In this document: piece after piece, positions 1 through 64,000 of the stretch | Layout: each line of letters opens with the position of its first letter | Numbering within the stretch: the first letter of the stretch is position 1 | Origin: Candidatus Niyogibacteria bacterium | GTDB taxonomy: Bacteria; Patescibacteriota; Minisyncoccia; HO2-45-28 | DNA: 64,000 nt | Assembly: GCA_016181935.1 (NCBI GenBank) | Contig: JACOYI010000005.1 | Coordinates: 595-64,594, forward strand | Direction of reading: 5' to 3' | Made by a program: the position numbers and the translations under genes | Notes under the pieces: model-generated | Seen by the model: only the letters and a program-made list of their open reading frames with translations | Told to the model about the DNA's origin: nothing | Databases searched by the model: none

Positions 1-1
1 C

Positions 2-547
2 ATTGAAGCGCGCAAAGCCACGGCAGCGGCCGCCCAACTCGCAGGGCCGGTTTATTTGCGCTTCGCGCGGGAGAAAACGCCGGTTTTTACGACCGCGGAT
101 ACGCCGTTTGAAATCGGGAGAGCGGAAGTGTTTTGGAACGGTAGTCCCTCGCTACGCTCGGGACGACAATCGCTTGATGTAGCGATTGTCGCATGCGGCC
201 CGCTCGTCCATAATGCGCTCTTGGCGGCCTCCGTGCTCGAAGAAGAGGGGATCGCCGTTCGCGTTATCAACAATCACACGGTAAAACCGATGGATGAAAA
301 AACGATCCTATCTGCGGCAAAAGATGCCGGATGCATCGTGACCGCTGAGGAACATCAGGTGAACGGCGGTATGGGTTCGGCGGTTGCCGAAATTCTTGCA
401 CGTAATCATCCGGTGCCCATGGAATTCATCGGCGTTCAGAACCGGTTCGGCGAATCCGGCGAACCGCAGGAACTTATCCGGCATTTTGGCATGGCGCCCG
501 AGCACATTATAGAAGCGGTCCGGCGTGTCATAAAACGAAAGAAGTGA
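2..547 (+). CDS. Transketolase-family C-terminal subunit (TktB / E1-beta-like C-terminal domain), 5' end outside window
   Basis: Frame is open from base 2. The 163-aa listed ORF is its in-window part. The ...VINNHTVKPMDE...GGMGSAVAEIL... block is typical of transketolase C-terminal domains. TGA stop at 545-547. Confidence 0.7.
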   Translation: MEARKATAAAAQLAGPVYLRFAREKTPVFTTADTPFEIGRAEVFWNGSPSLRSGRQSLDVAIVACGPLVHNALLAASVLEEEGIAVRVINNHTVKPMDEKTILSAAKDAGCIVTAEEHQVNGGMGSAVAEILARNHPVPMEFIGVQNRFGESGEPQELIRHFGMAPEHIIEAVRRVIKRKK

Positions 548-671
548 ATTAAACAATTTGTGGACGGCCGTCCACAAATTGTTCAATCTTGAATAGTGCT
601 TGACGTTTTTGCTTGGTTGTTGTATACTTTTGTCAGGTCAGGAAGCAAAAATCAGAACCCAAGGAGGCATT

Positions 672-893
672 ATGAAGCGGAGCGTGAAGAAGAGGTGCGT
701 CCACTGCGGTTTCCCCGTTTCCGGCGGCGGGGACCGGCACGCGAAGAACGCGTGCCCTCCGTCCAAAAACATTGCGCATACCCAGCGGCAGCGCCGCTTG
801 CGCAGGAACGCGAAGCGCCATGCGCTCGCACTCGAAAAGCGCGGCGCTCCGGTGGTCGGCACCGGCCGTCCCAAGGGCGGTCAGAAAGCGTAG
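672..893 (+). CDS. Small basic Cys-containing protein (possible zinc-ribbon), unknown function
   Basis: Strong RBS AAGGAGG at 661-667, then ATG at 672. 73 aa with a CVHCGF...C pattern, Lys/Arg-rich. Followed by a hairpin/T-run terminator. Confidence 0.45.
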   Translation: MKRSVKKRCVHCGFPVSGGGDRHAKNACPPSKNIAHTQRQRRLRRNAKRHALALEKRGAPVVGTGRPKGGQKA

Positions 894-897
894 TGAA

Positions 898-935
898 AAT
901 CCCCTTGTCCCGTTTGCGGGACAAGGGTTTTTTCT
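898..935 (+). terminator. Rho-independent terminator (CCTTGTCCCGTTTGCGGGACAAGG + T-run)
   Basis: Perfect 10-bp stem followed by TTTTTTCTTTC. Confidence 0.55.
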
Positions 936-962
936 TTCAAACCGCGCGAGTATAATGAGTCC

Positions 963-1961
963 ATGCGGTTTGATGTGATCACGATCGGGTCGGCGACCCG
1001 CGATACGTTGGTGAAAAGTAAGGGATTCAAAATAATGGAATCCGGCGATTTTGCGACCGGCAAGGCATTGGCGGTCGAATTGGGGTCAAAAATCGGGGTT
1101 GACGAGGTTTTTTACGGGACGGGAGGCGCCGCCACGAATACGGCCACGACCTTCGCGCGGCAGGGATTCAAAACCGCGTTCATCGCGCGTGTAGGAGATG
1201 ACGTGCTCGGCCGCGCAGTCGCGGATGAAATGGAAAAAGAAGGCGTGGGCGTCGAGTGGCTCCTGCGCGACGCCGGAACGCCGACCGGCTATTCGGTAAT
1301 TTTAGAACATGAATCCGGCGAGCGGACCATTTTGGCATATCGCGGCGCAAATGAGAAATTGCGCCATGAGGACATTCCATGGGGCGACATTCCGTGCGCG
1401 TGGATATATTTGTCGTCGCTTTCGGGCGATCTCGGCATCGCGGAGGCGGCGCTTGAAGGCGCGGGGCGGTGTGGCGCTCGCGTGATCTGGAATCCGGGCG
1501 GGTCGGACCTCGCGCTTGGATTTAGCGCGCTCCAGCCATTTTTGAAGCGCGTGAATGTTTTTATCGTGAATCAGGAGGAGGCCTCAAAACTTTTGGATAT
1601 TCCGTATGATGATGTGAATGCGATCTTTAAAAAATTCGATGACGCGATCGACGGCATTGCGGTGATGACGCGGGGACCCGAAGGGGTGTACGCATCGGAT
1701 GGAACGACGCTTTGGAAAGCTGGTATTTTTCCTGAAAAAAAGGTTGCGGACCGCACGGGCGCAGGGGATGCATTTGGTTCCGGTTTTGTGGCGGGACTCG
1801 CGATTTCGAACGGCGATGTCGCGTATGCGTTGCGGCTTGGCTCCGCGAACGCCACATCCAAAGTCGAACATATGGGAGCAAAAGGCGGCCTGCTGACGCG
1901 ACAGGAATTCGAGGAGGATCCGCGCTGGAAGAATTTGGCGATCGAGGAAACCTCCTTATGA
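963..1961 (+). CDS. PfkB-family carbohydrate kinase (ribokinase/fructokinase/tagatose-6-P kinase-like)
   Basis: 332 aa. N-terminal GG motif region and C-terminal DTxGAGD anion hole (DRTGAGDAFGSGFVAG). Stop overlaps the next start (ATGA). Confidence 0.85.
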   Translation: MRFDVITIGSATRDTLVKSKGFKIMESGDFATGKALAVELGSKIGVDEVFYGTGGAATNTATTFARQGFKTAFIARVGDDVLGRAVADEMEKEGVGVEWLLRDAGTPTGYSVILEHESGERTILAYRGANEKLRHEDIPWGDIPCAWIYLSSLSGDLGIAEAALEGAGRCGARVIWNPGGSDLALGFSALQPFLKRVNVFIVNQEEASKLLDIPYDDVNAIFKKFDDAIDGIAVMTRGPEGVYASDGTTLWKAGIFPEKKVADRTGAGDAFGSGFVAGLAISNGDVAYALRLGSANATSKVEHMGAKGGLLTRQEFEEDPRWKNLAIEETSL

Positions 1962-3229
1962 GCGCCGATTCCGTCAAATATATTGCGCGTCTGTTGCGGA
2001 GCGATGCGGATACGGTGACGCGGCTTACGGAAAAAATGGCCGCGCGTTTCGGCAAGGACGGGGTTCTGGATGCGATCGCGGTCCAGAACCGGCTGCGCAT
2101 CGAAATGCTCTTGGAAAAACTCGGCGTCCACGACCGGAAAGCCCTCCCGATCTTCAATGCGCTCATTTCGAAAGTCGAGGAGGATGATGCCGCGCTCAAA
2201 AAAGCGTTCGGCATTTCGGGCAAGGACGGGATGGGGTACGGCGTGCTTGCCGAGCGGGCCCGCGAACTGGCGGGTCTCGGCAGCGGATTTTTTTTGAAAT
2301 GGTCCCGAGCCGAGGAATTGATCCATAAAAATCCTCCGCAGAAGATCCTGTCGTTCTTCGGCTATCGCGATACGAAAGAGCTTTTGGGGAAAGAGGATGT
2401 CCGGAAGGTTTTCGCCGCGCTCCGTTTTGTGGAAGATCGTGTATGGCTCAACACGGTCTTTTTTGCCGCCTATAAGGATCTCGAGGCGGCGGATTTCGAG
2501 AAGCGCCCGATCGAAATGCTGATACTCGAAAATAAATGGCTCCGAATGGCGGAGCATTTTGTCCAGAAAAAATATCATAACGTGAGCCATTTAAAGGAGC
2601 TCGGCGTCATTTTCGTCCTGCCTCAGGATCTGATGGTCGCCGGCGAAGCGCTGCGGCTCTTCACGCTGTTACTGCATTATCTGCACGAGATCCATTTTTA
2701 TTCCGAGCTTTTTGAGAAAAAGGCGCACGCATTTACGGATCCGTTGTGGACCGAGGGGCAGAGTTTTTCGGATTTTTTCACGGCGGCTCTTCGCGGTGAT
2801 ATCATCGACAAGCGCCCACCGGACGGCCGTGCGTTTCATTGGTTCATCATCCAGCGATATCTGGCGAAAGAGGACGAGAACGATTGGCGTCTGTTCGAGC
2901 CACATGTGAATCCGGAGGCGCTGCATTGGGATCGCGCAGAGGAGAACATCGCGCATATCGGCGAAAAGTTCCCGCGGCTTGATCTCAGTTTTTGGCATGA
3001 TCTGGGCTGGATCGGCGATTTTTACCCGACCGATACGGGTGTTGAAGTGCTCGTCAGCATGAATCTGGTGGATACGGTGATGGCGTTGGTGATGAAAAAA
3101 GAGCTGATAAAATATCTGTATCATCATCAGGAGGCGTTGTGGAACAAGATCTTCATGATGTATGCAGGCAAAGATGAGATCCGGCGGTTCGTTATCCAGA
3201 ATTTTTCCAAAGGATTCATTTCGTTATGA
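1958..3229 (+). CDS. Hypothetical protein (423 aa), translationally coupled between the pfkB kinase and class II aldolase
   Basis: Long ORF with protein-like composition. Start overlaps the pfkB stop and its stop overlaps the fba start (ATGA both sides). No family recognised. Confidence 0.7.
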   Translation: MSADSVKYIARLLRSDADTVTRLTEKMAARFGKDGVLDAIAVQNRLRIEMLLEKLGVHDRKALPIFNALISKVEEDDAALKKAFGISGKDGMGYGVLAERARELAGLGSGFFLKWSRAEELIHKNPPQKILSFFGYRDTKELLGKEDVRKVFAALRFVEDRVWLNTVFFAAYKDLEAADFEKRPIEMLILENKWLRMAEHFVQKKYHNVSHLKELGVIFVLPQDLMVAGEALRLFTLLLHYLHEIHFYSELFEKKAHAFTDPLWTEGQSFSDFFTAALRGDIIDKRPPDGRAFHWFIIQRYLAKEDENDWRLFEPHVNPEALHWDRAEENIAHIGEKFPRLDLSFWHDLGWIGDFYPTDTGVEVLVSMNLVDTVMALVMKKELIKYLYHHQEALWNKIFMMYAGKDEIRRFVIQNFSKGFISL

Positions 3230-4098
3230 ACGAAACACTCAATGACTGGCTGCGTCAGGCGGCAGAGGAGCGCTGGGCCGTCCCGCACTTCAACATTTCG
3301 AATTTCGTCCAATTAAAGGGAGTTCTCGCGGCGTGCATGGAGGCGCATACGCCCGTCATGATCGGCACATCCGAAGGCGAAGCGGATTTTATCGGGTTTC
3401 GCATGGCGCGCCACTGGATCGACGCCGCCGAAGAGGAGACCGGTCTCGCGGTTTTTTTGAACGCCGATCATTTTCATAGTTTTGAGAAGGTCGCGGCCGC
3501 GCTGGATGCGGGATACGATTCGGCGCTTATTGATCTGTCCAAAAAACGCGTCGAAGATAATAGCGCCGAGACGCGCCGCGTCGTGGATCATGCCCATGCG
3601 AAAGATCGTGCGATCAGCATCGAGGGGGAGTTGGGATATTTGGTGACAGAATCATCGAAGATCTACAAAGAAGCGGTCGAGATCCCGCCCGAGAGTTTGA
3701 CGGATCCCGATGCGGCGCGCGCATTCGTGGAGACGACAGGAGTGGACCGGTTCGCGCCGGCCGTCGGGAATCTTCACGGTATTGCCGCAAATATGCCGCA
3801 ATTGGATTTTGAGCGGATCGCCGCCATACGCGCGGCGGTGCCGGCGAATGTCGCATTGGTTTTGCATGGCGGGTCCGGCATTCCGGATGACCAGATGCGC
3901 CGCGCGATCGAACTGGGATTCAATAATATTCATGTTTCGACCGAAATTCGCGTGGCGTATACGGACGCATTGCGCGCGGCGCTTGCGGCTATGCCCGACG
4001 AAACGACACCGTATAAATTTTACAAACCGGTCGTTGAAGCGGTTCGCATAAAAGCCATGGAAAAACTCCAATTATTCGGGAGTATTAATCGGATATAA
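3226..4098 (+). CDS. fba: Class II fructose/tagatose-1,6-bisphosphate aldolase
   Basis: 290 aa. PHFNISN..., LNADH..., HGGSG motifs typical of class II (zinc) FBP/TBP aldolases. Confidence 0.85.
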   Translation: MNETLNDWLRQAAEERWAVPHFNISNFVQLKGVLAACMEAHTPVMIGTSEGEADFIGFRMARHWIDAAEEETGLAVFLNADHFHSFEKVAAALDAGYDSALIDLSKKRVEDNSAETRRVVDHAHAKDRAISIEGELGYLVTESSKIYKEAVEIPPESLTDPDAARAFVETTGVDRFAPAVGNLHGIAANMPQLDFERIAAIRAAVPANVALVLHGGSGIPDDQMRRAIELGFNNIHVSTEIRVAYTDALRAALAAMPDETTPYKFYKPVVEAVRIKAMEKLQLFGSINRI

Positions 4099-4258
4099 TT
4101 TCATGAATTCAGGAAATCATTTTCTGGAATACGCTTGAATTTCCAGCGAAATTCAAGCTCCATCCTCGGCGCTTTGTTTTTTGATTCAGCAGAAAGTGTA
4201 ATCAAAAAACACCCTGCAAAGCGCCTGTGGGGCTTCCAAAAATAATTTCCTGAATTTA
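4099..4258 (+). repeat. Structured palindromic intergenic element, family A, copy 1 (about 160 bp, MITE/structured-RNA-like)
   Basis: Terminal inverted repeats TGAATTCAGGAAATCATTTT / AAAATAATTTCCTGAATT. Internal hairpins GCTTGAATTT..AAATTCAAGC and GGCGCTTTG...CAAAGCGCC. Second copy at 52936-53097 with compensatory substitutions. Confidence 0.6.
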
Positions 4259-4270
4259 TTTTATAAAACT

Positions 4271-5248
4271 ATGCCAAAAATTTTCATCACGCGGCGGATT
4301 CCGGAAGCGGGAATTCAAAAATTACAGGCAAAAGGATATGAGGTCGTTATCAGTCCCGAAGACCGGGTGCTTCGGAAAGAGGAAGTGCTCGAAGCGCTCC
4401 AAGGCCAGAATTACGATGCGGTGCTCTGTTTGCTGACGGATAAGATCGACGGCGACATATTGGACGCGGCCGGAAAACAATGCAAGATTTTCGCGAATTT
4501 GGCGGTCGGGTTCGATAACGTCGATTTGAAGGCCGCCGAGGAGCGGAGGATCGCGATCACAAATACGCCCGGCGTACTCACGAATACCGTAGCGGAACAT
4601 ACATTTGCGCTGATGCTTGCCATTGCGCACCGCGTTTGCGAAGCGGACCGATTTACGCGCGGCGGGCATTATGAAGGATGGGCGCCGATGCTTCTTTTGG
4701 GGAACGATCTTTCGGGGAAGACCATCGGCATCGTCGGGTTGGGGCGCATCGGTTCGCGCGTCGCATATCACGCGGTCAAGGGATTCGATGCAAAAGTGAT
4801 CTATTATGATGTAGCGAGAAACGAAGAGTTCGAAAAAGAGTACGGCGCGATTTACAAAGCAAACGTAGAGGATGTGCTTCACGAAGCGGATTTTGTTTCG
4901 ATTCACGTGCCGTTGTTGGATTCCACGCGGCATTTGATGAATGCGGAGCGGTTCCGGATGATGAAGCCAACGGCGTATCTGGTCAATACCTCCCGAGGCC
5001 CGATCGTGGATGAAGCGGCGCTCGTGAAAGCGCTCAAATCAGGCGTCATCCGCGGCGCTGCGCTTGACGTGTTTGAAAATGAACCCGCGCTCGCGTCTGG
5101 GCTTGTAGAATGTGAGAATGTGATTTTAACCCCTCATATTGCGTCTGCCACCGAAGAGACGCGCTCTGCCATGGCCGAACTGGCGGCCGATAACATCATC
5201 GCGGCGCTCGAAGGCCAAGCCCCGCCAAATCTAGTGAAGAAGAAATGA
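4271..5248 (+). CDS. D-isomer-specific 2-hydroxyacid dehydrogenase (glyoxylate/hydroxypyruvate reductase-like)
   Basis: 325 aa. NAD-binding GxGxxG (GIVGLGRIGSRVA) and catalytic R/E/H region typical of the GyaR/PGDH family. Confidence 0.85.
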   Translation: MPKIFITRRIPEAGIQKLQAKGYEVVISPEDRVLRKEEVLEALQGQNYDAVLCLLTDKIDGDILDAAGKQCKIFANLAVGFDNVDLKAAEERRIAITNTPGVLTNTVAEHTFALMLAIAHRVCEADRFTRGGHYEGWAPMLLLGNDLSGKTIGIVGLGRIGSRVAYHAVKGFDAKVIYYDVARNEEFEKEYGAIYKANVEDVLHEADFVSIHVPLLDSTRHLMNAERFRMMKPTAYLVNTSRGPIVDEAALVKALKSGVIRGAALDVFENEPALASGLVECENVILTPHIASATEETRSAMAELAADNIIAALEGQAPPNLVKKK

Positions 5249-5261
5249 GCGCCGCGAAGAC

Positions 5262-5290
5262 AAAAAGCCGGCGGTTCGAAAACCGCCGGT
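5262..5290. terminator. Probable bidirectional terminator hairpin (GCCGGCGGTT..AACCGCCGGC)
   Basis: 10-bp stem between convergent genes. T-run on the minus-strand side (CTTTTTGTC). Confidence 0.45.
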
Positions 5291-5295
5291 GATCA

Positions 5296-5643
5296 TTACG
5301 TGCCGCCCTTTTTGGACCGCTTGAACAGCGTTCGTTCTTTCAAGAAGAGCCAGACAAGGGGTTTGTTTGCGAAAAGGATCACAAGACCGGCACCCATGGC
5401 GATCGCTGCGGTGATGAGGACCTTCTCGGGGCTTTGTTTCACGGAATAGGATACGATGCCGGGGGCGATCGCGAAAATTTTTTTGTAATCGGGAAAATGG
5501 GGCGCGACGAAGATCTCGAACATGCCGGCAAAAAGCCCGATGGCGATAAGGATCCAGCCGAAGAGCATAAGACGGATCGGCATGGATTCCCGTTCGATTT
5601 CCTCCTCGTGTTCCTCTCCGCGTTCTTCGTGATGGGACATCAC
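5296..5643 (-). CDS. Small membrane protein with acidic N-terminus, unknown function
   Basis: 115 aa. Two to three hydrophobic spans (LMLFGWILIAIGLFAGMF; ITAAIAMGAGLVILF). Confidence 0.5.
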   Translation of the reverse strand: MMSHHEERGEEHEEEIERESMPIRLMLFGWILIAIGLFAGMFEIFVAPHFPDYKKIFAIAPGIVSYSVKQSPEKVLITAAIAMGAGLVILFANKPLVWLFLKERTLFKRSKKGGT

Positions 5644-5760
5644 GTCTCCTTTTTGGGATGTTGGTCTTTTTTTTACTTAATCACCGAACCTATGCCCTGT
5701 CAATTTTTTGCCCATGGCCGTCCTTGATTTTTCTTTTCCGTCATGCTTCAATAGGCGGTA

Positions 5761-6420
5761 ATGATAGCGCTTACAGCAAAACCCCGTGAATTGACCGGAA
5801 AGCGGGCGGGCGCTCTGCGGACACAGGGCTTGGTTCCGGCTGTTGTCTATGGAGCAAAAATGCCGTCCGAACCGCTCACGGTTGATATGCGCGAGTTCGA
5901 AAAAGTATGGCGGGAAGCGGGGGAGGCGGGCCTTGTGGAACTCGCGGTCGGCGATTCCAAGAAAAACGTACTCATTAAGGACGTTCAGCGCGATCCGCTC
6001 AAGGATACGCCGGTGCATGTGGATTTTTATGCGGTTCAAATGGATAAACCGATCCGCGCAATGGTAAGCGTGAGATTTTCGGGTGATGCGCCCGCCGTAA
6101 AACAAGGGGCGATCCTAATGAAGATCATTCATGAGCTCGAAGTGGAAGCGCTTCCGGCGAATTTGCCGCGCGAACTCGAGGTGGATATTTCGAAACTGGC
6201 CGCGAGCGGCGAGCGCTTTTTGATCTCCGATTTAACATTGCCGGCCGGTGTCACCGTGATCGCCGATCCCGCCGATATCATTGCGCTCACGGAAGAGCCG
6301 AAGGCCGAGGAAGAGATTGCGGCTGAAGCGGCCCCCGGCATCTCGGATATCGAGGTGGTGGGCGAGAAAGGCAAGAAAGAGGAAGCAGTCACGGAGGAGG
6401 GAGCAGTCGAAAAAGAGTAA
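5761..6420 (+). CDS. rplY: 50S ribosomal protein L25 / general stress protein Ctc
   Basis: 219 aa. L25 fold residues (GxxP.VVYG, VHVDF) plus an acidic C-terminal tail as in the Ctc form. Confidence 0.85.
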   Translation: MIALTAKPRELTGKRAGALRTQGLVPAVVYGAKMPSEPLTVDMREFEKVWREAGEAGLVELAVGDSKKNVLIKDVQRDPLKDTPVHVDFYAVQMDKPIRAMVSVRFSGDAPAVKQGAILMKIIHELEVEALPANLPRELEVDISKLAASGERFLISDLTLPAGVTVIADPADIIALTEEPKAEEEIAAEAAPGISDIEVVGEKGKKEEAVTEEGAVEKE

Positions 6421-6439
6421 GCGTGATATACTGCCCCAT

Positions 6440-7756
6440 ATGCGTATTTTACCGATCATCGGTGTCGGTTTCGCAATGGGCTTTTTTATTTTTGCCGTTT
6501 TTGTCGCGCGGGCGCAAACCGTGGATCCGGCGCTGGTGGGCGAGCGCAAAGCCGCGCTCGAAAAAGAGCTTGCGGGATACGAAGTTCAGATCGACGCATT
6601 CCGGCAGCAGATCGACGCCAAACGATTGGAGGCCGCAAGTTTTGAGCGCGACATTGCGATCTTGAACGCCGAGATCAAGAAAGCGCAGCTTGCCATCAAG
6701 GCGCGGACCATCGCGATCGAGCAATTATCGGACACGATCGGGGAAAAATCCGATTTCGTGGACGAATTGCTCGTAAAGATCGATCGCGAAAAAAAATCGC
6801 TCGCGGAACTCCTGCGCCGCGTGGAAGAATTGGACCGCACATCATTTGCGGAAGCGTTTTTTTCGCGCGAATCCATCGCCGGATTTTTTAAGGAATTGGA
6901 TCATTATGACACGGTGCAGGCGGCGGTTCACACGTCATTTTTGGAGATCCGGAAAACCCGAGTAGCGACCGAGGAGGAGATCGATACGCTCGAAACCCGC
7001 AAATCGGAAGAGATCGAGCTTCGCGCGCTTCAAACACTCGAAAAAAAACGCGTTGAAGAAAAGGAATCCGAGAAAAAAAAGATCCTCGCGGTCACTAAAG
7101 GCGTTGAAGCCGAATATCAAAAATTGCTGAAGTCGCGCGAAAAAGATGCGGCGCTTATTCGAAGCCAGCTCTTTTTATTGCGCGGTTCGCCGGATATTCC
7201 GTTCGAAAAGGCGGTGGAGTATGCGAATGCCGCATTCAAAGCCACGGGGGTGCGCCCCGCGTTTTTACTCGGTGTGATCGCGGAAGAGTCGAATCTGGGT
7301 GCCAATGTCGGCACGGGGAACTGGAATATCGACATGGCGGATCGCCGGTGCGCATCGCAACGCACGGCATTTCAGGAGATCACCGCTGAACTGGGATTCG
7401 ATCCGAATCTGATGCCGGTTTCCAAAAAGGCGTGGTACGGCTATTGCGGGGGCGCCATGGGGCCCGCGCAATTCATGCCGACCACATGGAAGTTATACAA
7501 AAATTTGATCGCAAAGCATACCGGCCACAACCCGCCCAATCCTTGGGAGGCGCTCGATGCATTCGTGGCGTCGGCGCTTCTGTTGAAAGATAACGGCGCG
7601 GCGGAGGGGACCTATGCAGCTGAGCGCCGCGCGGCGCTCCGGTATTTGGCAGGCGCGAACTGGCAGAAGCGCTCATATGCTTTTTACGGCGACGATGTAA
7701 TGGCGCTTGCCGCCAAGTATCAGGACCAGATGAACATCATTCTGGCGGGGCAGTAG
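6440..7756 (+). CDS. Membrane-anchored coiled-coil protein with C-terminal lytic murein transglycosylase (MltB/Slt-like) domain
   Basis: ATG at 6440; the listed ORF start at 6281 overlaps rplY and is rejected. N-terminal TM, about 250-aa heptad-rich region, then AEESNLG ... [10 protein letters not shown] transglycosylase motifs. Confidence 0.7.
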
Positions 7757-8477
7757 TTTTTGAGAATGCTTTCACGATGGGGTCGAGATCGCCCGCCATG
7801 ATGCGTTCGATCGCGTGCCACGATTTTTTGATGCGGTGGTCGGTGACGCGATCCTGCGTAAAATTGTACGTGCGGATCTTTTCCGAACGGTCCTGCGTGC
7901 CGATCTGTTCCCGGCGCACGGCGGCGACGGAATCTACGGCTTTTTCCTGATGCGCCTCCATAAGTTTGGAGCGCAAGATATCAAGGGCGCGTTCGCGGTT
8001 CCGGGCTTGAGAGCGTTCGCTTTGGGAACGCACGACGAGGCCCGTGGGTTTATGTGTGATGCGCACGGCGGTTTCGACTTTATTGACGTTTTGTCCGCCC
8101 GCGCCGCCGGAGCGCGAAAAACTGACCTCAATATCCTGGGGCCGGATTTCGAGCGCTTGGGGCGGATAGATCGGGAGCACGGCCACCGATGCGGTCGACG
8201 TATGCACGCGGCCCGATTTTTCGGTATCCGGGATGCGCTGGACCCGGTGAACGCCCGCTTCTTGTTTTAATGTCGGGTACGCATCCGGATTCGCGACCTC
8301 GATCGTGATTTCCTTGTAACCGCCGAGGTCCGAGACCGACGAATCGATCGCGGTCGCTTTCCAGCCTTTGCGGCTCGCGTATTTCATATACATCGATGCG
8401 AGGTCGCGCGCAAAAAGCGACGCTTCGGCGCCGCCAGCGCCCGCGCGGATCTCAAGAAAAATGCTTTGCGGCTGCAT
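7737..8477 (-). CDS. prfA: Peptide chain release factor 1-like protein lacking N-terminal domain 1 (246 aa)
   Basis: Starts [16 protein letters not shown] immediately after the rpmE stop. Has the PxT-type codon-recognition loop (RIPDTE) and GGQ ([16 protein letters not shown]). There is no coding room for the usual first 100 or so residues. Confidence 0.7.
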
Positions 8478-8479
8478 TG

Positions 8480-8740
8480 TTATTTTTTGGATTTTTTGCC
8501 CTTGCCGCCTGTTCTGGCGCGCGGCTGTTTCAAAGACGCCGCCCGCGCCCGTTTCGCCTTGAATTTTTCAACGCGGCCCGCCGTATCAATGAGTTTTTCC
8601 TGCCCCGTGAAGAAAGGGTGGCAGGATGCGCAAATTTCAACCTCGATCTTTTCTTTTGTGGAGCCGACCGTATAGGTTTTGCCGCATGCGCACCGGATCG
8701 TCGCATGCGGATAGTAGACGGGATGGAGATCTTTTTTCAT
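8480..8740 (-). CDS. rpmE: 50S ribosomal protein L31
   Basis: [11 protein letters not shown]...CACG...[10 protein letters not shown] matches L31 with its Zn-binding Cys pairs. The listed 135-aa ORF start is an upstream extension and is rejected. Confidence 0.85.
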
Positions 8741-8998
8741 GGAGCATAGCGTAGCACGGAGAGGCGGTATTGACAAATGTTTTGGGTAAACACATTTGGC
8801 GGTTTTGAGCGGCTCGCCGTTTGCTTTTTCAAATCGGTCGTTCGTCCTGCCAGCGCAGGACGCCGACCTGCGCTCTCGGCGCGCCAACTCCGCCTTCAGC
8901 GGAGACCGTGCTTGTCGCGCCTGCGAGAGCTTTTCAAAACCAAACGCCTCGCCGCCTTTTCAAAACCGCCAAATGCGCCCGCATATTACCGATGCGCC

Positions 8999-9027
8999 TT
9001 GAATTTAGGGCCGGACTCCTGTAGAAT
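8999..9027 (+). promoter_or_regulatory. Sigma-70-like promoter TTGAAT-17-TAGAAT for rpsB, leaderless geometry
   Basis: -10 box ends 7 nt before the rpsB ATG at 9035. No room for an SD. Confidence 0.55.
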
Positions 9028-9034
9028 GGTCGCT

Positions 9035-9787
9035 ATGTCTGATGTATCAACCATGGAACCCGCAATTCCTTCCGAACCGTCGGCGGCGAGCGCGAGCGAG
9101 ACGGCGGATCCGGAACTCGAAGCGATGTTTTACGCCAAGGTTCATATCGGCTACTCACGGACACGGAGGCACCCGAAAATGAAGCCGTATATTTTCGGGT
9201 TGCGTAATACCGTGGAGATATTCGATTTGGAGCGCGTTCGCGATAAGATCCGCGAAGCCGAAGCGCTCGCGAAGGCATGGGGCGAGAAGCGCGCGGTTGT
9301 GCTTTGGGTCGCCACCAAACCGGCCCTTCGCACGATCATTGAAAAGGCCGCAGGAGATCTTGGTATGCCCTATGTCACGGGCCGGTGGGCCGGCGGATTG
9401 CTTACGAATTTTTCCGAGATCCGCAAACGGCTCGACTATTTCGAGGACCTGAAAGCGAAGCGGGCATCCGGCGAGCTTGCGCGGTATACCAAAAAAGAAC
9501 AACTGGTATTCGCGGATGAACTCATGCGGCTTGAGCAAAAATTCGGCGGTATTGTATCATTAAAGAAACTCCCCGACGCGGTCATCATTGTCGATCCGGA
9601 AGAAGAGATCACGGCCTCCCGAGAAGCGCGGAGTACAGGCGTCCTTTCGGTCGGGATCGCCAATGTGGACTCCAATCCGGAATTAGTAAATCATGTGATC
9701 CCGGCGAACGACAGCGCGGCATCGAGCGTGAGATATATCATCGAGCGCTTGGCCGCGGCTTACCAAGCCGGGACAGGAACGGAATAA
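9035..9787 (+). CDS. rpsB: 30S ribosomal protein S2
   Basis: MSDVS... start sits right after the promoter. Conserved S2 core (VHIGYSRTRRHPKMKPYIFG, VLWVATKP, IVDPEEE). Confidence 0.9.
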   Translation: MSDVSTMEPAIPSEPSAASASETADPELEAMFYAKVHIGYSRTRRHPKMKPYIFGLRNTVEIFDLERVRDKIREAEALAKAWGEKRAVVLWVATKPALRTIIEKAAGDLGMPYVTGRWAGGLLTNFSEIRKRLDYFEDLKAKRASGELARYTKKEQLVFADELMRLEQKFGGIVSLKKLPDAVIIVDPEEEITASREARSTGVLSVGIANVDSNPELVNHVIPANDSAASSVRYIIERLAAAYQAGTGTE

Positions 9788-9794
9788 ATCATCT

Positions 9795-10244
9795 ATGGCG
9801 GATTTTGATATGATTCGTGAGCTCCGGGCTCGGTGCGGCGCATCGATATCGCATTGCAAGAAGGCGCTTGAAGAAACCGGGGGCGATCGGGAAAAGGCGC
9901 TTGAAGTTTTGCGTAAAGAAGGAGCGGATATTGCCGCAAAAAAAGCATCCCGCGCGACGCATGCGGGCGTTGTTGACGCGTATGTGCATGCGGACCGGCG
10001 ATTGGCCGCTCTCGTAAAAGTAAAATGCGAAACGGATTTTGTCGCGCGCAACGACGAATTCCGCGCGTTCGCGCATGACCTTGCGATGCAGGCGGCGGCG
10101 ATGGGGGCGCGAACGTCTGAAGAATTGTTGGAACAGCCGTTCATTAAAGACCCCAAAAAAACCGTACGCGACCTTGTAAAAGAGATCATCGCAAAATTCG
10201 GCGAGAACGTGGAGGTTATTTCCGTGTCGCGCCTTGAGATTTAA
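9795..10244 (+). CDS. tsf: Elongation factor Ts (short form, 149 aa)
   Basis: Directly downstream of rpsB. N-terminal UBA-like ELRARCGASISHCKKALEETGGD and TDFVARN motif. Confidence 0.85.
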   Translation: MADFDMIRELRARCGASISHCKKALEETGGDREKALEVLRKEGADIAAKKASRATHAGVVDAYVHADRRLAALVKVKCETDFVARNDEFRAFAHDLAMQAAAMGARTSEELLEQPFIKDPKKTVRDLVKEIIAKFGENVEVISVSRLEI

Positions 10245-10681
10245 TGTTTATGGAGACGCTCTCTATGTATCTGGCGATCATGGGCGGGGGCATTTTGCTG
10301 GCCGCCGTTCTTGTGGGGCGCTATGTCCCGAGCGTCAAATCGTTATCGGTGCCGGATCAGCGAAAATGGCTGGATCGCCTGCCGCCGTTCCTCGAATTCG
10401 CCGCCGATTTTTGGCAGAACCGGATGCAGCCGCCATTCACGCGGTTTTGGATCCGATACATTCACCCGATCTTTTTGGGGGAAGGAGAAAAGTGGTCGCG
10501 CCGGTCCCGCATCGTGGCGCTCCGGATCGAGCGGATGTTTCACCGGTTGTCGGATTATTTTCGCGGCAAGCGCATCGCGATGCAAGGGAATGGCAGTTCG
10601 GTGGAGGCGGCACAGGGGAAGAATTCCCAGTTTTGGAGCGAGATCCAGCGGCTGAAATCATCGGATGAGAAAAAGAAATAG
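10244..10681 (+). CDS. Hypothetical membrane-anchored protein
   Basis: 145 aa. N-terminal TM (LSMYLAIMGGGILLAAVLVG). Start overlaps the tsf stop (TAATG). Confidence 0.5.
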   Translation: MFMETLSMYLAIMGGGILLAAVLVGRYVPSVKSLSVPDQRKWLDRLPPFLEFAADFWQNRMQPPFTRFWIRYIHPIFLGEGEKWSRRSRIVALRIERMFHRLSDYFRGKRIAMQGNGSSVEAAQGKNSQFWSEIQRLKSSDEKKK

Positions 10682-10686
10682 GAATT

Positions 10687-10882
10687 GCCGCCTTAGCTCA
10701 ATTGGCAGAGCAACACTTTTGCCCGCCCGCCTAAGACGCGCCGTCCTAGCTCAATTGGCAGAGCAACAGTTTTGTAAACTGTAGGTTCCGGGTTCGACCC
10801 CCGGGGACGGCTCAACAATCGGCGCTAAGGCGCGTCGGGCGCGGTAAAGTGAAGGTTCTCGGTTCGACTCCGAGAGGCGGCT
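10687..10882 (+). tRNA. Interrupted tRNA gene: 5' half about 10687-10722 and 3' half about 10843-10882, separated by an insert containing tRNA-Thr(UGU). Anticodon ambiguous (GGU-Thr or UGC-Ala depending on the junction)
   Basis: Acceptor GCCGCCT pairs 7/7 with AGGCGGC 190 nt away. D-arm, anticodon stem (ACACT/AGTGA) and T-arm (CTCGG-TTCGACT-CCGAG) are all present in the two halves. Confidence 0.5.
10740..10812 (+). tRNA. tRNA-Thr (anticodon UGU)
   Basis: Hand-folded cloverleaf: acceptor GCCGTCC/GGACGGC, D-stem GCTC/GAGC, anticodon stem ACAGT/ACTGT, loop TTTGTAA, T-arm CCGGG-TTCGACC-CCCGG. Confidence 0.85.
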
Positions 10883-10894
10883 CTCAAAAAGAAA

Positions 10895-10935
10895 ACCCGA
10901 GCAGTTATGCTCGGGCATTTTGTTCGGCGGTTTTT
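10895..10935 (+). terminator. Rho-independent terminator (CCCGAGCAGTTATGCTCGGG + T-rich)
   Basis: 8-bp stem followed by CATTTTGTTCGGCGGTTTTTTCG. Confidence 0.6.
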
Positions 10936-11043
10936 TCGTATCGCCTATACGCTTTGGAAATCAAGGCGTTCAAGGACACGAGGATGATATCCAGTGACAA
11001 GAGAATGATATGGTCTGCAAAATTTTAAGCGATTCGTGATAAA

Positions 11044-12279
11044 ATGAAGATAATGAAAAAGAAGCGCGTGGTCATCATCGGCGGGGGGTTTGCGGGCGTG
11101 CAGTGCGCGCTGGACCTCGCACGTCACCCCGTTGATCTCGATGTCATTCTCATCGACCGCGACGGATATCATACGTATCACGCCGATTTTTATAAACTCA
11201 TTACATCGGGCCATGGGCCGCTGCATATCCCGCGCGAGAAGTTCCGGCTCGCGTTCTCGACGGTCGCGCTCGAACTCGCCGAAATTTTTGAAGGAAAACC
11301 GAACGTGGAATTGGTGCGGGGGGATGTCGTCGCCGTTCATCCGAGCGCGAATGCGGTGGAATTGGCGGACGGAGAGCGCATCGCATACGATATTTTGGTC
11401 GTGGCCACGGGTTCGGTCACGAATTTTTCGGTTCCCGGACTCCGGACGCGTGCGTTCGAATTGAAATCGCCGGAAGATGCGCTCACTATCCGCAATGCCA
11501 TTGATGAGGTTTTTGCGCGCAAAGCGAAGCACGAAAAAATTTCCATCGTCATCGGCGGCGGCGGATTCTCGGGATGCGAGGCGGCAGGGGAGATCGCGGT
11601 GTGGTTGCCGAAACTCGCGCGTGAACACGGGCAGCCAGCCGGGAACGCCGAGGTGACCATTGTTGAGGGTGCGCCCCAGCTTTTAATGTCGGCGCCCGCG
11701 TGGTTTCGCAAAAAAACCGAGGCGCGGCTTCTGGCGCTCGGCGTGCGGATCATTTTTTCAAATTTTGTTGTCGGCGTCCGCGACGATGCTATTGATTTAA
11801 AAAGCGGGAACGCGGTCTTGTTCGATATTTTGATCTGGACCGCCGGGGTCAGGGCGCATCTCTTGGCCGAGAAAATCACCGGCGCCGCGCTTGCAAAAGG
11901 GAGTTGCATCGTGGTGGACCCGTATTTACGCGTCGGCAATTTCAAGAATATCTTCGCGGTCGGCGATATTGCGTTTTGCAAAGGATTCGGCGATAAACCC
12001 CTGCCGATGCTTGCACAAACGGCGATCTCGCAAGGGCGCTACGCGGCGTACGCGATCCATCGGTTATTTCACGACCGCAAGACATTTCCGTATCATCCGT
12101 ATCGTCCCCAGTTCATTATTCCGCTTGGCGGGCGGTACGCGCTCGCTTATGCAAGGGGGTTTTCATTGGAAGGATGGCTGCCGTGGGTTTTGAAGCGCGC
12201 GGTCGCGCTCAGGTATTTCATGAGTATTTTGCCGTTCGGGAAAGCGCTCCGCGTGTGGTTGCGCGGGGTGCGGATATAA
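11044..12279 (+). CDS. ndh: Type II NADH dehydrogenase (NDH-2) / FAD-dependent pyridine nucleotide-disulfide oxidoreductase
   Basis: 411 aa. Two Rossmann GxGxxG motifs (VVIIGGGFAG; IVIGGGGFSG) and a C-terminal membrane-association helix. Confidence 0.85.
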   Translation: MKIMKKKRVVIIGGGFAGVQCALDLARHPVDLDVILIDRDGYHTYHADFYKLITSGHGPLHIPREKFRLAFSTVALELAEIFEGKPNVELVRGDVVAVHPSANAVELADGERIAYDILVVATGSVTNFSVPGLRTRAFELKSPEDALTIRNAIDEVFARKAKHEKISIVIGGGGFSGCEAAGEIAVWLPKLAREHGQPAGNAEVTIVEGAPQLLMSAPAWFRKKTEARLLALGVRIIFSNFVVGVRDDAIDLKSGNAVLFDILIWTAGVRAHLLAEKITGAALAKGSCIVVDPYLRVGNFKNIFAVGDIAFCKGFGDKPLPMLAQTAISQGRYAAYAIHRLFHDRKTFPYHPYRPQFIIPLGGRYALAYARGFSLEGWLPWVLKRAVALRYFMSILPFGKALRVWLRGVRI

Positions 12280-12303
12280 AGAAAAAAGCCGCTCAAATGC
12301 GGC

Positions 12304-12840
12304 TTATGTGATGATTTCATGGGCAAGGCCGACTCTGACGGCCTCGTCGGCTGTGAAAATATAACATTCACGAGACCATCGGCGGACATCCTCCAGGGAA
12401 TGACGGCCTTCGGTTGCTTTCGAAACAATTACTTCATATCGCGCATCCTCCAGTTTGATCAGCATAAGATCTGCCTCCGCTTCGCGTCTCGAAAGATCGG
12501 ATCTCGTTTCACCGATGAAGTTGCCTTCGTGGAAATAAAAGAGGGTGTTCGGTGTGATCAGACGACGATTTCCGGCAAGAAAAATAACGATACCCATGGA
12601 TTTGATCTCTCCAAGCCCGATCGTGATGAGTTCAATGCGCGAAACAAAACGGATGTAATCGTAAAACGCAAAGCCGCTTCCCATATCGCCGCCGGAACTT
12701 GAAAGAATAAGCTGCGCCGGAACCTTTTTTTTTCCGCGCGGCGTCTCGAACGATTTGAATTGCTCGATCGCGCGTGCCGTATTTTCTTCATTAACATCAC
12801 CGATCCAACAAAATGCTCGGTCATCGCGAAACGGGATCAT
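12304..12840 (-). CDS. ClpP-family (S14) serine peptidase-like protein
   Basis: Start at the ATG preceded by GAGAGG. SSGGDMGSGFAFYD..IGLGEIKSMG resembles the ClpP core with active-site Ser context. Divergent. Confidence 0.65.
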   Translation of the reverse strand: MIPFRDDRAFCWIGDVNEENTARAIEQFKSFETPRGKKKVPAQLILSSSGGDMGSGFAFYDYIRFVSRIELITIGLGEIKSMGIVIFLAGNRRLITPNTLFYFHEGNFIGETRSDLSRREAEADLMLIKLEDARYEVIVSKATEGRHSLEDVRRWSRECYIFTADEAVRVGLAHEIIT

Positions 12841-12898
12841 AGTGCCTCTCAAGGAACGTTTTCTTTCATTATAGAACATTTATTGCTAGCGTGGGCGC

Positions 12899-13567
12899 AT
12901 GTTGGAAATTCGTGATTTGACCGTAAAAGCGAATGAGCGTCAAATTTTGCATACGGTCTCTTTGACGATCGCCAAAAGCGAGATTCACGCAATGAAAGGA
13001 TCCAACGGCTCCGGCAAGACGAGCTTGGCGCTTTCGATCGCCGGGCATCCGGATTATGCGGTCATGTCGGGTGATATCCGATGGAATGGCGGGAGCATTC
13101 TGGATAAAAAGCCACATGAACGAGCGCGTCTTGGGATTCATTGGATCGGGCAAAGCGTGCCGGCATTCGACGGGGTGGGGCTTTTGAGTGTGGCGCGCGG
13201 CGCGTGTAGCGCGAGAGGAAAGGCGCCCGATGTTTTTCATTTACGTTCCGAATTGGTCGCGGCGCTCAAACGGATGGGGCTTGGCGAGGATTTTTTGCTT
13301 CGGGCCCTGCACGGCGATTCATCGGGCGGGGAGAAGAAAAAAGTCGAGCTGGCATTGGCCGCGGTTTTGAAGCCGGAATGTCTGATACTGGATGAAGTAG
13401 ATGCGGGGCTTGATGCGACGGGAATCGAAGCCGCCGCTGGCGTTATCGCCGAACTCGCAGGAAACGCGGCGGTTCTGGTCATTTCCCATTCAGACGCATT
13501 CATTGAGCGGCTGGGCGCGAGTCGCTGTTATCGGATGGAATCGGGGAAACTTATTCATGAACACTGA
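12899..13567 (+). CDS. sufC: Fe-S cluster assembly ATPase SufC
   Basis: 222 aa ABC ATPase. Walker A GSNGSGKT, signature FSGGEKKK, Walker B LILDEVD. Adjacent to sufB. Confidence 0.85.
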   Translation: MLEIRDLTVKANERQILHTVSLTIAKSEIHAMKGSNGSGKTSLALSIAGHPDYAVMSGDIRWNGGSILDKKPHERARLGIHWIGQSVPAFDGVGLLSVARGACSARGKAPDVFHLRSELVAALKRMGLGEDFLLRALHGDSSGGEKKKVELALAAVLKPECLILDEVDAGLDATGIEAAAGVIAELAGNAAVLVISHSDAFIERLGASRCYRMESGKLIHEH

Positions 13568-14900
13568 CGAAATACGTATTCCAAGGGGGCTTACACGTTC
13601 GACCGTGGAGGCGATCTCACGGGAAAAAAGCGAATCCGCATGGATGCGTGATTTCCGTCTCCGCGCATTCGATATTTTTGAATCCAAGGCGATGCCGGCG
13701 TGGGGCGCGGATCTGTCGGATATCCGGTTCGATGATTTTTGGTATTTTATCCGTGCATCCGGACAGAGTCGCGATTGGAACGATGTGCCGGCGGAGATCC
13801 ATTCCACCTTCGAGCGGCTCGGCATTCCGCAGGCCGAGCGCGCATTTCTGGCCGGCGTGTCGGCGCAGTATGAATCCGAGGTTGTGTATCACAACTTAAA
13901 AGACGAATGGGTCAGGAAAGGAATTATTTTTTGCGACACCGATACCGCGCTTCGCGAACATCCGGAATTGGTGCGCGAGTATTTCGGAACGGTCGTTCCG
14001 GCGGCAGACAATAAATTTTCTGCGCTCAATTCCGCCGTATGGTCGGGCGGCAGTTTCGTATACGTACCCAAAGGCGTTAAAGCCGAAATTCCGTTGCAGG
14101 CGTATTTCCGGATACAGGCGCGCAGTATGGGGCAATTCGAGCGTACGCTCATCATCGCGGATGAGGGCGCGGAAGTGAGTTATATCGAAGGATGCACCGC
14201 GCCGCGCTATTCGGAAGCAGCGCTGCATTCGGCGGTCGTGGAGATCATCGCCAAGCCCCATTCGCGCGTCCGGTATACGACGGTCCAGAATTGGTCGAAA
14301 AATGTGTACAATTTGGTGACAAAGCGCGCATTTGCGGAGGAAGGGGCGGTGGTTGAATGGATCGACGGCAATTTGGGATCGAAAGCAACGATGAAATATC
14401 CCTCCGTATTTTTGCGTGGTAGAGGTGCGCGGGCGGACATTCTGTCGATCGCATACGCGGGCGCGGGCCAGCATCAGGATGCGGGCGGCAAGGTATTTCA
14501 TTTGGCGGCGGACACCCGTAGCCGTATCATTTCAAAATCGGTTTCTTCCGCCGGGGGTCGCGCGAGCTACCGCGGAATGGTGAAGATCATCGCCGGCGCC
14601 GAAAATGCGCGCTCGAAAGTTTTGTGCGATGCGCTGATGCTGGATGCCGATTCCCGTTCGGATACGTATCCCGTGATCCGCGTTAAAGAGCCGACAGCGA
14701 CCGTGGAGCACGAGGCGTCCGTATCGCGCGTGTCGGAGGAACAGATGCAGTATCTGGAAAGCCGCGGGCTTCGCGAGGCGGATGCGATAGGACTTCTGGT
14801 TTCCGGATTTTTTGATCCGCTTACGCGCGAATTGCCGCTTGAATATGCGGCGGAATTCAACGAGTTGATGCGGCTCGAAATGGAAAAAAGCGTCGGATGA
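13557..14900 (+). CDS. sufB: Fe-S cluster assembly protein SufB
   Basis: Start ATG 13557 (MNTDEIRIPRGL) overlaps the sufC end by 11 nt. Conserved SufB core (VYVPKGV, YIEGCTAP, QNWS...). Confidence 0.85.
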   Translation: MNTDEIRIPRGLTRSTVEAISREKSESAWMRDFRLRAFDIFESKAMPAWGADLSDIRFDDFWYFIRASGQSRDWNDVPAEIHSTFERLGIPQAERAFLAGVSAQYESEVVYHNLKDEWVRKGIIFCDTDTALREHPELVREYFGTVVPAADNKFSALNSAVWSGGSFVYVPKGVKAEIPLQAYFRIQARSMGQFERTLIIADEGAEVSYIEGCTAPRYSEAALHSAVVEIIAKPHSRVRYTTVQNWSKNVYNLVTKRAFAEEGAVVEWIDGNLGSKATMKYPSVFLRGRGARADILSIAYAGAGQHQDAGGKVFHLAADTRSRIISKSVSSAGGRASYRGMVKIIAGAENARSKVLCDALMLDADSRSDTYPVIRVKEPTATVEHEASVSRVSEEQMQYLESRGLREADAIGLLVSGFFDPLTRELPLEYAAEFNELMRLEMEKSVG

Positions 14901-14901
14901 T

Positions 14902-15486
14902 ATGGAAACGCTCATTGTAAAAGGAGCGGAAAATCATGTCTTCACGCTCGCGGCTGGTGAGGAGCGTTCTATCGTATGCGTGGCGGCGGAATCCGCTGAT
15001 ATTGATATCCGCGCGACACTTGCGTCGGGCGCGCGATTAAAGCTCATTTTCTTATTCGCGGGAAATAAGGATGATGCGGTCAGGGCGCGGCTCGCGGTGC
15101 GCCATGAGGGCGCGGATTCCGTGTCAGAGGTCATTGCGCGCGGCGTGCTCTATAATAGAAGCAGCGCGGCTGTGGATGGCAGTATTTATGTCTCGCCGGG
15201 AGCGCGGGGAGCATCCGCGCGATTCGAAGGGAAGGCGCTGCTCGAGGGGTCGGGTTCGGCGGAAATTCTGCCGACACTTGAAATCAAAGCATCCGATGCG
15301 CGCCAAGTCCGTCATGCGGCGGCAGTATCGCGGCTCACGCCGGAGGAGCGGATGTATCTCGAAAGCCGCGGGCTGGATGCGGAGGGATCCGTACGCTTGG
15401 CCGCGGAGGGATTTTTGAAGGCGCCGTTTTCCTGCGCGATCGAGATTCCGAAGGAGTTTGATTATTTACTTAAAAAAAATCGCTAA
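14902..15486 (+). CDS. sufD: SufD-like protein (short, C-terminal SufBD domain only)
   Basis: 194 aa. Shares the EERMYLESRGLD tail motif with SufB. Immediately after sufB. Confidence 0.7.
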   Translation: METLIVKGAENHVFTLAAGEERSIVCVAAESADIDIRATLASGARLKLIFLFAGNKDDAVRARLAVRHEGADSVSEVIARGVLYNRSSAAVDGSIYVSPGARGASARFEGKALLEGSGSAEILPTLEIKASDARQVRHAAAVSRLTPEERMYLESRGLDAEGSVRLAAEGFLKAPFSCAIEIPKEFDYLLKKNR

Positions 15487-15492
15487 GCAGGC

Positions 15493-15735
15493 TTAGCGAT
15501 GATACAGGTACTTGAACAATGGCTGCAAAAAGAGAAGCCAAATACCGACACTAATGGTGCTGATTCCGATTAGCGCTATGAGGAATAACAAAGCAAGAAT
15601 GCCTGTTTCTCCAGAACGAACTCCGAATCCAAAGATCGGCTGCGTTACTATGCTCAACCATTTGACGGGAAGGAAGATTATCGAAAGATCAAGAAGAAGT
15701 GCTATGAAAATGAATCGAGCTATATTAATGTTCAT
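15493..15735 (-). CDS. Small hydrophobic membrane protein (80 aa), unknown
   Basis: Two strongly hydrophobic helices. AT-richer than neighbours. Confidence 0.4.
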   Translation of the reverse strand: MNINIARFIFIALLLDLSIIFLPVKWLSIVTQPIFGFGVRSGETGILALLFLIALIGISTISVGIWLLFLQPLFKYLYHR

Positions 15736-15801
15736 AGAAGTCGCTCCTCAAAAAGACCTTCTATGGTTTAGATAGCATATTGAGGTTATTGCGTCAAGTT
15801 T

Positions 15802-17043
15802 ATGCGACATAACACTAAAAATACTCGTAGCGATTTCCCGATCTTAAAAATGCGCCAGTCCGCCGGTGGGCGGAGCACGCCGTTCATTTATTTCGACAAT
15901 GCGGCGACCACGCAAAAACCGCGCCAGATCGTCGAGAAATTGACCGAGCACTATGCGACCTCGCATGCCAACGTGCATCGCGGCGTGTATCGCGTGGCCG
16001 AGGAGGCGACGCGGCGGTTCGAAGAAGCGCGTGAAAAAGTTGCGCGGTTCATCGGCGCGCGAGCAAGCCGCGAAATTATTTTCACGCGCAATGCCACCGA
16101 AGCCATCAATTTAGTGGCAAGTGTAATGGCGCCGCGCATCAAAAAAAGCGATAGGATTTTAACGCTCCTATCAGAACATCATTCGAATTTCGTGCCGTGG
16201 ATGCGGCTCGCAGAAAAACAAGGCGCGCATTTTGATGTCATTGGTTTGACGCCCGAGCGGCGACTCGATTTTGCGGATTTTGAAAAGAAGCTGACACCGC
16301 GGACGAAAATCGTGGCGGTCGCGCATATTTCGAATGTATCGGGATATGTGTATCCGGTGGAGAAGATCATTCGGGCGGCGCATAAAGCCGGCGCATGGGT
16401 ATTGGTGGACGGCGCACAATCGGCGGGACATATGAGCGTGAATGTTGCCAAAATGAGATGCGACTTCTTTGCGCTCTCGGGACATAAAATGCTCGCGCCC
16501 TCGGGCATCGGCGCGCTTTACGGTCGGGAAGAATTATTGAATGAACTCGAACCGTTTTTATCGGGCGGCGAGATGATACGGGAAGTGACCACCGAATCGG
16601 CGAGCTGGAATGAGCTTCCGTGGAAATTCGAGGCGGGGACGCCGAATATCGAGGGCGCGATTTTGCTCGGCGAAGCCATCGACTATTTGCAAAAAGTCGG
16701 GATGAAAAACATCGCGGCGCACGAGGATGAATTATTGCGGCATGCGCTTGCCGCAATGAAAAAATTGAATTGCGTGGACCTGCTCGGGATGGAAAGTGCG
16801 AAAGACCGTGTCGGCGTGATTTCCTTCGCGCTTCGCGGCGTCCACCCGCATGACGTTGCAAGCATTCTCGACGAACACTACGGCATTGCGGTCCGTGCCG
16901 GCACGCATTGCGCCCAGCCCTTCATGCGGCATTTGGGCGTTCCCGCCACCACGCGCGCGAGCTTTTATTTTTACAATACGAAACCGGAGGTCGATGCATT
17001 CATCCGCGCGCTCGGAGAAATTTATGAGAAATTTTCTGTATGA
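15802..17043 (+). CDS. sufS: Cysteine desulfurase SufS (class V aminotransferase, group II)
   Basis: 413 aa. PLP-lysine context (ALSGHKMLAPSGIGALYG) and catalytic Cys loop (RAGTHCAQP). Confidence 0.85.
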   Translation: MRHNTKNTRSDFPILKMRQSAGGRSTPFIYFDNAATTQKPRQIVEKLTEHYATSHANVHRGVYRVAEEATRRFEEAREKVARFIGARASREIIFTRNATEAINLVASVMAPRIKKSDRILTLLSEHHSNFVPWMRLAEKQGAHFDVIGLTPERRLDFADFEKKLTPRTKIVAVAHISNVSGYVYPVEKIIRAAHKAGAWVLVDGAQSAGHMSVNVAKMRCDFFALSGHKMLAPSGIGALYGREELLNELEPFLSGGEMIREVTTESASWNELPWKFEAGTPNIEGAILLGEAIDYLQKVGMKNIAAHEDELLRHALAAMKKLNCVDLLGMESAKDRVGVISFALRGVHPHDVASILDEHYGIAVRAGTHCAQPFMRHLGVPATTRASFYFYNTKPEVDAFIRALGEIYEKFSV

Positions 17044-17076
17044 GAAAAAGCCGCTTGGTAGAACCAAACGGCGAGG

Positions 17077-17250
17077 TTAGCGCTTTTTGAATTTAGTCAT
17101 GATGTAGTAAAAAAGCAGGAACGAGAGCCATCCATCAATGTAACCCTCGAGAATAAAGATGAGGTTGCCACCCGAAAGGAGGCCTCCTATGATCGCGCCG
17201 GAAATAGCGGAAAAAAGAACAAGCAGCGATTTTTTCAGCTCGGTATCCAC
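17077..17250 (-). CDS. Possible 57-aa small membrane protein (GTG start)
   Basis: Hydrophobic frame VDTELKKSLLVLFSAISGAIIGGLLSGGNLIFILEGYIDGWLSFLLFYYIMTKFKKR, preceded by AAAAAGGAG. The listed ORF 17135..17347 is in another frame and looks non-coding. Confidence 0.25.
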   Translation of the reverse strand: MDTELKKSLLVLFSAISGAIIGGLLSGGNLIFILEGYIDGWLSFLLFYYIMTKFKKR

Positions 17251-17310
17251 GCATCTCCTTTTTAGTGAACGTTTGATGGCAGATTAGCACGCATTTAACA
17301 TTTGTCAAGC

Positions 17311-17682
17311 ATGGATATTTATCAGGAGCATATTCTGGATCACGCAAAATACCCGCGAAATGCGGGGGTGTTGGAAAGACCGACGCATCGCGGAAAGGCG
17401 CAGAATCCTTTGTGCGGCGATGAGGCCGAGATTTTTTTGGATGTAAAAAACGGGGCGCTCGCCGATATCAAATACGAAGTTCAGGGATGCATTTTGTCGA
17501 AAGCAGCGCTCTCTATTGTTTCCGAGCATGTAAAAGGGAAGAAAATTGCCGCTATTACAAAGCTCGGCGCGGGCGATGTTTTTAAGTTGTTAGGATTCAC
17601 GCCGACGCCATCGCGGACCAAGTGCGCGCTATTCGGATTCGAGGCGGTTCGTTCATTACTTGAAAAGAAAAAAGTCCGTTGA
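17311..17682 (+). CDS. sufU: SufU/IscU-like Fe-S scaffold / sulfur acceptor (NifU N-terminal domain family)
   Basis: ATG at 17311; the listed 17302 is a TTG. Conserved Cys ligands (NPLCGDE, VQGCILSKAA, RTKCALF). Confidence 0.8.
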   Translation: MDIYQEHILDHAKYPRNAGVLERPTHRGKAQNPLCGDEAEIFLDVKNGALADIKYEVQGCILSKAALSIVSEHVKGKKIAAITKLGAGDVFKLLGFTPTPSRTKCALFGFEAVRSLLEKKKVR

Positions 17683-17696
17683 GATTATCGCTGGAC

Positions 17697-17960
17697 TCAT
17701 GTTTTTCGATAGTAGAAAAATTGGGTGAGAAGGAGGAGAGAAAGAGCAGAGCCCGGCGTTTGGGAGATCATGAGAAAAATGTCCGGCTTTGTCCACCCGT
17801 AAAGTCCCCAAGATGTATAAGCGGAAAAAACGGTCAAGCTGAGCACAAACGAAACGCCCTCGCAGCTTTTTTTCTTGTAGATTTTATAGATTTGATGCGG
17901 CAGGCCGATCGTTGTCAATATGAGCGACATTATCATCGCAAGGATGCCGAATGTTGTCAT
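17697..17960 (-). CDS. SemiSWEET / PQ-loop family small sugar transporter
   Basis: 87 aa, 3 TM. PQ motif (GLPHQIYKIYKKKSCEGVS) at the expected position. Confidence 0.65.
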   Translation of the reverse strand: MTTFGILAMIMSLILTTIGLPHQIYKIYKKKSCEGVSFVLSLTVFSAYTSWGLYGWTKPDIFLMISQTPGSALSLLLLTQFFYYRKT

Positions 17961-18024
17961 GGCGATTTCTCCATATTATTCTTGAAGAGTACGGTTTAAG
18001 CTTAAATAGCATTTCCTAGTAAAA

Positions 18025-18258
18025 ATGTCAAGTCCCGAGCAAAAAATCGCAAAAATCGAGATCGACCGCGAGCTCTGCATCGGTGCGGCGACCTGTGTGG
18101 CGCTTGCGCCCGGCGTGTTTGCGCTCGACAAGGAAAACAAAGCGTATGTTGTGGACGAGAACGGCGCCGATCAGGAGATGATACGATTGGCCGCCGAATC
18201 GTGCCCGACCAAGGCCATTTCATTATTCGATAAAGAGGGAAAACAAATTTACCCATGA
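18025..18258 (+). CDS. Small ferredoxin ([4Fe-4S]/[3Fe-4S] single-cluster type)
   Basis: 77 aa. CIGAATCVALAP ... ESCP Cys pattern of Pyrococcus-type ferredoxins. Confidence 0.7.
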   Translation: MSSPEQKIAKIEIDRELCIGAATCVALAPGVFALDKENKAYVVDENGADQEMIRLAAESCPTKAISLFDKEGKQIYP

Positions 18259-18866
18259 AATTCGAATTGCCGAAATTACCGTATGCTTACGATGCGCTCG
18301 AGCCGCATATCGACGTGCGGACGATGGAGATCCATCACGGCAAGCATCATGCGGGGTACGTGGACAAGCTGAATGCGGTGCTCGATGGCCGTCCGGAATC
18401 ACAAAAATCCATTGATGAATTGATTCGTGATCTGAATACATTACCGGAGGATGTTCGGATCGCCGTGCGGAATTTCGGCGGCGGGCATCTGAACCATTCA
18501 ATTTTCTGGACCTCGATGAAGCCGCCATCAGAGGGCGGGGGCGGGGAGCCGGCAGGGCCGCTCCGTGAAATGCTCGAGCACGATTTCGGGGGATTCGTGA
18601 AATTCAAGGAAACATTCGATAAAGCGGCCGTGAGTTTATTTGGCAGCGGATATGCGTGGCTGGTGGCGGATGGCGAAGGAAAACTTTCTGTGATGATGAC
18701 GCAAAATCAGGATTGCCCGCTTACGCAGGGATTCATCCCGCTTTTCGTCATCGACGTGTGGGAGCATGCGTATTATTTGAAATACCAGAACCGGCGCAAT
18801 GAGTACGTCGCCGCGTGGTGGAATCTGGTGAATTGGGACGAGGTTGAGCGCCGGTTCAGGCCCTAA
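18255..18866 (+). CDS. sodA: Fe/Mn superoxide dismutase
   Basis: 203 aa. LPYAYDALEPHI, HHGKHH, DVWEHAYY metal-ligand motifs. Confidence 0.9.
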   Translation: MKFELPKLPYAYDALEPHIDVRTMEIHHGKHHAGYVDKLNAVLDGRPESQKSIDELIRDLNTLPEDVRIAVRNFGGGHLNHSIFWTSMKPPSEGGGGEPAGPLREMLEHDFGGFVKFKETFDKAAVSLFGSGYAWLVADGEGKLSVMMTQNQDCPLTQGFIPLFVIDVWEHAYYLKYQNRRNEYVAAWWNLVNWDEVERRFRP

Positions 18867-19062
18867 TGGCGCGCTTTTGCATGCTTCTTTCTCGACACGC
18901 TCGTTCCGCCCTGCGAGCGGAACTCCCTCTATCCTCGGCTCGCTCGTTTCGCGTATGGCGCTGCGCGCAATTATACGCGAAACACCGTGCTCACTCGCCT
19001 GCGGACGGTCTCGAAAAAAGCATGCATCAGCGCTTCAATCTAATCTTTTAACACCTTTAATC

Positions 19063-19287
19063 ATGTTCAACCAAGTCAAAGAAATCCTCGAGCGCGATAT
19101 CCGGCCGCTGTTGGCGATGCATGCGGGCGATGCGGAATTGATCGCGGTCGAGGACGGCGTTGTGAAATTGCGCTTGAAGGGGACATGCCACGGGTGTATG
19201 CTCTCCGAAGTCACGCTGAAAGCCGGTGTCGAGCAATTGCTGAAATCCAAGCTTGACGGTATCAAAAGCGTGGAAGCGGTGGAATGA
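19063..19287 (+). CDS. nfu: NifU-like C-terminal domain protein (Nfu-type Fe-S carrier)
   Basis: ATG at 19063. 74 aa with the CHGCMLS CxxC motif. The upstream part of the listed ORF is rejected as a low-complexity GC frame. Confidence 0.75.
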   Translation: MFNQVKEILERDIRPLLAMHAGDAELIAVEDGVVKLRLKGTCHGCMLSEVTLKAGVEQLLKSKLDGIKSVEAVE

Positions 19288-19322
19288 ATAGAACTCATTC
19301 CAAAACCATTGGCAGGAATGAG

Positions 19323-19416
19323 CGCATGTCGCGAGTAGGATTCTCGGAGCGCGACGGCGCGAGAGTAAGCCGATTCTTCAGCAGAAGAATACGGCGTGCC
19401 TACTCGCGGCATGCGC
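19323..19416 (+). promoter_or_regulatory. 94-nt imperfect palindrome / compound hairpin in the nfu-iscS spacer (candidate leader structure or operator)
   Basis: GCGCATGTCGCGAGTAGG ... CCTACTCGCGGCATGCGC (17 of 18 bp) enclosing an inner hairpin ATTCTTCAGCAGAAGAAT. Ends 16 nt before the iscS ATG. Confidence 0.4.
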
Positions 19417-19431
19417 GAGAGGGGTTTTGAA

Positions 19432-20667
19432 ATGAGTTCTAAAAAATTGATTTATCTGGATCACGCGGCGACCACCCCGGCGGACCCCGAGGTGGTTTTG
19501 GCGATGGAGCCGTATTGGCGCGATGTCGCTGCGAATCCGTCGTCCCTGCACCGGTGCGGACAGGCGGCCATCAAAGCCGTGGACGAAGCGCGGGAGGCCA
19601 TCGCAACATTCATGGGCGCCGCACACCCGCGCGAAATCATTTTTACGGGTTCGGCGACCGAAGCGAATAATCTTGCGATTCGCGGCATTGTCAAAAACTC
19701 GGTTTTTGACAAACCACATGTCGTTACGACCGCGATCGAACACGCGTCGGTTTTGGAAACGGTTCGTGCGCTTGCCCGCCAAAATTTTGCTTCGCAAAAC
19801 TTAGGCGGGCGAGAACAAACGGGCACGATCGAAGCGACGATCCTGCCGGTCGGTAGCGATGGCCGCGTATCGCCGGATGCGGTTCGAGCGGCCGTAAAAG
19901 AAAATACGGCGCTTGTCAGCATCGGCTATGCGAACAACGAGATCGGCACGCTCCAGCCGGTCGCCGAAATCGCGAAGGTGATTCGGGAGTTCCGAAAAAC
20001 CCAGTCTCCGCGCCTCCAGCCTCCAGCTTCTAGTCTCCAGCATCCAGTGTTTCATACCGACGCGGTTCAGGCGGCGCCGTGGCTGGATGTGGACGTAAAA
20101 AAACTCGGCGTCGATATGATGACCATTTCCGCGCACAAAATGTACGGCCCGAAGGGCGCGGGCGCGCTGTATGTAAAAGACGGAATACAGCTCGAGCCCG
20201 TTATCTACGGCGGAGGACAGGAATACGGATTGCGTTCCGGAACGGAAAATGTTCCGGCGATCGTTGGATTCGCAAAAGCCGCAGAAATGACGGGGGAATG
20301 GAAAAAAAGCGCGGCGAATATCGGCGTCATCGAAAAATTTCGCGACGATGCATGGAAAGAAGTACAGGCGATCGCACCGAATGCGGAATTGAACGGACCT
20401 GTCAAAAACCGTCTGCCGAACAATCTCAATATTTTTATTCCCGATGTCGATCCGGAAATTTTTCTGGTTGCACTTTCGGAAGACGGCATCTGTGTGTCGT
20501 CGGGCTCGGCGTGCGCCGCGCGCGCGCTCGGCGAATCGCATGTCATCACCGCGATCGGCAAGGGGGGTAACGATGGATGCCATTTGCGCATCACGTTTGG
20601 CCGGCAGACGACAGAGGACGATATCCGCGCGCTCGTCGCGGCAATGAAAAAGCGCCTCTCGGTTTGA
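19432..20667 (+). CDS. iscS: Cysteine desulfurase (IscS/NifS type) carrying an in-frame heptamer-repeat insertion
   Basis: MSSKKLIYLDHAATTP start with GAGAGGGG RBS. PLP Lys (SAHKMYGPKG) and catalytic Cys (SSGSACAA). Extra segment QSPRLQPPASSLQHP is encoded by (CTCCAGC)n at 20003-20049. Confidence 0.85.
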   Translation: MSSKKLIYLDHAATTPADPEVVLAMEPYWRDVAANPSSLHRCGQAAIKAVDEAREAIATFMGAAHPREIIFTGSATEANNLAIRGIVKNSVFDKPHVVTTAIEHASVLETVRALARQNFASQNLGGREQTGTIEATILPVGSDGRVSPDAVRAAVKENTALVSIGYANNEIGTLQPVAEIAKVIREFRKTQSPRLQPPASSLQHPVFHTDAVQAAPWLDVDVKKLGVDMMTISAHKMYGPKGAGALYVKDGIQLEPVIYGGGQEYGLRSGTENVPAIVGFAKAAEMTGEWKKSAANIGVIEKFRDDAWKEVQAIAPNAELNGPVKNRLPNNLNIFIPDVDPEIFLVALSEDGICVSSGSACAARALGESHVITAIGKGGNDGCHLRITFGRQTTEDDIRALVAAMKKRLSV

Positions 20668-20673
20668 GAGGCG

Positions 20674-21819
20674 CTACGATGCTTTGGGGTTTTTCCACAG
20701 AAAACGGAGTGTTTCGATATCTTCGCCGGGTTCGGCGCCGATATCGGGTTCCGATTTTATTTGTTCGATCAATTCACGAGTGGCGGAGTCCCGGATCATG
20801 TGTATATGCGTGAAATATGCGTGCTCCGGCGGCGGTTCCTTGCGTTCGATTCGTTCGAGTTTTTCCGGCTCGGATTCGATCGCCGGCGGGGCATCGATGG
20901 GGAACCATCGGGCCTCCCGCGTTTGAAGCGGTCCTTCGGGGGATCGCGCTTGTGTTTTCGGGTTGCCATGATTCATTGCAACGCAGAAAAAAATCGTCCG
21001 AAAATAGGGCCGGCTTTCCTCCTCGTTTTTTCTCATGAGTTCGGCTTTGATCTCATCCGGCGCCGGATCGTGACCGAGATATTCTTTCAATGGTTCGATG
21101 ATCGAGTGCCAACGCGCTAAAACATGAACTGCGGTTTCGCTCTGCTTTGCGAGCAAATCCCGATTGGTCTCGATCTCGTTGGCAGTCGGTTCGCGGCCGA
21201 GCTTTTGTTTCAGTAAATCGGTCGGATCTCGCCTTGCGCGCCAGTCCAGATTGGTCTCGATCTCGTTGGCAGTCGGTTCGCGGCCGAGCTTTTGTTTCAG
21301 CCGACCCGCCGATTTTATGATCCGGCTGATCTCCCGGTCCGGATTCAGGACAATGCCCTCTTTGCATTGCGTAAGGATCCGGATTTTTCTTTTGCTTCCG
21401 GGGATCGGAACGTCTTCGCACCACGCCAGAAATCTGATCCTAACCCTGAATTCTTCGAATGCCTCTCGGATCGCGGTGCATTCGGGCGGTTCGGTCCATT
21501 GATTGCCGGATCGTTCGAACAGTTTTTTATACTGACCGCGGATGGCCGGATCGAGATCCGCAATAAAGGCGGAAACATCAACGGCGCTGAACGATTCGGA
21601 GCGTCCGCCGATGAGCCCCCAACCCTCCGGTTTTCCGGCCGGATACGGCAGATTGTATACGCACGCCACGTTTTCAAAGGAAGAATTCACGATAAAGTCG
21701 ACAACGTGATGGTCTCCTCGTCTCACGGTCTTTTCGAAAAGATCCAGCCGTGCGTCTTCGATCGGGATCATTTCGTCCAATAGAGTGAGGGGGGAGGCCC
21801 CTCTGCTCACATACGGCAT
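20674..21819 (-). CDS. Hypothetical protein (381 aa) with a tandem 17-aa repeat containing a sigma-70 region-3-like LGREPT motif
   Basis: ATG 21819 with GAGGAGGG RBS. Perfect tandem DNA duplication around 21160-21300 encodes LKQKLGREPTANEIETN twice. Confidence 0.6.
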   Translation of the reverse strand: MPYVSRGASPLTLLDEMIPIEDARLDLFEKTVRRGDHHVVDFIVNSSFENVACVYNLPYPAGKPEGWGLIGGRSESFSAVDVSAFIADLDPAIRGQYKKLFERSGNQWTEPPECTAIREAFEEFRVRIRFLAWCEDVPIPGSKRKIRILTQCKEGIVLNPDREISRIIKSAGRLKQKLGREPTANEIETNLDWRARRDPTDLLKQKLGREPTANEIETNRDLLAKQSETAVHVLARWHSIIEPLKEYLGHDPAPDEIKAELMRKNEEESRPYFRTIFFCVAMNHGNPKTQARSPEGPLQTREARWFPIDAPPAIESEPEKLERIERKEPPPEHAYFTHIHMIRDSATRELIEQIKSEPDIGAEPGEDIETLRFLWKNPKAS

Positions 21820-21901
21820 GGGTCGGCCCTCCTCAGCTAGTTGACGAACAATACTCGTTTCGGCTATTATTATATGGATATAGAGATTTAATGTCAAGCC
21901 T

Positions 21902-23143
21902 ATGCGAATGGAAGAACTGACAAAGACCCAGCTGGTGCTTTTGGTGCTTCTCGTGAGCTTTGTGACATCGCTTGTCACGGGGATCGTTTCTGTTACGCTC
22001 GTGAATCAGGCGCCCGCGCAAGTGACGCAGACCATCAACCGCGTTTTCGAAAAAGTGGTTCAGGAAAAAGAAGTGGACCTGTCCAAACTTCAGGCGCTGG
22101 TATCGAACCCGGAGGATCTCGTGACAAAACTCGTGGACGCGACGCTTCCTGCGGTGGTTTCGGTCATTGCGACCAAAGATGTTCCGGTGTTCGAGCGGTA
22201 TTTTGTGAATCCATTCGGAAACGACGATATTTTCGGAGATTTTTTGATCCCGCAGTATCGTCAGAAAGGAACGGAGTCGCGTCAAATTTCATCCGGCACC
22301 GGCTTCTTTGTGTCGGAGGATGGGTTGCTGGTAACAAATAAGCACGTGGTTTCGGATGTGGCCGCCGAGTATTCGGTTGTCATGAATGACGGACGCAAGC
22401 TCGCGGCAAAAGTATTGGCGCGCGATCCGCTCCAGGATATCGCGATCTTGAAAGTTGACGGAACATTTACGTATATCGGGCTTGCGGATTCCGATACGAT
22501 CAAAGTCGGACAGACCGTTGTTGCGATCGGCAATGTGCTCGGAGAATTCCAAAATACGGTTTCTTTGGGCGTTGTTTCCGGTTTGCACCGCTCCATTATG
22601 GCCGGCGGTCCGGAAGGGGTAGAAACATTGTCCGAGGTCATCCAGACGGATGCCGCGATCAATAGGGGTAATTCCGGCGGGCCGCTCCTGAATCTTGCGG
22701 GGCGCGCCATCGGCATCAATACGGCGGTTGCGCAGGGCGCAGAGAATGTCGGCTTTGCGCTGCCTGCGAATTTCATCCGCAAGACGCTCGAAGATGTTCG
22801 TGAATTTGGAACAGTTCGGTACGGCTATGTGGGCGTGCGGTATGTCATTGTCACCCCCGATATTCAAACGGCGCGAAAATTATCGGTGGATCACGGGGCG
22901 CTCATCGAAAAAGGCGCGAATGGCGAGGTTGCGGTGCTCGCGGATTCCCCAGCGGCAAAAGCAGGGCTTCGCGAGGGCGATATCATTTTGTCGTTCGACG
23001 GGCGCGATATCACGAAAGACGATACGCTTGCCGCGATGATCAATAAAAAGCGGATCGGCGATGCCATCGAATTGACAATTCATCGCGATGGCGGCGTCGA
23101 GACGGTGACATTAACGCTCGAGGAACGACCCGCCAATTTGTAA
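21902..23143 (+). CDS. htrA: HtrA/DegP-family serine protease with PDZ domain
   Basis: 413 aa. N-terminal TM anchor. Catalytic triad contexts (TNKHVV; D; GNSGGPL) and a C-terminal PDZ. Confidence 0.85.
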   Translation: MRMEELTKTQLVLLVLLVSFVTSLVTGIVSVTLVNQAPAQVTQTINRVFEKVVQEKEVDLSKLQALVSNPEDLVTKLVDATLPAVVSVIATKDVPVFERYFVNPFGNDDIFGDFLIPQYRQKGTESRQISSGTGFFVSEDGLLVTNKHVVSDVAAEYSVVMNDGRKLAAKVLARDPLQDIAILKVDGTFTYIGLADSDTIKVGQTVVAIGNVLGEFQNTVSLGVVSGLHRSIMAGGPEGVETLSEVIQTDAAINRGNSGGPLLNLAGRAIGINTAVAQGAENVGFALPANFIRKTLEDVREFGTVRYGYVGVRYVIVTPDIQTARKLSVDHGALIEKGANGEVAVLADSPAAKAGLREGDIILSFDGRDITKDDTLAAMINKKRIGDAIELTIHRDGGVETVTLTLEERPANL

Positions 23144-23187
23144 TTTTTAGTTTTTAATTTTTATATTTTAAATTTTATATTGAAACC

Positions 23188-25863
23188 ATGCCCCCATTCG
23201 GAAATTTTACCGTAAAAGCCCAAGAAGCCGTGCGCCGCGCGCATGAGCTGGCGATCGAGCGCGGGCAAAACCAAGTGGATGCTCTGCATTTGCTCGCGGC
23301 GTTGGTTTTGCAGGATGACGGGATCGTGAGTGCGATCCTTGAAAAAATGGACACGGATCCGGATGAAGTGCTCGATTCCGTGATGGCATCCGTGGATTCC
23401 AAGAATCGGACGAATGTTTTGGAAGCGCGGGGCGCCTCGCAGATGTTTCTCTCGGTGGAATTCGGGAGGGTGCTGGAGGCGTCGTTCAAGATCGCGCAGG
23501 CAATGAAAGACGATTATATATCGACCGAACATTTGTTTTTGGCGCTGTTCGACGTTTCGTCGCGCGCAAAAAATATTTTGGCATCCGCGCGCATTGAACG
23601 GGCGCAGGTGGAGCGGGCGCTCGAAGAGGTGCGCGGATCGGGCCATGTGACCGATCTTGAACCCGAAACGAAAATGAAGGTGCTTGAGCGGTACGGCCGG
23701 AATCTGACGAAAATGGCGCGTGAGGATAAATTGGATCCGGTGATCGGCCGCGACGAGGAGATCCGCCGTATCATGCAGATCTTGTCGCGTCGGACGAAAA
23801 ATAATCCCATTGTGATCGGGGAAGCGGGCGTCGGAAAAACGGCGGTCGTCGAGGGGTTGGCGCGCAGGATCGCCGCGGCTGATGTTCCGGATACGCTGAA
23901 AGACCGCGAACTCATCGCGTTGGATCTCGCGTCCCTTGTCGCCGGCACCAAATACCGCGGCGAATTTGAGGAACGCCTCAAAGCCGTGATGCGGGAAGTC
24001 GAACGCTTGGAGGGCAAGGTCATTCTTTTCATTGATGAGCTGCATACGATCGTGGGGGCGGGCGCCGCCGAAGGGGCGATCGATGCCGCGAATATCCTGA
24101 AACCGGCGCTTGCGCGGGGGGAGCTCCATGCGATCGGCGCCACGACCCTTAAAGAATTTCAGCGTCATATCGAAAAGGACCCTGCGCTCACGCGCCGGTT
24201 CCAGCCCGTGTACGTTGAGGAGCCGTCCGCCGATGACGCGGTGGCGATCCTAAGAGGCATCAAAGAGCGCTATGAGATCCATCATGGCGTGCATATCACG
24301 GATGCGGCGATCGTTGCGGCGGTTGGACTGTCCGCGCGCTACATTACGGACCGTTTTTTGCCGGACAAGGCCGTTGATTTAATTGACGAAGCGGCCTCCG
24401 CCTTGCGGTTGGAACTCGATAGCATGCCGGGAGAACTTGAAAAATCGCGCCACCAGATCACGCGTCTTGAGATCGAAAAAGAGGCCCTGAAAAAAGAAAA
24501 GGGCAGCTCGTCTAAAACGAAGATCCGCAAAGCACAGCTCGAGATCGATGAACTTCGGGAAGAATCGTCCGGACTCGAATTGAAATGGAAAAACGAAAAA
24601 GAGGCGATCACGAACATCCGTCAGTTCAAAAAAGACCTCGATGGCTTGAAACTGGAGGCCGATCAGGCGGAGCGCGCCGGAGACCTGACGCGCGTTGCCG
24701 AGATCCGGTATGCGCGGATTCCCGGGATCCAGAAACAACTGGCCGTGGAAGAGGCGCGTCTTAAAAAATTGCAGACGGCGCGGAGCATTTTAAAAGAAAA
24801 AGTGGAGGCCGAGGACATCGCCGGGGTTGTTGCGCGCTGGACCGGCATTCCGGTGATGAATTTGCTCGAAGGCGAGGCCAAAAAACTTCTTCGCATGGAA
24901 GCGGACCTCGCGCGCCGCGTGGTGGGTCAGGACGATTCGATCTCAAAGATCGCGCATGCGGTCCGCCGCTCGCGCGCGGGCATCGGCGATCCCCTGCGTC
25001 CGATCGGTTCGTTCATGTTTTTGGGCCCGACGGGCGTGGGAAAGACGGAACTCGCGCGGCGTCTTGCCGAGTTTTTATTCAACGACGAGCGTGCGCTCGT
25101 GCGCGTGGATATGTCCGAGTTCATGGAAAAACATTCGGTGTCCAAATTCATCGGTTCGCCTCCCGGCTATGTCGGTTACGAAGAAGGGGGGCAGATCGCG
25201 GAATTGATCCGTCACCGGCCGTATGCCGTGGTGCTGTTCGATGAGATCGAAAAGGCGCATCCGGATGTGTTCAATATGATGCTTCAAATTTTGGATGACG
25301 GGCGTCTGACCGACGCGAAAGGCCGCAAGGTGAATTTTAAAAACGCGGTCATCATCATGACATCGAATGTCGGTTCGGAGTTCGCGCGGGAACTCGGCAA
25401 GCTCGGTTTTGAAACCGGGGAGACCGCAGAAGGGGCAGGCAGCAAACATCTGAAAGACCGGATAAAAGCGGCGCTTGTCGAGCGGTTCCGTCCGGAATTT
25501 TTGAATCGGCTGGACGAGGTCATCATTTTCAACGCGCTCGCGAGAACGGACATCGAGAAGATCGTGGATATTCAACTGGCCGACGTCCGGCGCCGGCTTG
25601 CGGAAAAAGGCATCGGCTTCTCGATCGCGGTCGGCGCAAAAGCGCGTCTGACGCAAGAAGGATATGACCCGAATTTCGGCGCACGTCCCCTGAAGCGTCT
25701 GATCCAGACGAAAATTTTGAATGCGGTGGCCGAACGAATGATCGCGGGCGCCGCCAAGGCCGGCGATCAGCTGATGGTGGACGAGAAGAGCGGCGAATTA
25801 GAGGTCAGCGTAAAGACGGAATCCCGCGCGGCAACTCGCAAAAAGAGGAAAATCGTGGTATAA
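23188..25863 (+). CDS. clpB: Chaperone ClpB (AAA+ disaggregase)
   Basis: 891 aa. Two Walker A motifs (GEAGVGKTA; GPTGVGKTE), a coiled-coil M-domain between NBD1 and NBD2, and the Clp N-domain. Confidence 0.95.
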
Positions 25864-25949
25864 CTCTGGAGAGCTGGAAACCGGATCGCTGGGAGCCAGA
25901 AAATTTAGTGTCCAGCAATCCAGTTTCCGGCGCCGAGTATTCTAGGGTT

Positions 25950-26034
25950 GCGTGGGTGACAGAGCGGTCAATTGTAACGGGCTGTAAACCCGTCGCCCTT
26001 ACGGGCTACGCAGGTTCGAATCCTGCCCCACGCA
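25950..26034 (+). tRNA. tRNA-Tyr (anticodon GUA), type II with long variable arm
   Basis: Acceptor GCGTGGG/CCCACGC, anticodon stem ACGGG/CCCGT with loop CTGTAAA, variable hairpin GCCC-TTAC-GGGC, T-arm GCAGG-TTCGAAT-CCTGC. Confidence 0.8.
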
Positions 26035-26044
26035 CCGAACATAT

Positions 26045-26115
26045 GCCCGAGTAGTTCAGTGGCAGAACAAATCCATGGTAAGGATTAAACGGGAATTCGA
26101 TTTTCCCCTCGGGCT
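26045..26115 (+). tRNA. tRNA-Thr (anticodon GGU)
   Basis: Acceptor GCCCGAG/CTCGGGC, D-stem GTTC/GAAC, anticodon stem AATCC/GGATT with loop ATGGTAA, T-arm GGGAA-TTCGATT-TTCCC. Confidence 0.8.
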
Positions 26116-26252
26116 CACAGATTGGTCGTCCCGCCGTTGGCGGGACCAATGGCTCATCAAAAATTTCGCACCAGAACGCGCCCTTGACGCGGCGCGGCTT
26201 TTCGTTTAATCTCCAAGTGGGTTTTGAACGTTAAAAAAAAGGAGGTTTTGCG

Positions 26253-26843
26253 ATGGAACCCAAGCGAGGTCTGTTGTGGGCCGGTATCGGCGCGCTCTCG
26301 CTCTCTGCGCTCGGCGCCATTTTCATTTTCCTTTTTGGGAAATTCGGAGAATTGGAAGTGCGGCTTCTTCTGACCGCGCTCACGATCGGATGGTACAGTA
26401 TGTGCGCGTCCGCGACATTCGGTTTTCACGAAAAAGATCTTGGATTCATCACTGTCATCGGCGTTGTGATCTCGGTTGTCGGCGCCTTTACGGCGCTTCA
26501 CGAGATTTGGTTCCCATCCTGGGACTTCTGGGGCGACGATCTAAGAGCCGTTTTTTTCTTCCTCGTAGTGTCGTTCTCGATCGCTCATTCGGCCTTGTTG
26601 CTGAAAATGCAGTTCGGGTCGGGCAGTCGATGGGTGAGCGGCATCAATATCACGACCATGGTCGTTGTTTGGTGTATTGCGGGAATGCTCACTTGGCTTA
26701 TCTTTTCGGATAATTGGCTTGATTTCTCGGAATTCTTTTTCCGGCTTCTTGCGTCGCTCGTGGTGCTTGATCTTTTGGGAACCATCCTTGCGCCGACAGT
26801 GAAAAAACTGACCGCGCAAACTTCGGGAGGGAACCATGCGTAA
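26253..26843 (+). CDS. Hypothetical polytopic membrane protein
   Basis: 196 aa, about 6 hydrophobic helices. Strong RBS AAGGAGG 8 nt upstream. Confidence 0.55.
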   Translation: MEPKRGLLWAGIGALSLSALGAIFIFLFGKFGELEVRLLLTALTIGWYSMCASATFGFHEKDLGFITVIGVVISVVGAFTALHEIWFPSWDFWGDDLRAVFFFLVVSFSIAHSALLLKMQFGSGSRWVSGINITTMVVVWCIAGMLTWLIFSDNWLDFSEFFFRLLASLVVLDLLGTILAPTVKKLTAQTSGGNHA

Positions 26844-27336
26844 AATTCTCGTCGCCGTTCTTTTGCTCGCCGGTTTCACGGCGCCTGCATTGGTAATTCA
26901 TAATTCGCCTGCGTTGGCGAATCATGAAAGCGCATCTGTTGTTACGAATATTCGTCTGATAGCAAATGATACGAGTCATCCGGATTCCAGCATTCCGTTT
27001 CAGGGCGGAGTATTCGTCGGTGCTGGTTGGGGGCTATTAGGAGTCGAGGCGGCCCGCTTTGAATCTTCAAGCAACGAGCCGTTTTCATTTATCGGATTGT
27101 CATCCCAGCCCGTTGTATTTCCGCTGGCCGGACCCAGCAGGACAATCATTCTGTTTCCAGTTCGATGGGTACTTTCCTTGGGCAGTTTGGACGGGACATT
27201 CGGCGGCCGGATCGGCCTCGATATCGTTCTACAATTCAGCGATTACGAGGTCTATAATGTTTTCGCGGGCGCGAGCCAATGGATGAATGTTGACGGTTTG
27301 CGCATCGCGACCTTCGAAATCGGATTCGGCTTCTAA
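26836..27336 (+). CDS. Hypothetical secreted protein (signal peptide, Gly/Ser-rich, beta-rich)
   Basis: MRKILVAVLLLAGFTAPALV signal peptide. Start overlaps the upstream stop (ATGCGTAA). Confidence 0.5.
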   Translation: MRKILVAVLLLAGFTAPALVIHNSPALANHESASVVTNIRLIANDTSHPDSSIPFQGGVFVGAGWGLLGVEAARFESSSNEPFSFIGLSSQPVVFPLAGPSRTIILFPVRWVLSLGSLDGTFGGRIGLDIVLQFSDYEVYNVFAGASQWMNVDGLRIATFEIGFGF

Positions 27337-27364
27337 GGCGCCAAAAGGCGCCTTTTTGTTTTCT

Positions 27365-27391
27365 TGCAATTTTCGCCCTTTTTTCGTATAC
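27365..27391 (+). promoter_or_regulatory. Promoter TTGCAA-17-TATACT for rpmG, leaderless geometry
   Basis: -10 box ends 7 nt before the rpmG ATG (27399). Confidence 0.5.
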
Positions 27392-27398
27392 TTTCCCT

Positions 27399-27557
27399 AT
27401 GCCTCAACCGAATTTGATCAAATTATCGTGCTCGGTCTGCAAGCGCGTCGGCTATTGGTCGCGCAAGAACAAGAAGAAAGTCGAGCGGAAGATCGAGATG
27501 AAAAAATATTGCCGGTGGTGCCGTAAGCACGCGATGCATAAAGAATCCAAGAAATAA
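27399..27557 (+). CDS. rpmG: 50S ribosomal protein L33 (52 aa; below the size cutoff of the ORF track)
   Basis: MPQPNLIKLSCSVCKRVGYWSRKNKKKVERKIEMKKYCRWCRKHAMHKESKK, with two CxxC pairs typical of L33. tRNA-Trp directly downstream, as in many bacteria. Confidence 0.8.
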   Translation: MPQPNLIKLSCSVCKRVGYWSRKNKKKVERKIEMKKYCRWCRKHAMHKESKK

Positions 27558-27574
27558 TTACGAGGTTCGGCCTC

Positions 27575-27645
27575 GTAAGATTCGGGGAGTTTAGGTAAGT
27601 GGTATACCTGCTGTCTCCAAAACAGCGATCGGAGGTTCGATTCCT
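27575..27645 (+). tRNA. tRNA-Trp (anticodon CCA)
   Basis: Acceptor GGGAGTT/AACTCCC, D-stem GGTA/TACC, anticodon stem GCTGT/ACAGC with loop CTCCAAA, T-arm GGAGG-TTCGATT-CCTCC, discriminator G. Confidence 0.75.
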
Positions 27646-27680
27646 CCAACTCCCGCCGAAAAAGGTGACGGACGATTCCC

Positions 27681-28667
27681 TCACGAACGGATGTAGTTGG
27701 CGGCCTCGCTCACTTGAAGCGCGGTCGTGGAATTGCCGGTGCGGATATAGAAAATTTCGCCGCGGTCAAAACGGACATAGGCGGGCTTTGCGGCGGGAAG
27801 AATTTGTACGATGCAGATAGGTTTATTGTCCGTTTTGGGGAATGACAATTTCACGAATCGGCGGAATTCGGCGCCGATCATTTCTTTGAATATGTTCGTA
27901 AAATGATTCTCGAATCCGTCCGGATTCGGTTTTTTGAGCGTCGCGTAATCGGGTGCCAACCCGCGGACCGCGCCCGCATCATCCACTCCGATCACCAGAT
28001 GCCCACCGCCCGAATTCAGGAGCGCGGCTGTTGTTTTCATGGCGGCGTGCTCCAGCTCGCGGTTCACCTTGTTCGCACCGAGGTCCCAGCGGAGCGTGGA
28101 TTTGAATTCCAGATTTTCGCGCTCCGGCGTTTTTAAGAGGTCGTCGAGCGAAACCGGCGCCCCCTCGGCGGGCTCCATAGATTCCTCTGCATGGCTTTGC
28201 ATCATTTCGGAAATGACGCGACTATAAAGATCGGGATTCGCGATATGCGTGAGCCGGATGGGTTTTTCCCGGCCCATGGTGCGGATGCCGAGCGTCCCGT
28301 AGGCGAAGATTTGCGATAAGGGCGCATATTCATAAAAAACGGAGACCGGATGCGCGACGGGAATGATCTCCCGCTTTTTGATGATGATGCCGCGTTCCTT
28401 GACGACGGCAGAGGGCCGGATGGTATAGACCGTGTAAAGCCAGCGCAAAAAAATGAATGCAAGAAGAAAAAATTCGGCGACCGCAATGAAGAAGAATTTT
28501 GCGACTTCGTAGGAGATGATATCGGAGACCGAAAGCGTATGGTATAACTCGCCGTAATTAGCGAGGACGGCCGCCAAAAAATAGGCGACCGTCAAAACCA
28601 ACTGCAAAAGAATGAGATCTTTGATGATGACGATGGGGCTTCTTCGGATGAGAATCGGCTCGGTCAT
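27681..28667 (-). CDS. Membrane protein with N-terminal bPH_2 (YdbS/YdbT-like) domain and C-terminal AlbA_2 (Schlafen-like putative nucleic-acid-binding) domain
   Basis: Two N-terminal TM helices plus a PH-like segment. C-terminal NLEFKSTLRWDL...GGGHLVIGVDDAG.VRGL pattern characteristic of AlbA_2/AAA-4 N-terminal modules. Confidence 0.65.
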   Translation of the reverse strand: MTEPILIRRSPIVIIKDLILLQLVLTVAYFLAAVLANYGELYHTLSVSDIISYEVAKFFFIAVAEFFLLAFIFLRWLYTVYTIRPSAVVKERGIIIKKREIIPVAHPVSVFYEYAPLSQIFAYGTLGIRTMGREKPIRLTHIANPDLYSRVISEMMQSHAEESMEPAEGAPVSLDDLLKTPERENLEFKSTLRWDLGANKVNRELEHAAMKTTAALLNSGGGHLVIGVDDAGAVRGLAPDYATLKKPNPDGFENHFTNIFKEMIGAEFRRFVKLSFPKTDNKPICIVQILPAAKPAYVRFDRGEIFYIRTGNSTTALQVSEAANYIRS

Positions 28668-28840
28668 CGTTGATTCACTGTAGGTTGTTTTATGCTGCTC
28701 GACAAGTTTTTATCGGCTTGCCAGAGCTGACATGCTCTGGTGTGCTTTCGAATTTCATATGTTTCCACTTTACCATCTTCGGAGTGTATTCCTACAATGG
28801 GTTAGAAATCGGCAGTGCGAACTTTGACAAGGATCGAATC

Positions 28841-31426
28841 ATGGACACTCCGAGACAGGCGAGAAAAAAGATCGCGCTTCGTAGGAGAATCCGGCAATTC
28901 AGAAAAGAGCCACGGTTCCTGCGAGAGCCGAAAGCGAAGCCGTTGGCGCAAAAGATCGCAACATCAGACCTTTCGCCATCCGAGATCACAGAGCTCGTCG
29001 GACGCCCCTATGGGTATTTTCATGAGGCGCTCCGGCATCACAGCATCAAAAAGCCGCGGCATTCTCCGCGCCATATCACGTGGTCGGATGATGCGCTTCG
29101 TTATATCGTGGAAGGTTTTCAGCTGAGCCAGAGTTATTTCCGCTACAAGGCCGAAGATCGCGCGAATATCCAAAATCTCAAAGAAACAGTGATCAATATG
29201 GTCGCCCGTATTCAGAAAAAAACAGGTGAGCGCGGGAAGGTCACATGGGATGCCATTCGGCTTGCCGCAGGCCGCCTGAATGCGGACGATCTGAAGCGTA
29301 TCGGACGCGAAAAAGCGCCGCTTCCGCTCGTGTGGACGAATCTGAAAAAGCCGGAAAAAGAAAAAGCGCCGTTCTCGCCGCCTCCGGTGCCGGTGCGGCG
29401 GTGGTCGGAACCGGAAGAACTTGTGATGGATGCGGCGCAATTTGCGAAAGCAGGATTTCGCATCGGCTTCGCTTCGCGCATCGACTGGCGTTCCGCCGGA
29501 TTTCGCGCGGCCGAGCTGTTGCGCGGCGCAGAAATTTTCTGCAGCGAGGGATGCCAATTTTTCGTCATCAATGCGGGGCTGGTCCACAAGCAGTGGGCCA
29601 AAGGATTCATCAGCGAACACTTCGCCGGCCTCTCGAGGGACCGGCGCGAAGGCGCGCTGGATGTGGCGTTGGACGAGATCGCGCGCGGGCTTGCATTCGC
29701 GATCCCGCGAGTTCCGCATCCGACCGAAAAAGGGAAATTCATCAAGTGGTACATCATTCCGAGCACCCAGCACGACGGCCCGTTCGGGGAACGCATCGCG
29801 CAAAAACTGCAGGCGCTGCGGTCGGAAGATATCCGTGTTCATGATCCGCGGAGAGGGCCCTTGATCGTGAAAGCGATCAACAAGCGCATCGGCATCGTGA
29901 ATGCGCATCGGAATCGCTTGCCGTCGGAGTATCATTCGAACGCCGCTGAGCGCGACATCAAGGATTTTGAAACGCTGACGGCGCGGGACGACTACGATAT
30001 TTATGCGGTGGGCGGCCATGCGTCGAGCATCCATAATCCCCGCGGCGGCGAGCGCAAGACCCCGTATTTTACGATCCCCGCTCTGCATCGCCTCCAGGGC
30101 GACAAGGTCGCGGAAAATCAGGAGGGCGTTACCATTCTCGAATGGTCGCCGGATGGCTCCATCTATTCGTTGCGGGTGTTTCCGCTTCGGGATTGGAGCC
30201 GTGACGAGCGGATGTGCATCACCGGCACCAAGGAAGGCGCAAAGCGTATTCACCACCGGATCGTGGACGTCATCAAACGTACGGGTGCGGTCACGATCGG
30301 CATGCTGGAGGACGCGCTCGATATTTCACGCGATGTCTTGGAACGGGAGATCCAGTTTTTGGTCGAGCCGAAACCGCTGCCGCGTAAGACGTGGCCGGGT
30401 TTGCGGTACGATCCCGCGTCGCAGACCTACGATTTTTGGCTGGAATGGATCCAGGAAACCCTGCGGTACCCGAAATTGCAGAAAACCTGGGATGAGCACC
30501 GGATGCTCATGTTCGGTTGTCTCCATGCGGGGTACTGTACGACGGATTACGAATATTTCGTGAAAAAGTATCCCGAGATCATTCTGGCCCGCGGCGTCCA
30601 AACGCTCTTCGGCATCGGCGATTTCATCGCGGGTCTCCATCACGATTTTCTCTGCACCGGCGAAGTGTTCGGCGGGCTGAACAACGACGAACAGGAAACA
30701 TTCGCCGCAGAACTCACGGCGACCGTGATGCTCGCGGTATTCCGTGTCCGGTTCAGGGATATCATAGATGCGGTGCGTCCGTCGGACGCCGCGGGTATCG
30801 CATCCTGCGTCAGCCGGGCGCTTTTGGATTTTATTTACACCATCGGAAATCACGACGAGTGGCAGAGGCGCGACGGTTCGACCCCGCTCGAAACATTCCG
30901 GAGCAAATTGTGTACGGTCCTTACCGATCACATCGGGAAGATCGCCGATGGCGCCGAGGCGGTTGATATCGCCGGTATCGTGCGTTCGAAGATCACGCTC
31001 GTGCCGCAACACCGGCCGCACTATCGGTTTTCGTCGGGATCGGTGATGGGTTTGCACCATCCGTTCATGGCGAGGGCGAAGACGTCATCGCTCCGCGCGC
31101 AGGAACTGCTGAAATTTTTGCGCGAATGCCATCTGGTGGGCGCTGCGAATTTCCATACGTCGATCTTCGCGAATAGCTGGGAACCGTCGCTCGGCCAGCG
31201 ACTTGTGGCGCAGGTCGGGACGATGGTCATCGGCACGACCTTTGAAATGGGCAAAATGAAGCGCGTGGATTTCGGCCCGTTGTATGTGCGCGTCCGCGAG
31301 CAAAACGGGCGCATCATCATGACCGAAACCATGGCGTTTCCGGACCCGATCTTGCGTGACCCGATCCCGAAGGGGACGGATCCCGAAGAGTTGAAAGCGC
31401 GCCTCGGTCTGTTGCGGGCGCGATAG
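28841..31426 (+). CDS. Large hypothetical protein (861 aa) with weak metallophosphoesterase-like motifs in its C-terminal half
   Basis: ATG 28841; the upstream part of the listed ORF lacks coding character. No confident domain. GIGDFIAGLHHD ... IGNHDEW are reminiscent of calcineurin-like phosphoesterase motifs II/III (low confidence). Ends 85 nt before lon. Confidence 0.65.
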   Translation: MDTPRQARKKIALRRRIRQFRKEPRFLREPKAKPLAQKIATSDLSPSEITELVGRPYGYFHEALRHHSIKKPRHSPRHITWSDDALRYIVEGFQLSQSYFRYKAEDRANIQNLKETVINMVARIQKKTGERGKVTWDAIRLAAGRLNADDLKRIGREKAPLPLVWTNLKKPEKEKAPFSPPPVPVRRWSEPEELVMDAAQFAKAGFRIGFASRIDWRSAGFRAAELLRGAEIFCSEGCQFFVINAGLVHKQWAKGFISEHFAGLSRDRREGALDVALDEIARGLAFAIPRVPHPTEKGKFIKWYIIPSTQHDGPFGERIAQKLQALRSEDIRVHDPRRGPLIVKAINKRIGIVNAHRNRLPSEYHSNAAERDIKDFETLTARDDYDIYAVGGHASSIHNPRGGERKTPYFTIPALHRLQGDKVAENQEGVTILEWSPDGSIYSLRVFPLRDWSRDERMCITGTKEGAKRIHHRIVDVIKRTGAVTIGMLEDALDISRDVLEREIQFLVEPKPLPRKTWPGLRYDPASQTYDFWLEWIQETLRYPKLQKTWDEHRMLMFGCLHAGYCTTDYEYFVKKYPEIILARGVQTLFGIGDFIAGLHHDFLCTGEVFGGLNNDEQETFAAELTATVMLAVFRVRFRDIIDAVRPSDAAGIASCVSRALLDFIYTIGNHDEWQRRDGSTPLETFRSKLCTVLTDHIGKIADGAEAVDIAGIVRSKITLVPQHRPHYRFSSGSVMGLHHPFMARAKTSSLRAQELLKFLRECHLVGAANFHTSIFANSWEPSLGQRLVAQVGTMVIGTTFEMGKMKRVDFGPLYVRVREQNGRIIMTETMAFPDPILRDPIPKGTDPEELKARLGLLRAR

Positions 31427-31513
31427 AAAGCGATGAGCCCTGTTCCTTGCGAGGAATGGGGCTTTTTCTTTGGTATACTGGAAGCAAATCGCTTTTTGAC
31501 AACAGGAGAACCC

Positions 31514-33967
31514 ATGGCACACGATGCTGAAACGAAATTTCCTTCCGTGGTTCCGCTCTTTTGGTCGGATGTAACGATATTTCCGGGTCCGTGCGTGCGG
31601 CGGCTCAGTTTTCCGGTTGATCAAGATACGGTCCGCAATTTACAGGAGGCGACCAAGGGCGGATATTGCTTTGTGACATCCGCACCGAATGTCGAGGAAT
31701 TGCCCGGCGGGTCGCTGTGCAAAATTACGAAATTCCGTCCATTCGTTGGGCGTGAGATCGTTTTCATTCAGTATGTGGCGCTCGCGCGGGGGCACGTTAC
31801 ACAGATGCAGGAACCGCGGTCGGATTACGCGTTTGTCGAATGGAAACAGATCGACGATGTGCTGCCGCTTGAGGCACAGTTGGATGCGATGCTCCCGGCG
31901 GTCATAGAATTGCGTTCGTTGTTTGCGGAATTCGTCCGAATACTGGAGCTTCAAAGCACTCCGCGCATTGTTGTGGATCATACGCTGGGCGAAGGAATTG
32001 CCGCGCGCGCTCTCCGGCATCTGCAGGGACCGACGATCCAGAATATTTCGGAGATGATCGACGACGTGATGAACTTGGTAAGCGCAATGCCTCTTACGAA
32101 CGACGAACTTATCTCCGTGGTTCATGCGTATTTGCGTTCGATTCTTTGCGATGAGAGCGTTGAGGGGCGCATTGTGAAAGCGAACGAACTATTTCGTCTT
32201 ATTTTGCCCAAGAAAGAACTCGAACCCGCTTTTCATGGAGCGGCGGGCATCGGTAAAGGCGGGAAGAACAAAGTAGAGGATTATCGCAAACGGTTCGAGG
32301 AGATCAAACAGTACATTCCGAAGGAAAAATGGCCGCAGATCGAACGGGAAATTGTTTATGCGCAGGGCGATGATTCGAACGCCCGAGTATCGCGCAATTA
32401 CGTCGATTGTATGCTATCGATGCCGTGGGGCGTTTACACGGAGGATACGAAAGATCTGGTGCGTGTCCAGCAGGTTTTGGATGAGGATCATGACGGGCTG
32501 AAGAAAGTAAAAGAGCAGATCCTGAAATTCGTGGCGATCCGCCAATTGAATCCGTCCGCAAAAGGGCCGATTTTGTGTTTGGTCGGTCCGCCCGGCGTCG
32601 GCAAAACATCCATCGGCAAATCCATTGCGCGCTCTCTCGGACGAAAATTCGCGCGCATGGCGCTCGGCGGTGTGCGGGATGAGGCGGAACTCCGCGGTCA
32701 TCGCCGGACATACGTCGGCGCCATTCTGGGGAAGATCGCCACTATGATCCGCGATAGCGGAAGCTTCAATCCGCTGATCGTGCTCGATGAAGTGGACAAG
32801 GTGGGTCTGCATTTCGGGCATGATGACGTGGCGTCGGCGTTGCTTGAAGTTTTGGATCCCGAGCAGAATTCTTCTTTTGATGAGTATTATTTGGATATCC
32901 CACTCGATCTTTCACATAGTTTTTTTCTGACAACGGCGAATCTTGCGGAACCTATCATGCCGGCGCTCCGCGACCGGATGAAGATCATCCATCTCCCCGG
33001 TTATACGCCGCAGGAAAAAGTCGCGATCGCGGCCAATCATTTGATCCCGAAGCAGAAAAAAGAATGTGGGATCCCCATCGATCGCGATGGAAAAAAGGTG
33101 GATGCCGTGATCGCCCGCGAAACTCTTTCCGATATCATTCAGCGCTATACCTATGAGGCCGGCGTTCGCAATCTTGAGCAAATGATCTACGGGATTTTTG
33201 GGGAAGTGGATGTGGATTTTTTGAAGAAACCGGCGGAATACGGGCCAGATACCGTGATAACCGTCACTTCGGAGAATCTTTCTCGGTGGTGCGGTAAGCC
33301 GTTGCGGCACGACCATCCGATACCCAAGCATTTTCCAGCCGGTGTCGTGCCGGCACTGGGAGTGACGGACGCGGGCGGGCACGTATTTCTATTCGAAATT
33401 TCGCTCGGCGATCAATATCAGGAACGGAAGATCAAGTTGACCGGCGTTCGCGCTCCGCACGATCCGAAGGAGTCGGTGAATAAGATCGAAGAGTCGCTGC
33501 AGATCGCATTCGGTTATTTTTCATCGCGGACCGGACTTTTGTGCGAACGCATTCGGAAACTCGAAGCAGAGCACCCGTTGTATGTGCAGGGGAATCTGAC
33601 GGATGACGCGCCGAAGGATGGGCCGTCGGCGGGTGTTGCTGCCGCTGTCGCTTTGTATGGCGCGTTGACGGAAACGCCGGTTTCTGTGTTGCTTGCGGCA
33701 ACCGGCGCGATCTCGCTTTCGGGCGCAGTGGCGGCGGTCGGCGGCATTCGGGATAAGGTTCTGGCGGCGCATCGCGCCGGCATTCACAATGTTATTCTTC
33801 CGAAGGTGAACGAGTCGGATATCGAAGAAATTCCGGATGATGTCCGCTCGGAAATGCAGATCTTTCCGGTCTCGACGATTTTGGAAGCGCTCGAGGTCGC
33901 GTTTCCGAACGATCCGAGAATTCCGGCATTCATTGCGTCCTGCAATGCAGAGCGGAGCTCATCATGA
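31514..33967 (+). CDS. lon: ATP-dependent Lon protease (LonA)
   Basis: ATG 31514 with AGGAGA RBS. Lon N-domain, Walker A GPPGVGKTS, S16 catalytic DGPSAG and Lys. Confidence 0.9.
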   Translation: MAHDAETKFPSVVPLFWSDVTIFPGPCVRRLSFPVDQDTVRNLQEATKGGYCFVTSAPNVEELPGGSLCKITKFRPFVGREIVFIQYVALARGHVTQMQEPRSDYAFVEWKQIDDVLPLEAQLDAMLPAVIELRSLFAEFVRILELQSTPRIVVDHTLGEGIAARALRHLQGPTIQNISEMIDDVMNLVSAMPLTNDELISVVHAYLRSILCDESVEGRIVKANELFRLILPKKELEPAFHGAAGIGKGGKNKVEDYRKRFEEIKQYIPKEKWPQIEREIVYAQGDDSNARVSRNYVDCMLSMPWGVYTEDTKDLVRVQQVLDEDHDGLKKVKEQILKFVAIRQLNPSAKGPILCLVGPPGVGKTSIGKSIARSLGRKFARMALGGVRDEAELRGHRRTYVGAILGKIATMIRDSGSFNPLIVLDEVDKVGLHFGHDDVASALLEVLDPEQNSSFDEYYLDIPLDLSHSFFLTTANLAEPIMPALRDRMKIIHLPGYTPQEKVAIAANHLIPKQKKECGIPIDRDGKKVDAVIARETLSDIIQRYTYEAGVRNLEQMIYGIFGEVDVDFLKKPAEYGPDTVITVTSENLSRWCGKPLRHDHPIPKHFPAGVVPALGVTDAGGHVFLFEISLGDQYQERKIKLTGVRAPHDPKESVNKIEESLQIAFGYFSSRTGLLCERIRKLEAEHPLYVQGNLTDDAPKDGPSAGVAAAVALYGALTETPVSVLLAATGAISLSGAVAAVGGIRDKVLAAHRAGIHNVILPKVNESDIEEIPDDVRSEMQIFPVSTILEALEVAFPNDPRIPAFIASCNAERSSS

Positions 33968-33980
33968 GCTCCGTTTTTTT
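33946..33980 (+). terminator. Rho-independent terminator overlapping the lon stop (GGAGCTCATCATGAGCTCC + T8)
   Basis: 9-bp perfect stem followed by TTTTTTTT. Confidence 0.55.
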
Positions 33981-33986
33981 TGCTCG

Positions 33987-34054
33987 CCCCGTTAGAAATT
34001 CGAGGAAGTCTATAAGGATAATTTTTTGCGAATTGAGTACAATTTCTAATGGGG
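33987..34054 (+). repeat. 68-bp MITE-like element, family B, copy 1 (14-bp perfect TIRs CCCCGTTAGAAATT)
   Basis: TIRs at 33987-34000 and 34041-34054. 40-nt core is about 70% identical to the reverse complement of the core of the copy at 45603-45670. Confidence 0.55.
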
Positions 34055-34066
34055 TTATGATGGGGA

Positions 34067-34711
34067 ATGATTTCGAACGCTCCCGATCTCGCGGATCATC
34101 TCGAACGCATCGGTGTCCTGAAGATGCCCGCGTTGAAAAAAGCGTTCGAAGCGGTCGATCGCGCGGATTTTGTGCCCGAATCACAAAAGGAAAACGCCTA
34201 TGCGGATGAACCGCTGCCGATCGGCGAAGGACAGACGATCTCCCAGCCGTATACGGTCGCATTTATGCTCGAGCAGTTGCAGCCGCTTGAGGGCGAGCGG
34301 ATCTTGGATATCGGCGCAGGATCCGGCTGGCAAGCGGCGCTTCTTGCGCATATCGTAGGCGGGAAAGGACGGGTGGTCGCGATCGAGCGGATCAGGACGC
34401 TTTGCGATTTTGGCAGGAGGAACGTTTCAAAATATAATTTCATCCAGAAGGGGATCGTGGATTGGCGATGCGGCGACGCATCGCTCGGGGCCCCCGATGA
34501 GGAGCCGTTCGACGGCATCATCGCGGCCGCCGCATTAGAGAACGACAGAATTCCTGCCGTATGGCTCGATGGATTGCGTATCGGCGGAAGGCTTCTTTTT
34601 CCGATCTCGGGATCGCTCTGGAAATGGACCAAGCGTGCAGGTGAATTATTCGATAAAGAGGAGTTTCCCGGATTTGCATTCGTGCCGTTCGTAAAAAACC
34701 ATGACCGATAA
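34067..34711 (+). CDS. pcm: Protein-L-isoaspartate O-methyltransferase
   Basis: 214 aa. SQPYTVA, ILDIGAGSGWQAA (SAM motif I) and VVAIERI motifs. Confidence 0.85.
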   Translation: MISNAPDLADHLERIGVLKMPALKKAFEAVDRADFVPESQKENAYADEPLPIGEGQTISQPYTVAFMLEQLQPLEGERILDIGAGSGWQAALLAHIVGGKGRVVAIERIRTLCDFGRRNVSKYNFIQKGIVDWRCGDASLGAPDEEPFDGIIAAAALENDRIPAVWLDGLRIGGRLLFPISGSLWKWTKRAGELFDKEEFPGFAFVPFVKNHDR

Positions 34712-35660
34712 ATCCGCCCGAAAATGGGCAATGGTGCTGGGCGCGGGGCTTTTTGTTCTCGCGGTCATTTCCTATTTTCTCCTTTCGTACCCCCGGGAAT
34801 TTCCTGTTGGAACCGTCGTTCGGATCGAACGGGGGGCGCATTTGGATGCGGTCGCGCGACAATTTACCGAACAGCAGATCATCCGATATCCTTCGCTTTT
34901 TAAATTCATCGCATGGCTGACGACCGGCGATGCAAGCGTCAAGGCGGGGGGTTATTATTTTGAAAAGCCGCTCGGGGTCGCAGGGGTGTGGTATCGGGTG
35001 ACGCGCGGCAAATATGGCACCGAAGCCTTCAAAATCACGATCCCGGAAGGATGGACGGTGCGCCAGATGGGGGTGGAATTCGAGAAGCGCGGCCTTTTTC
35101 CGCGCATGGAATGGGAGGCGCACGCCGCGCCGTTCGAGGGGTATCTTTTTCCGGATACGTATTTTTTCCCGCTCGATGCGGCGCCGGAAACGGCGGCATC
35201 CATGATGCGGAATACCTTCAATCAAATGATGACGCTCGAACTTCAGGCGGAGATCATGCGTCAGAAAAAAACATTGCGCGAGATCGTGATCATGGCATCG
35301 CTCATTGAAAAGGAAGCGAACGGCGGTTCAACGGATGCGCCGGTCATTGCCGGTATTTTATGGAAACGCCTAGGCGAAAATATCGGCTTGCAGGTGGATG
35401 CGGCGCTCACCTATGTGACCGGCCGGCCGTCGCTCGAGCTCCGTCAGTCCGATCTCGCGCTCGACTCGCGCTACAATACCTACAAATACCGCGGATTGCC
35501 GCCGACGCCCATTTCGAATCCCGGACTCGATGCCCTTACGGCCGCGATCTATCCGCAATCCTCCCCGTATCTTTTTTATCTGCACGGGGCGGACGGCCGC
35601 GCGCATTATGCGCGCACGTTCGAGGAGCATATCCTGAACAAAGAGAGGTATTTGCGGTAG
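34701..35660 (+). CDS. mltG: Endolytic murein transglycosylase MltG (YceG-like)
   Basis: 319 aa. N-terminal TM and conserved YceG motifs (MASLIEKEA, LQVDAALTYV, YNTYKYRGLPPTPI). Confidence 0.85.
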   Translation: MTDKSARKWAMVLGAGLFVLAVISYFLLSYPREFPVGTVVRIERGAHLDAVARQFTEQQIIRYPSLFKFIAWLTTGDASVKAGGYYFEKPLGVAGVWYRVTRGKYGTEAFKITIPEGWTVRQMGVEFEKRGLFPRMEWEAHAAPFEGYLFPDTYFFPLDAAPETAASMMRNTFNQMMTLELQAEIMRQKKTLREIVIMASLIEKEANGGSTDAPVIAGILWKRLGENIGLQVDAALTYVTGRPSLELRQSDLALDSRYNTYKYRGLPPTPISNPGLDALTAAIYPQSSPYLFYLHGADGRAHYARTFEEHILNKERYLR

Positions 35661-35664
35661 CTAT

Positions 35665-35693
35665 TGACAATAGGCCAATAATATAGTATAATA
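35665..35693 (+). promoter_or_regulatory. Consensus sigma-70 promoter TTGACA-17-TATAAT upstream of the 3D-domain gene
   Basis: Perfect hexamers with 17-nt spacer. A 43-nt leader follows, containing an inverted repeat TCTAACCT..AGGTTAGA. Confidence 0.6.
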
Positions 35694-35736
35694 CTTGTCT
35701 AACCTGAAAAGGGGTTATACTCCCTAAGGTTAGACT

Positions 35737-36150
35737 ATGGTCATTAACTTATTGGTGCTTGCGAGCTTGATTTCGGGTCTCTTCCCGTACTCAGCCGCAG
35801 CTTTGGGGAAGGTCGTTTCAACCGCAGAACCCATTGAGGTTCAGCCGGTCGAGACGGTTCGCGAAGTCCGTGAGGTCTGGGTGACTGCCTATTCGAGCAC
35901 TCCGGAAGAAACGGATGATACGCCGCTCATTGCCGCGTCGGGTAAAACCGTCTCCGCAGGATTTATGGCCGCGAACTTTCTTGATTTCGGTACGCGGGTA
36001 AAAATCCCCGAGCATTTCGGCGAGCAGGTATTCGTGGTTGAGGACCGTATGGCTCGTCGCAAGACCGAATTCGTCGATATCTGGATGCCGACGAAACAGG
36101 ATGCATTGAATTTCGGTATTCATCGCGCAAAAATCATTATATTAAATTAG
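35737..36150 (+). CDS. 3D-domain (MltA-like double-psi beta-barrel) cell-wall protein with signal anchor
   Basis: 137 aa. N-terminal hydrophobic segment. VWVTAYSS...DTP..ASG...A.......GT.V.I...G...VVEDR pattern of 3D domains. Confidence 0.7.
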   Translation: MVINLLVLASLISGLFPYSAAALGKVVSTAEPIEVQPVETVREVREVWVTAYSSTPEETDDTPLIAASGKTVSAGFMAANFLDFGTRVKIPEHFGEQVFVVEDRMARRKTEFVDIWMPTKQDALNFGIHRAKIIILN

Positions 36151-36193
36151 CGCGTATGGATGCCGGAGGCATTGCTCCTGGGCATCAGAACCC

Positions 36194-36232
36194 AGCCCCT
36201 TCTTAGGAAGGGGCTGGGTGTTTTTTCTTGAT
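36194..36232 (+). terminator. Rho-independent terminator (CCCAGCCCCTTCTTAGGAAGGGGCTGGG + T-run)
   Basis: 11-bp stem followed by TGTTTTTTCTTGATTTTTT. Confidence 0.6.
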
Positions 36233-36283
36233 TTTTTCATCATTTCTAGTACAATTTTTTTAAATGTTCTTTGAGAGGAAGCG

Positions 36284-36772
36284 ATGCAGAAGCAAAAATT
36301 CCGGCAATTCGAAGTACGGCAAGGTGCATACCAAAAATACACGAACATCACGGAAGACGTGCAAAAGGTCATTGACGAGTGGGATATCGCCAACGGTCAT
36401 GTGCATGTGATGGTCATGCATACGACCTGCACATTGCTCATTCAGGAGGCCGAGTCATGGATGATCAACGCTGATCTGTTCCGAGTGCTTGAAGAACTTG
36501 CTTCGGCAGAAGGGCATTATCGCCATGACGATCTCAGTGTTCGCACGGAAAATCTGGATCCGAACCGGCAGGAGCGCAAAAACGGTTTTGCGCATGTGCG
36601 GGCGATGCTCGTTGGGAAGCCGGAATATACGATTCCGGTGCAGGACGGGAAACTATTTCTGGGCCGATGGCAGCGGATCTTGCTTTTGGATTTTGACACG
36701 CGCGAGCGCATCCAGTCGCGGACCGTCACAGTTTCGATGATTGAAAATCCAAAATTCACAGGAGAGGGGTGA
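36284..36772 (+). CDS. YjbQ/UPF0047-family protein (secondary thiamine-phosphate synthase-like)
   Basis: 162 aa. HVMVMHTTCTLLIQE... pattern of UPF0047. Confidence 0.7.
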   Translation: MQKQKFRQFEVRQGAYQKYTNITEDVQKVIDEWDIANGHVHVMVMHTTCTLLIQEAESWMINADLFRVLEELASAEGHYRHDDLSVRTENLDPNRQERKNGFAHVRAMLVGKPEYTIPVQDGKLFLGRWQRILLLDFDTRERIQSRTVTVSMIENPKFTGEG

Positions 36773-36825
36773 AGTCCGTTTCGGCGGACTTTTTTATTTC
36801 GTCCGATTGTGGCACTATAATTTTG

Positions 36826-37935
36826 ATGAAAAGTCAAGATGTGCCGAAAGTATTCGTCGCCCTGTCGGGTGGCGTGGATAGCTCCGTGGCGGCCGCTCTG
36901 TTGCGAGAGCGGGGATTTGATGTGGTCGGCGCGCATATGAAGTGCTGGATTCCGGGAGCCGAAAACTGGGGGCTGGAAGCTGGAAATTGTGGAGCGGAAC
37001 GTGATGCGGAGGATGCGCGCCGTGTCGCCGAGGCGCTCGATATCCCGTTTTATGTATTCGATTTGGAGAAGGAATACCGCGAGCGCGTGTTTGATTATAT
37101 GCTCCGCGAATATGGAGCGGGCCGTACGCCGAATCCCGATGTGCTTTGCAATAGCGAGATCAAATTCGGCGTTTTTTTGGAGAAAGCGCTCTCGCTTGGC
37201 GCGGACTATATTGCGACGGGGCATTACGCTAGAAAAAAGCTGGAAGCTGGAAGCTGGAAGCTGGAAATTGCAAAAGATTTAAACAAAGATCAATCCTATT
37301 TTCTGTGGCGTCTTACGCAGGATCAGTTAAGCCGTACGATATTTCCCATCGGTGAATATACCAAACCCGAGGTGCGGGAACTTGCGCGAAAATACCATTT
37401 GCCGACCGCGGAAAAAAGGGATTCGCAGGGGCTTTGCTTTGTGGGGCATCTCGATTTTCACGATTATTTGCGAAGCGTATTGCCCAAGAAAACGGGCGAC
37501 GTGGTGACGACCTCCGGCAAAAAAGTGGGGGAGCATGACGGCGCGCATTTTTATACCATTGGCCAGCGGCATGGGCTCGGCATCGGCGGCGGGACGCCGT
37601 ATTATGTGGCGGCAAAAAACCTCGAAGCGAACACGCTGACGGTTGCGGAAGGCATCCATGATCCCGAATTATATGTAAAAGAAATTCATGTTGTGGATGT
37701 GAATTGGCTCTCCGGCACTGCACCTTCCAGCCTCCAGTCCCCAGCCTCCGACCTCCAGTATGACGCTCGCATCCGCTACCGCCAGCCGCTTCAAAGGTGC
37801 CACATCCAATCACTTGGAAACTCGGTTTCCAAGTTGCGGGTTGTGTTTGATGCGCCTCAGCGCGCGGCGACATCCGGCCAGTCCGCGGTGTTTTACAAAG
37901 GCGGCGAACTTTTGGGCGGGGGAATCATCGCTTGA
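36826..37935 (+). CDS. mnmA: tRNA-specific 2-thiouridylase MnmA, with three in-frame heptamer-repeat insertions
   Basis: PP-loop SGGVDSS, catalytic Cys contexts. (AGCTGGA)n / (CYTCCAG)n tracts at 36970-36987, 37238-37268 and 37723-37758 encode extra LEAG../SSLQSPAS.. segments. Confidence 0.85.
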   Translation: MKSQDVPKVFVALSGGVDSSVAAALLRERGFDVVGAHMKCWIPGAENWGLEAGNCGAERDAEDARRVAEALDIPFYVFDLEKEYRERVFDYMLREYGAGRTPNPDVLCNSEIKFGVFLEKALSLGADYIATGHYARKKLEAGSWKLEIAKDLNKDQSYFLWRLTQDQLSRTIFPIGEYTKPEVRELARKYHLPTAEKRDSQGLCFVGHLDFHDYLRSVLPKKTGDVVTTSGKKVGEHDGAHFYTIGQRHGLGIGGGTPYYVAAKNLEANTLTVAEGIHDPELYVKEIHVVDVNWLSGTAPSSLQSPASDLQYDARIRYRQPLQRCHIQSLGNSVSKLRVVFDAPQRAATSGQSAVFYKGGELLGGGIIA

Positions 37936-38004
37936 CATCGTTGAGATTTCGTCATACGATTTCTTCAGTTTTCCGAACCTTCACAACCCTCACAGGAGAA
38001 AGCC

Positions 38005-38606
38005 ATGCGCATGGCACGATGGTTTGCTCTCGCCGCAGTTGCCGCGTTTTCGGGCTTCATCGTCAACGGGTGTTCGGTTTCAAAGCCGGAAAAGCCGCGG
38101 GCACCACAAGCGATGGAATACGGCTATCTCCCGCCGATTACCATGCGAAGCCGATTTATGAGCAGGTACAAACTCTGTATCGTTTTTTCCCGGAACTTGA
38201 TACGAATCAAGGGTTCATGCCCTATGCGTACAAGATTCCCGAGGGCGCCGAAGGGCTTTTCGCCATCCCGCAATGGCAAGCAATTGCCCCAACCTACAAT
38301 GAAGCGGTGGAGAAGGTATTCGCCGCTCTTGCGAGCCAGAGGACGTTCCACAATTGGCTCGAAGGCCGCCTCAGTTCCGAATATCTGCGAAGAACACAGC
38401 GCACGATCGACATGTGGGAGAAGCTCGAAAAGGAACAGCGGGTGCACGACATTGTGCTCGTTCCCGCCCAATTCGGGTTCCGCCATCGCGGAAAATCCGT
38501 CCTGCAAGCCCGCGCCTCGTTCGCCGAGAACGAGTTCGGCCTTGGCGCTTACGAAATCGGCATCATGCTCCTGACACATCCGGAGCGACTTCAGGGCTCT
38601 AGTTAT
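38005..38606 (+). pseudogene. Lipoprotein gene, 5' part: frameshifted around 38100-38150 and truncated by transposon insertion at 38607
   Basis: Lipobox signal MRMARWFALAAVAAFSGFIVNGC in frame 1. Convincing protein continues in frame 0 (DGIRLSPADYHAKPIYEQ...GSSY). The reading frame resumes after the transposon at 41552. Confidence 0.5.
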
Positions 38607-38631
38607 GGCGACTATACCTTGAGAGCAGAAT

Positions 38632-39231
38632 CTAGTAAATATAGGTTGTAATGCTTGCTTCTGCAATTTCTTTCATGTGCTCAAAAAGTTCATTTTCCTG
38701 CCATGCGTTTTCTCTGAAAAACATTGATACGGGAGCGTATCCTTCTTTCTTGTGTATAAAAATACGATTCAATGGATAAAATTCATTCATCGTGATAACT
38801 CGATCTCGAATGGATGAACCCTCTGCAAAATCATCGCCCCATCCGAAGCAAACGAATGGCGTGATTTTTTCATATTGAAGTGTGGCTCGGATACCGATAA
38901 GATTTTTTCCCAATCGTTCAATCGCATTTCCTTGCGATTGCTTTTTTAAGCCCTCGGCGATTCGCTTCTTGTTCGTGCCCTGATGTTTCATCTCAACCGC
39001 AAGTGCGATTCTTCGATAGTTTTCATCGTCTTTTTTTCGTAATACCAAAATGCCGCCGTCCGGTTTTATGTAAGAGTCCTCTTTTGAGAGCGGAGAAAAC
39101 TCCGCCCGCTTGTCATATCCTTTGATAATTCCGATCAGTTCCGACAATTTGATGGATTTTACATATTCGAGATAGTAGCCAAGATTCGCAAGGTTAAAAC
39201 GGGTATTGAGATGCTCAATGACCCTTTTCAT
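38632..39231 (-). CDS. Putative Type II restriction endonuclease (PD-(D/E)xK)
   Basis: IKPDGGILVL...EMKHQG fits PD...ExK. Immediately downstream of, and co-directional with, the methyltransferase. Start taken at the internal ATG (MKRVIEHLN). Confidence 0.5.
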   Translation of the reverse strand: MKRVIEHLNTRFNLANLGYYLEYVKSIKLSELIGIIKGYDKRAEFSPLSKEDSYIKPDGGILVLRKKDDENYRRIALAVEMKHQGTNKKRIAEGLKKQSQGNAIERLGKNLIGIRATLQYEKITPFVCFGWGDDFAEGSSIRDRVITMNEFYPLNRIFIHKKEGYAPVSMFFRENAWQENELFEHMKEIAEASITTYIY

Positions 39232-39274
39232 CACCGCCGAAACCTTTTTGTCATCGCCCTTGGAAAGGACGTTT

Positions 39275-39952
39275 TTAGGCAAATGCTGGCTTTTGTTTCG
39301 GCGCAAGAAGTCGCTGTTGCTCATTATGGATATTTTTTACGAAATAATGGCCGCCCAGTTTTGGGATGTTGAAAATCAATACCTCGCTATGAAAGAGGAT
39401 GTTTTCAAAAACATCTTTTGGAAGCGATACGATGCTCGTAATGGGCGGATATTCTTCGTTGATAAATTTCACCCAGCGTTTGCTGTTTTCCGTCTGATTG
39501 AGGCGGAAGCCGTAAGGCGTGAACATCACGATGGGGACTTCACTGCCAAACAATTTCACTGCCTTTGCGAACCACACTTCGGGGAGCAAAGGACGACCGC
39601 CATAATGCTCTTTGATATACTGCTTTGTTTTCGAGTCAATGTTAAAAGGCGGATTCATAATGACGAGCGATATTTTTTCTTTTATCTCGTCCTTTTGAAT
39701 TTCCAAATAATTTTTAACTTTCGTGTTTGGAAAACCCTGATGTTCAATATCAATGCCCATTACTGCATAGCCGTCTTTTTTCCACGGCTTCAAAAGAGAA
39801 CCTTCTCCCACGCACGGATCAATGACGATTCCATCCGATTTTTTGATGTGCGGATGAATCAGATCGTAAAGAAATTCGCTTACATAATCGGGAGTGAAAA
39901 TCGTTGCTTTTTTCTCGTTTTTATAGAAATTGTTCCGATCTACCCGATACAT
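39275..39952 (-). CDS. N6-adenine DNA methyltransferase (gamma-class, NPPF motif)
   Basis: ATG 39952 (MYRVDRNNF); the listed start 39979 is a TTG. Motif I VIDPCVGEGSLL and motif IV VIMNPPFN. Confidence 0.8.
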   Translation of the reverse strand: MYRVDRNNFYKNEKKATIFTPDYVSEFLYDLIHPHIKKSDGIVIDPCVGEGSLLKPWKKDGYAVMGIDIEHQGFPNTKVKNYLEIQKDEIKEKISLVIMNPPFNIDSKTKQYIKEHYGGRPLLPEVWFAKAVKLFGSEVPIVMFTPYGFRLNQTENSKRWVKFINEEYPPITSIVSLPKDVFENILFHSEVLIFNIPKLGGHYFVKNIHNEQQRLLAPKQKPAFA

Positions 39953-40068
39953 AACTAAATAATGACATAGAAAGGGCAACCTGAATACTCGCCCTCAAAG
40001 GAGATGGGGATAAGTCAAAAAAGATGCTATTGTTGAGATAATGCAACGCAAGGACTTCCAATCCATCA

Positions 40069-40944
40069 TCAAACGGGCATCACAGCCCGTCCGAGAATGG
40101 AAGAAAACATCGGGCGCGAAACCAGACGCTGATTCCAGCGATACACGAATTCGTCCACATAACGCTGGAGATACTTCGGGGATACGGCATGGTGCGTCCC
40201 GTCCAGCGACCGCTTGAGTTGCGACCAAAAGCCCTCGATGGTGTTTGTATGTATTTTGCCACGCACATACTCCTTGATGCCGTGTTGGATGGTCTCGTGG
40301 CTGTATCCGTTTGAGCCGACCCGATTGTAGGATTTGAACTCGTCTGTAAAGATTATGCTTTGTTTGCGGACGGATTGCTGGATGATGGGCATGATGGTTT
40401 TACTTTTTACATTCTCAACAACTCGCGCTTTCACATTTCCTTTGCGGGATGCGATACCGAATACGGGCGTTTTGTGTTCTGCCCCGCGTCCGCGCTTGTT
40501 GTGCTTGCCCTTACCGCCGACATAGGTTTCATCCGCTTCCACCTCGCCGTAAAATTTGATGTTATTCTGCTCAAAGAGAAGCCGGATTTGCTGACCCATC
40601 CGCCACGCGCATTTATAGGTCATGCCGAGTTGCCGTTCCAATTCTTTCGCCGCGACACCATTCCGGCTTGAAGCGAACAAGAAGATAGCCCAGAACCAAT
40701 CTTTTAAGGATGTGTCCGATTTGTGGAAGATTGTGCCCGCGAGCGGATGGACGCTAAATCCGCATTGGCAATCGTATCGCTTGCGTCCGGCAATCCGGTG
40801 GAACTTTCCGCGCTTCTTGCACGATGGACAGGCATACCGCTTGCCATAGCGATTCAAAAAGATAGAATGAAGGCAGGCCTCATTGGTCGGGTAATCCCTT
40901 TCGAAATCCTTGCGCGTGTATTTTTTCATACCCCATCCTATCAA
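40069..40944 (-). CDS. IS1595-family (ISXO2-like) DDE transposase
   Basis: 291 aa. N-terminal zinc ribbon (CPSCKK..C), then a DDE core with DETYVGG, TDEFKSY and a C-terminal ISXO2-type region (VNRF). Confidence 0.85.
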   Translation of the reverse strand: MIGWGMKKYTRKDFERDYPTNEACLHSIFLNRYGKRYACPSCKKRGKFHRIAGRKRYDCQCGFSVHPLAGTIFHKSDTSLKDWFWAIFLFASSRNGVAAKELERQLGMTYKCAWRMGQQIRLLFEQNNIKFYGEVEADETYVGGKGKHNKRGRGAEHKTPVFGIASRKGNVKARVVENVKSKTIMPIIQQSVRKQSIIFTDEFKSYNRVGSNGYSHETIQHGIKEYVRGKIHTNTIEGFWSQLKRSLDGTHHAVSPKYLQRYVDEFVYRWNQRLVSRPMFSSILGRAVMPV

Positions 40945-41007
40945 AAGGAATACCTGCTGTCAAGGGATAAAATTATCAAGCAATAGATAGTAGTTTCTGT
41001 CAAAAGT

Positions 41008-41241
41008 ATGGTAGACGAGACAAATCCACAAGAAGATCAATTCGAACTAATTTTCAAAAATGGTGCTCTTGCTAACCTAAAAAAATTGGCGGGGAAATTA
41101 AACATTTCTGAAGAAAATTTAGGAGAAGCAGTAAATAAGAGTATTAAGATACTCTCGATCATAAAAAATGTTCGCACAAAAACCATTACTTTAGAAACCG
41201 AAGACAAGCAACGCTTTGTGCTGGATGCCGATGAGATATGA
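41008..41241 (+). CDS. Hypothetical small protein (77 aa) on the transposon
   Basis: AT-rich ORF, translationally coupled (ATGA) to the next ORF. Confidence 0.35.
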   Translation: MVDETNPQEDQFELIFKNGALANLKKLAGKLNISEENLGEAVNKSIKILSIIKNVRTKTITLETEDKQRFVLDADEI

Positions 41242-41519
41242 ACAAGAAATCTACGCAGACGCTCGAACTCGCTCCGGATACAAATTTACCGCCAGCAGAG
41301 GGCAGAGCAAATAAAAGAGAGGGAACGAGAAGTCAAATTGCGCTGTATTATGTTTTAGGATTTTTGATTCTTATATTACTCGCCCTAATCCTTTCTTTCG
41401 CATATAGATTAACGATCAATGATTTAAGAGATACGCTTCTCGCATTATCTGGTATCCTTTCCGGTCCGCTCGGTTTTATCATCGGTTATTATTTCAAATC
41501 ATATTCCGATCGAGAGTAA
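41238..41519 (+). CDS. Hypothetical small membrane protein (93 aa) on the transposon
   Basis: Two hydrophobic helices (ALYYVLGFLILILLALILSFAY; GILSGPLGFIIGYYF). Confidence 0.35.
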   Translation: MNKKSTQTLELAPDTNLPPAEGRANKREGTRSQIALYYVLGFLILILLALILSFAYRLTINDLRDTLLALSGILSGPLGFIIGYYFKSYSDRE

Positions 41520-41551
41520 TTCTGCCTTCAAGGTATAGTCGCCCTAGTTAT

Positions 41552-41750
41552 TTCACAATCAATGCCGCGGGCGATGAATACTCGTCTAACGCCGATGGCG
41601 ACTTCTCGCACGCGCCGCTCTTCCGCTTCGTCGACGGCAAGGTCGAGTTCAACGCCCACTGGTACGACATTGCCAACGGGCACTATGGCTCCGCGTCCGC
41701 CTTCTTCCCCGAACTTCACGGTTTTTCGAATCCCTGATTTCTGAGTCCGT
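41552..41750 (+). pseudogene. 3' remnant of the transposon-disrupted lipoprotein gene
   Basis: No start codon. Frame continues ...SSY|FTINAAGDEYSSNADGDFSHAPLFRFVDGKVEFNAHWYDIANGHYGSASAFFPELHGFSNP* exactly from the target-site duplication. Confidence 0.5.
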
Positions 41751-41948
41751 TTTTCCGCCAATTTCTATTGGCGGATTCTTTCTTTTCGCCATTCTCACGC
41801 ATACGTTAAACTTATGCTATAGCAGATGTTTAACGTATGGTGTGATTCTAAACGATAAAGAGCATTGTTCCGCTATTTTCAAATATTTTTCAAACAGAGA
41901 AAGGAATGAATGATAAGATAGGAAGCCCCACCAACAAAAGTGGTGGGG

Positions 41949-42512
41949 CTAGAAGATACCGCGTATAAGCCGGTAGGGCGTTTTTTCGCAATAGCAGTGC
42001 CAGCGTTCGGAAAATGCTTGGGCAAGAAGTTTTTCTTCCCGCCGGATTTGAATCAGAGCAAGAATAATGCCCGCGAGAAGAAAAACGAGCAAAGGGCTCC
42101 ACAGCGCGAGTTCAAATCCGGCGGCCGCGAACAGCATGCCGCTGTAAATAGGATGCCGGAGCGTCCGGTAAGGGCCGCTTGTGACGAGATGCGCCGGGGA
42201 TTCTGTTCCCAGAAGCGGGCGGTAATTCTTTCCGAGTTCCAAGCGCGCCCGAAAAGAGAGCAGGATGCCGCATCCGAAAAAAAGCAGTCCGACGGCTTGG
42301 GCGCCGATCGGCGGATCCGGAAATCGGGCGAATCCGTGTTCGAGCTGAAGATAGGCGATGGAAAAAATCAGCGCGAATTCCACAACAAGCTGGAACGCCA
42401 TGAGCCCCGCATTTTTGCGGCTTGCGCATCGTATGATGTTCGAGACAAGAAGACCTTTGGCGTACAGGTAAATGACGAGGCCGCCGACGAGGATCACCGG
42501 AATCGTGTCCAC
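41949..42512 (-). CDS. Isoprenylcysteine carboxyl methyltransferase (ICMT)/phospholipid methyltransferase-family membrane protein
   Basis: GTG start at 42512 preceded by GGAGG (6-nt spacing); the listed TTG extension is rejected. C-terminal RHPIYSG...EE..L motifs of the ICMT/PEMT family. Multiple TM helices. Confidence 0.65.
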   Translation of the reverse strand: MDTIPVILVGGLVIYLYAKGLLVSNIIRCASRKNAGLMAFQLVVEFALIFSIAYLQLEHGFARFPDPPIGAQAVGLLFFGCGILLSFRARLELGKNYRPLLGTESPAHLVTSGPYRTLRHPIYSGMLFAAAGFELALWSPLLVFLLAGIILALIQIRREEKLLAQAFSERWHCYCEKTPYRLIRGIF

Positions 42513-42672
42513 GGGTTTCCTCCGATGAGAAGAGCGCTGTCCGCATTTTAGGAAGTTTTTCGCATAAGTCAAGAGTCGCCCTTATCAAGGCGCCCGTTTT
42601 TGATTACGATGGAAACATGACATCGGATTTATCTCGCTCGCCTCGATTCGGCGAAGCGGGCCGTAATAGAAC

Positions 42673-44436
42673 ATGAAGGCGGACGAGCTTCGGCTGAAAT
42701 TTCTCGAATTTTTCAAGAATCGGGGGCACGCCGTCGTGCCGTCGAGTCCGCTCGTACCCGATGATCCGTCGGTGCTTCTGACCACGGCGGGGATGCAGCA
42801 ATTCAAGCCGTACTACACGGGCGATGCCGACCCGATGAAGGACTTCGGTGCGAAAAACACAGCATCGGTCCAGAAGTGTTTCCGCGCCTCGGATATCGAT
42901 GAAGTGGGCGATGCAAGCCATCTGACATTTTTTGAAATGCTCGGCAATTTCAGTTTTGGCGGGTATTTCAAGGAAGACGCCATCCGCTGGGCGCACCAGT
43001 TCGTGACCAAGGAACTCGGCCTGAAGATCGACTATGTGACGGTTTTTGGCGGCACCGACACCGCGGGGCAGGCGATTCCGTCTGACACCGAGTCCGAACG
43101 GCTTTGGAAAGAAATGGACCCGGCGCTCGACGTGCATGTGCGGGGAATGGATGAGAATTTCTGGGGACCGACGGGCAAAGAAGGTCCCTGCGGGCCAACC
43201 ACGGAAATTTACGTGGGCGGTGTCGAGATTTGGAATATCGTATTCAACGAGTTTTTTTATCACGGGACGCGCGAGGAATTGCTCGCAGGCGCCGCAGGGA
43301 AGACATTGAAGCCGCTTAAAACCCCCGGGGTGGATACAGGCGCGGGGTTCGAGCGCATTGCGGTTGCGGTCCAAAAAAAAGAGCATGTTTTCCAAACGGA
43401 CCTGTTCGCGTCCGTAACGGCGCTTTTACCGCGCGATTTAGAAGAGCGCGCGCGCCGCATTATCGCGGACCATTTGCGCGCGAGCGCGTTTTTACTGGCC
43501 GACGGGGTACGGCCGTCCAACAAAGAAGCAGGATACGTCTTGCGGCGCATTCTTCGCCGCGCGCTGGCGTTCGAGCATATGCACGAAATGCCGGCCGGTA
43601 TTTTTGAAGATATTTTGACGGCCGTCATCCGGCAGTACGGCGGCTTTTATCCGGAACTGGAGCGCGAACGCGACGCGATGCTCGACGCGTATCGGGTGGA
43701 ACGCGAACGATTCGCGCATACGCTTTCCGCGGGTATCAAGGAATTGAATCGGCAGGGCGGCACGATCGACGCGAAAGGAGGTTTTCATTTGTATGAAAGT
43801 TACGGACTCCCGTACGAGGTCATCCGCGAGGTCGGCGGCGAGCGGGCGCGCGGTCTCACGCGCGACGCGTTCGATGCCGAATTCAAAAAACATCAAGACA
43901 AGTCGCGCGAGGGCGCCGAAAAAAAATTCGGCGGGCACGGATTGATCCTCGATACGGGCGAGCTGAAAGCCGCGACCGAGGAAGAGGTCAAAAAAGTGAC
44001 CCGTCTTCATACGGCAACGCATTTATTGCAATCGGCGCTCCGGAAGATCTTGGATCCGGATGTCCGGCAAATGGGTTCGGATATCACGTACATGCGAACA
44101 CGATTTGATTTTTCGTTTGCACGAAAACTCACGCCGGAGGAATTGAAGCGCGTCGAGGATGAGGTCAACGATATTATCCGCGCGGACCACCCTGTTACAA
44201 TGAAAGAAATGGACTATGAAGATGCCGTCGCATCGGGTGCGCTTTATTTTTTCCGCGAAAAATATCCCAAGCGCGTGAAAGTGTATACGGTGGGAACGGA
44301 CGACGTATTCTTCTCGCGCGAATTTTGCGGAGGGCCGCATGTGTCGCGCACGGGGGAGATCGGCGAGTTCCGGATTAAAAAAGAGGAGGCGGTCGCGTCG
44401 GGGGTCCGGCGGATTCGCGCCGTTGTCGAGCCCTAA
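42673..44436 (+). CDS. alaS: Alanyl-tRNA synthetase, short form (catalytic + tRNA-binding + editing domains, no C-Ala/DHHA1 domain)
   Basis: 587 aa. Class II motifs (FFEMLGNFSFGGYFKEDAI), editing-domain HTATHLL ... CGGPHV. Ends right after the editing domain. Confidence 0.85.
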   Translation: MKADELRLKFLEFFKNRGHAVVPSSPLVPDDPSVLLTTAGMQQFKPYYTGDADPMKDFGAKNTASVQKCFRASDIDEVGDASHLTFFEMLGNFSFGGYFKEDAIRWAHQFVTKELGLKIDYVTVFGGTDTAGQAIPSDTESERLWKEMDPALDVHVRGMDENFWGPTGKEGPCGPTTEIYVGGVEIWNIVFNEFFYHGTREELLAGAAGKTLKPLKTPGVDTGAGFERIAVAVQKKEHVFQTDLFASVTALLPRDLEERARRIIADHLRASAFLLADGVRPSNKEAGYVLRRILRRALAFEHMHEMPAGIFEDILTAVIRQYGGFYPELERERDAMLDAYRVERERFAHTLSAGIKELNRQGGTIDAKGGFHLYESYGLPYEVIREVGGERARGLTRDAFDAEFKKHQDKSREGAEKKFGGHGLILDTGELKAATEEEVKKVTRLHTATHLLQSALRKILDPDVRQMGSDITYMRTRFDFSFARKLTPEELKRVEDEVNDIIRADHPVTMKEMDYEDAVASGALYFFREKYPKRVKVYTVGTDDVFFSREFCGGPHVSRTGEIGEFRIKKEEAVASGVRRIRAVVEP

Positions 44437-45602
44437 TGGCGAAATTTTCGTCATCGCGGCCGCTTTTGGTTCTGGATGTCGGGAGTTCGGGCGTACACGC
44501 GGCCGTTGCCACACGAAACGCAAAGGGAGTTATTGATATCGAGCGGGTCGCACGCTCTCATCCGTTGGTTTTGCCGGAGGTGAATCTTAAAAAATTGTGG
44601 AAGAAGCTCCATGCGATGGCGGCGGACGTCGTCGGCGACCTGCGCAAAAGCGGGTCCCGGCCGCATTCGGCGGTCGTGATCTTCTCATCGCCGTGGTATT
44701 TTTCCGAAGTGCGGAGATTTACGCATGTGTCGGAAACGGCCGTGGAGATCACCGGAAAACTTCTGGATACGTTCATGGCGGAGGAGGAGGAGCGGTTTCG
44801 CGTCGGCGCGCTTGAACGGTTCCATGTGGCGGCGGACGAAGTGCTGATTTTGGAGCCCGTGCGCATGCGCGCGCTTTTGAACGGCTATCCGGCGGACTCT
44901 ATTGTCGGAAAGCGCGCCCAAGCGATCGAGGCCTTTATCTATTTATCCGCCGTATTCGGCCGTGCAAAGAGCGATATAAAAACCCTCCTGGCCGATAACG
45001 GCATCCGGCTCGCCGGCGTCCAGACGTCGCCGATGGCGCTGTATCGGACCGCCCAAGCGCTTGGCATTGCGGACGAAGGCAGGGTCGTTATCGATATCGG
45101 CGGGGAGATCACCGAGGTTTCTCTCATTAAAAACGGGATTCTTCATGACAGCGTTTCCTATGCCCGAGGCCTGAATTTTGCGGCGCGGCGCGTGGCTGAA
45201 GCGTTATCATTCGACGCAGAGGCGGCGATCGTGTATTTGCAGAATTATGGCGCGAGGGCGCTCGAAAACGGCAAAGCGGCCCGCGCAAAAAAAATCGTGC
45301 GCGATGCGGTTGACGAATGGAAGGCGCTTCTGGAAGATGCGTTCGAGCATCTGTCAGGGAAGGGGTTGTTGCCGGAAATAGCGCTTCTTGCGGGACCGGG
45401 CGGAATCCTTGCGGAATTCGCGACGGCGCTCGGTGTCGATGAATTCCGGCGTTTTACGATCTTCGGACGCCCGTTCACCGTTGAACAACTGACGCTCGAT
45501 CGCTTTGCGGATCGGTTCACGCATATCCCGTCCGTTTTTTCGAATGCGGAGCTCACGAATCTTTTGGTCGATATTTTGTACAGCTTTACGCGGAATCCAT
45601 GA
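44436..45602 (+). CDS. Actin-fold ATPase-like protein (FtsA/PilM-like), hypothetical
   Basis: 388 aa. LVLDVGSSGVHAA and VIDIGGEITEVSL resemble phosphate-1/phosphate-2 loops of FtsA/PilM/MreB-type ATPases. Weak. Confidence 0.5.
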   Translation: MAKFSSSRPLLVLDVGSSGVHAAVATRNAKGVIDIERVARSHPLVLPEVNLKKLWKKLHAMAADVVGDLRKSGSRPHSAVVIFSSPWYFSEVRRFTHVSETAVEITGKLLDTFMAEEEERFRVGALERFHVAADEVLILEPVRMRALLNGYPADSIVGKRAQAIEAFIYLSAVFGRAKSDIKTLLADNGIRLAGVQTSPMALYRTAQALGIADEGRVVIDIGGEITEVSLIKNGILHDSVSYARGLNFAARRVAEALSFDAEAAIVYLQNYGARALENGKAARAKKIVRDAVDEWKALLEDAFEHLSGKGLLPEIALLAGPGGILAEFATALGVDEFRRFTIFGRPFTVEQLTLDRFADRFTHIPSVFSNAELTNLLVDILYSFTRNP

Positions 45603-45670
45603 CCCCGTTAGAAATTGTACTCAATGCGTAAACGGTTGATTGTATGGACTTCATCGAATTTCTAACGGGG
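45603..45670 (-). repeat. 68-bp MITE-like element, family B, copy 2 (inverted relative to copy 1)
   Basis: TIRs CCCCGTTAGAAATT at 45603-45616 and AATTTCTAACGGGG at 45657-45670. Core matches the reverse complement of the 33987-34054 core. Confidence 0.55.
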
Positions 45671-45698
45671 CGTGGTAGAATAAAAAGAACATAACGCC

Positions 45699-47045
45699 AT
45701 GGAATCGCCGAATGAAAAAAAAGTTCCGGTCCGCGATATCATGCCCAATGTCTCCGCAAATGTGCGGAGCGATCACTCTGTGGAATCTTCCGGATCCGCC
45801 TCTGAATTGCCTCGGCGGGCGCGTGCGTCAAGGGCGGAGTTTTTCGCGCGAAAACCCGAACGTCTGCCTGCTTCAGATATGCTAGAAACCCCTCGCCGAT
45901 GGGGCTGGATGGGGGGATTCCGCTTTCCGTGGAAGATCACGGCCGCAAGCATCGGATTTCTTGCGGCGGCGGGGCTTGCGGTCAGCGCTTTTTCAAAGAC
46001 CGTGGTCATCATTACGCCGCGTGCCGAACAGGTCGCTGTCGTCATGACAGTATCGGTCGGCGGATCCGCGGGCCTTGCCGCTCAAGTAGCGAGCGCGGAG
46101 GAAACTCTCAGCATGCGCGCCAAATCGAGCGGAATGGAGGATATTTCGGAACGCGCCACCGGCCGCATTCTTATCTATAACGCGTATAGCGCCCTACCTC
46201 AGGCGCTTGTCCGCCGGACGCGGTTTGAAACTGCGGATGGCAAGGTGTATCGCCTCACCGAGGCCGTTACCGTTCCGGGCGCAACGGTCCTCGATGGGAA
46301 GATCGAACCGAGTTTTGTGGAAGCCGCCGTCGCCGCCGATCTGGCGGGCGAGGCCTCGAACATCGGGATCACGGATTTTACGATCCCCGGATTCAAAGGG
46401 GGCGCAAAATACGAAAAATTTTATGCGCATTCCAAAACGCCGATGACCGGCGGTTTTGCGGGAAGAACCGCCGTTATTCGGGAAGAAGATGTCCAGAACG
46501 CAAAACAATCGCTTGAGCGCGATCTGAAAAATACACTGACAACGCGTTTGAATGAGCGTTTGGGGCAGGGGTTGATCATTCCGGCGGATGCGGCCACCTA
46601 TACGATCGCCGTTTCTTCCGTGGAACCTGCGATCGGAGAACGCGGCGATGCCTTTGATATCCGCGTCACCGGCCAGGCGGCGGCGCTGGCGGTCCGGCGG
46701 CAAGATTTGGAAAAACAATTGCTGGAGCGGTACGGAAAAACCGCACTCCTGTCTCATCCGGAGATCCGCAACTTCGGCGACCTTGCGGTCCGCGCAACAG
46801 CGTCCGACCCCGTAAAAAAGGCGATGACGCTTTCCGTGACGGGCGATATGCAGTTGGTGTGGGGCGTGTCCATGGATGAATTAAAGAAAGGACTCCTGTC
46901 TGCGGCGGGCGTTGCGGGGCGCAACGCGGTTTTCGCTTCCTATCCCCAGATCGAGCGGGTCCGCGTTTCCTACCGGCCGAGCTGGTGGCGGATTTTTCCC
47001 CGATCCGAAGATAAGATCGTCGTGGAGGAGGATCTGGAACTCTAG
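45699..47045 (+). CDS. Hypothetical membrane-anchored protein (448 aa)
   Basis: Single TM (ITAASIGFLAAAGLAVSAF) after a charged N-terminus. Large extracytoplasmic domain with no recognised motifs. Confidence 0.55.
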   Translation: MESPNEKKVPVRDIMPNVSANVRSDHSVESSGSASELPRRARASRAEFFARKPERLPASDMLETPRRWGWMGGFRFPWKITAASIGFLAAAGLAVSAFSKTVVIITPRAEQVAVVMTVSVGGSAGLAAQVASAEETLSMRAKSSGMEDISERATGRILIYNAYSALPQALVRRTRFETADGKVYRLTEAVTVPGATVLDGKIEPSFVEAAVAADLAGEASNIGITDFTIPGFKGGAKYEKFYAHSKTPMTGGFAGRTAVIREEDVQNAKQSLERDLKNTLTTRLNERLGQGLIIPADAATYTIAVSSVEPAIGERGDAFDIRVTGQAAALAVRRQDLEKQLLERYGKTALLSHPEIRNFGDLAVRATASDPVKKAMTLSVTGDMQLVWGVSMDELKKGLLSAAGVAGRNAVFASYPQIERVRVSYRPSWWRIFPRSEDKIVVEEDLEL

Positions 47046-47125
47046 AAGCTGGGAAACTAGAAAGCTAGAACCTGGAAAATCCAGTCCCCAATATCCAGAA
47101 ATCTAGTTTCCAGAGTTCCAGATTC
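47040..47125. repeat. Array of TCCAG/CTGGA pentamer repeats in the spacer upstream of the infA promoter
   Basis: At least 7 TCCAG/CTGGA units at 7-10-nt spacing (…CCTGGAAAATCCAGTCCCCAATATCCAGAAATCTAGTTTCCAGAGTTCCAGATTCCAGG…). Confidence 0.45.
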
Positions 47126-47133
47126 CAGGGGGT

Positions 47134-47162
47134 TGACGTTCGAACCCGTTTGGGATAAGATT
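47134..47162 (+). promoter_or_regulatory. Candidate promoter TTGACG-17-TAAGAT upstream of infA
   Basis: Hexamers with 17-nt spacing, 14 nt before the infA ATG. No obvious SD in between. Confidence 0.4.
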
Positions 47163-47176
47163 GATTTTGTTATTTA

Positions 47177-47398
47177 ATGGCTGCGAAGCACGATGCGAAG
47201 GAAACGAAAGTCGGAACGGTGATCGAAGCATTGCCGGATACGATGTTTCGCGTACAGCTTGACGAAGGTCAAGCCATTTTAACGTATCTTGGCGGCAAGA
47301 TGCGCCACTTCCGGATCACGGTTTTGGTGGGGGATCGGGTCAAAGTCGAAATGAACCCGTATGACCCCGCGCGAGGGCGGATCATTCAGCGTTTATAA
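47177..47398 (+). CDS. infA: Translation initiation factor IF-1
   Basis: 73 aa, S1-like. [19 protein letters not shown]...GKMR...VGDRVKVE. Confidence 0.9.
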
Positions 47399-47402
47399 AC
47401 CA

Positions 47403-47516
47403 ATGAAAGTCCGAGCATCCGTCAAAAAAATCTGCCAAAAGTGCAAGATCATCCGTCGGCGAGGCCGCGTATGCGTTATTTGCGCAAATCCGAAGCATAA
47501 ACAGCGTCAAGGGTAA
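47403..47516 (+). CDS. rpmJ: 50S ribosomal protein L36 (37 aa; below the ORF-track cutoff)
   Basis: [37 protein letters not shown], with the C-x2-C-x12-C-x4-H zinc ribbon of L36. Sits between infA and rpsM as usual. Confidence 0.85.
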
Positions 47517-47528
47517 CAATTTTGATTT

Positions 47529-47915
47529 ATGGCCCGTATTGCCGGCATCGTTATTCCGGATAAAAAGCGCATCGAGTTTGCGCTTCCTTATATTTACGGG
47601 ATCGGACACCGGGCGGCTCAGAGGATCTTGGGAGAAGCGAAGATCGATTTTGGAAAACGCGCAAGTGAGCTCACAGCGGATGAAGTGAATCGCATCCGCG
47701 CCGTTATCGAGTCGCGCTACGCGATCGAGGGCGAATTGCGCAGGCGCGTGGCCGCAAATATCAAGCGGTTGCGCGAGATCAAATCCTATCGCGGCCTGCG
47801 GCATATGAAGGGATTGCCGGCGCGGGGACAACGGACAAAATCCAATTCAAGAACGCGGAGAGGTAATGTGCGCCGGACGATGATGTCGGGTAAACGTAAG
47901 CTGGAAAAGACATAA
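47529..47915 (+). CDS. rpsM: 30S ribosomal protein S13
   Basis: MARIAGIVIPDKKRIEFALPYIYGIG... canonical S13. Confidence 0.9.
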   Translation: MARIAGIVIPDKKRIEFALPYIYGIGHRAAQRILGEAKIDFGKRASELTADEVNRIRAVIESRYAIEGELRRRVAANIKRLREIKSYRGLRHMKGLPARGQRTKSNSRTRRGNVRRTMMSGKRKLEKT

Positions 47916-47919
47916 CCCT

Positions 47920-48354
47920 ATGGGTAAAAAACGCATCATCAAAAAAGCACCGTCCGGCGTCAACCAAGATATGCGCGCGCGTACATTGGCGCGCCTTCCC
48001 AAGATCAAATTGGAGAAAGGCATTTTGCATATTCAGTCGACCTACAATAATACGATCCTGACGCTTTGCGATCCGAAAGGAAACGCCGTGATATCGGCAT
48101 CCGCCGGCGCTTTGGGTTTTAAGGGCGCGCGCAAAGGCACGCCATACGCCGCGTCCAAAGTCGCGGAGGTTTTGGCGGAGAAGGCGAAACTCGTCGGCCT
48201 TAAGAGCGTGGATATCCATGTGAAAGGCGTAGGGGCGGGCCGGGAGTCGGCGGTCCGTTCTTTTTTGGCGAGTGACTTGATATTGGATACGATCCGCGAT
48301 GTGACGCCGATCCCGCATAACGGTCCGAAAGCGCGTAAACCGCGCCGCGTGTAA
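47920..48354 (+). CDS. rpsK: 30S ribosomal protein S11
   Basis: 144 aa. GILHIQSTYNNTILTLCDPKGNAV...GPKARKPRRV. Confidence 0.9.
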   Translation: MGKKRIIKKAPSGVNQDMRARTLARLPKIKLEKGILHIQSTYNNTILTLCDPKGNAVISASAGALGFKGARKGTPYAASKVAEVLAEKAKLVGLKSVDIHVKGVGAGRESAVRSFLASDLILDTIRDVTPIPHNGPKARKPRRV

Positions 48355-48367
48355 TCAAAAAATTTTT

Positions 48368-48982
48368 ATGGTTCGCGTATCCTGCAAAGTATGCCGTCGG
48401 TTGGGATTCTCGGTCTGTGGCCGGGAAAAATGCGCATTTCGGAAAAAACCGTATGCGCCCGGCGTCCATGGCAAAGGATTGAAGCGGTCCCGGCCGTCGA
48501 GTTCCGAATACGGGGCGCAGCTCAAAGAAAAGCAAAAGATCAAATTTTTATACGGTCTCCGCGAGCGGCAATTCAGGAATATCGTGAAAACCGCAACGGC
48601 TACGAAAGGCGTTGAAAATACGCGCCGCATCATGGAGCTTTTGGAGGGACGGCTCGACAATGTGGTGTATCGGTTGGGTTTTGCCCCGACCCGCGCGGCG
48701 GGCCGCCAGCTCGTCGGGCACGGCCACATTATGGTGAACGGCCGCAAGGTAACGATCCCGTCGTTTGAGGTCCGGGTGGGGGACCGCATTGCGATCCGTC
48801 CGCAAAGCGCGGTGAAGGCGGTATTCGGCAATTTGGACATCCTGCTTAAAAAATACGAAGCGCCATCCTGGATCGAATTGGATAAGGGAAAGAAAGAAGG
48901 GGTCATTGCGTCAAAACCGAATGTTACGGATGCCGACCTCGGCGTCAATTCGGGCGTTGTTGTCGAATTTTATTCTCGCTAA
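48368..48982 (+). CDS. rpsD: 30S ribosomal protein S4
   Basis: 204 aa. N-terminal Zn-ribbon-like CKVCRRLG..C and an S4 RNA-binding domain (LDNVVYRLGFA.TR..ARQLV.HGHI.VNG). Confidence 0.9.
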   Translation: MVRVSCKVCRRLGFSVCGREKCAFRKKPYAPGVHGKGLKRSRPSSSEYGAQLKEKQKIKFLYGLRERQFRNIVKTATATKGVENTRRIMELLEGRLDNVVYRLGFAPTRAAGRQLVGHGHIMVNGRKVTIPSFEVRVGDRIAIRPQSAVKAVFGNLDILLKKYEAPSWIELDKGKKEGVIASKPNVTDADLGVNSGVVVEFYSR

Positions 48983-48992
48983 TTATTTTTTT

Positions 48993-49961
48993 ATGGACAC
49001 GAAAATTATTTTGCCAAGTCAGCCGCGCGTGGTTTCGGAAGAAGGCGACAAGGGCGTCTACGAGATCGACGGGCTGTATCCGGGATACGGACCGACGCTC
49101 GGCAACAGTTTGCGCCGGATCCTGTTGTCGTCGCTTCCGGGCGCGGCGGTGACGCGCGTGCGGATCGAAGGCGTTGCCCACGAGTTCTCGACCCTTCCGG
49201 GCGTCAAAGAAGACGTCATTGCCATTCTTTTGAATATCAAAAAATTGCGTTTTCGCATGGTGAGCGATGCCCCGCAAACCGTATCGCTCAAAGCGAAGGG
49301 TTCAAAGATTTTCAAAGCAAAGGATTTGAACGTGCCGGGGCAGATCGAAGTCGCAAATCCCGATCAGGTGATCGTGACGCTCACCGAAAAAGACGCGGCG
49401 CTCGCGATCGATTTTACCGTGGAACGGGGATTGGGCTATGTGTCCCGTTCCGCGCTTTCCCGCGAAAAAGCGGCGATCGGTGAGATCATCCTCGACGCAT
49501 TTTTTACGCCGGTCCGTCGCGTGAATTACGAAGTGGAGGATATGCGTATCGGCGACCGCACCGATTTCAACCGGTTGCGTCTGACGATACAAACGGACGA
49601 CACGATCACGCCGCATGAGGCGCTGGAGGGGGCGATCCGCATCATGATCGAGCAATTGAAAGCGATCGTCGGATTCCAAGAACCCGAAGCGGAGGTCGTC
49701 GTGACAGCGCCCGAAAGCGTGGAAAGCCAAGTTGGGGAAGCGGCCAGCGCGGACGCGGAAGATAAAAACAAGATCCGCGTGGAAGAGTTGGATATTCCGG
49801 CGCGTGTCGCCAATGCGCTTTCGGAGGCCTCCATTCGCACGGTCGGGGGACTCATCCGCCGGTCGAGTGACGATTTGAAAGCGATCGAAGGGATCGGCGA
49901 AAAAGCGGTGGATGAGATTAATAAAGCACTCGAAAAATTGGGCCTGTCTTTAAAGAGTTAA
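48993..49961 (+). CDS. rpoA: DNA-directed RNA polymerase alpha subunit
   Basis: ATG 48993 (MDTKIILPSQP); the listed upstream extension overlaps rpsD and is rejected. N-terminal dimerisation domain and C-terminal alpha-CTD (VEELDIPARVANAL). Confidence 0.9.
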   Translation: MDTKIILPSQPRVVSEEGDKGVYEIDGLYPGYGPTLGNSLRRILLSSLPGAAVTRVRIEGVAHEFSTLPGVKEDVIAILLNIKKLRFRMVSDAPQTVSLKAKGSKIFKAKDLNVPGQIEVANPDQVIVTLTEKDAALAIDFTVERGLGYVSRSALSREKAAIGEIILDAFFTPVRRVNYEVEDMRIGDRTDFNRLRLTIQTDDTITPHEALEGAIRIMIEQLKAIVGFQEPEAEVVVTAPESVESQVGEAASADAEDKNKIRVEELDIPARVANALSEASIRTVGGLIRRSSDDLKAIEGIGEKAVDEINKALEKLGLSLKS

Positions 49962-50007
49962 AAATGAAAACTTTTTCTATTTTAGATTTTAAATTTTAAT
50001 TTGAAAC

Positions 50008-50355
50008 ATGCGGCATAAAAAAATCGGTCGGAAATTCGGGCGGGAGCGCAACATCCGCAAGGCCTTTTTGAAGGGGCTGGTGCGTTCATTTGTTTTACAC
50101 GGCCGGATCGAGACGACCCTGCCGCGCGCCAAAGAAACCCAGCGTCTGGCCGAGCGACTGATGACGGCCGCGCGAAAAGGGACGCTCGATGCGCGGCGCC
50201 GCACTGCGCGCGTATTGGGGCCCGAGGAGACGAAGAAACTTTTTGACATGGCGCCCAAATACGCCGTGCGTCCCGGCGGTTATACGCGCATCACCAAGGT
50301 CCGGACGCGTAACCACGACAGCGCGACCATGGCCGTGCTCGAATTCGTCGACTAA
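50008..50355 (+). CDS. rplQ: 50S ribosomal protein L17
   Basis: MRHKKIGRKFGRERNIRKA...TTLPRAKE. Confidence 0.9.
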   Translation: MRHKKIGRKFGRERNIRKAFLKGLVRSFVLHGRIETTLPRAKETQRLAERLMTAARKGTLDARRRTARVLGPEETKKLFDMAPKYAVRPGGYTRITKVRTRNHDSATMAVLEFVD

Positions 50356-50356
50356 C

Positions 50357-50725
50357 ATGCCCGAACATATTTTAAAATCACAGGAAAAAGTTTCGGTGGA
50401 TGTCGCGGGTCTTGCCGTGGGACGGGCGGCGACCGCCATTGCGACGAAGCTCCGCGGCAAAAACCGCGCGTCGTTCGAGCGGCATCTGGCGCCTTCGATC
50501 ACGGTGGAGGTGAAGAACGCGGACAAAATGAAGATCGCTGAGGGCAAAAAGGCCGGCAAAGTATACACGCGCTACACGGGATATCCGGGTGGCTTGAAAA
50601 AGGAACGCTTGGGCGAGGTGTTCGCGAAAGATCCGCGGGAGGTATTGCGGCGGGCCGTGTGGGGCATGCTTCCCAAAAATAAATTGCGCCGTATTTTTAT
50701 CAAGCATTTGGTTTTTGTTAAATAG
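50357..50725 (+). CDS. rplM: 50S ribosomal protein L13
   Basis: ATG 50357 (MPEHILKSQEKVSVDVAG..GRAA); the listed 50189 start is an out-of-gene extension. GYPGGLK motif. Confidence 0.9.
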   Translation: MPEHILKSQEKVSVDVAGLAVGRAATAIATKLRGKNRASFERHLAPSITVEVKNADKMKIAEGKKAGKVYTRYTGYPGGLKKERLGEVFAKDPREVLRRAVWGMLPKNKLRRIFIKHLVFVK

Positions 50726-50727
50726 AT

Positions 50728-51282
50728 ATGGCCGCCACGAAAAAAATAAAGGAAAAAAAAGTGAAGCCGCTGGAAACCATCGCTGCAGAGATACCTGTTG
50801 CGGTTGCGGCCGTGGAGGCGCCGGTGGGGGTAGTCCCGACCGATCCCTCGGAGATACTCGGGATAAAAAAGGATCCGGCGGTTTCGGTGCGTTCGTTCGA
50901 GGGGTATGTGGGCGCGATCGGGCGGCGCAAAACATCGCGCGCGTCCGCGCGCATCGCGACCGGCAAGGGAATAACAGTAAACCGCAAGGACTATAAAGAA
51001 TATTTCCCGACCGAGGAGTTGCAACTGCATGTGGAGGCGCCGTTCAAGGCGTTAAAACTCACCGATAAGTTTTCGGTTTCCATTCTTGTCGAAGGCGGCG
51101 GCATCCATTCACAAGCGGAAGCGGTGCGGCATGCTATTTCGCGAGCGCTCGTGCGCCACGAACCGGAATTGCGCAAGACGTTGAAACGGCTCGGCTTTTT
51201 GAAGCGCGACCCGCGCGCCAAAGAGCGCCGCAAGTTCGGCCTGAAAAAGGCCCGCAAGGCCCCACAGTGGGCAAAGAGGTAA
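50728..51282 (+). CDS. rpsI: 30S ribosomal protein S9 (with N-terminal extension)
   Basis: C-terminal GGGIHSQAEAVRHAISRAL...KRDPRAKERRKFGLKKARKAPQWAKR is canonical S9. About 50 extra N-terminal residues. Confidence 0.9.
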   Translation: MAATKKIKEKKVKPLETIAAEIPVAVAAVEAPVGVVPTDPSEILGIKKDPAVSVRSFEGYVGAIGRRKTSRASARIATGKGITVNRKDYKEYFPTEELQLHVEAPFKALKLTDKFSVSILVEGGGIHSQAEAVRHAISRALVRHEPELRKTLKRLGFLKRDPRAKERRKFGLKKARKAPQWAKR

Positions 51283-51297
51283 TACAGAAAAGAAAAC

Positions 51298-51335
51298 CCG
51301 CCACACCCCTGTGTGGCGGTTCGCGTTTGGTTAGT
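51298..51335 (+). terminator. Rho-independent terminator ending the ribosomal operon (CCGCCACACCCCTGTGTGGCGG + T-rich)
   Basis: 9-bp stem followed by TTCGCGTTTGGTT. Confidence 0.55.
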
Positions 51336-51346
51336 GCGGTGAGAGC

Positions 51347-51601
51347 TTAGTGCGCCGATTTGAGCCATTTCCAGAATTTCCGGACTGGAAATGCGATGCC
51401 TGCGATAGCGATGAGAAGGCCGCAAAAGTACAAGAACGCGTCCATACCCTGGCCTATGTAGTGCGACTCACCATAGGCACTCAATAAAATGAAAAAGAAG
51501 CCAAAATATACAGAAAAATAAAGCGAAACGCCAAACATTAGAACCAGGAAACAAACTGAAGAGAACCTTTTGGTGGCTTCTTCTTTAGTCATCCTTTTCA
51601 T
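51347..51601 (-). CDS. Small membrane protein (84 aa), unknown
   Basis: Two hydrophobic helices. Convergent with the ribosomal operon. Confidence 0.4.
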   Translation of the reverse strand: MKRMTKEEATKRFSSVCFLVLMFGVSLYFSVYFGFFFILLSAYGESHYIGQGMDAFLYFCGLLIAIAGIAFPVRKFWKWLKSAH

Positions 51602-51673
51602 CGTTTTTCTCTCGGTTGAAGTAACAAATCCGGTTCATTAAACCAAGGATATTTTGAAAAGACAAGCCCTAAT

Positions 51674-51700
51674 TTAGCACTCTTGACACGAGAGTGCTAA
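51674..51700 (+). promoter_or_regulatory. CIRCE operator (TTAGCACTC-N9-GAGTGCTAA) overlapping the hrcA promoter
   Basis: Perfect match to the CIRCE consensus. The 9-nt spacer contains TTGACA. A TATAAT sits 16 nt downstream and ends 8 nt before the hrcA ATG. Confidence 0.85.
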
Positions 51701-51718
51701 TTTTTATAATGGAAGTAT

Positions 51719-52354
51719 ATGATGCTCGAGGCACTCGAACCGCGGGAGGAAAAGATCCTCGATTATATCGTCCGGTTGTATGTCCGGCGGGCGGAGCCGG
51801 TGGCATCGTCCGATGTCCGCAAGGGCCTGCGGCTCAAGGAAAGTCCGGCGACGGTCCGCAATATCTTGGCGGAGTTGGATGAGGACGGGTATCTCGACCA
51901 GCCGTACACATCGGCAGGGCGCATTCCGACGGATCAGGCGTACCGGTATTTTGTGGATTATCTGATGGCGAGCGACATCCGCCGCCGAGCTAGCGCGGAT
52001 ATCCGGTCCATGGCAGATGCGCTGGGAATGCTTGCGATCGCTATGGACGACGACGATACGGATGCCTACGGTCTTTCGTATTTGCTGTCCCAGCCGGAGT
52101 TTCGTGAGCAGTCCGCAGTACAGCGCATCGCGCATTTGGTGGATCATGCGGAGGAGATTTTCGGCGCGTATCGCGATACCGGAGGGCGTGTATTCATCGG
52201 ACAGGAAAATCCGGTGCGCGAGGCGGAGGATTGCAGTGTATTTTACATATCCGATGGGCGGGGCGGCGCTCGGCACGAAGTGTTGTTGGTGGGCCCGACC
52301 CGCGTGAATTATGAGGAAGTGTCCGCGTTTATCCGTAATTTTTTCAAACCATGA
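51719..52354 (+). CDS. hrcA: Heat-inducible transcription repressor HrcA (short, 211 aa)
   Basis: N-terminal wHTH (ATVRNILAELDEDGYLDQPYTSAGRIPTDQAYRYFVD) typical of HrcA. CIRCE upstream and grpE-dnaK downstream. Confidence 0.75.
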   Translation: MMLEALEPREEKILDYIVRLYVRRAEPVASSDVRKGLRLKESPATVRNILAELDEDGYLDQPYTSAGRIPTDQAYRYFVDYLMASDIRRRASADIRSMADALGMLAIAMDDDDTDAYGLSYLLSQPEFREQSAVQRIAHLVDHAEEIFGAYRDTGGRVFIGQENPVREAEDCSVFYISDGRGGARHEVLLVGPTRVNYEEVSAFIRNFFKP

Positions 52355-52935
52355 GGACCGATTCTGATTTGGACGCTGATTTGGACGTCTCACGTCCAAG
52401 TAAAAAAATGGGGGAGGAGGAGTTGGAAGTGGTGGAAACGGGGGATGGCGAGGATTTTGGAACGCGGGACGTGGCGGCCGCATTGAAAAAAGCAAAGCAC
52501 GAATTGAGCGAATGCCGGAAAAAAGCGGAGGAATATCTCGACGGCTGGCAGAGAGCGAAAGCGGATTTCATCAATCGCAGAAAAGACGAGGAGAAGGAGC
52601 GCGAAGCGATGGCGAAGTTTGCGAACGAAAAACTTGTGAAGGATGTCCTGAATATTCTTGACAGCTTGGAAATGGCGGCAAGGGCAGGGGATTCCGGAGT
52701 CGCGAATATCCATCGCCAGTTGGCACAGATCCTGAAGGGATACGGAGTGGAAGAACTATCGGCTGTCGGCGCCGCGTTCAACCCCGCAGAGCACGAAGCG
52801 ATGCTGGAGGAAGCGGTGGAGGATGAATCGAAAGACGGAATGGTGCTCGAGGAATTGCAGAAGGGCTACCGGATGCGGGACAAAGTGATTCGCGCGGCAA
52901 AAGTGAAAGTCGGGGTTTATCAAAAATCAAAATAA
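52351..52935 (+). CDS. grpE: Nucleotide exchange factor GrpE
   Basis: 194 aa. Coiled-coil N-terminus and conserved C-terminal beta-domain (GYRMRDKVIRAAKV.V). Start overlaps the hrcA stop. Confidence 0.85.
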   Translation: MRTDSDLDADLDVSRPSKKMGEEELEVVETGDGEDFGTRDVAAALKKAKHELSECRKKAEEYLDGWQRAKADFINRRKDEEKEREAMAKFANEKLVKDVLNILDSLEMAARAGDSGVANIHRQLAQILKGYGVEELSAVGAAFNPAEHEAMLEEAVEDESKDGMVLEELQKGYRMRDKVIRAAKVKVGVYQKSK

Positions 52936-53097
52936 ATTCATGAATTACGAAATCCATTTTAGAGTACGCTTGAACGCCCAGCGGCATTCAAGCTCCGTCC
53001 TCGGCGCTTTGCTTTTTGGCTCGCTTCGCGAAATTTTAGCCAAAAAGCACCATGCAAAGCGCCTGCGGGGCCTCTAAATGGACTTCGTAATTCATTC
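52936..53097 (+). repeat. Structured palindromic intergenic element, family A, copy 2
   Basis: Same architecture as 4099-4258: TIRs TGAATTACGAAATCCATTTT / AAATGGACTTCGTAATTCA, conserved GGCGCTTTG...CAAAGCGCC stem, inner hairpins with compensatory changes. Occupies the grpE-dnaK spacer. Confidence 0.6.
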
Positions 53098-53115
53098 ATT
53101 AACTAACGAAATATT

Positions 53116-55026
53116 ATGGCAAAAATATTAGGCATTGATTTGGGAACGACGAACTCGGCGATGGCGGTCGTGGAGGGCGGCGAGTCGCGCATCATCGAGA
53201 ACCGCGAGGGCGTGCGCACCACGCCGTCCATTATCGCGGTCTCCAAAGCGGGCGACCGGCTGGTGGGACTCTTGGCCAAGCGCCAAGCGGTGACGAATCC
53301 GAAGAATACGATTTACTCGGTCAAGCGGCTCATCGGTCGGCGATTTGACGACGAGATGGTCCAGCGCGACAAAAAATTGTTGCCGTATGAGATCCGCAAG
53401 GCGGACAACGGCGGCGTGGAGGTCAAAGTGGGTGACACATGGCTCCGCCCCGAGGAAATTTCGGCGATGGTGCTCCAGAAATTGAAGGAAGACGCCGAGG
53501 CGAAATTGGGTGAGAAAATCACGGAAGCCATCATCACGGTGCCCGCATATTTTGATGACGCCCAGCGGCAAGCGACCAAGGCGGCGGGCGAGATCGCGGG
53601 GCTCACGGTGAAGCGCATCATCAACGAGCCGACGGCGGCCGCACTCGCGTACGGACTCAATAAAAAGAAAAACGAGAAAATTGTCGTCTACGATTTCGGT
53701 GGCGGCACGTTCGACGTGTCGGTGCTTGAAATTGGCGATGATGTCATCGAGGTGAAAGCCACCGACGGTGATACGCATTTGGGCGGTGATGATTTTGACC
53801 AGAAAATTATCCAGTGGGCTATTGGCGAATTCAAAAAAGAATCGGGAATCGATGTGTCAAAAGACACATTGGCACTTCAGCGATTGAAAGAAGCGGCGGA
53901 GCGCGCCAAGCACGAATTGTCGGGCGCATCCGAGACCGAAGTGAACATCCCGTATTTGTCGTCCGACGAATCGGGTCCGCGGCATTTCCTGAAAAAAATG
54001 ACGCGCACCGACCTCGAAAAACTGGTGGGCGAATATATCGAGCGCTCCATCGAAATCACCCAGCGCGCGGTGAAGGCGGCGGGATTTGCGCTCACGGATA
54101 TGAACGAAGTGATTTTGGTCGGCGGCCAGACGCGCATGCCCGCGATGCAGGACGCGGTCAAGAAATTGTTCGGCAAGGAACCGAACAAGTCCATCAATCC
54201 GGACGAGGTGGTGGCAGACGGCGCGGCGGTGCAGGGCGGCATCATGATGGGCGATGTGAAGGATGTGCTTTTGCTTGATGTGACGCCGCTCTCACTCGGT
54301 ATCGAGACGCTCGGTGGCGTGTCCACCAAAATCATCGAGAAAAATACGACGGTTCCGGTATCGCGGACACAGGTGTTTTCGACCGCGGCTGACAATCAGC
54401 CGCAAGTGGAAATCCATATTTTGCAGGGCGAGCGCGAAATGGCGAAGGATAATAAAACCCTCGGGAAATTCGTTTTGGATGGCATTCCGCCCTCCCCGCG
54501 CGGCTTGCCGCAGATCGAGGTGTCATTCGACATTGATGCGAACGGCATTCTGTCGGTAAAAGCGAAGGACAAGGGAACACAAAAGGAGCAATCGGTGCGC
54601 ATCGAGGCGTCGAGCGGACTTTCGAAGGATGATATCGAGAAAATGAAGCGCGATGCGGATGCGCATGCGGAGGAGGATAAAAAGGCGCGCGCATTGATAG
54701 ACGCGAAAAACACGGCGGATAGCATGATTTACGCCGCGGAAAAGGCGTTGCGGGACGCGGGCGACAAAGCGCCGGCCGATGTGAAAAAAGCGGTGGAGGA
54801 GGAATTGGCGAAGCTGAAGGAAGTAAAGGAAAAAAGTACGGACGCGGCGGAGATCGAAAAAGCGGCCGCGGCATTGTCGCAGAACCTCTCAAAAATCGGC
54901 GAGGCGATTTACAACGCTGGAAAGCAGGAGGCTGGAGGGCCGGATGCTAGAAAGACGGAAGACAGCCAGTCCAGTCAAGATGAGCCAAAGGACGTTAAAA
55001 GCGAGGATGTGGATGGAAAGAAATAG
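53116..55026 (+). CDS. dnaK: Chaperone DnaK (Hsp70)
   Basis: 636 aa. [19 protein letters not shown]-terminal acidic tail. Confidence 0.95.
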
Positions 55027-55226
55027 CGCTTTCGCATAACCACTTTTTCAACACTGCTCCGATGCTTGAAAATGATAGTCGTTTTGCGCGCGAAATCTTA
55101 ACGCGGTTCCCGTTCCTCCCTTCGGGATTTTCCGACCGCTAATTTCGCTTCAAAACTCCTTCATTTTCAAAGCATCTCCGCAAAGTTTCAAAAGTGGCTA
55201 TGCTTCAGCTCTTGGGAGATAAAAAT

Positions 55227-55547
55227 ATGGCAATAACACTGAATAAGCACGATAAAAAAATTGTTGATAGAGTAAGGGCGACCATTGAAGCTGCTTATAA
55301 ATCAGCAAATTTTCCATCCGCAGTGGCAAAAAGCATTGCGAGTAGGGCGACCTATTTTAGAAACAAAGGTCGTTCGCAAGCGATACGACGGCATCCATTT
55401 GAAGGCATTTGCGAAGCACACAAGAAACCATTGAAGAGGATAGATGCGCATTTGGATGAGATGGGTCCATTGGGATACGATGGACCAGTTAGATGGATTT
55501 GTCCGCTTGCGAATAATAGCGGTAAGAGATCTTGTGGAGAATTTTAA
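55227..55547 (+). CDS. Hypothetical protein on the AT-rich dnaK-dnaJ insert
   Basis: ATG 55227 preceded by GGGAGA. Basic, Cys-containing C-terminus (WICPLANNSGKRSCGEF). Low confidence. Confidence 0.3.
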   Translation: MAITLNKHDKKIVDRVRATIEAAYKSANFPSAVAKSIASRATYFRNKGRSQAIRRHPFEGICEAHKKPLKRIDAHLDEMGPLGYDGPVRWICPLANNSGKRSCGEF

Positions 55548-55548
55548 A

Positions 55549-55600
55549 TGAAAGATTACTACAAAATTTTGGGGGTAGGGGGATTGATTCAAAGTTTATC
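55549..55600 (+). other. Duplicated, truncated dnaJ 5' end (MKDYYKILGVGGLIQSLS*)
   Basis: ATGAAAGATTACTACAAAATTTTGGGGG is 23/25 identical to the true dnaJ start at 56087-56114. Marks the left junction of an insertion. Confidence 0.5.
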
Positions 55601-55620
55601 TTAAGGTAAACTTAGAACAT

Positions 55621-55845
55621 ATGAAAAACATCGTAGGATTGAAGGAATTGCGGGGGAATATCGAGAACTATATTTCCGAGGTGAAGAAGGGAAAGTCGTT
55701 CATCGTAGTGCGCCGGTCAAAGCCGGTGCTTAGGATTTCCTCGCCGGACGAGGATGAATCCATGTGGGAGACCGTGATTGATTTTACGAAGATCCGGAAG
55801 GGCGGTATTCCGGTGGATGAATTGCTGAAACGTTTGAGGGCATGA
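55621..55845 (+). CDS. Type II antitoxin, Phd/YefM-like
   Basis: 74 aa. Overlaps the downstream toxin by 4 nt. LRGNIENYISEVKKGKSFIVVRRSKPV pattern of Phd/YefM antitoxins. Confidence 0.55.
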   Translation: MKNIVGLKELRGNIENYISEVKKGKSFIVVRRSKPVLRISSPDEDESMWETVIDFTKIRKGGIPVDELLKRLRA

Positions 55846-56084
55846 TGGATTCGATTGATAAGGAGTTTGCCCGATTGACTGAAAAGGAGAAAAAGCACGT
55901 CAGGGCAATTTTTGTCCAGCTGAAGGAGGGCGATCAGAGGGGATTGAATGTTAAAAAAATAAAAGGCCGTGAGGATGTGTTTCGTGTGCGGAAGGGCAAG
56001 CTAAGGGTTATTTATCAATTACAGGACAAAACGGTTCATATTTTAGCGATTCGATATCGGCGAGAAGATACCTATAAATTTTAA
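55842..56084 (+). CDS. Type II toxin, RelE/ParE family
   Basis: 80 aa. VFRVRKGKLRVIYQLQDKTVHILAIRYRREDTY matches the RelE/ParE C-terminal signature. Confidence 0.7.
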   Translation: MMDSIDKEFARLTEKEKKHVRAIFVQLKEGDQRGLNVKKIKGREDVFRVRKGKLRVIYQLQDKTVHILAIRYRREDTYKF

Positions 56085-56086
56085 CT

Positions 56087-57157
56087 GTGAAAGACTACTA
56101 CAAAATTTTAGGGGTGGAGAAAGGGGCGGGGAAGGAGGAGGTCAAAAGGGCCTACCGGAAATTGGCGCACCAACATCATCCCGATAAAAAAGGAGGGGAT
56201 GAGGCCAAGTTCAAGGAAATCAACGAGGCCTACTATGTGTTGGGTGATGATTCGCGCAGAGCGCAATACGACCAGACCGGCCGCACATCGTTTGGCGGCG
56301 GAGGCGGGCCGCAGAGCGGGTTTGATTTCGAGGACATCTGGCGCCAATTCGGCGGCGCCCAAGGAGGCGCACGGGGCGGTGATTTTGCCGACATCTTCGG
56401 CGATATTTTTGGGTTTGGGGGCGGAGGCCAGCGCCAGAAACGCGGCGCGGATATCGCGGTGGATATCGAGCTTCCGTTCGCGGAAGCGGCATTCGGGACG
56501 AATCGCAAAATTTCACTTCGCAAAACCAATGCCTGCAAAGAGTGCGATGGGAGCGGGGCAAAATCCGGCACCGGAACGGTGCGCTGTGAGATTTGCAATG
56601 GGTCGGGTACGGTGCGCGAGAATCGCCGCTCGATGTTTGGTTCGTTCACGGCGCTCTCCGAGTGTTCCCGCTGTCACGGAAAAGGGGAGATGCCGAAGGA
56701 GCCCTGTCCGCAGTGCCGCGGCGAGGGGATCATGCGAAGCGAGGAAACTATCGAAATCGCGGTTCCCGCGGGCATCGATAACGGCGAGATGATTCGCGTG
56801 ACGGGCGCGGGCGAAGCGGTGGCGGGCGGACGCGCGGGCGACCTGTATGTGCGCATCCATGTGCGGCCCGACCCGCGATTCCATCGCGAGGGAATGAATT
56901 TGATATCGGACGTGGAAATCCCGTTCACGGATGCCGCGCTCGGAACCGAAAAAGTATTGGAGACGCTCGACGGAAAGGTTAAGATGGAAATACCCGCAGG
57001 AACGAATTCGGGCGATATGCTCCGGATCCGTGCTCGCGGCATCCCGAAGGCGCATGGACGCGGGGATCTCTTGATCCGCGTCACGGTCAGGACGCCCAAA
57101 AAATTATCGCGCAAGGCGCGCGAACTGATGGACGAACTGCGCCGAGAGGGGATTTAA
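56087..57157 (+). CDS. dnaJ: Chaperone DnaJ
   Basis: GTG start (the ancestral ATG version survives as the fragment at 55549). J-domain HPD, G/F region, four CxxCxGxG zinc-finger repeats. Confidence 0.9.
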   Translation: MKDYYKILGVEKGAGKEEVKRAYRKLAHQHHPDKKGGDEAKFKEINEAYYVLGDDSRRAQYDQTGRTSFGGGGGPQSGFDFEDIWRQFGGAQGGARGGDFADIFGDIFGFGGGGQRQKRGADIAVDIELPFAEAAFGTNRKISLRKTNACKECDGSGAKSGTGTVRCEICNGSGTVRENRRSMFGSFTALSECSRCHGKGEMPKEPCPQCRGEGIMRSEETIEIAVPAGIDNGEMIRVTGAGEAVAGGRAGDLYVRIHVRPDPRFHREGMNLISDVEIPFTDAALGTEKVLETLDGKVKMEIPAGTNSGDMLRIRARGIPKAHGRGDLLIRVTVRTPKKLSRKARELMDELRREGI

Positions 57158-57705
57158 TGAACTTTTCTTCAATAGCTCAATCACTGCCGATACCGACGCA
57201 ACTGGGGTCGGTCACATCGCTCATGTCGAATCCGTCATGGGATGTGATGGCGCTTGCGATTTTCGTGGCGCTCGGATTTATGTATGGCGTGTGGGGCGGG
57301 CGGGGGCGGCTGGTGGCCGTCCTGTTTGCTTTGTACGCTTCCAAATTAGTGTTCGATAGCGCGTGGTTTCTGGAGCGCTTCATCGGCGGTTTTGCGGCCT
57401 CCCAGCTTTTCTTCGCGCGCGCCGGCGTTTTCGCGGTGCTCGTTGCCGCGCTTTCCATCGTATTTGCCAAAAGTTTTTCCGGCCGCGTGATGGTGGGCGA
57501 GCGGTGGTGGCAGATGTTTTTGCTGTCGTTTCTCGAGGTTGGCATCGCGGCGAGCATTTTGTTCAGCATTTTGCCCTCGCGCGAACTTTATACTTTTTCG
57601 CCGCTCGTTGAACTCCTGTTCGCCTCGCCCAATGCGCTTTTCTGGTGGCTTCTCGCTCCCGTGCCCGCGCTCTACTTCGCCATCAACCCCGCCGCGCGCA
57701 AATAA
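57157..57705 (+). CDS. CvpA-like polytopic membrane protein (hypothetical)
   Basis: 182 aa, 4-5 TM. Start overlaps the dnaJ stop. Confidence 0.45.
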   Translation: MNFSSIAQSLPIPTQLGSVTSLMSNPSWDVMALAIFVALGFMYGVWGGRGRLVAVLFALYASKLVFDSAWFLERFIGGFAASQLFFARAGVFAVLVAALSIVFAKSFSGRVMVGERWWQMFLLSFLEVGIAASILFSILPSRELYTFSPLVELLFASPNALFWWLLAPVPALYFAINPAARK

Positions 57706-57778
57706 AAAATCCCGCCGAGAGCGGGATCAGGGAATGATTTACAGTGCGAAGACCATATATGCGTAATACAGCGATTCA

Positions 57779-58375
57779 TTAGAAACGCGCAAGAACGATA
57801 CCAATCGATTCTGTTTGAATGACGACATTGCCGAGGCCGCCAATGTTCATATCGATTTGCCGGTATGAGAAAATAATAGGTTTAACTTGGATTCCTATGC
57901 GGAAACCGTGAGCATTTCCGCTTGTCACACAGCCTTCTTCTTGATGCGCGACACCGCAAGCAGATGCCCAAATACCGCCGAGAAGCAATCCGACCGCGCT
58001 ATTAGGGCCGCCCACGATCCAGCGGATTCCTCCTTCAATGCCATTGATACTTGCAGATTTCCATTTTCGACCATCAGGCGTTGTCAGATCATTTTCAAAC
58101 CGGACGCCCATACCGATATAACCGATCGTGATTGCTAGACGATCATCGACAAAAGGCGGGGATGAAAATCCAAGCGCAACTCCTTCCGGCTCCGTGCCGC
58201 TTTTTCCATGGCCTTCCTGTCGGGTTTGGCTCGATGCGAAAAACTCGAGAGCCATGAAACCGTTGTCTGTTTTTTCAGTTGCCATTACGGGAAACGTAAA
58301 AAAGAAAAAATAGACGCCCACCACAAGAAGCATGAGCGATTTTTTCATGGAATTCCCCAGGATCGCATTTTTCAT
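57779..58375 (-). CDS. Secreted Gly-rich beta-barrel-like protein (hypothetical)
   Basis: Signal peptide MKKSLMLLVVGVYFFFFTFPVMA. C-terminal aromatic residue (…LARF). Terminator hairpin ATCCCGCTCTCGGCGGGAT + T-run after the stop. Confidence 0.5.
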   Translation of the reverse strand: MKNAILGNSMKKSLMLLVVGVYFFFFTFPVMATEKTDNGFMALEFFASSQTRQEGHGKSGTEPEGVALGFSSPPFVDDRLAITIGYIGMGVRFENDLTTPDGRKWKSASINGIEGGIRWIVGGPNSAVGLLLGGIWASACGVAHQEEGCVTSGNAHGFRIGIQVKPIIFSYRQIDMNIGGLGNVVIQTESIGIVLARF

Positions 58376-58442
58376 CCGAAGCTCCTTTTGAGAAGTTTTT
58401 TCAAGGTCGGTCTAAAGGTTCTATAGCACCTGCATTCCGCCT

Positions 58443-58469
58443 TGTCAAGCGCGCAGTAAAAACGTATAC
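58443..58469 (+). promoter_or_regulatory. Promoter TTGTCA-17-TATACT for tRNA-Lys
   Basis: Good hexamers, 9 nt upstream of the mature tRNA 5' end. Confidence 0.45.
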
Positions 58470-58478
58470 TGATTCCGA

Positions 58479-58551
58479 CCGCCCATAGCTCAAGTGGTAG
58501 AGCAGCTGCCTTTTAAGCAGTTGGTTGTAGGTTCGAGTCCTACTGGGCGGA
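58479..58551 (+). tRNA. tRNA-Lys (anticodon UUU)
   Basis: Acceptor CCGCCCA/TGGGCGG, D-stem GCTC/GAGC, anticodon stem GCTGC/GCAGT with loop CTTTTAA, T-arm GTAGG-TTCGAGT-CCTAC. Confidence 0.85.
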
Positions 58552-58733
58552 CTGGTTGATTTATCAATTAAGTTTTTCACCAGGACTCGAACCTTTGGGG
58601 TGGGGTCGGGAGGGAACGGTAGCGCCCTCCCGTGGAGGAAAACAGCGACGCCGAGCTTATCGAGACGGAGCGCAAGAAACCGAGGGTTTCTTGGGAGCGC
58701 GAAGCGCGACAGGTTCTAGGAGCGAAGCGACGG

Positions 58734-58750
58734 AGTCCTACTGGGCGGAC
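58734..58750 (+). repeat. 17-bp direct repeat of the tRNA-Lys 3' end (AGTCCTACTGGGCGGAC): att-like integration scar
   Basis: Identical to 58536-58552. An inverted T-arm fragment (GGACTCGAACC) also lies at 58573-58588. Confidence 0.6.
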
Positions 58751-58751
58751 C

Positions 58752-60515
58752 ATGCAACAGTGCCAAAATTGCAAAACTGATTTCGGGATAGAGCCGGAGG
58801 ATTTTGAATTTTACGAAAAAATGAACGTTCCGCCGCCGACGTGGTGTCCGGAGTGCCGGATGGTGCGGCGGTTTTTGTTTCGCAACGAACGCGCGTTTTA
58901 TAAACGTACGTGCGGTTCATGCAAGAAAGACGTCGTTTCCGTTTTTGCTCCGGATGCAAAGCGCAACGTGTATTGCCACACCTGTTACCGGTCCGACACG
59001 CGAGACCCGTTTCGCTACGGCAAAGAGTTCGACTTTTCAAAGCCGTTTTTTGAGCAATTGCGGCAATTATGGGAGGACATTCCGGTTCCCGCGGTTTTTA
59101 CGGAAAATTGCGTTGACTCACCGTACACAAATCATACGCACGATAGCAAAAACAGCTATCTCATTTTTGGCGCTTCGGCCGTGGAGGATTCCGCGTATGG
59201 CGCCCGCCTTGCCAATATTCGGGATTCATTCGACGTGACCGCCGGAGGCAAACTTGAGCAATGTTATGAGGACATTTCATGCAACGAGTCGCAGAAACTT
59301 TTTTTGAGCGTCCGGAGCGAGAACTGTCTCAATTCCTATTTTCTGGAGGATTGCCGGAATGTGAGCGACAGTTTCGGGTGCGTGAATTTGCGGAATAAGC
59401 AATATCACATTTTCAACAAGCCGTATACGAAGGAGGATTACGAAAAAACGCTAGCGCAAATGAATATCGGGAGCCGCGCCGCGCTCGCCGAATTGCGGAG
59501 GAAGGTCAAAGAGTTTTCCCTGCGATTCCCGCGGTGGTTCGCGCATGTGGTGGGTAGCCAATCGGTGACGGGGGATAACATCGTCAATTCCAAGAATTGC
59601 CGGTTTTGCTTCAATGTGTACGGGAATCTGGAGGATTGCGCGTTTGCGATCAATGCCCTTGATTTGAAGGACGGGTACGATGGGTATGGATTTGGCGCCG
59701 GAGCCGAACTTTTGTATGAGGGGGCGGATTCCGGCGTGAACGCGGGGAACATGGCATTCACTCTTTTCGTACACAGTTCGCACCATGTCCGGTATTGTTT
59801 CAATTGTCACGGATCGTCGGATCTCTTCGGGTGTGTCGGGTTGCGTAGCCAGAAATACTGCATTTTGAACCGGCAATACACACAGGAACAGTATGACGAG
59901 CTTGTCGGAAAGATCGTCCAGCAGATGAATGAGCATCCATACACGGATGCGCAAGGGCGGATATTCCGGTACGGCGAATTTTTCCCGCCGGATTTCTCGA
60001 CCTTTGCCTACAACGAATCAGCCGCGCAGGAATATTTTCCGCTGACGCCAGAAGAGGCGCGCCGGAAAGGGTTTCGCTGGCGCGACCCAGCGGAAAAGAC
60101 GCATGCCATTACCATTCAGCCGGAAACGATACCGGACGCAATACGCGGGGTCCCGGATTCGATTCTGAAGGAAACACTTGGTTGTGCGCATCGGGGAACC
60201 TGCAACGACCAATGCACAAACGCGTTCCGCATCATCCCGATGGAGCTCGCATTTTACAAAAAAATGGATCTTCCTCTGCCGGATCTCTGCCCGAATTGCC
60301 GTCATTATCGGCGGCTCGCGCATCAAAATCCGTATCGATTATGGCATCGAAAATGCCACTGCGCGGGCGCGCATTCCTCGAACAGCGTCTATCAAAATCA
60401 AAGCGCTCATTTTCACGCCAGTGCGCCCTGTCCGAATGAGTTCGAAACCACCCATGTGCCCGAGCGTCCCGAGATCGTTTATTGCGAGCAGTGTTATCAG
60501 GCAGAGGTGGCGTAG
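58752..60515 (+). CDS. Large Cys-rich protein with duplicated N-/C-terminal zinc-ribbon modules and two internal ~110-aa repeats; no recognised family
   Basis: ATG 58752 abuts the tRNA-derived repeat; an alternative GTG at 58632 would add 40 aa. N- and C-terminal modules share C..C...F.I..E..FY.KM..P.P..CP.CR..RR. Internal repeats share SKN...ED.A...LFGCV.LR...Y.I.N..YT.E.Y. Confidence 0.6.
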   Translation: MQQCQNCKTDFGIEPEDFEFYEKMNVPPPTWCPECRMVRRFLFRNERAFYKRTCGSCKKDVVSVFAPDAKRNVYCHTCYRSDTRDPFRYGKEFDFSKPFFEQLRQLWEDIPVPAVFTENCVDSPYTNHTHDSKNSYLIFGASAVEDSAYGARLANIRDSFDVTAGGKLEQCYEDISCNESQKLFLSVRSENCLNSYFLEDCRNVSDSFGCVNLRNKQYHIFNKPYTKEDYEKTLAQMNIGSRAALAELRRKVKEFSLRFPRWFAHVVGSQSVTGDNIVNSKNCRFCFNVYGNLEDCAFAINALDLKDGYDGYGFGAGAELLYEGADSGVNAGNMAFTLFVHSSHHVRYCFNCHGSSDLFGCVGLRSQKYCILNRQYTQEQYDELVGKIVQQMNEHPYTDAQGRIFRYGEFFPPDFSTFAYNESAAQEYFPLTPEEARRKGFRWRDPAEKTHAITIQPETIPDAIRGVPDSILKETLGCAHRGTCNDQCTNAFRIIPMELAFYKKMDLPLPDLCPNCRHYRRLAHQNPYRLWHRKCHCAGAHSSNSVYQNQSAHFHASAPCPNEFETTHVPERPEIVYCEQCYQAEVA

Positions 60516-60566
60516 TTGGTGAGAATAAAAAAGAGCCCTAACGTATGTCGGGGCTCGTTCGCTTTT

Positions 60567-60806
60567 TTACCGCCAGTAGCAATGGTCTTCCAGCCATTCG
60601 CGACTTTCTTCATTCCACATATCATTGCCGTCCGCGGTTTCGTTGAATGCATCCTCGCCGCTTTCAGAGTCGTCAGTGTATTGCTCGCTGTACCCTTCCT
60701 GCGGATTCATAACGGGCGCGTAGCAGGGCGGAAGCCGGCTGGACGGCGACCGGGCTGCGCATGCCGACAGAAAAAAAAGAACGAAAAACGCGGCGAATAT
60801 TTTCAT
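60567..60806 (-). CDS. Small lipoprotein (79 aa), acidic
   Basis: MKIFAAFFVLFFLSAC lipobox, then a Glu/Asp-rich mature region. GGAGA RBS. Confidence 0.45.
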   Translation of the reverse strand: MKIFAAFFVLFFLSACAARSPSSRLPPCYAPVMNPQEGYSEQYTDDSESGEDAFNETADGNDMWNEESREWLEDHCYWR

Positions 60807-60930
60807 GGCATCTCCCGCGAATACGAGTTCCATTTCCAGCATACGCGATGCAGTGTTATAAGCAGAGGTGACCTAGCAATAATTGTGGTTTGTGCTATTG
60901 TATGGCAAGATTTTTGACAGGAGAAACCGA

Positions 60931-61329
60931 ATGTACGCCAAGCCCGTTTCGGACGCAGTTTCCCGAATTGAGAATGCCCTGAAAAGATTTTTGGAGTCAA
61001 AAACTGTGGGCGCAATCGCGGAATCATGGAGGCATGATATGCCGGAAGTTTCCGCGCGCTGGAAAGGAGAGGACGGCATTGAGCGGAACATCGTATTTTT
61101 AGTGCACGCGGAAACTGTTGAACTCGAAGTTAACGCTTGGAAAGACGATCAAATCAACCGGAAACGGCATTGGGGAAATTTCCGCGTTGCGATTCTCACG
61201 CATCAATGTGATAACGCGAATTTTGATACCGCGCTCGCCGCCTTACTGGAATTCGCGTACAAAACGATTTCTACGGTTTCGATCGATCAATTAACGAAGG
61301 TCAGCGATCTTCCCTTGGCTACGAATTGA
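60931..61329 (+). CDS. Hypothetical cytoplasmic protein (132 aa)
   Basis: ATG 60931 preceded by AGGAGAAACC. No recognisable motifs. Confidence 0.45.
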   Translation: MYAKPVSDAVSRIENALKRFLESKTVGAIAESWRHDMPEVSARWKGEDGIERNIVFLVHAETVELEVNAWKDDQINRKRHWGNFRVAILTHQCDNANFDTALAALLEFAYKTISTVSIDQLTKVSDLPLATN

Positions 61330-61359
61330 ACGACCATCCAATGCGGTGGTTGTTTTTTT

Positions 61360-61399
61360 GTACTATAAAACTTTGACGGCCGTCAAAGTTTTATAGTAC
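61360..61399. repeat. Perfect 40-bp AT-rich palindrome (GTACTATAAAACTTTGACGG|CCGTCAAAGTTTTATAGTAC)
   Basis: 20+20 bp perfect inverted repeat, preceded by a T7 run. Lies between the 60931 ORF and the fabH-like gene. Confidence 0.55.
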
Positions 61400-61522
61400 T
61401 TAGTTTCGAAAAGTGGAATTCCTATTCCAGCACAGGATAATTTGACAGAATAATAAAATTGTGCTATTTTGGATGATAACAAACCATCGTTTTTTGACAG
61501 CTTACTTCCGAAAGGAGACCCG

Positions 61523-62611
61523 ATGAATCCGCTTTCGATTTTGGGAACCGGAGCGTACGATGCGTTGCCGGTCATTGATAACGGGCCCCTCCTTGATGTG
61601 TTGGGGGTTCCGCTGGAAAAGCACGGCTGGCTTCCCGATGCAACGGGCATTACGGGACACCGGCTGAATTTTTGCTGTGCGACGGCTTCCAAATTGACGC
61701 GCGAAACGTCGTGGGATTACGCATTTGAGGCGGCGCGCCAGGCCCTGCAAAGCTCCGGCGTTTCTCCAAAAGAGATCGATCAAATCTGTTTGGCGACCTG
61801 CACTCCGCGCGTTCCGCATTTTACTGCGGATACGATCGCGCTTTGCGGGGCGCTCAAGCTCCGGCCGGATGTCGTGTGGAGCCAGTGGGACGGCGGTTGC
61901 GCGGCGCTCGCGAACGTTTTCCGCGAGGTCAAGGCGTACGCGAACGGGAATCCGAACTGGACGGCGCTGATCGTGGCGACCAACGATGTCAGCTCCTTTT
62001 TGGAGCGTAATCTGGAATTGTACCGGTATCGGCCCGCGCGCAAAGGAGAAAAAGATTGGGCGCGCGACGCGTGGAAATCGCCCGCGATCTTCGCGGATGG
62101 CGCTGCGGCGGCTGTTTTGGGGCCGGCAGACGATCGGCACTTTTTGACGACGACGCATTGCGCGCAGGATGGCGGCGAAACTCCGCTTGTCGCGCACGAC
62201 GGCGGCGGCGCCCTCTATCCGTCATGCGCAGAAACGCAGAGCCGCCACATCTATCTCATGTACACACGCGATATCGCGTTGCAGTTTCCGATCGCGATGG
62301 GCCGCGTTTTGTCCAACCTTTTTCACGCGCACAATCTTCCGCCGACGGAAGTCGGCCAACTTTTTCTGCATCAGGCCAACTTCCGGTTCGTTGAATCGTT
62401 CGCGGACGCACAGCAGATCCCGATGGCGCGGGTTCCCCATAGTGTCGACAAGATCGGCAATCTGGTGAGCGCGTCGACCTTGGATCTTTTAAATCGCGAA
62501 TTTCGGAGCGAAGAAGGGTTGCCGACGGACAAGCCGATCGCATTTGCGGTTGTCGGCGCCGGAATGGTGTGGGGCGGCGCGTTTTTCATGCCCGCCTCGG
62601 CTTCGCCTTAG
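61523..62611 (+). CDS. 3-oxoacyl-ACP synthase III (FabH/KAS III)-like thiolase-fold enzyme
   Basis: ATG 61523 with AAAGGAGA RBS. Catalytic Cys (WDGGCAALA), His (FLHQANFRF) and Asn (IGNLVSAST) in KAS III order. Confidence 0.7.
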   Translation: MNPLSILGTGAYDALPVIDNGPLLDVLGVPLEKHGWLPDATGITGHRLNFCCATASKLTRETSWDYAFEAARQALQSSGVSPKEIDQICLATCTPRVPHFTADTIALCGALKLRPDVVWSQWDGGCAALANVFREVKAYANGNPNWTALIVATNDVSSFLERNLELYRYRPARKGEKDWARDAWKSPAIFADGAAAAVLGPADDRHFLTTTHCAQDGGETPLVAHDGGGALYPSCAETQSRHIYLMYTRDIALQFPIAMGRVLSNLFHAHNLPPTEVGQLFLHQANFRFVESFADAQQIPMARVPHSVDKIGNLVSASTLDLLNREFRSEEGLPTDKPIAFAVVGAGMVWGGAFFMPASASP

Positions 62612-62726
62612 CGAGACGGGCCCCTCGCCTAAATTCGGCGAGGCGTGGCCTCAATAATTCTTTGTCCGTTCAATGCGCCCGATGGTACGATACAAGTATC
62701 TCGGGCGTTTTTCTTTTTCATTCATT

Positions 62727-64000
62727 ATGGCCATTCAAGATCTTATTTTGCTCACGGTCGCGATGATGAATATCGTGCTGGGGTGGCTCGTGTTTTGGAA
62801 TAACCACCGCACCCCCGTGACGCGGTGGTTCGCGGTTTTTGCGTGGTCCTTGGCGCTGTGGGCGATGACGCTTGTTGGATTCCGGACAATTCCCGATGTC
62901 CGGCTCGCCGAAATTTTTCTGAAACTCGCGTACGCATCCGCTGTCGGAATTGCGGCATCTATAACGGCATTCGCGCATTATTTTCCGGACCGCAGCGCGC
63001 TCGGCCGGTTCAAGCGATGGCTTTTTATCGGGACCACCGCCGCGATCGCTGTGATCGCTCTTTTGCCGAATGTATTGATCACGCGCATCATCGAGGTCGG
63101 GCAGGTCCGCATCGGCGTTCAGGAATACATCGGCTACTCCGTATTCAGCATTTATTTTCTGGTTTACTTTTTCGGCGCGCTTTATTTTTTGTATCGTCGG
63201 TTCACGGGTGCGACGGGGGAAACGCGAACGAACATCGGTTACATTATCTGGAGTATTCTTACCGCCGGCGTTTTCGGCGTTATTTTTAATTTGATCCTGC
63301 CGTCGCCGTGGATCCAGGAATGGCGGTATACATGGATGGGGCCGCCGTTCACGGCGATCATTGTTGTTGCGGTCGCCTACGCGATTGCGAAGTATCGCCT
63401 GATGGATGTGCGGATTTTGGCCGCCGAACTTCTCACTATTACGATCGTTTTCCTGCTTTTCATCCAGAGTATTTTTTCGAGCGATGCGCGCGAGTTTTTC
63501 ACACGCATTATTTTCTTTTTGCTCGCCACGCTTTTCGGGGCGTTTCTCGTCCGGAGCGTTCGTCGCGAAGCCGAGCAAAAAGAGCGGCTCGAGCAATTGA
63601 CCAAAGAATTAGAAAGCGCGAATACGGAATTGAAAAAACTCGACCAATTAAAATCCGATTTTCTATCGTTCGCATCCCACCAGTTGCGCGGGCCGCTATC
63701 CGCCGTCAAGGGGTACGTTTCTATGATAACGGAGGGGACGTACGGCGCGATCACGCCGAAGATCGCGGACGTGCTGGGCCGCATCTACAAATCCAACGAG
63801 CAACTGATTCGGCTCGTGGATGATTTTTTGAATCTGGCGCGCATTGAGGAGGGGCGCATTGAGTATGCGTTCGCGCCCGTTTCTTTGGATGAATTGGTGG
63901 ACGACGTGGTGAGATCGCTCGCGGATAATGCCTTCAAAAAAGGCCTTGAATTGCGATGGGAACACCCGTCGCCGCCGTTGCCCGTTATCGTGGCGGACGC
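62727..64000 (+). CDS. Sensor histidine kinase with multi-TM N-terminal domain (3' end outside window)
   Basis: Not in the ORF track because no stop falls inside the window. About 6 TM helices, then HisKA H-box FLSFASHQLRGPLSAVKGYVSMI. Confidence 0.75.
   Translation, partial: MAIQDLILLTVAMMNIVLGWLVFWNNHRTPVTRWFAVFAWSLALWAMTLVGFRTIPDVRLAEIFLKLAYASAVGIAASITAFAHYFPDRSALGRFKRWLFIGTTAAIAVIALLPNVLITRIIEVGQVRIGVQEYIGYSVFSIYFLVYFFGALYFLYRRFTGATGETRTNIGYIIWSILTAGVFGVIFNLILPSPWIQEWRYTWMGPPFTAIIVVAVAYAIAKYRLMDVRILAAELLTITIVFLLFIQSIFSSDAREFFTRIIFFLLATLFGAFLVRSVRREAEQKERLEQLTKELESANTELKKLDQLKSDFLSFASHQLRGPLSAVKGYVSMITEGTYGAITPKIADVLGRIYKSNEQLIRLVDDFLNLARIEEGRIEYAFAPVSLDELVDDVVRSLADNAFKKGLELRWEHPSPPLPVIVAD

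Follow-up and report, generated by a model that had tools for sequence, protein, structure and literature searches.

We found that the hrcA-grpE-dnaK-dnaJ operon of an uncultured Candidatus Niyogibacteria (CPR) bacterium is interrupted between dnaK and dnaJ by three unrelated additions: a long hairpin, a 106-aa orphan gene, and a Phd/YefM-RelE toxin-antitoxin (TA) cassette. The additions were probably acquired independently of one another, and the TA cassette probably entered dnaJ itself by a recombinase-free, microhomology-mediated recombination. The source is a metagenome-assembled contig, and all positions are numbered within the 64-kb window, which is the whole stretch of DNA that was analyzed (Table 1).

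The gap between dnaK and dnaJ in a CIRCE-type operon

The operon has the gene order and the promoter-overlapping CIRCE of the CIRCE/HrcA operons of Gram-positives and CPR bacteria. By tblastn, the hrcA-grpE-dnaK-dnaJ synteny is held in 60+ CPR loci, and the DnaJ of the window matches that of Candidatus Niyogibacteria in NCBI at 100%. Unlike in the standard operon, a hairpin, an orphan gene, a dnaJ relic, and a TA cassette split dnaK from dnaJ. The dnaK stop codon is at 55026 and the dnaJ GTG is at 56087, leaving a gap of 1060 nt. The GC content of this gap is 0.42 to 0.45, compared with 0.56 to 0.60 for dnaK and dnaJ. Similarly, GC3 is 0.34 in the small ORF and 0.46 in relE, versus 0.69 to 0.71 in dnaK and dnaJ. 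The composition of the insert is foreign to the host.

The original prediction had described an AT-rich insert of about 1 kb at this place, carrying a small ORF of unassigned family, a Phd/YefM antitoxin, and a RelE/ParE toxin. The length and low GC content of the gap agree with that description, and every feature that had been listed is present, the small ORF at exactly the position given, although some of the other coordinates were off.

Table 1. Features of the operon and of the dnaK-dnaJ gap, with positions in the window
Feature	Position	Strand	Evidence or remarks
CIRCE operator, canonical (TTAGCACTC-N9-GAGTGCTAA)	51674-51700	+	Overlaps sigma-70-type promoter
Sigma-70-type promoter, TTGACA-16-TATAAT	51683-51710	+	12/12 consensus; operon heat-shock promoter
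hrcA	51719-52354	+	ORF
grpE	52351-52935	+	ORF
dnaK	53116-55026	+	HSP70 Pfam E = 2e-243
Long imperfect hairpin	55028-55209 (core 55034-55203)		Folds, arm alignment
Orphan gene, 106 aa	55227-55547	+	Rare family; 39 cluster representatives among 1.84 billion proteins
Direct repeat copy A (relic)	55540-55576	+	Last 8 nt of orphan gene (AATTTTAA), ATG, dnaJ nt 4-29
Relic dnaJ start, 18-codon mini-ORF	55548-55604	+	MKDYYKILGVGGLIQSLS, then stop; runs into TA promoter
TA promoter/operator	55584-55620	+	-35 TTGATT 55584-55589, 17-nt spacer, -10 TAAACT 55607-55612
Phd/YefM-type antitoxin, 74 aa	55621-55845	+	TIGR01552 24.4 vs cut-off 20.8
RelE-type toxin, 80 aa (79 if start 55845)	55842-56084	+	PF05016 29.2 vs gathering score 23
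Direct repeat copy B (functional dnaJ start)	56077-56115	+	Last 8 nt of relE (AATTTTAA), CT, GTG, dnaJ nt 4-29
Intact dnaJ, GTG start	56087-57157	+	356 aa; J domain, CXXCXGXG, C-terminal domains

A Phd/YefM-type antitoxin paired with a predicted RelE-type toxin

The antitoxin gene comes first and the toxin gene is co-oriented with it, and the toxin start overlaps the antitoxin stop in ATGATG. The antitoxin also matches Pfam PF02604 (E = 1.8e-6), with a score of 28.0 that is just below the gathering score of 29.8. A manual count from the alignment put it at about 65 to 70% identity to the 73-aa partners of homologous toxins. The toxin matches the PHROG RelE-like toxin (E = 3.6e-9), and its family profile found M. 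jannaschii RelE3 (2e-5) and P. horikoshii aRelE (1.8e-4) in the PDB. The AF2 model of the toxin has a pLDDT of 82, and its best fold match is RelE3 (3bpq; TM 0.72, probability 1.00). The top Foldseek matches, with probabilities of 0.87 to 1.00, were RelE3, T. thermophilus RelE, HP0894, M. tuberculosis RelE1/2, HigB1, and YafQ. ParE, a gyrase poison, first appeared at rank 20, below all RelE-type matches, and no ParE was found among the sequence and profile matches of the toxin to the PDB. As modeled, the toxin is a member of the RelE subfamily, with a fold that is nearer to RelE, HigB, and YafQ than to ParE.

The residues R48, R55, R73, and Y78 do not vary across the alignment of the toxin family, and the three arginines align with R58, R65, and R85 of aRelE. 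We take these aRelE residues, together with R61, R81, and Y87 of E. coli RelE, to be conserved basic or catalytic residues. Takagi and coworkers reportedly described, in 2005, the functional importance of the three aRelE arginines. The assignment of the gene pair as a Phd/YefM antitoxin and a RelE/ParE toxin is supported by TIGR01552, PF05016, the profiles, and the fold. Furthermore, the toxin ORF does not look degenerate, and the RelE fold and the conserved arginines are kept. The gene pair is expected to behave like any standard type II module.

Homologues of the toxin (about 54% identical) were always paired with a 73-aa upstream gene and lie in unrelated genomic contexts; the pairing of a 73-aa with an 80-aa product was found in six homologous loci. 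Against plasmids, the toxin had only three matches, which were distant cyanobacterial RelE/ParE proteins. In its model, the toxin shares the small α/β fold of the RelBE-type toxins (M. jannaschii RelE3, P. horikoshii aRelE [1wmi], M. tuberculosis RelE1/RelE2, and E. coli RelE), and in both cases the toxin gene is second and overlaps the antitoxin stop. However, the window toxin is only 16 to 28% identical to the solved RelE toxins; at 80 aa it is at the short end of the RelE family, and its antitoxin is of the Phd/YefM type and not of the RelB type. The YefM-YoeB and Phd systems have in common with the window a Phd/YefM N-terminal domain, a RelE-superfamily partner, and a promoter-overlapping palindrome. 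The window toxin, in contrast, resembles RelE proper more closely than YoeB by fold and profile, and it has a predicted near-leaderless layout.

The cassette runs from a promoter to a stop codon

The cassette (55584 to 56084) is 501 bp long and extends exactly from the -35 box to the toxin stop codon, the same two points at which its DNA similarity to homologous cassettes begins and ends. An imperfect palindrome (55588 to 55617) overlaps the TA promoter. The promoter architecture is conserved in the homologous cassettes L084 to L088, where TTGACA is followed by a perfect 24-nt palindrome, CAAGATTATCTTAAGATAATCTTG. We predict that the palindrome is the autoregulatory operator of the TA promoter, for which it is the candidate. 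Because the -10 box ends 8 nt before the antitoxin ATG, the TA mRNA would be almost leaderless.

At the other end of the cassette, the toxin gene ends in TATAAATTTTAA both in the window and in L084, and in TATAAGTTTTAA in L085 to L088. An intrinsic terminator follows the toxin gene in L084 to L088 and is missing in the window. The toxin gene and the orphan gene have the same 3' end, AATTTTAA. Because the homologues share the toxin-gene end but their terminator is missing here, we place the right junction within this 8-nt microhomology. It includes the shared TAA stop in an AT-rich stretch, and by our own estimate the probability of a chance occurrence is about 1e-3 to 1e-2. The left junction (55577 to 55583, AGGGGGA) has no clear microhomology.

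The start of dnaJ is duplicated around the cassette

The two copies of the dnaJ start form a direct repeat with a core that is identical at 26 of 28 positions (55549 to 55576 versus 56088 to 56115). With a 2-nt indel, the repeat extends upstream through the 8-nt microhomology and is 37 nt long in copy A and 39 nt long in copy B. None of 500 shuffles reached its alignment score. The copies differ by this indel and by three substitutions, one being A/G at the start codon and the other two lying in the 28-nt core. Because the copies differ, the insertion event was not recent, and its details are blurred. The relic ATG (55548) directly abuts the stop codon of the small ORF, and the GTG of the intact gene sits 2 nt past the toxin stop codon. 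dnaJ survives intact because each flank of the cassette has nt -8 to +29 of the dnaJ start. The duplicate had been predicted at 55549 to 55600, with 23 of 25 identities, an ATG in the relic, and a GTG in the intact gene. The duplicate and both start codons are real, but its extent was wrong, since the repeat is longer and reaches further upstream. We dropped an argument from the loss of the dnaJ Shine-Dalgarno sequence, because an SD-like motif is found in only 6 of the 36 long ORFs of the window, which is about background.

Two other duplications are present elsewhere in the window. A 35-nt copy of the 5' half of tRNA-Thr precedes the intact tRNA by 18 nt, and a 70-nt repeat occurs at 21144 and 21231 with 17 nt between the copies. 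These two further events, each a duplication plus a short filler, fit a genome that is prone to such rearrangement.

The hairpin and the orphan gene

The hairpin has terminal arms of about 42 nt (GCATAACCAC.../...GTGGCTATGC). Its fold energy is -66.6 kcal/mol on the plus strand (z = -6.2) and -83.6 kcal/mol on the minus strand (z = -8.4), and no shuffle was as stable in either case. The G-U pairs (0 versus 3 by strand) are too few to tell which strand might be RNA. Rfam had no match to the hairpin, nor any in or around the insert; a sub-threshold match to the L2 leader inside dnaK was judged to be chance. When checked as a possible MITE or REP element, the hairpin was found to have long inverted arms and to occur once in the 64-kb window, with no copy among about 100 fetched loci. 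The insert likewise had no further copies in the window or in those loci, other than the homologous TA cassettes. Kinship to a structured repeat in the grpE-dnaK spacer was tested, and the two are unrelated. The original prediction had taken an inverted repeat of about 17 bp to be the other junction of the insertion. We found this repeat at 55061 to 55075 and 55161 to 55176 (15 to 16 nt), where it forms the middle of the hairpin. It is not a TA junction, because both TA junctions fall between 55576 and 56085, and it is instead part of a separate structure of about 180 nt between dnaK and the small ORF.

The orphan protein has no family match in Pfam, NCBIfam, PHROGs, or PADLOC. A tblastn search against phages had no match, and a profile search of the orphan family against PDB sequences returned nothing meaningful. 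Pfam Sp-CxC was weakly matched by 4 of 17 family members (E of at least 0.005). In the AF2 model (pLDDT 93), the protein is composed of three N-terminal helices and a small Cys-rich β/zinc-knuckle domain. Its best fold matches in two libraries were HNH nucleases, but these matches were weak (E = 0.56 and 0.13; overall range, 0.13 to 0.56). By manual motif comparison, the family has a conserved D-E at the D-H position of HNH, and we therefore refrain from classifying the gene as an HNH nuclease.

Related loci and the order of events

One relative, L001, has the end of dnaK, a 5-nt spacer, the orphan gene, a 4-nt spacer, and an ATG-started dnaJ. It has no TA genes and no hairpin, and the orphan gene already adjoins dnaJ. 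The ATG copy next to the small ORF in the window fits this arrangement. The comparison of dnaK-dnaJ spacers, which had been suggested as a check, therefore supports an insertion marked by the duplicated 5' end of dnaJ, as had been proposed. However, L001 is a single 1.2-kb contig and the sole relative showing the empty site, and its state could equally be explained as derived, by deletion between direct repeats. In other Niyogibacteria, the dnaK-dnaJ gap is 9 to 112 nt long and contains neither the orphan gene nor TA genes. The closest relative, L098, has a DnaJ that is 80% identical at the amino acid level and 84% at the nucleotide level. Upstream of its dnaJ is another RelE-family toxin, only 34% identical to the window toxin. 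Therefore, a TA system at the site may predate the split of the two lineages, which leaves the order of events uncertain.

The gap holds extra genes in 34 of 65 CPR loci, where it is 337 to 2557 nt long. This cargo includes GIY-YIG, an IS200-like transposase, a 23S-IVS protein, DUF3467, and membrane proteins. The dnaK-dnaJ gap is therefore a general hot spot. No published account of a TA system between dnaK and dnaJ turned up in literature searches, and the original prediction called the location unusual; given these loci and the toxin of L098, it is less unusual than was claimed.

A proposed origin and its alternatives

We suggest that the oldest addition was the orphan gene, which abuts the dnaJ start codon and is common to L001. 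A minimal Phd/YefM-RelE cassette would then have landed about 28 nt inside dnaJ, without its terminator. The insertion of the hairpin just past dnaK would be a separate event. Because the 8-nt microhomology is native to both partners, we infer a microhomology-mediated illegitimate recombination. It may have occurred by a template switch during replication or repair, or by fill-in of a staggered break. With either route, the target segment lying between the junctions would end up in two copies, and no transposase, integrase, or integron would be required.

In an alternative scenario, the cassette is an old resident: a RelE-family cassette was in the common ancestor with L098 and was inherited vertically, and L001 lost it via the repeats. 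The L098 toxin upstream of dnaJ ends in REDMYKF, and an apparent antitoxin C terminus overlaps its start. In addition, copy B shares a synonymous TTA with L098, and the relic shares TTG with L001. However, the low identity of the two toxins compared with that of the DnaJ proteins, and the closer similarity of the window toxin to toxins in unrelated contexts, make this scenario unlikely. The L098 toxin is also about 345 nt from dnaJ, with a minus-strand gene, versus 2 nt in the window, and the direct repeat would still record an insertion, only an earlier one. It is far less probable that the repeats are the attL and attR of an integrase element (a small island, for instance, or something like an integron cassette) that has lost everything but its TA genes. 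Integrative elements typically bring along a copy of the target-gene end, which restores the gene and leaves direct repeats, and copies A and B fit this pattern. Yet a scan of the 500-nt insert and of 10 ORFs selected from the long ones at about 45.7 to 62.6 kb turned up no integrase or transposase domain, which speaks against an integrase-mediated island. Between the repeats there is exactly the promoter-to-stop TA unit plus 7 nt, and homologous cassettes elsewhere lack dnaJ-like flanks. An integron gene cassette was rejected because the 2 nt from the toxin stop to the dnaJ start leave no room for an attC site. A transposon or IS was also rejected, since the cassette is bounded by a -35 box and a stop codon, the duplication measures 37 to 39 nt and not 2 to 15 bp, and the scanned ORFs encode no transposase.

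An assembly artifact, in which the contig joins two strain variants (orphan-dnaJ and TA-dnaJ) through their shared dnaJ 5' sequence, has to be considered for a metagenome-assembled source, and both arrangements exist in nature (L001 and L098). We consider it very improbable. The unique junction from the relic to the TA promoter (55577 to 55590) is inexplicable by a shared k-mer, the copies differ at 3 of 29 positions plus an indel, and the same gene order is found in NCBI on a 79.7-kb contig. The original prediction raised a plausible coupling of RelE cleavage to the heat-shock response; in a wider form of this idea, the cassette would be kept because RelE or TA autoregulation is wired into heat shock or dnaJ control. 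The cassette does lie inside a CIRCE-controlled operon, downstream of the CIRCE/HrcA-controlled promoter; its terminator is lost, with dnaJ starting right after the toxin gene; and the sister lineage has a second, different RelE-family toxin upstream of dnaJ. A coupling of RelE to heat shock is architecturally possible, although speculative. But this support is purely architectural, the dnaK-dnaJ gap in CPR bacteria generally collects unrelated and selfish genes, and most Niyogibacteria have no TA system at the site, so we regard such domestication as doubtful. We give similarly little weight to the idea that the region upstream of dnaJ in this Niyogibacteria sublineage is a recurrent capture site for RelE-family genes, which is suggested by the divergence of the toxins in the two sister lineages. 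In that case, the HNH-like orphan gene could break DNA near the dnaJ start, and microhomology-mediated repair would capture foreign DNA. Alternatively, placing dnaJ under the TA promoter with translational coupling could be selected, tying co-chaperone supply to TA autoregulation.

Implications

Mobile chromosomal TA cassettes are known, for example, in the superintegrons of Vibrio, and Pandey and Gerdes reportedly argued in 2005 that TA loci behave as mobile cassettes. Like such cassettes, the family in the window is a solitary promoter with a two-gene unit, is found in unrelated contexts, and has a composition foreign to its host. Unlike the Vibrio superintegron cassettes, the one in the window has no attC and, in the ORFs scanned, no integrase or transposon, and its junctions are preserved. 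The movement of solitary chromosomal TA cassettes without a transposase or integrase is poorly documented. Because both junctions are kept, with a promoter-to-stop cassette, a 37/39-nt duplication, and an 8-nt microhomology, the locus is a clean natural example that points to recombinase-independent capture. The cassette itself is ordinary, and the knowledge of RelE-type systems is unchanged.

CPR bacteria tolerate the landing of foreign genes between dnaK and dnaJ of the CIRCE operon. In the window, the palindrome would be where the antitoxin-toxin complex shuts down the TA promoter, and any free RelE would cut mRNA on the ribosome. The TA genes would receive read-through transcription from the heat-shock promoter. 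In turn, dnaJ would be transcribed also from the TA promoter and would be translated from its GTG just behind the toxin gene. In this way, an essential dnaJ can come to lie behind a toxin gene in transcription and perhaps also in translation.

A foreign insert with a duplicated dnaJ start

The gap between dnaK and dnaJ is 1060 nt long and foreign in composition. Its GC content is 0.42 to 0.45, versus 0.56 to 0.60 in the flanking genes, and GC3 is 0.34 in the orphan gene (a small open reading frame [ORF] of 106 aa) and 0.46 in relE, with dnaK and dnaJ at 0.69 to 0.71. We found all the features listed in the original prediction, including the duplicated dnaJ 5' end, in which 26 of 28 positions are identical. 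With a 2-nt indel, the repeat reaches upstream across the 8 bases AATTTTAA, linking a truncated relic (copy A) to the functional start (copy B), and none of 500 shuffles matched its score. The relic ATG at 55548 is immediately 3' of the orphan-gene stop codon and today opens an 18-codon ORF that ends at 55604. At NCBI, 100% matches to the products of the orphan gene, the toxin gene, and dnaJ come from a Candidatus Niyogibacteria metagenome-assembled genome, on a contig of 79.7 kb. Ten long ORFs scanned around the insert, including rpsD, rpoA, rplQ, and several without a Pfam match, contained no integrase or transposase domain.

Coordinates of features in the window and of orphan-family members
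Feature	Position	Remark
~165-nt element, second copy	4103-4260	flanked by genes for an aldolase and a 2-hydroxyacid dehydrogenase
tRNA-Thr(TGT)	10740-10813	
Copy of tRNA-Thr 5' half	10687-10721	35 nt, 91% identical, 18 nt upstream
Direct repeat, 70 nt	21144-21213 and 21231-21300	93% identical, 17 nt between copies
Inverted repeat, 86 nt	33974-34059 and 45598-45683	78% complementary, arms 11.5 kb apart
CIRCE element	51674-51700	TTAGCACTC-N9-GAGTGCTAA, textbook form, upstream of hrcA-grpE-dnaK-dnaJ heat-shock operon
hrcA	51719-52354	
grpE	52351-52935	
~165-nt element	52940-53100	grpE-dnaK spacer, 81% identical to second copy
dnaK	53116-55026	
Hairpin	55028-55209	imperfect, 170-180 nt
Orphan gene	55227-55547	
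Relic (copy A)	55540-55576	
Seven bases left of module	55577-55583	unassigned
Promoter-to-stop module	55584-56084	501 bp
Antitoxin gene	55621-55845	74 aa
Toxin gene	55842-56084	80 aa
Functional dnaJ start (copy B)	56077-56115	
dnaJ	56087-57157	
Orphan-family member, L001	109-441	
Orphan-family member, L002	1075-1395	
Orphan-family members, L090-L097		

The cassette is an ordinary RelE/Phd module

The antitoxin passed the NCBIfam Phd-family cutoff (score of 24.4 versus 20.8) and fell just below the threshold of Pfam PhdYeFM. The toxin passed Pfam ParE_toxin (29.2 versus 23) and matched the PHROG RelE-like toxin family (3.6e-9). A profile built from the toxin and six homologues and searched against PDB sequences found archaeal RelE3 (2e-5) and aRelE (1.8e-4). 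The best structural match of the toxin AlphaFold model (pLDDT, 82) was RelE3 (TM, 0.72), followed by Thermus thermophilus RelE, HP0894, Mycobacterium tuberculosis RelE1/2, HigB1, and YafQ; ParE first appeared at rank 20. R48, R55, R73, and Y78 are invariant across the toxin family, and the three arginines align with aRelE R58, R65, and R85, which are required for activity. The family matches, the modeled fold, and these residues point to a toxin of the RelE type rather than the ParE type, and the ORF does not look degenerate, a possibility raised with the original prediction.

The nearest toxins are ~54% identical to the window toxin and are found in unrelated genomic contexts, with coaE as a neighbor in one case and a T4SS-pilin-like gene in another. 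Every one is paired with an upstream 73-aa gene, whose product is about 65 to 70% identical to the antitoxin by manual count on aligned sequences. Alignment of the cassette DNA with its homologues showed that similarity starts exactly at the -35 box (TTGATT at 55584 in the window versus TTGACA in the homologues) and stops exactly at the toxin stop codon. The aligned stretch takes in a predicted palindromic operator and a putative -10 box that stops 8 nt short of the ATG; a promoter at this position would make the antitoxin mRNA nearly leaderless. These limits of similarity define the inserted unit as a minimal promoter-to-stop module. All five homologous cassettes (L084 to L088) have an intrinsic terminator after the toxin gene. 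This terminator is absent from the window, and the dnaJ GTG is 2 nt beyond the toxin stop.

Relatives and the route of insertion

In L001, a relative whose DnaJ shares 77% identity across the part compared (the first 247 aa), the 3' end of dnaK and the orphan gene are 5 nt apart, and another 4 nt lead to a dnaJ that starts with ATG. The L001 locus has no hairpin, relic, or toxin-antitoxin (TA) genes, and its arrangement is the copy-A arrangement of the window. Four other Niyogibacteria loci, with dnaK-dnaJ distances of 9 to 112 nt, also have none of these features and no orphan gene. By DnaJ, the nearest relative is L098 (protein identity, 80%; DNA identity, 84%). It has a RelE-family toxin upstream of dnaJ (positions 15 to 254; C-terminal REDMYKF), with an apparent antitoxin C terminus overlapping the toxin start. 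This toxin is only 34% identical to that of the window. About 345 nt with a small minus-strand membrane-protein ORF (310 to 582) separate it from dnaJ, and the contig terminates 14 nt upstream of it, short of the stretch where a relic or the orphan gene would lie. Possibly, a TA cassette was at the site before the lineages of the window and L098 split and was later replaced or diverged fast; possibly, RelE-family cassettes were captured twice at the dnaJ site. We favor independent capture or replacement, given that the toxins nearer to that of the window come from unrelated contexts. The comparison with L001 and the four other Niyogibacteria loci agrees with the predicted insertion, and the scar is well preserved and somewhat instructive.

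The toxin gene ends with TATAAATTTTAA in L084 and the window and with TATAAGTTTTAA in L085 to L088. AATTTTAA is native to both the toxin 3' end and the orphan-gene 3' end; therefore, the right junction lies within an 8-nt microhomology. The cassette may have been copied by a template switch or by microhomology-primed repair that then re-entered the target at AATTTTAA. Such re-entry would leave two copies of precisely the target segment that lies between the junctions, dnaJ -8 to +29, as seen. Filling in of a widely staggered break would have the same outcome. No clear microhomology is present at the left junction, and by our estimate, the chance probability of the shared 8-mer, with its shared stop codon and AT-rich context, is perhaps 1e-3 to 1e-2. 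For these reasons, the chances that insertion involved microhomology appear about evenly balanced.

Other rearrangements are present in the window. A partial copy precedes tRNA-Thr(TGT), and the 70-nt direct repeat is, on the minus strand, an in-frame 29-codon tandem duplication with a sigma-factor-like LGREPT motif. These two cases suggest that "duplication plus short filler" rearrangement is recurrent in this genome. There is also a long inverted repeat with distant arms.

The dnaK-dnaJ gap in CPR bacteria

We surveyed the 65 CPR loci among L004 to L083 that have both dnaK and dnaJ. The gap is bimodal: 31 loci have less than 200 nt, and 34 have 337 to 2557 nt with genes. The occupants are DUF3467 (7 loci), GIY-YIG (2 loci), IS200-like transposase (2 loci), a multi-pass membrane protein of 260 to 350 aa without a Pfam match (roughly 15 loci by manual count), 23S-rRNA-IVS protein, NUDIX, a tRNA-editing domain, and Bro-N. 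GIY-YIG, the transposase, and the 23S-rRNA-IVS protein are selfish genes. The gap generally tolerates incoming genes and is a CPR hot spot; therefore, the location, predicted to be unusual, is less surprising. Neither this TA cassette nor the orphan gene is in any of the 65 loci. In the literature, we found no TA described between these two chaperone genes.

The orphan gene and the hairpin

The orphan family is rare: 1.84 billion proteins yielded 39 cluster representatives. Its members (105 to 110 aa) are well conserved. They are found in genomes of 38 to 68% GC and in unrelated contexts: two genomes have one in the dnaK-dnaJ gap, and in another genome, the E1-alpha and E1-beta dehydrogenase genes flank it. 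The domain is also within large proteins, with six matched stretches in P0039 (1625 aa) and two in P0046 (1339 aa). The orphan protein matched no sequence family. Its model (pLDDT, 93) has three helices and a Cys-rich knuckle, and HNH nucleases were the best, weak, fold matches in two libraries. By manual comparison, a conserved D-E is at the HNH D-H position. We regard the idea of a degenerate, free-standing HNH-like gene as no more than a lead.

The ~17-bp inverted repeat (55061 to 55075 and 55161 to 55176) proposed as the other junction is instead the middle of a longer hairpin, with z-scores of -6.2 and -8.4. We found no T-run or Rfam match for this hairpin and no further copy in the window or in about 100 other loci. 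It could be an inserted MITE-like element, or else it could act after dnaK in mRNA processing or stability. Two weak antisense sigma-70-like promoter matches (9/12) inside it (55163 to 55191 and 55072 to 55101, minus strand) are probably due to chance.

Expression of the operon

A sigma-70-type promoter (12/12 match) overlaps the CIRCE element. Both copies of the ~165-nt element share a branched long hairpin fold (z, -8.8 and -9.1) and have compensatory differences, e.g., CUUGAACGCC..GGCAUUCAAG versus CUUGAAUUUC..GAAAUUCAAG. The element had no Rfam match and may represent a family of structured intergenic repeats or noncoding RNAs. Shine-Dalgarno-like GGAG, GAGG, or AGGA motifs at -20 to -4 precede only 6 of 36 long ORFs in the window, about the background rate, and such sites appear to matter little in this genome. 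We therefore dropped loss of a Shine-Dalgarno site at the dnaJ GTG as an argument.

The observation behind the original prediction is confirmed, and its interpretation is partly supported. The cassette is a new instance of known RelE/Phd modules at a CPR hot spot. Judging from the DNA, heat-shock transcripts that start at the CIRCE promoter would meet no terminator ahead of the TA genes and should read into phd-relE; likewise, none follows relE, so transcription from the TA promoter should extend into dnaJ as well.

Follow-up and report, generated by a model that had tools for sequence, protein, structure and literature searches.

The segment considered here lies within the window, by which we mean the whole 64-kb stretch of Candidatus Niyogibacteria DNA that was analysed. 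It contains a tRNA-Lys gene, a direct repeat of the 3' end of that gene and, immediately beyond the repeat, a long ORF for a Cys-rich protein. Its features, by position in the window, are as follows.

58442..58470, plus strand: match to a sigma-70-like promoter (TTGTCA-17-TATACT), a consensus match only, just 5' of tRNA-Lys
58479..58552, plus strand: tRNA-Lys, anticodon UUU (ttt in the DNA), found by ARAGORN and scoring 72.3 bits with the Rfam tRNA model
58535..58552, plus strand: left copy of an 18-bp direct repeat, running from inside the T-loop to 1 base past the discriminator
58553..58732, no strand assigned: 180-bp insert, the sole DNA between the repeat copies, unique in the window and missing from a Niyogibacteria relative
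58582..58594, minus strand: inverted 13-nt T-arm-like fragment AGGACTCGAACCT inside the insert, 100% complementary to 58529-58541
58733..58750, plus strand: right copy of the 18-bp repeat, with CATG after it both here and in the relative L001
58752..60515, plus strand: ORF for the Cys-rich protein, 587 aa, member of a Parcubacteria-wide uncharacterised family
58761..58883, plus strand: N-terminal zinc finger 1 (aa 4-44), zf_Tbcl-like, with ligands C4, C7, C32 and C35
58890..58994, plus strand: N-terminal zinc finger 2 (aa 47-81), zf_Tbcl_2 / TIGR04272-like, an exact CxxC-x17-CxxC (C54, C57, C75, C78)
59085..59471, plus strand: core repeat R1 (aa 112-240), 12-residue period, AF2 pLDDT 62-78
59553..59933, plus strand: core repeat R2 (aa 268-394), which duplicates R1 and closes with LFGCVGLR...YCILN..YT.E.Y and then a long helix
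59934..60176, plus strand: most conserved stretch of the family (aa 395-475), with YGEFFPxE.SPF.YNE..AQEYFPL and G..W.D
60177..60512, plus strand: C-terminal double zinc-finger module (aa 476-587), which duplicates the N-terminal module and adds the ligands C478, H480, C537, H553, H555 and C560
60533..60568, plus strand: GC-rich hairpin (GAGCCC..GGGCTC) then a T-run, after the stop codon, read directly from the sequence

A preliminary description of this DNA had recognised the tRNA, both fragments of it and the protein, with limits that can now be refined. The tRNA ends at 58552 by ARAGORN and Rfam rather than at 58551; the direct repeat is perfect, as claimed, and measures 18 bp at 58733-58750 rather than 17 bp at 58734-58750; the inverted T-arm fragment is present at 58582-58594 (13 nt) rather than at 58573-58588; and the protein, credited with 588 aa and about 30 Cys and said to start right after the repeat, does so with an ATG at 58752, one base past the right copy, and has 587 aa and 31 Cys. 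An in-frame GTG upstream at 58632, inside the insert, is probably not used as a start; neither the 587-aa nor the 627-aa form of the exact protein is recorded in public assemblies. The scan that located the promoter match upstream of the tRNA gave no sigma-70-like match between tRNA-Lys and the ATG of the Cys-rich gene, and the two would on this arrangement be co-transcribed. The hairpin at 60533..60568 is a possible terminator, which the scan passed over because its loop exceeds 8 nt.

The protein contains eight CxxC pairs and is duplicated both at its ends and in its core, as had been proposed: aa 7-82 of the N-terminal module match aa 488-585 of the C-terminal module (E = 3e-14), and aa 131-238 of R1 match aa 279-393 of R2 with 34% identity (E = 4e-14), bearing out the suggested order of zinc module, repeat, repeat and zinc module. 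Each end would carry two zinc fingers of treble-clef type, zf_Tbcl and zf_Tbcl_2, and the middle would hold two Cys-laddered domains of 12-residue period, probably solenoid-like, with an extremely conserved linker motif. C4, C7, C32 and C35 of the first finger are conserved in 98-100% of 132 family sequences, and the site of the second is gone in about half of the family. R1 of the window protein has lost three cysteines usual in the family (S135, V204, S207), and keeps only C201 and C210 of the family CxxCxxCxxC at positions 201-210. Within the stretch from aa 395 to 475, in which G408, E409, F410, P412, Y420, E422 and W443 are invariant, pLDDT reaches 85-93 in the full-length model, as against less than 50 when the stretch is modelled alone. 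The H553-x-H555 element of the C-terminal module occurs in ~80% of members, the whole loop being deleted in 24 of the 132 (P0116, for example). Neither a transmembrane segment nor a signal peptide was found in the family, and the GC content of the gene is normal for the window.

The earlier judgement that the protein belongs to no recognisable family was essentially right. No Pfam, NCBIfam, PADLOC or PHROGs model matches it above threshold (PADLOC returned 0 families, and PHROGs only E = 0.021 with no significant stretch), and its only matches are sub-threshold zinc-finger ones at aa 47-81, to zf_Tbcl_2 (PF23477; 24.8 bits, below the cut-off of 27) and to TIGR04272 (20.9, below the cut-off of 36), in both cases with the CxxC-x17-CxxC spacing exact. 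No match to zf_Tbcl (PF13451, gathering cut-off 24 bits) was reported in the window protein; 30 of 60 relatives match this model at aa ~4-44, above the cut-off in one of the ten with listed scores (P0111, 26.4 bits), and zf_Tbcl_2 matches aa 564-589 of the homologue P0019, in the C-terminal module. Weak matches of various members to Pfam models such as Med15_N, DUF6565 and Radical_SAM_N were put down to noise. Both ends of the protein resemble zf_Tbcl, zf_Tbcl_2 and TIGR04272 proteins, in that a zf_Tbcl-like finger is followed by a CxxC-x17-CxxC finger; unlike zf_Tbcl and zf_Tbcl_2 proteins, whose known examples are small proteins or tails with no established function, less than one third of the window protein consists of fingers. 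A CxxC-x17-CxxC domain binds zinc experimentally in small proteins of M. mazei (PMC12704099). The complete Cys motif of a 4Fe-4S ferredoxin-type cluster site is not present in the window protein, which also showed no catalytic fold or motif of a known kind. Identity with an HUH relaxase (a possible 'missing relaxase' of Patescibacteria) was considered and rejected, there being neither a relaxase Pfam match nor a fold match. Beta-solenoid and beta-helix proteins (GlmU-type left-handed beta-helix acyltransferases, trimeric-autotransporter heads, CsgA and ice-binding proteins) served as comparison systems; no solved structural relative of the family was found. Two thirds of the family's length is covered by no curated model, and a description of this Cys-rich family was not found in the literature.

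The family itself is very large. Searches gave 2,702 homologue matches, the best 120 of which are mostly 570-635 aa in length and mostly 46-54% identical, three of these 120 being N-terminally cut at 551-566 aa. At 50% identity the family forms 4,910, 3,677 or 2,201 clusters at E <= 1e-3, 1e-10 or 1e-30, respectively, and at least 577 matches fall in species-representative genomes. Where record titles name a specific lineage, all are Parcubacteria-type lineages, a range taken from titles of which many are generic (e.g. 'uncultured Candidatus Saccharibacteria'); two short contigs labelled Gammaproteobacteria that carry family members are probably mis-binned. The window and 83 further loci hold 173 copies; 49 loci have 2 to 5 of them within a distance of 3 kb on either side, and the best match lies in another genome for 89 of 90 paralogues; the lineage of the window has a single copy at this locus. 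Family genes sit among housekeeping genes, for example once as secY-[gene]-adk inside the ribosomal operon and elsewhere as mreBC-PBP2-[array]. No family match was obtained by tblastn in 50,697 phage and 72,556 plasmid records. The suggestion that homologues might also lie beside tRNA genes did not hold: a tRNA occurs within 300 nt upstream at one of 60 loci, where it is a tRNA-Ile, and tRNA linkage was rejected as a family trait. These patterns are most easily reconciled with a resident, vertically inherited gene whose very large family runs through the Parcubacteria and comprises soluble, cytoplasmic proteins of ~590 aa, of which most genomes would keep several ancient paralogues in tandem. 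That the gene is a resident, vertically inherited chromosomal member of this zinc-finger family we consider highly likely.

One neighbour recurs. A TrwB/VirD4-like ATPase (PF10412, PF12696, PF02534) is encoded in 20 of the 83 loci, accounting for 25 of ~380 neighbouring ORFs, and no other neighbour cluster exceeds three in either flank position. In 15 of 119 visible array flanks it directly adjoins the array in the same orientation, and three times it is interleaved with the array, at gaps of 3-264 nt with one exception of 601 nt; in some cases DUF8128 is encoded upstream of arrays or fused to the ATPase, and the CxxC-x17-CxxC finger of the family protein recurs at the C-terminus of an ATPase subtype of ~590-670 aa. 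For comparison, about two such ATPases would be expected per genome (5,713 in 2,918 genomes; PMC12102498). In 63 of the 83 loci no ATPase lies within 3 kb, and the 64-kb window holds no homologue of it. Apart from weak T4SS_pilin matches in one locus (L091), the ATPase loci showed neither virB4 nor another T4SS core gene. A 2025 survey recorded the VirD4-like ATPase in ~2,900 Patescibacteria genomes, mostly unlinked to a secretion system, with only 148 Patescibacteria T4CP (type IV coupling protein) homologues near virB4, and stated that exaptation 'cannot be ruled out' (PMC12102498). The co-directional placement of the family beside a TrwB_AAD_bind/TraG-D_C ATPase in 20 of 83 loci recalls the adaptors of T4CPs (VirD4/TrwB/TraD), but the family resembles neither relaxases nor any known T4CP adaptor, and the putative partnership is read from gene order.

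From this arrangement we suggest that the protein could be a rigid multi-zinc scaffold or adaptor, its terminal fingers gripping nucleic acid or a protein partner, that would cooperate with the hexameric VirD4/TrwB-type ATPases found as 'orphans' in Patescibacteria and with their DUF8128 membrane partner, the paralogues perhaps acting as alternative or co-assembling subunits. This mode of action, a cytoplasmic multi-zinc scaffold operating with a VirD4/TrwB-like ATPase, is proposed tentatively, as a possibility that falls well short of probable. The proteins might instead be stand-alone enzymes, or RNA or translation factors that engage tRNA, rRNA or the ribosome through their four zinc fingers, the adjacency to the ATPase being a lineage-specific accident. 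The very high conservation, with its seven invariant residues between G408 and W443, has the look of an enzyme or a machine, and no ATPase is nearby in the 63 loci noted above. Translation neighbours are also frequent: a tRNA-Lys with overlapping start, ArgRS/IleRS (IleRS in 5 loci), SmpB/tmRNA, TsaE, PheRS, L10/L12 and, in the spc operon, secY-[gene]-adk-map. Such genes, however, dominate the small genomes of the candidate phyla radiation (CPR), so that chance neighbours are expected, and the most frequent single translation gene is found at 5 loci as against 20 for the ATPase. The failure to detect a known catalytic fold or motif further argues against an enzyme, as does the maintenance of several ancient paralogues per genome, which would be odd for one housekeeping enzyme. 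We regard this alternative as conceivable and somewhat doubtful.

The repeat beside tRNA-Lys is best considered against the nearest relative, L001 (Ca. Niyogibacteria, GCA_016177385.1), whose protein is 91% identical to that of the window and whose DNA has neither the 18-bp repeat nor the insert. There, the last base of tRNA-Lys, nt 181, doubles as the A of the gene's ATG, so that the encoded CCA end overlaps the start codon (...GGGCGGACCATG); the CCA of the window tRNA is not encoded. Nucleotide homology between window and relative covers the tRNA at 58479-58552, resumes exactly at 58733 and continues through the gene at 88% identity, and the downstream genes for a FabH-like protein and a 7TM histidine kinase are common to both. 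The overlap of tRNA end and ATG in L001 implies that the gene was there first, and that a scar of 198 bp was inserted later between tRNA and gene. A second lineage-specific indel, of ~870 bp, is found on the other side of the Cys-rich gene. The next-closest homologues, P0002 and P0003, sit at contig starts and so carry no upstream information.

In the window, the sequence GAGTCCTACTGGGCGGAC occurs as perfect copies at 58535-58552 and 58733-58750 and nowhere else in the 64 kb, even with 3 mismatches allowed (0 matches expected from shuffles). The copies bracket 180 bp only, the Cys-rich gene lying outside them after the right copy, and comparison with the relative marks this right copy as the original 3' end of the tRNA. 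The insert carries neither an integrase nor any other gene of an element, and no credible ORF; no Rfam family was found in it, its predicted fold is ordinary (z = -1.24), and no second copy exists in the rest of the window or among the other loci retrieved. Exact-word scans of IMG/VR with the left end, right end and hairpin of the insert revealed no related element, and neither the left end nor the tRNA-end/ATG junction had a match in JGI metagenomes. Isolated matches in the insert were set aside: an Rfam match to Ms_AS-8 (E = 0.04) was dismissed, a minus-strand 'tRNA-Arg with a 112-nt intron' reported by ARAGORN at 60% stringency with introns allowed was judged spurious, and a lone IMG/VR 21-mer match, in the AT-rich contig L088, was rejected as chance for want of flanking similarity.

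The duplicated tRNA 3' end does resemble a scar of site-specific insertion, as the preliminary description had held. The 198 bp inserted at the 3' end of tRNA-Lys would consist of 180 bp of foreign DNA and an 18-bp duplication from the T-loop onwards, and would most simply represent the leftover attL/attR pair of a site-specifically integrated element, since almost wholly deleted, that landed between tRNA-Lys and a gene already abutting it. With elements that integrate in tRNA genes it shares the direct 18-bp repeat from T-loop to 3' end, the intact tRNA upstream and the lack of the insertion in a relative; it differs from them in having 180 bp between the repeats, with neither integrase nor cargo, and the large gene outside. 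We hold it very probable that the scar is a remnant of site-specific insertion which landed between tRNA-Lys and the pre-existing gene.

An origin of the repeat without an integrase, by rearrangement between tRNA-Lys isoacceptor loci, by replication slippage or as an assembly artefact at the repeated 18-mer, would accommodate both the want of any integrase or recognisable element sequence and an insert that matches nothing searched. It would also fit the anticodons, UUU in the window and CUU in the relative (whose tRNA differs at 5 positions), and the 104 nt upstream of the tRNA, which cannot be aligned between L001 and the window, so that a more complex rearrangement at tRNA-Lys genes may still be conceivable. 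Homologous recombination of two tRNA genes, however, would leave no duplication, and an intact tRNA on one side with a 3' fragment in direct orientation on the other is what an attL/attR pair is expected to look like. In addition, the block of identity runs from the T-loop to just past the discriminator, the zone in which tRNA-targeting tyrosine integrases reportedly cross over. An origin of this kind thus appears unlikely, and site-specific insertion remains the preferred reading of the scar.

The operonic association of family genes with T4CP-like ATPases could also mean that the paralogues are themselves substrates or effectors, recruited by the ATPase and exported to the host by a type IV-like machinery, with their diversity serving different hosts. 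The VirB2 pilins of Patescibacteria likewise occur in arrays of several copies (PMC12102498), and in L091 there are T4SS_pilin-like genes no more than 10 kb away. Against this, orthologues are ~50% identical across candidate phyla and the paralogues diverged long ago instead of diversifying rapidly, signal peptides and transmembrane segments are absent, most Patescibacteria T4CPs are not near virB4 (PMC12102498), and a zinc-bound protein with ~30 Cys would seem ill-suited to export that depends on unfolding. We consider export very unlikely.

Finally, the proposal of the preliminary description that the protein is cargo of a mobile element integrated at the tRNA, with an accessory or anti-phage defence function, has in its favour the real att-like duplication adjoining the gene, the indel on the gene's other side and weak HerA/mad8-type PADLOC matches of the neighbouring ATPase, and is nonetheless exceedingly improbable, given that the gene lies outside the repeat-bounded segment, that the order tRNA, gene, FabH-like gene and kinase is kept in the relative without the repeat, that the protein finds no match in PADLOC, PHROGs or the phage and plasmid records searched, that its paralogues are ancient and orthologous across candidate phyla, that family genes reside in ribosomal and cell-shape operons, and that GC content is normal. 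The gene can thus not be attributed to the element, and the genes downstream of it, proposed for a check as island cargo, are the same in the relative; the conserved synteny seen in L001, which that description had named as evidence against itself, is present, and the confident match to a housekeeping family that it had coupled to this is not. An accessory or defence role is likewise unlikely, in view of the position of the gene outside the repeats, the lack of a tRNA link across the family and of matches in the phage and plasmid records searched and in PADLOC, and the ancient vertical arrays of paralogues among housekeeping genes.

Taken together, a scar, a resident family gene and an ATPase-linked scaffold form an explanation that we favour as a whole, with some reserve. 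Although the reading of the locus as a mobile island bearing a new defence gene fails, the family itself makes up a sizeable part of microbial dark matter: it forms ~4,900 clusters at 50% identity and is present in up to five ancient tandem copies and sometimes inside a ribosomal-protein operon. The genomes that carry it are reported to be well under 1 Mb. It is a more speculative and rather improbable notion that the family supplies the cytoplasmic partner so far missing for the thousands of orphan VirD4-like ATPases that have no link to a type IV secretion system, and forms with them and DUF8128 a translocation or remodelling machine specific to Parcubacteria. If true, this would reveal an undescribed membrane-associated machine in which the family might serve in substrate recognition, in DNA/RNA handling or as an assembly scaffold, and whose three parts would occupy at least 1% of some tiny Parcubacteria genomes. 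Since its recurrent neighbour is a VirD4-like ATPase, the family offers a testable lead to what these ATPases do in episymbiotic bacteria.

The junction between the tRNA-Lys gene and the Cys-rich protein comprises the following features.

58479-58552, tRNA-Lys(UUU), called by ARAGORN and Rfam
58582-58594, inverted copy of the T-arm, 13 nt
58752-60515, plus strand, Cys-rich ORF of 587 codons (31 Cys, eight CxxC pairs)

The 18-bp 3' end of the tRNA (GAGTCCTACTGGGCGGAC) has a perfect second copy at 58733-58750, one base longer than the 17-bp direct repeat of the preliminary description; the inverted T-arm fragment reported there is also present, having been placed a few bases too far to the left. 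The two repeat copies are the only matches in the window, even at up to 3 mismatches, with 0 expected in shuffled sequence. The block of identity starts within the T-loop (GAGT) and runs to 1 base beyond the discriminator, and the intact tRNA stands to the left of the 3' fragment in direct orientation. The enclosed DNA (58553-58732, 180 bp) occurs once in the window, has a GC content of 0.57 (window, 0.54), finds no match in Rfam and has an ordinary predicted fold. An ATG does follow closely on the repeat and open the large Cys-rich ORF, as originally observed; since it lies beyond the right-hand copy, the gene is outside the inserted DNA and is not the element cargo it was taken to be. A promoter-like match was detected at 58442-58470, upstream of the tRNA, and none in the scanned interval between tRNA and ATG. 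Because the sole match is 5' of the tRNA, we infer that the gene may be co-transcribed with tRNA-Lys, now via a longer leader.

In the closest relative, a Candidatus Niyogibacteria MAG (GCA_016177385.1, contig JACOVJ010000009.1; protein identity 91%), the tRNA-Lys (nt 105-181; sequence ...GAGTCCTACTGGGCGGACCATGCAG) encodes a CCA end, lost from the window copy, whose last base, nt 181, doubles as the A of the ATG. By BLASTN the window tRNA pairs with nt 105-179 of that locus, and homology picks up exactly at 58733 (nt 162 of the relative), continuing through the gene at 88% identity; farther along, both have a FabH-like gene and then a 7TM histidine kinase. Since the junction is intact in the relative, homology resumes at this point and downstream order is shared, the ancestral state is a tRNA-Lys abutting the gene, and in the window the two are separated by an insertion of 198 bp, made up of the 180 bp and the duplicated 18 bp. 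The simplest reading of the scar is an attL/attR pair of an element since stripped of nearly everything, an arrangement reportedly left by tyrosine integrases crossing over in the T-loop or 3' end of tRNA genes. Alternatively, and less probably, it may reflect a rearrangement of greater complexity or sequence misjoined at the 18-mer during assembly, in favor of which can be cited the absence of an integrase from the scar, the failure to find insert-related sequence in IMG/VR or JGI metagenomes, the CUU isoacceptor of the relative (five differences from the UUU tRNA of the window, including, in the anticodon stem, a compensatory T:A to C:G exchange) and the lack of alignment to the window of the 104 nt available 5' of the relative's tRNA. 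The scar is in itself an ordinary kind of feature.

Further features of the window are as follows.

53116-55026, dnaK
55194-55547, unassigned 117-aa ORF
55621-55845, Phd/YefM antitoxin
55842-56084, ParE toxin
56087-57157, dnaJ
60567-60842, minus strand, lipoprotein-like ORF, 91 aa
60883-61329, 148-aa ORF
61360-61399, perfect palindrome, 40 bp
61469-62611, FabH/chalcone-synthase-like condensing enzyme (ACP_syn_III_C)
62673-64000, 7TM-sensor histidine kinase

The downstream genes had likewise been suggested as cargo. The order of the FabH-like enzyme and histidine kinase is shared with the Niyogibacteria relative, in which this pair is conserved; the ~870 bp that separate the zinc-finger gene's stop codon from the FabH-like promoter (~60530-61405; GC 0.47, no Pfam match) are absent there, where the spacer is 167 bp. 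The FabH-like gene probably starts at ~61520 (MNPLSILGTG) and not at 61469; this bacterial group is generally considered to lack fatty-acid synthesis. Elsewhere, the Phd/YefM-ParE pair (GC 0.45 vs 0.54 for the window) and the 117-aa ORF are wedged between dnaK and dnaJ, which would make this segment (55194-56084) a small insertion in the chaperone operon.

The Cys-rich protein is not new as a sequence: its relatives number in the thousands, and one GenBank entry is 91% identical. Of 2,702 significant proteins from a word-indexed search, most of the best 120 fall at 570-635 aa (three, of 551-566 aa, look N-terminally cut) and these 120 show 46-54% identity, except for the 91% relative and two at 61-62%; those named are all 'hypothetical protein', and any lineage given is Niyogi-, Lipton-, Nomura- or Pacebacteria or Paceibacterota. 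In an HMM search over 1.84 billion representatives, clusters (50% identity) numbered 4,910, 3,677 and 2,201 at E <=1e-3, 1e-10 and 1e-30, respectively, the top 150 being mostly full-length (~530-625 aa) with some shorter fragments, and a scan of species-representative genomes confirmed at least 577 loci. Titles among the matches listed include Giovannoni-, Jorgensen-, Staskawicz-, Kaiser- and Sungiibacteria, RAAC4_OD1_1 and others; in the NCBI taxonomy, Niyogibacteria belong to the Parcubacteria group. An accessory or defence function had been proposed; searches of 50,697 phage records, 72,556 plasmids, PADLOC and PHROGs gave no match to the family. The family is uncurated, uncharacterized and without structural relative, and a literature search found no paper describing it. 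Parcubacteria-enriched families were 'primarily hypothetical proteins' in an earlier survey (bioRxiv 10.1101/335083).

Within 3 kb on either side of 83 related loci lie 172 family ORFs. Two to five copies, nearly always co-directional and often abutting, occupy 49 of these loci, with five in one 22-kb stretch (locus L094); the window and its Niyogibacteria relative each have a single copy at this locus. For 89 of 90 copies from multi-copy loci the best match lies in another genome, median identity being 43% within a locus vs 55% for the best between-genome match. The paralogues are old, and the family is vertically inherited as well as multi-copy.

The internal duplications first noticed by eye in the protein were borne out by pairwise comparison, both for the N- and C-terminal modules (aa 7-82 vs aa 488-585, E = 3e-14) and for the core repeats (aa 131-238 vs aa 279-393, 34% identity, E = 4e-14). 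Resemblance to known domains is limited to the ends. A zf_Tbcl (PF13451) match at aa ~4-44 occurs in 30 of 60 members, above cut-off in 1 of 10 with scores listed; zf_Tbcl_2 (PF23477)/TIGR04272 matches aa 47-81 of the window protein below cut-off (24.8 bits vs 27), and also the extreme C-terminus of one relative. Residues 54-78 have the exact CxxC-x17-CxxC spacing of a domain known to bind zinc in small proteins of M. mazei (PMC12704099). Among 132 sequences, C4, C7, C32 and C35 are kept in ~100%, the second N-terminal zinc site in only about half, and C478, C488, C513, C516, C535, C560, C578 and C581 of the C-terminal module in 94-99%; that module also has a facultative C537/H553/H555 loop. 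The CxxCxxCxxC usual at the end of the first repeat (80-92% conserved in the family) is lost from the window protein, which has V204 and S207 there. Across both repeats (aa 112-394; window 59085-59933) hydrophobicity recurs every 12 residues (autocorrelation is highest at lags of 12, 24 and 36), each repeat comprising about nine units of x-[N/D]-[S/C]-x-[Y/F] with stacked N/D-C/S-x-aromatic positions. The protein is predicted to be soluble and cytoplasmic, since it has no hydrophobic segment (maximum Kyte-Doolittle 0.84, 19-residue window) and a pI of 6.3. An AlphaFold2 model (60 sequences; mean pLDDT 82.5, pTM 0.81) is confident at 85-95 in both zinc modules and aa 361-587 and at 62-78 in the repeats; from it we infer that the conserved motif of aa 395-475 may be buried against the repeats. 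Neither Foldseek nor a sequence profile search found a match in the PDB. Family members are thus conserved cytoplasmic proteins that combine several zinc fingers with a core of duplicated repeats; their recognizable parts (treble-clef-type fingers, probably solenoid-like repeats) are of known kinds in a new arrangement.

Linkage to tRNA genes, also raised as a question for homologues, was rejected as a family trait: a tRNA, tRNA-Ile, lies within 300 nt upstream in 1 of 60 loci. Housekeeping neighbours include TsaE, PolA, SmpB/tmRNA, ArgRS, IleRS, M23 peptidase and Mur ligase, and in two genomes mreB-mreC-PBP2 precede a family array. One copy (L093, ENA ERZ27254846 k141_1939735, 10001-11788) sits in the S10-spc ribosomal operon, 8 nt from secY on one side and overlapping adk by 4 nt on the other, with map next in line, an unusual location for a lineage-specific gene. 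Clustering of flanking ORFs yielded a sole outstanding neighbour, a VirD4/TrwB-like ATPase of 480-670 aa (TrwB_AAD_bind, TraG-D_C, T4SS-DNA_transf and DUF87 matches), present in 20 of 83 loci; other clusters reach at most 3 in either flank position. In 15 of the 119 visible array flanks it directly adjoins the array in the same orientation, and three more times it is interleaved, the gaps being 3-264 nt with one exception (601 nt); the window has no such ATPase. As 25 of ~380 neighbouring ORFs it is enriched ~25-fold, taking ~2 per genome and, by our own estimate, 700-1,000 genes per genome. The longer subtype ends C-terminally in the same CxxC-x17-CxxC finger as the family. A DUF8128 protein lies upstream of arrays in 7 loci and a 170-185-aa membrane protein in 4; where DUF8128 is a separate gene, the membrane-protein gene and then the array follow, and in two loci (L092 and L094) it is fused to the ATPase N-terminus. 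Its occurrence upstream of arrays as a separate gene or fused to the ATPase suggests that DUF8128 anchors these orphan coupling-protein homologues in the membrane or is otherwise their partner. In 5 loci CutA1 recurs beside them. Patescibacteria encode 5,713 VirD4-like coupling-protein homologues in 2,918 genomes, only 148 near virB4 and with relaxases rare, and the authors of that survey hold that exaptation 'cannot be ruled out' (PMC12102498).

A body that is rigid and pseudo-symmetric and bears four fingers at its ends points to a scaffold or adaptor, which would grip a nucleic acid or protein partner at each end; the finger common to both proteins and their operonic linkage suggest that it would work with the DUF8128-anchored ATPase, and the age of the paralogues that these might be alternative or co-assembling subunits. 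Taken as a whole, this proposal is tentative, possible rather than probable. Its main rival, an autonomous enzyme or an RNA- or translation-associated factor, we consider only slightly less likely. An exported effector is improbable, fitting poorly with the strong conservation and zinc-bound fold. That the protein is island cargo or a defence gene is very improbable indeed, being contradicted by geometry, synteny and distribution, and the mobile-island and defence story fails. The family is nonetheless a reasonable target for follow-up, because it is large, multi-copy in minimal genomes and linked to orphan ATPases of coupling-protein type.
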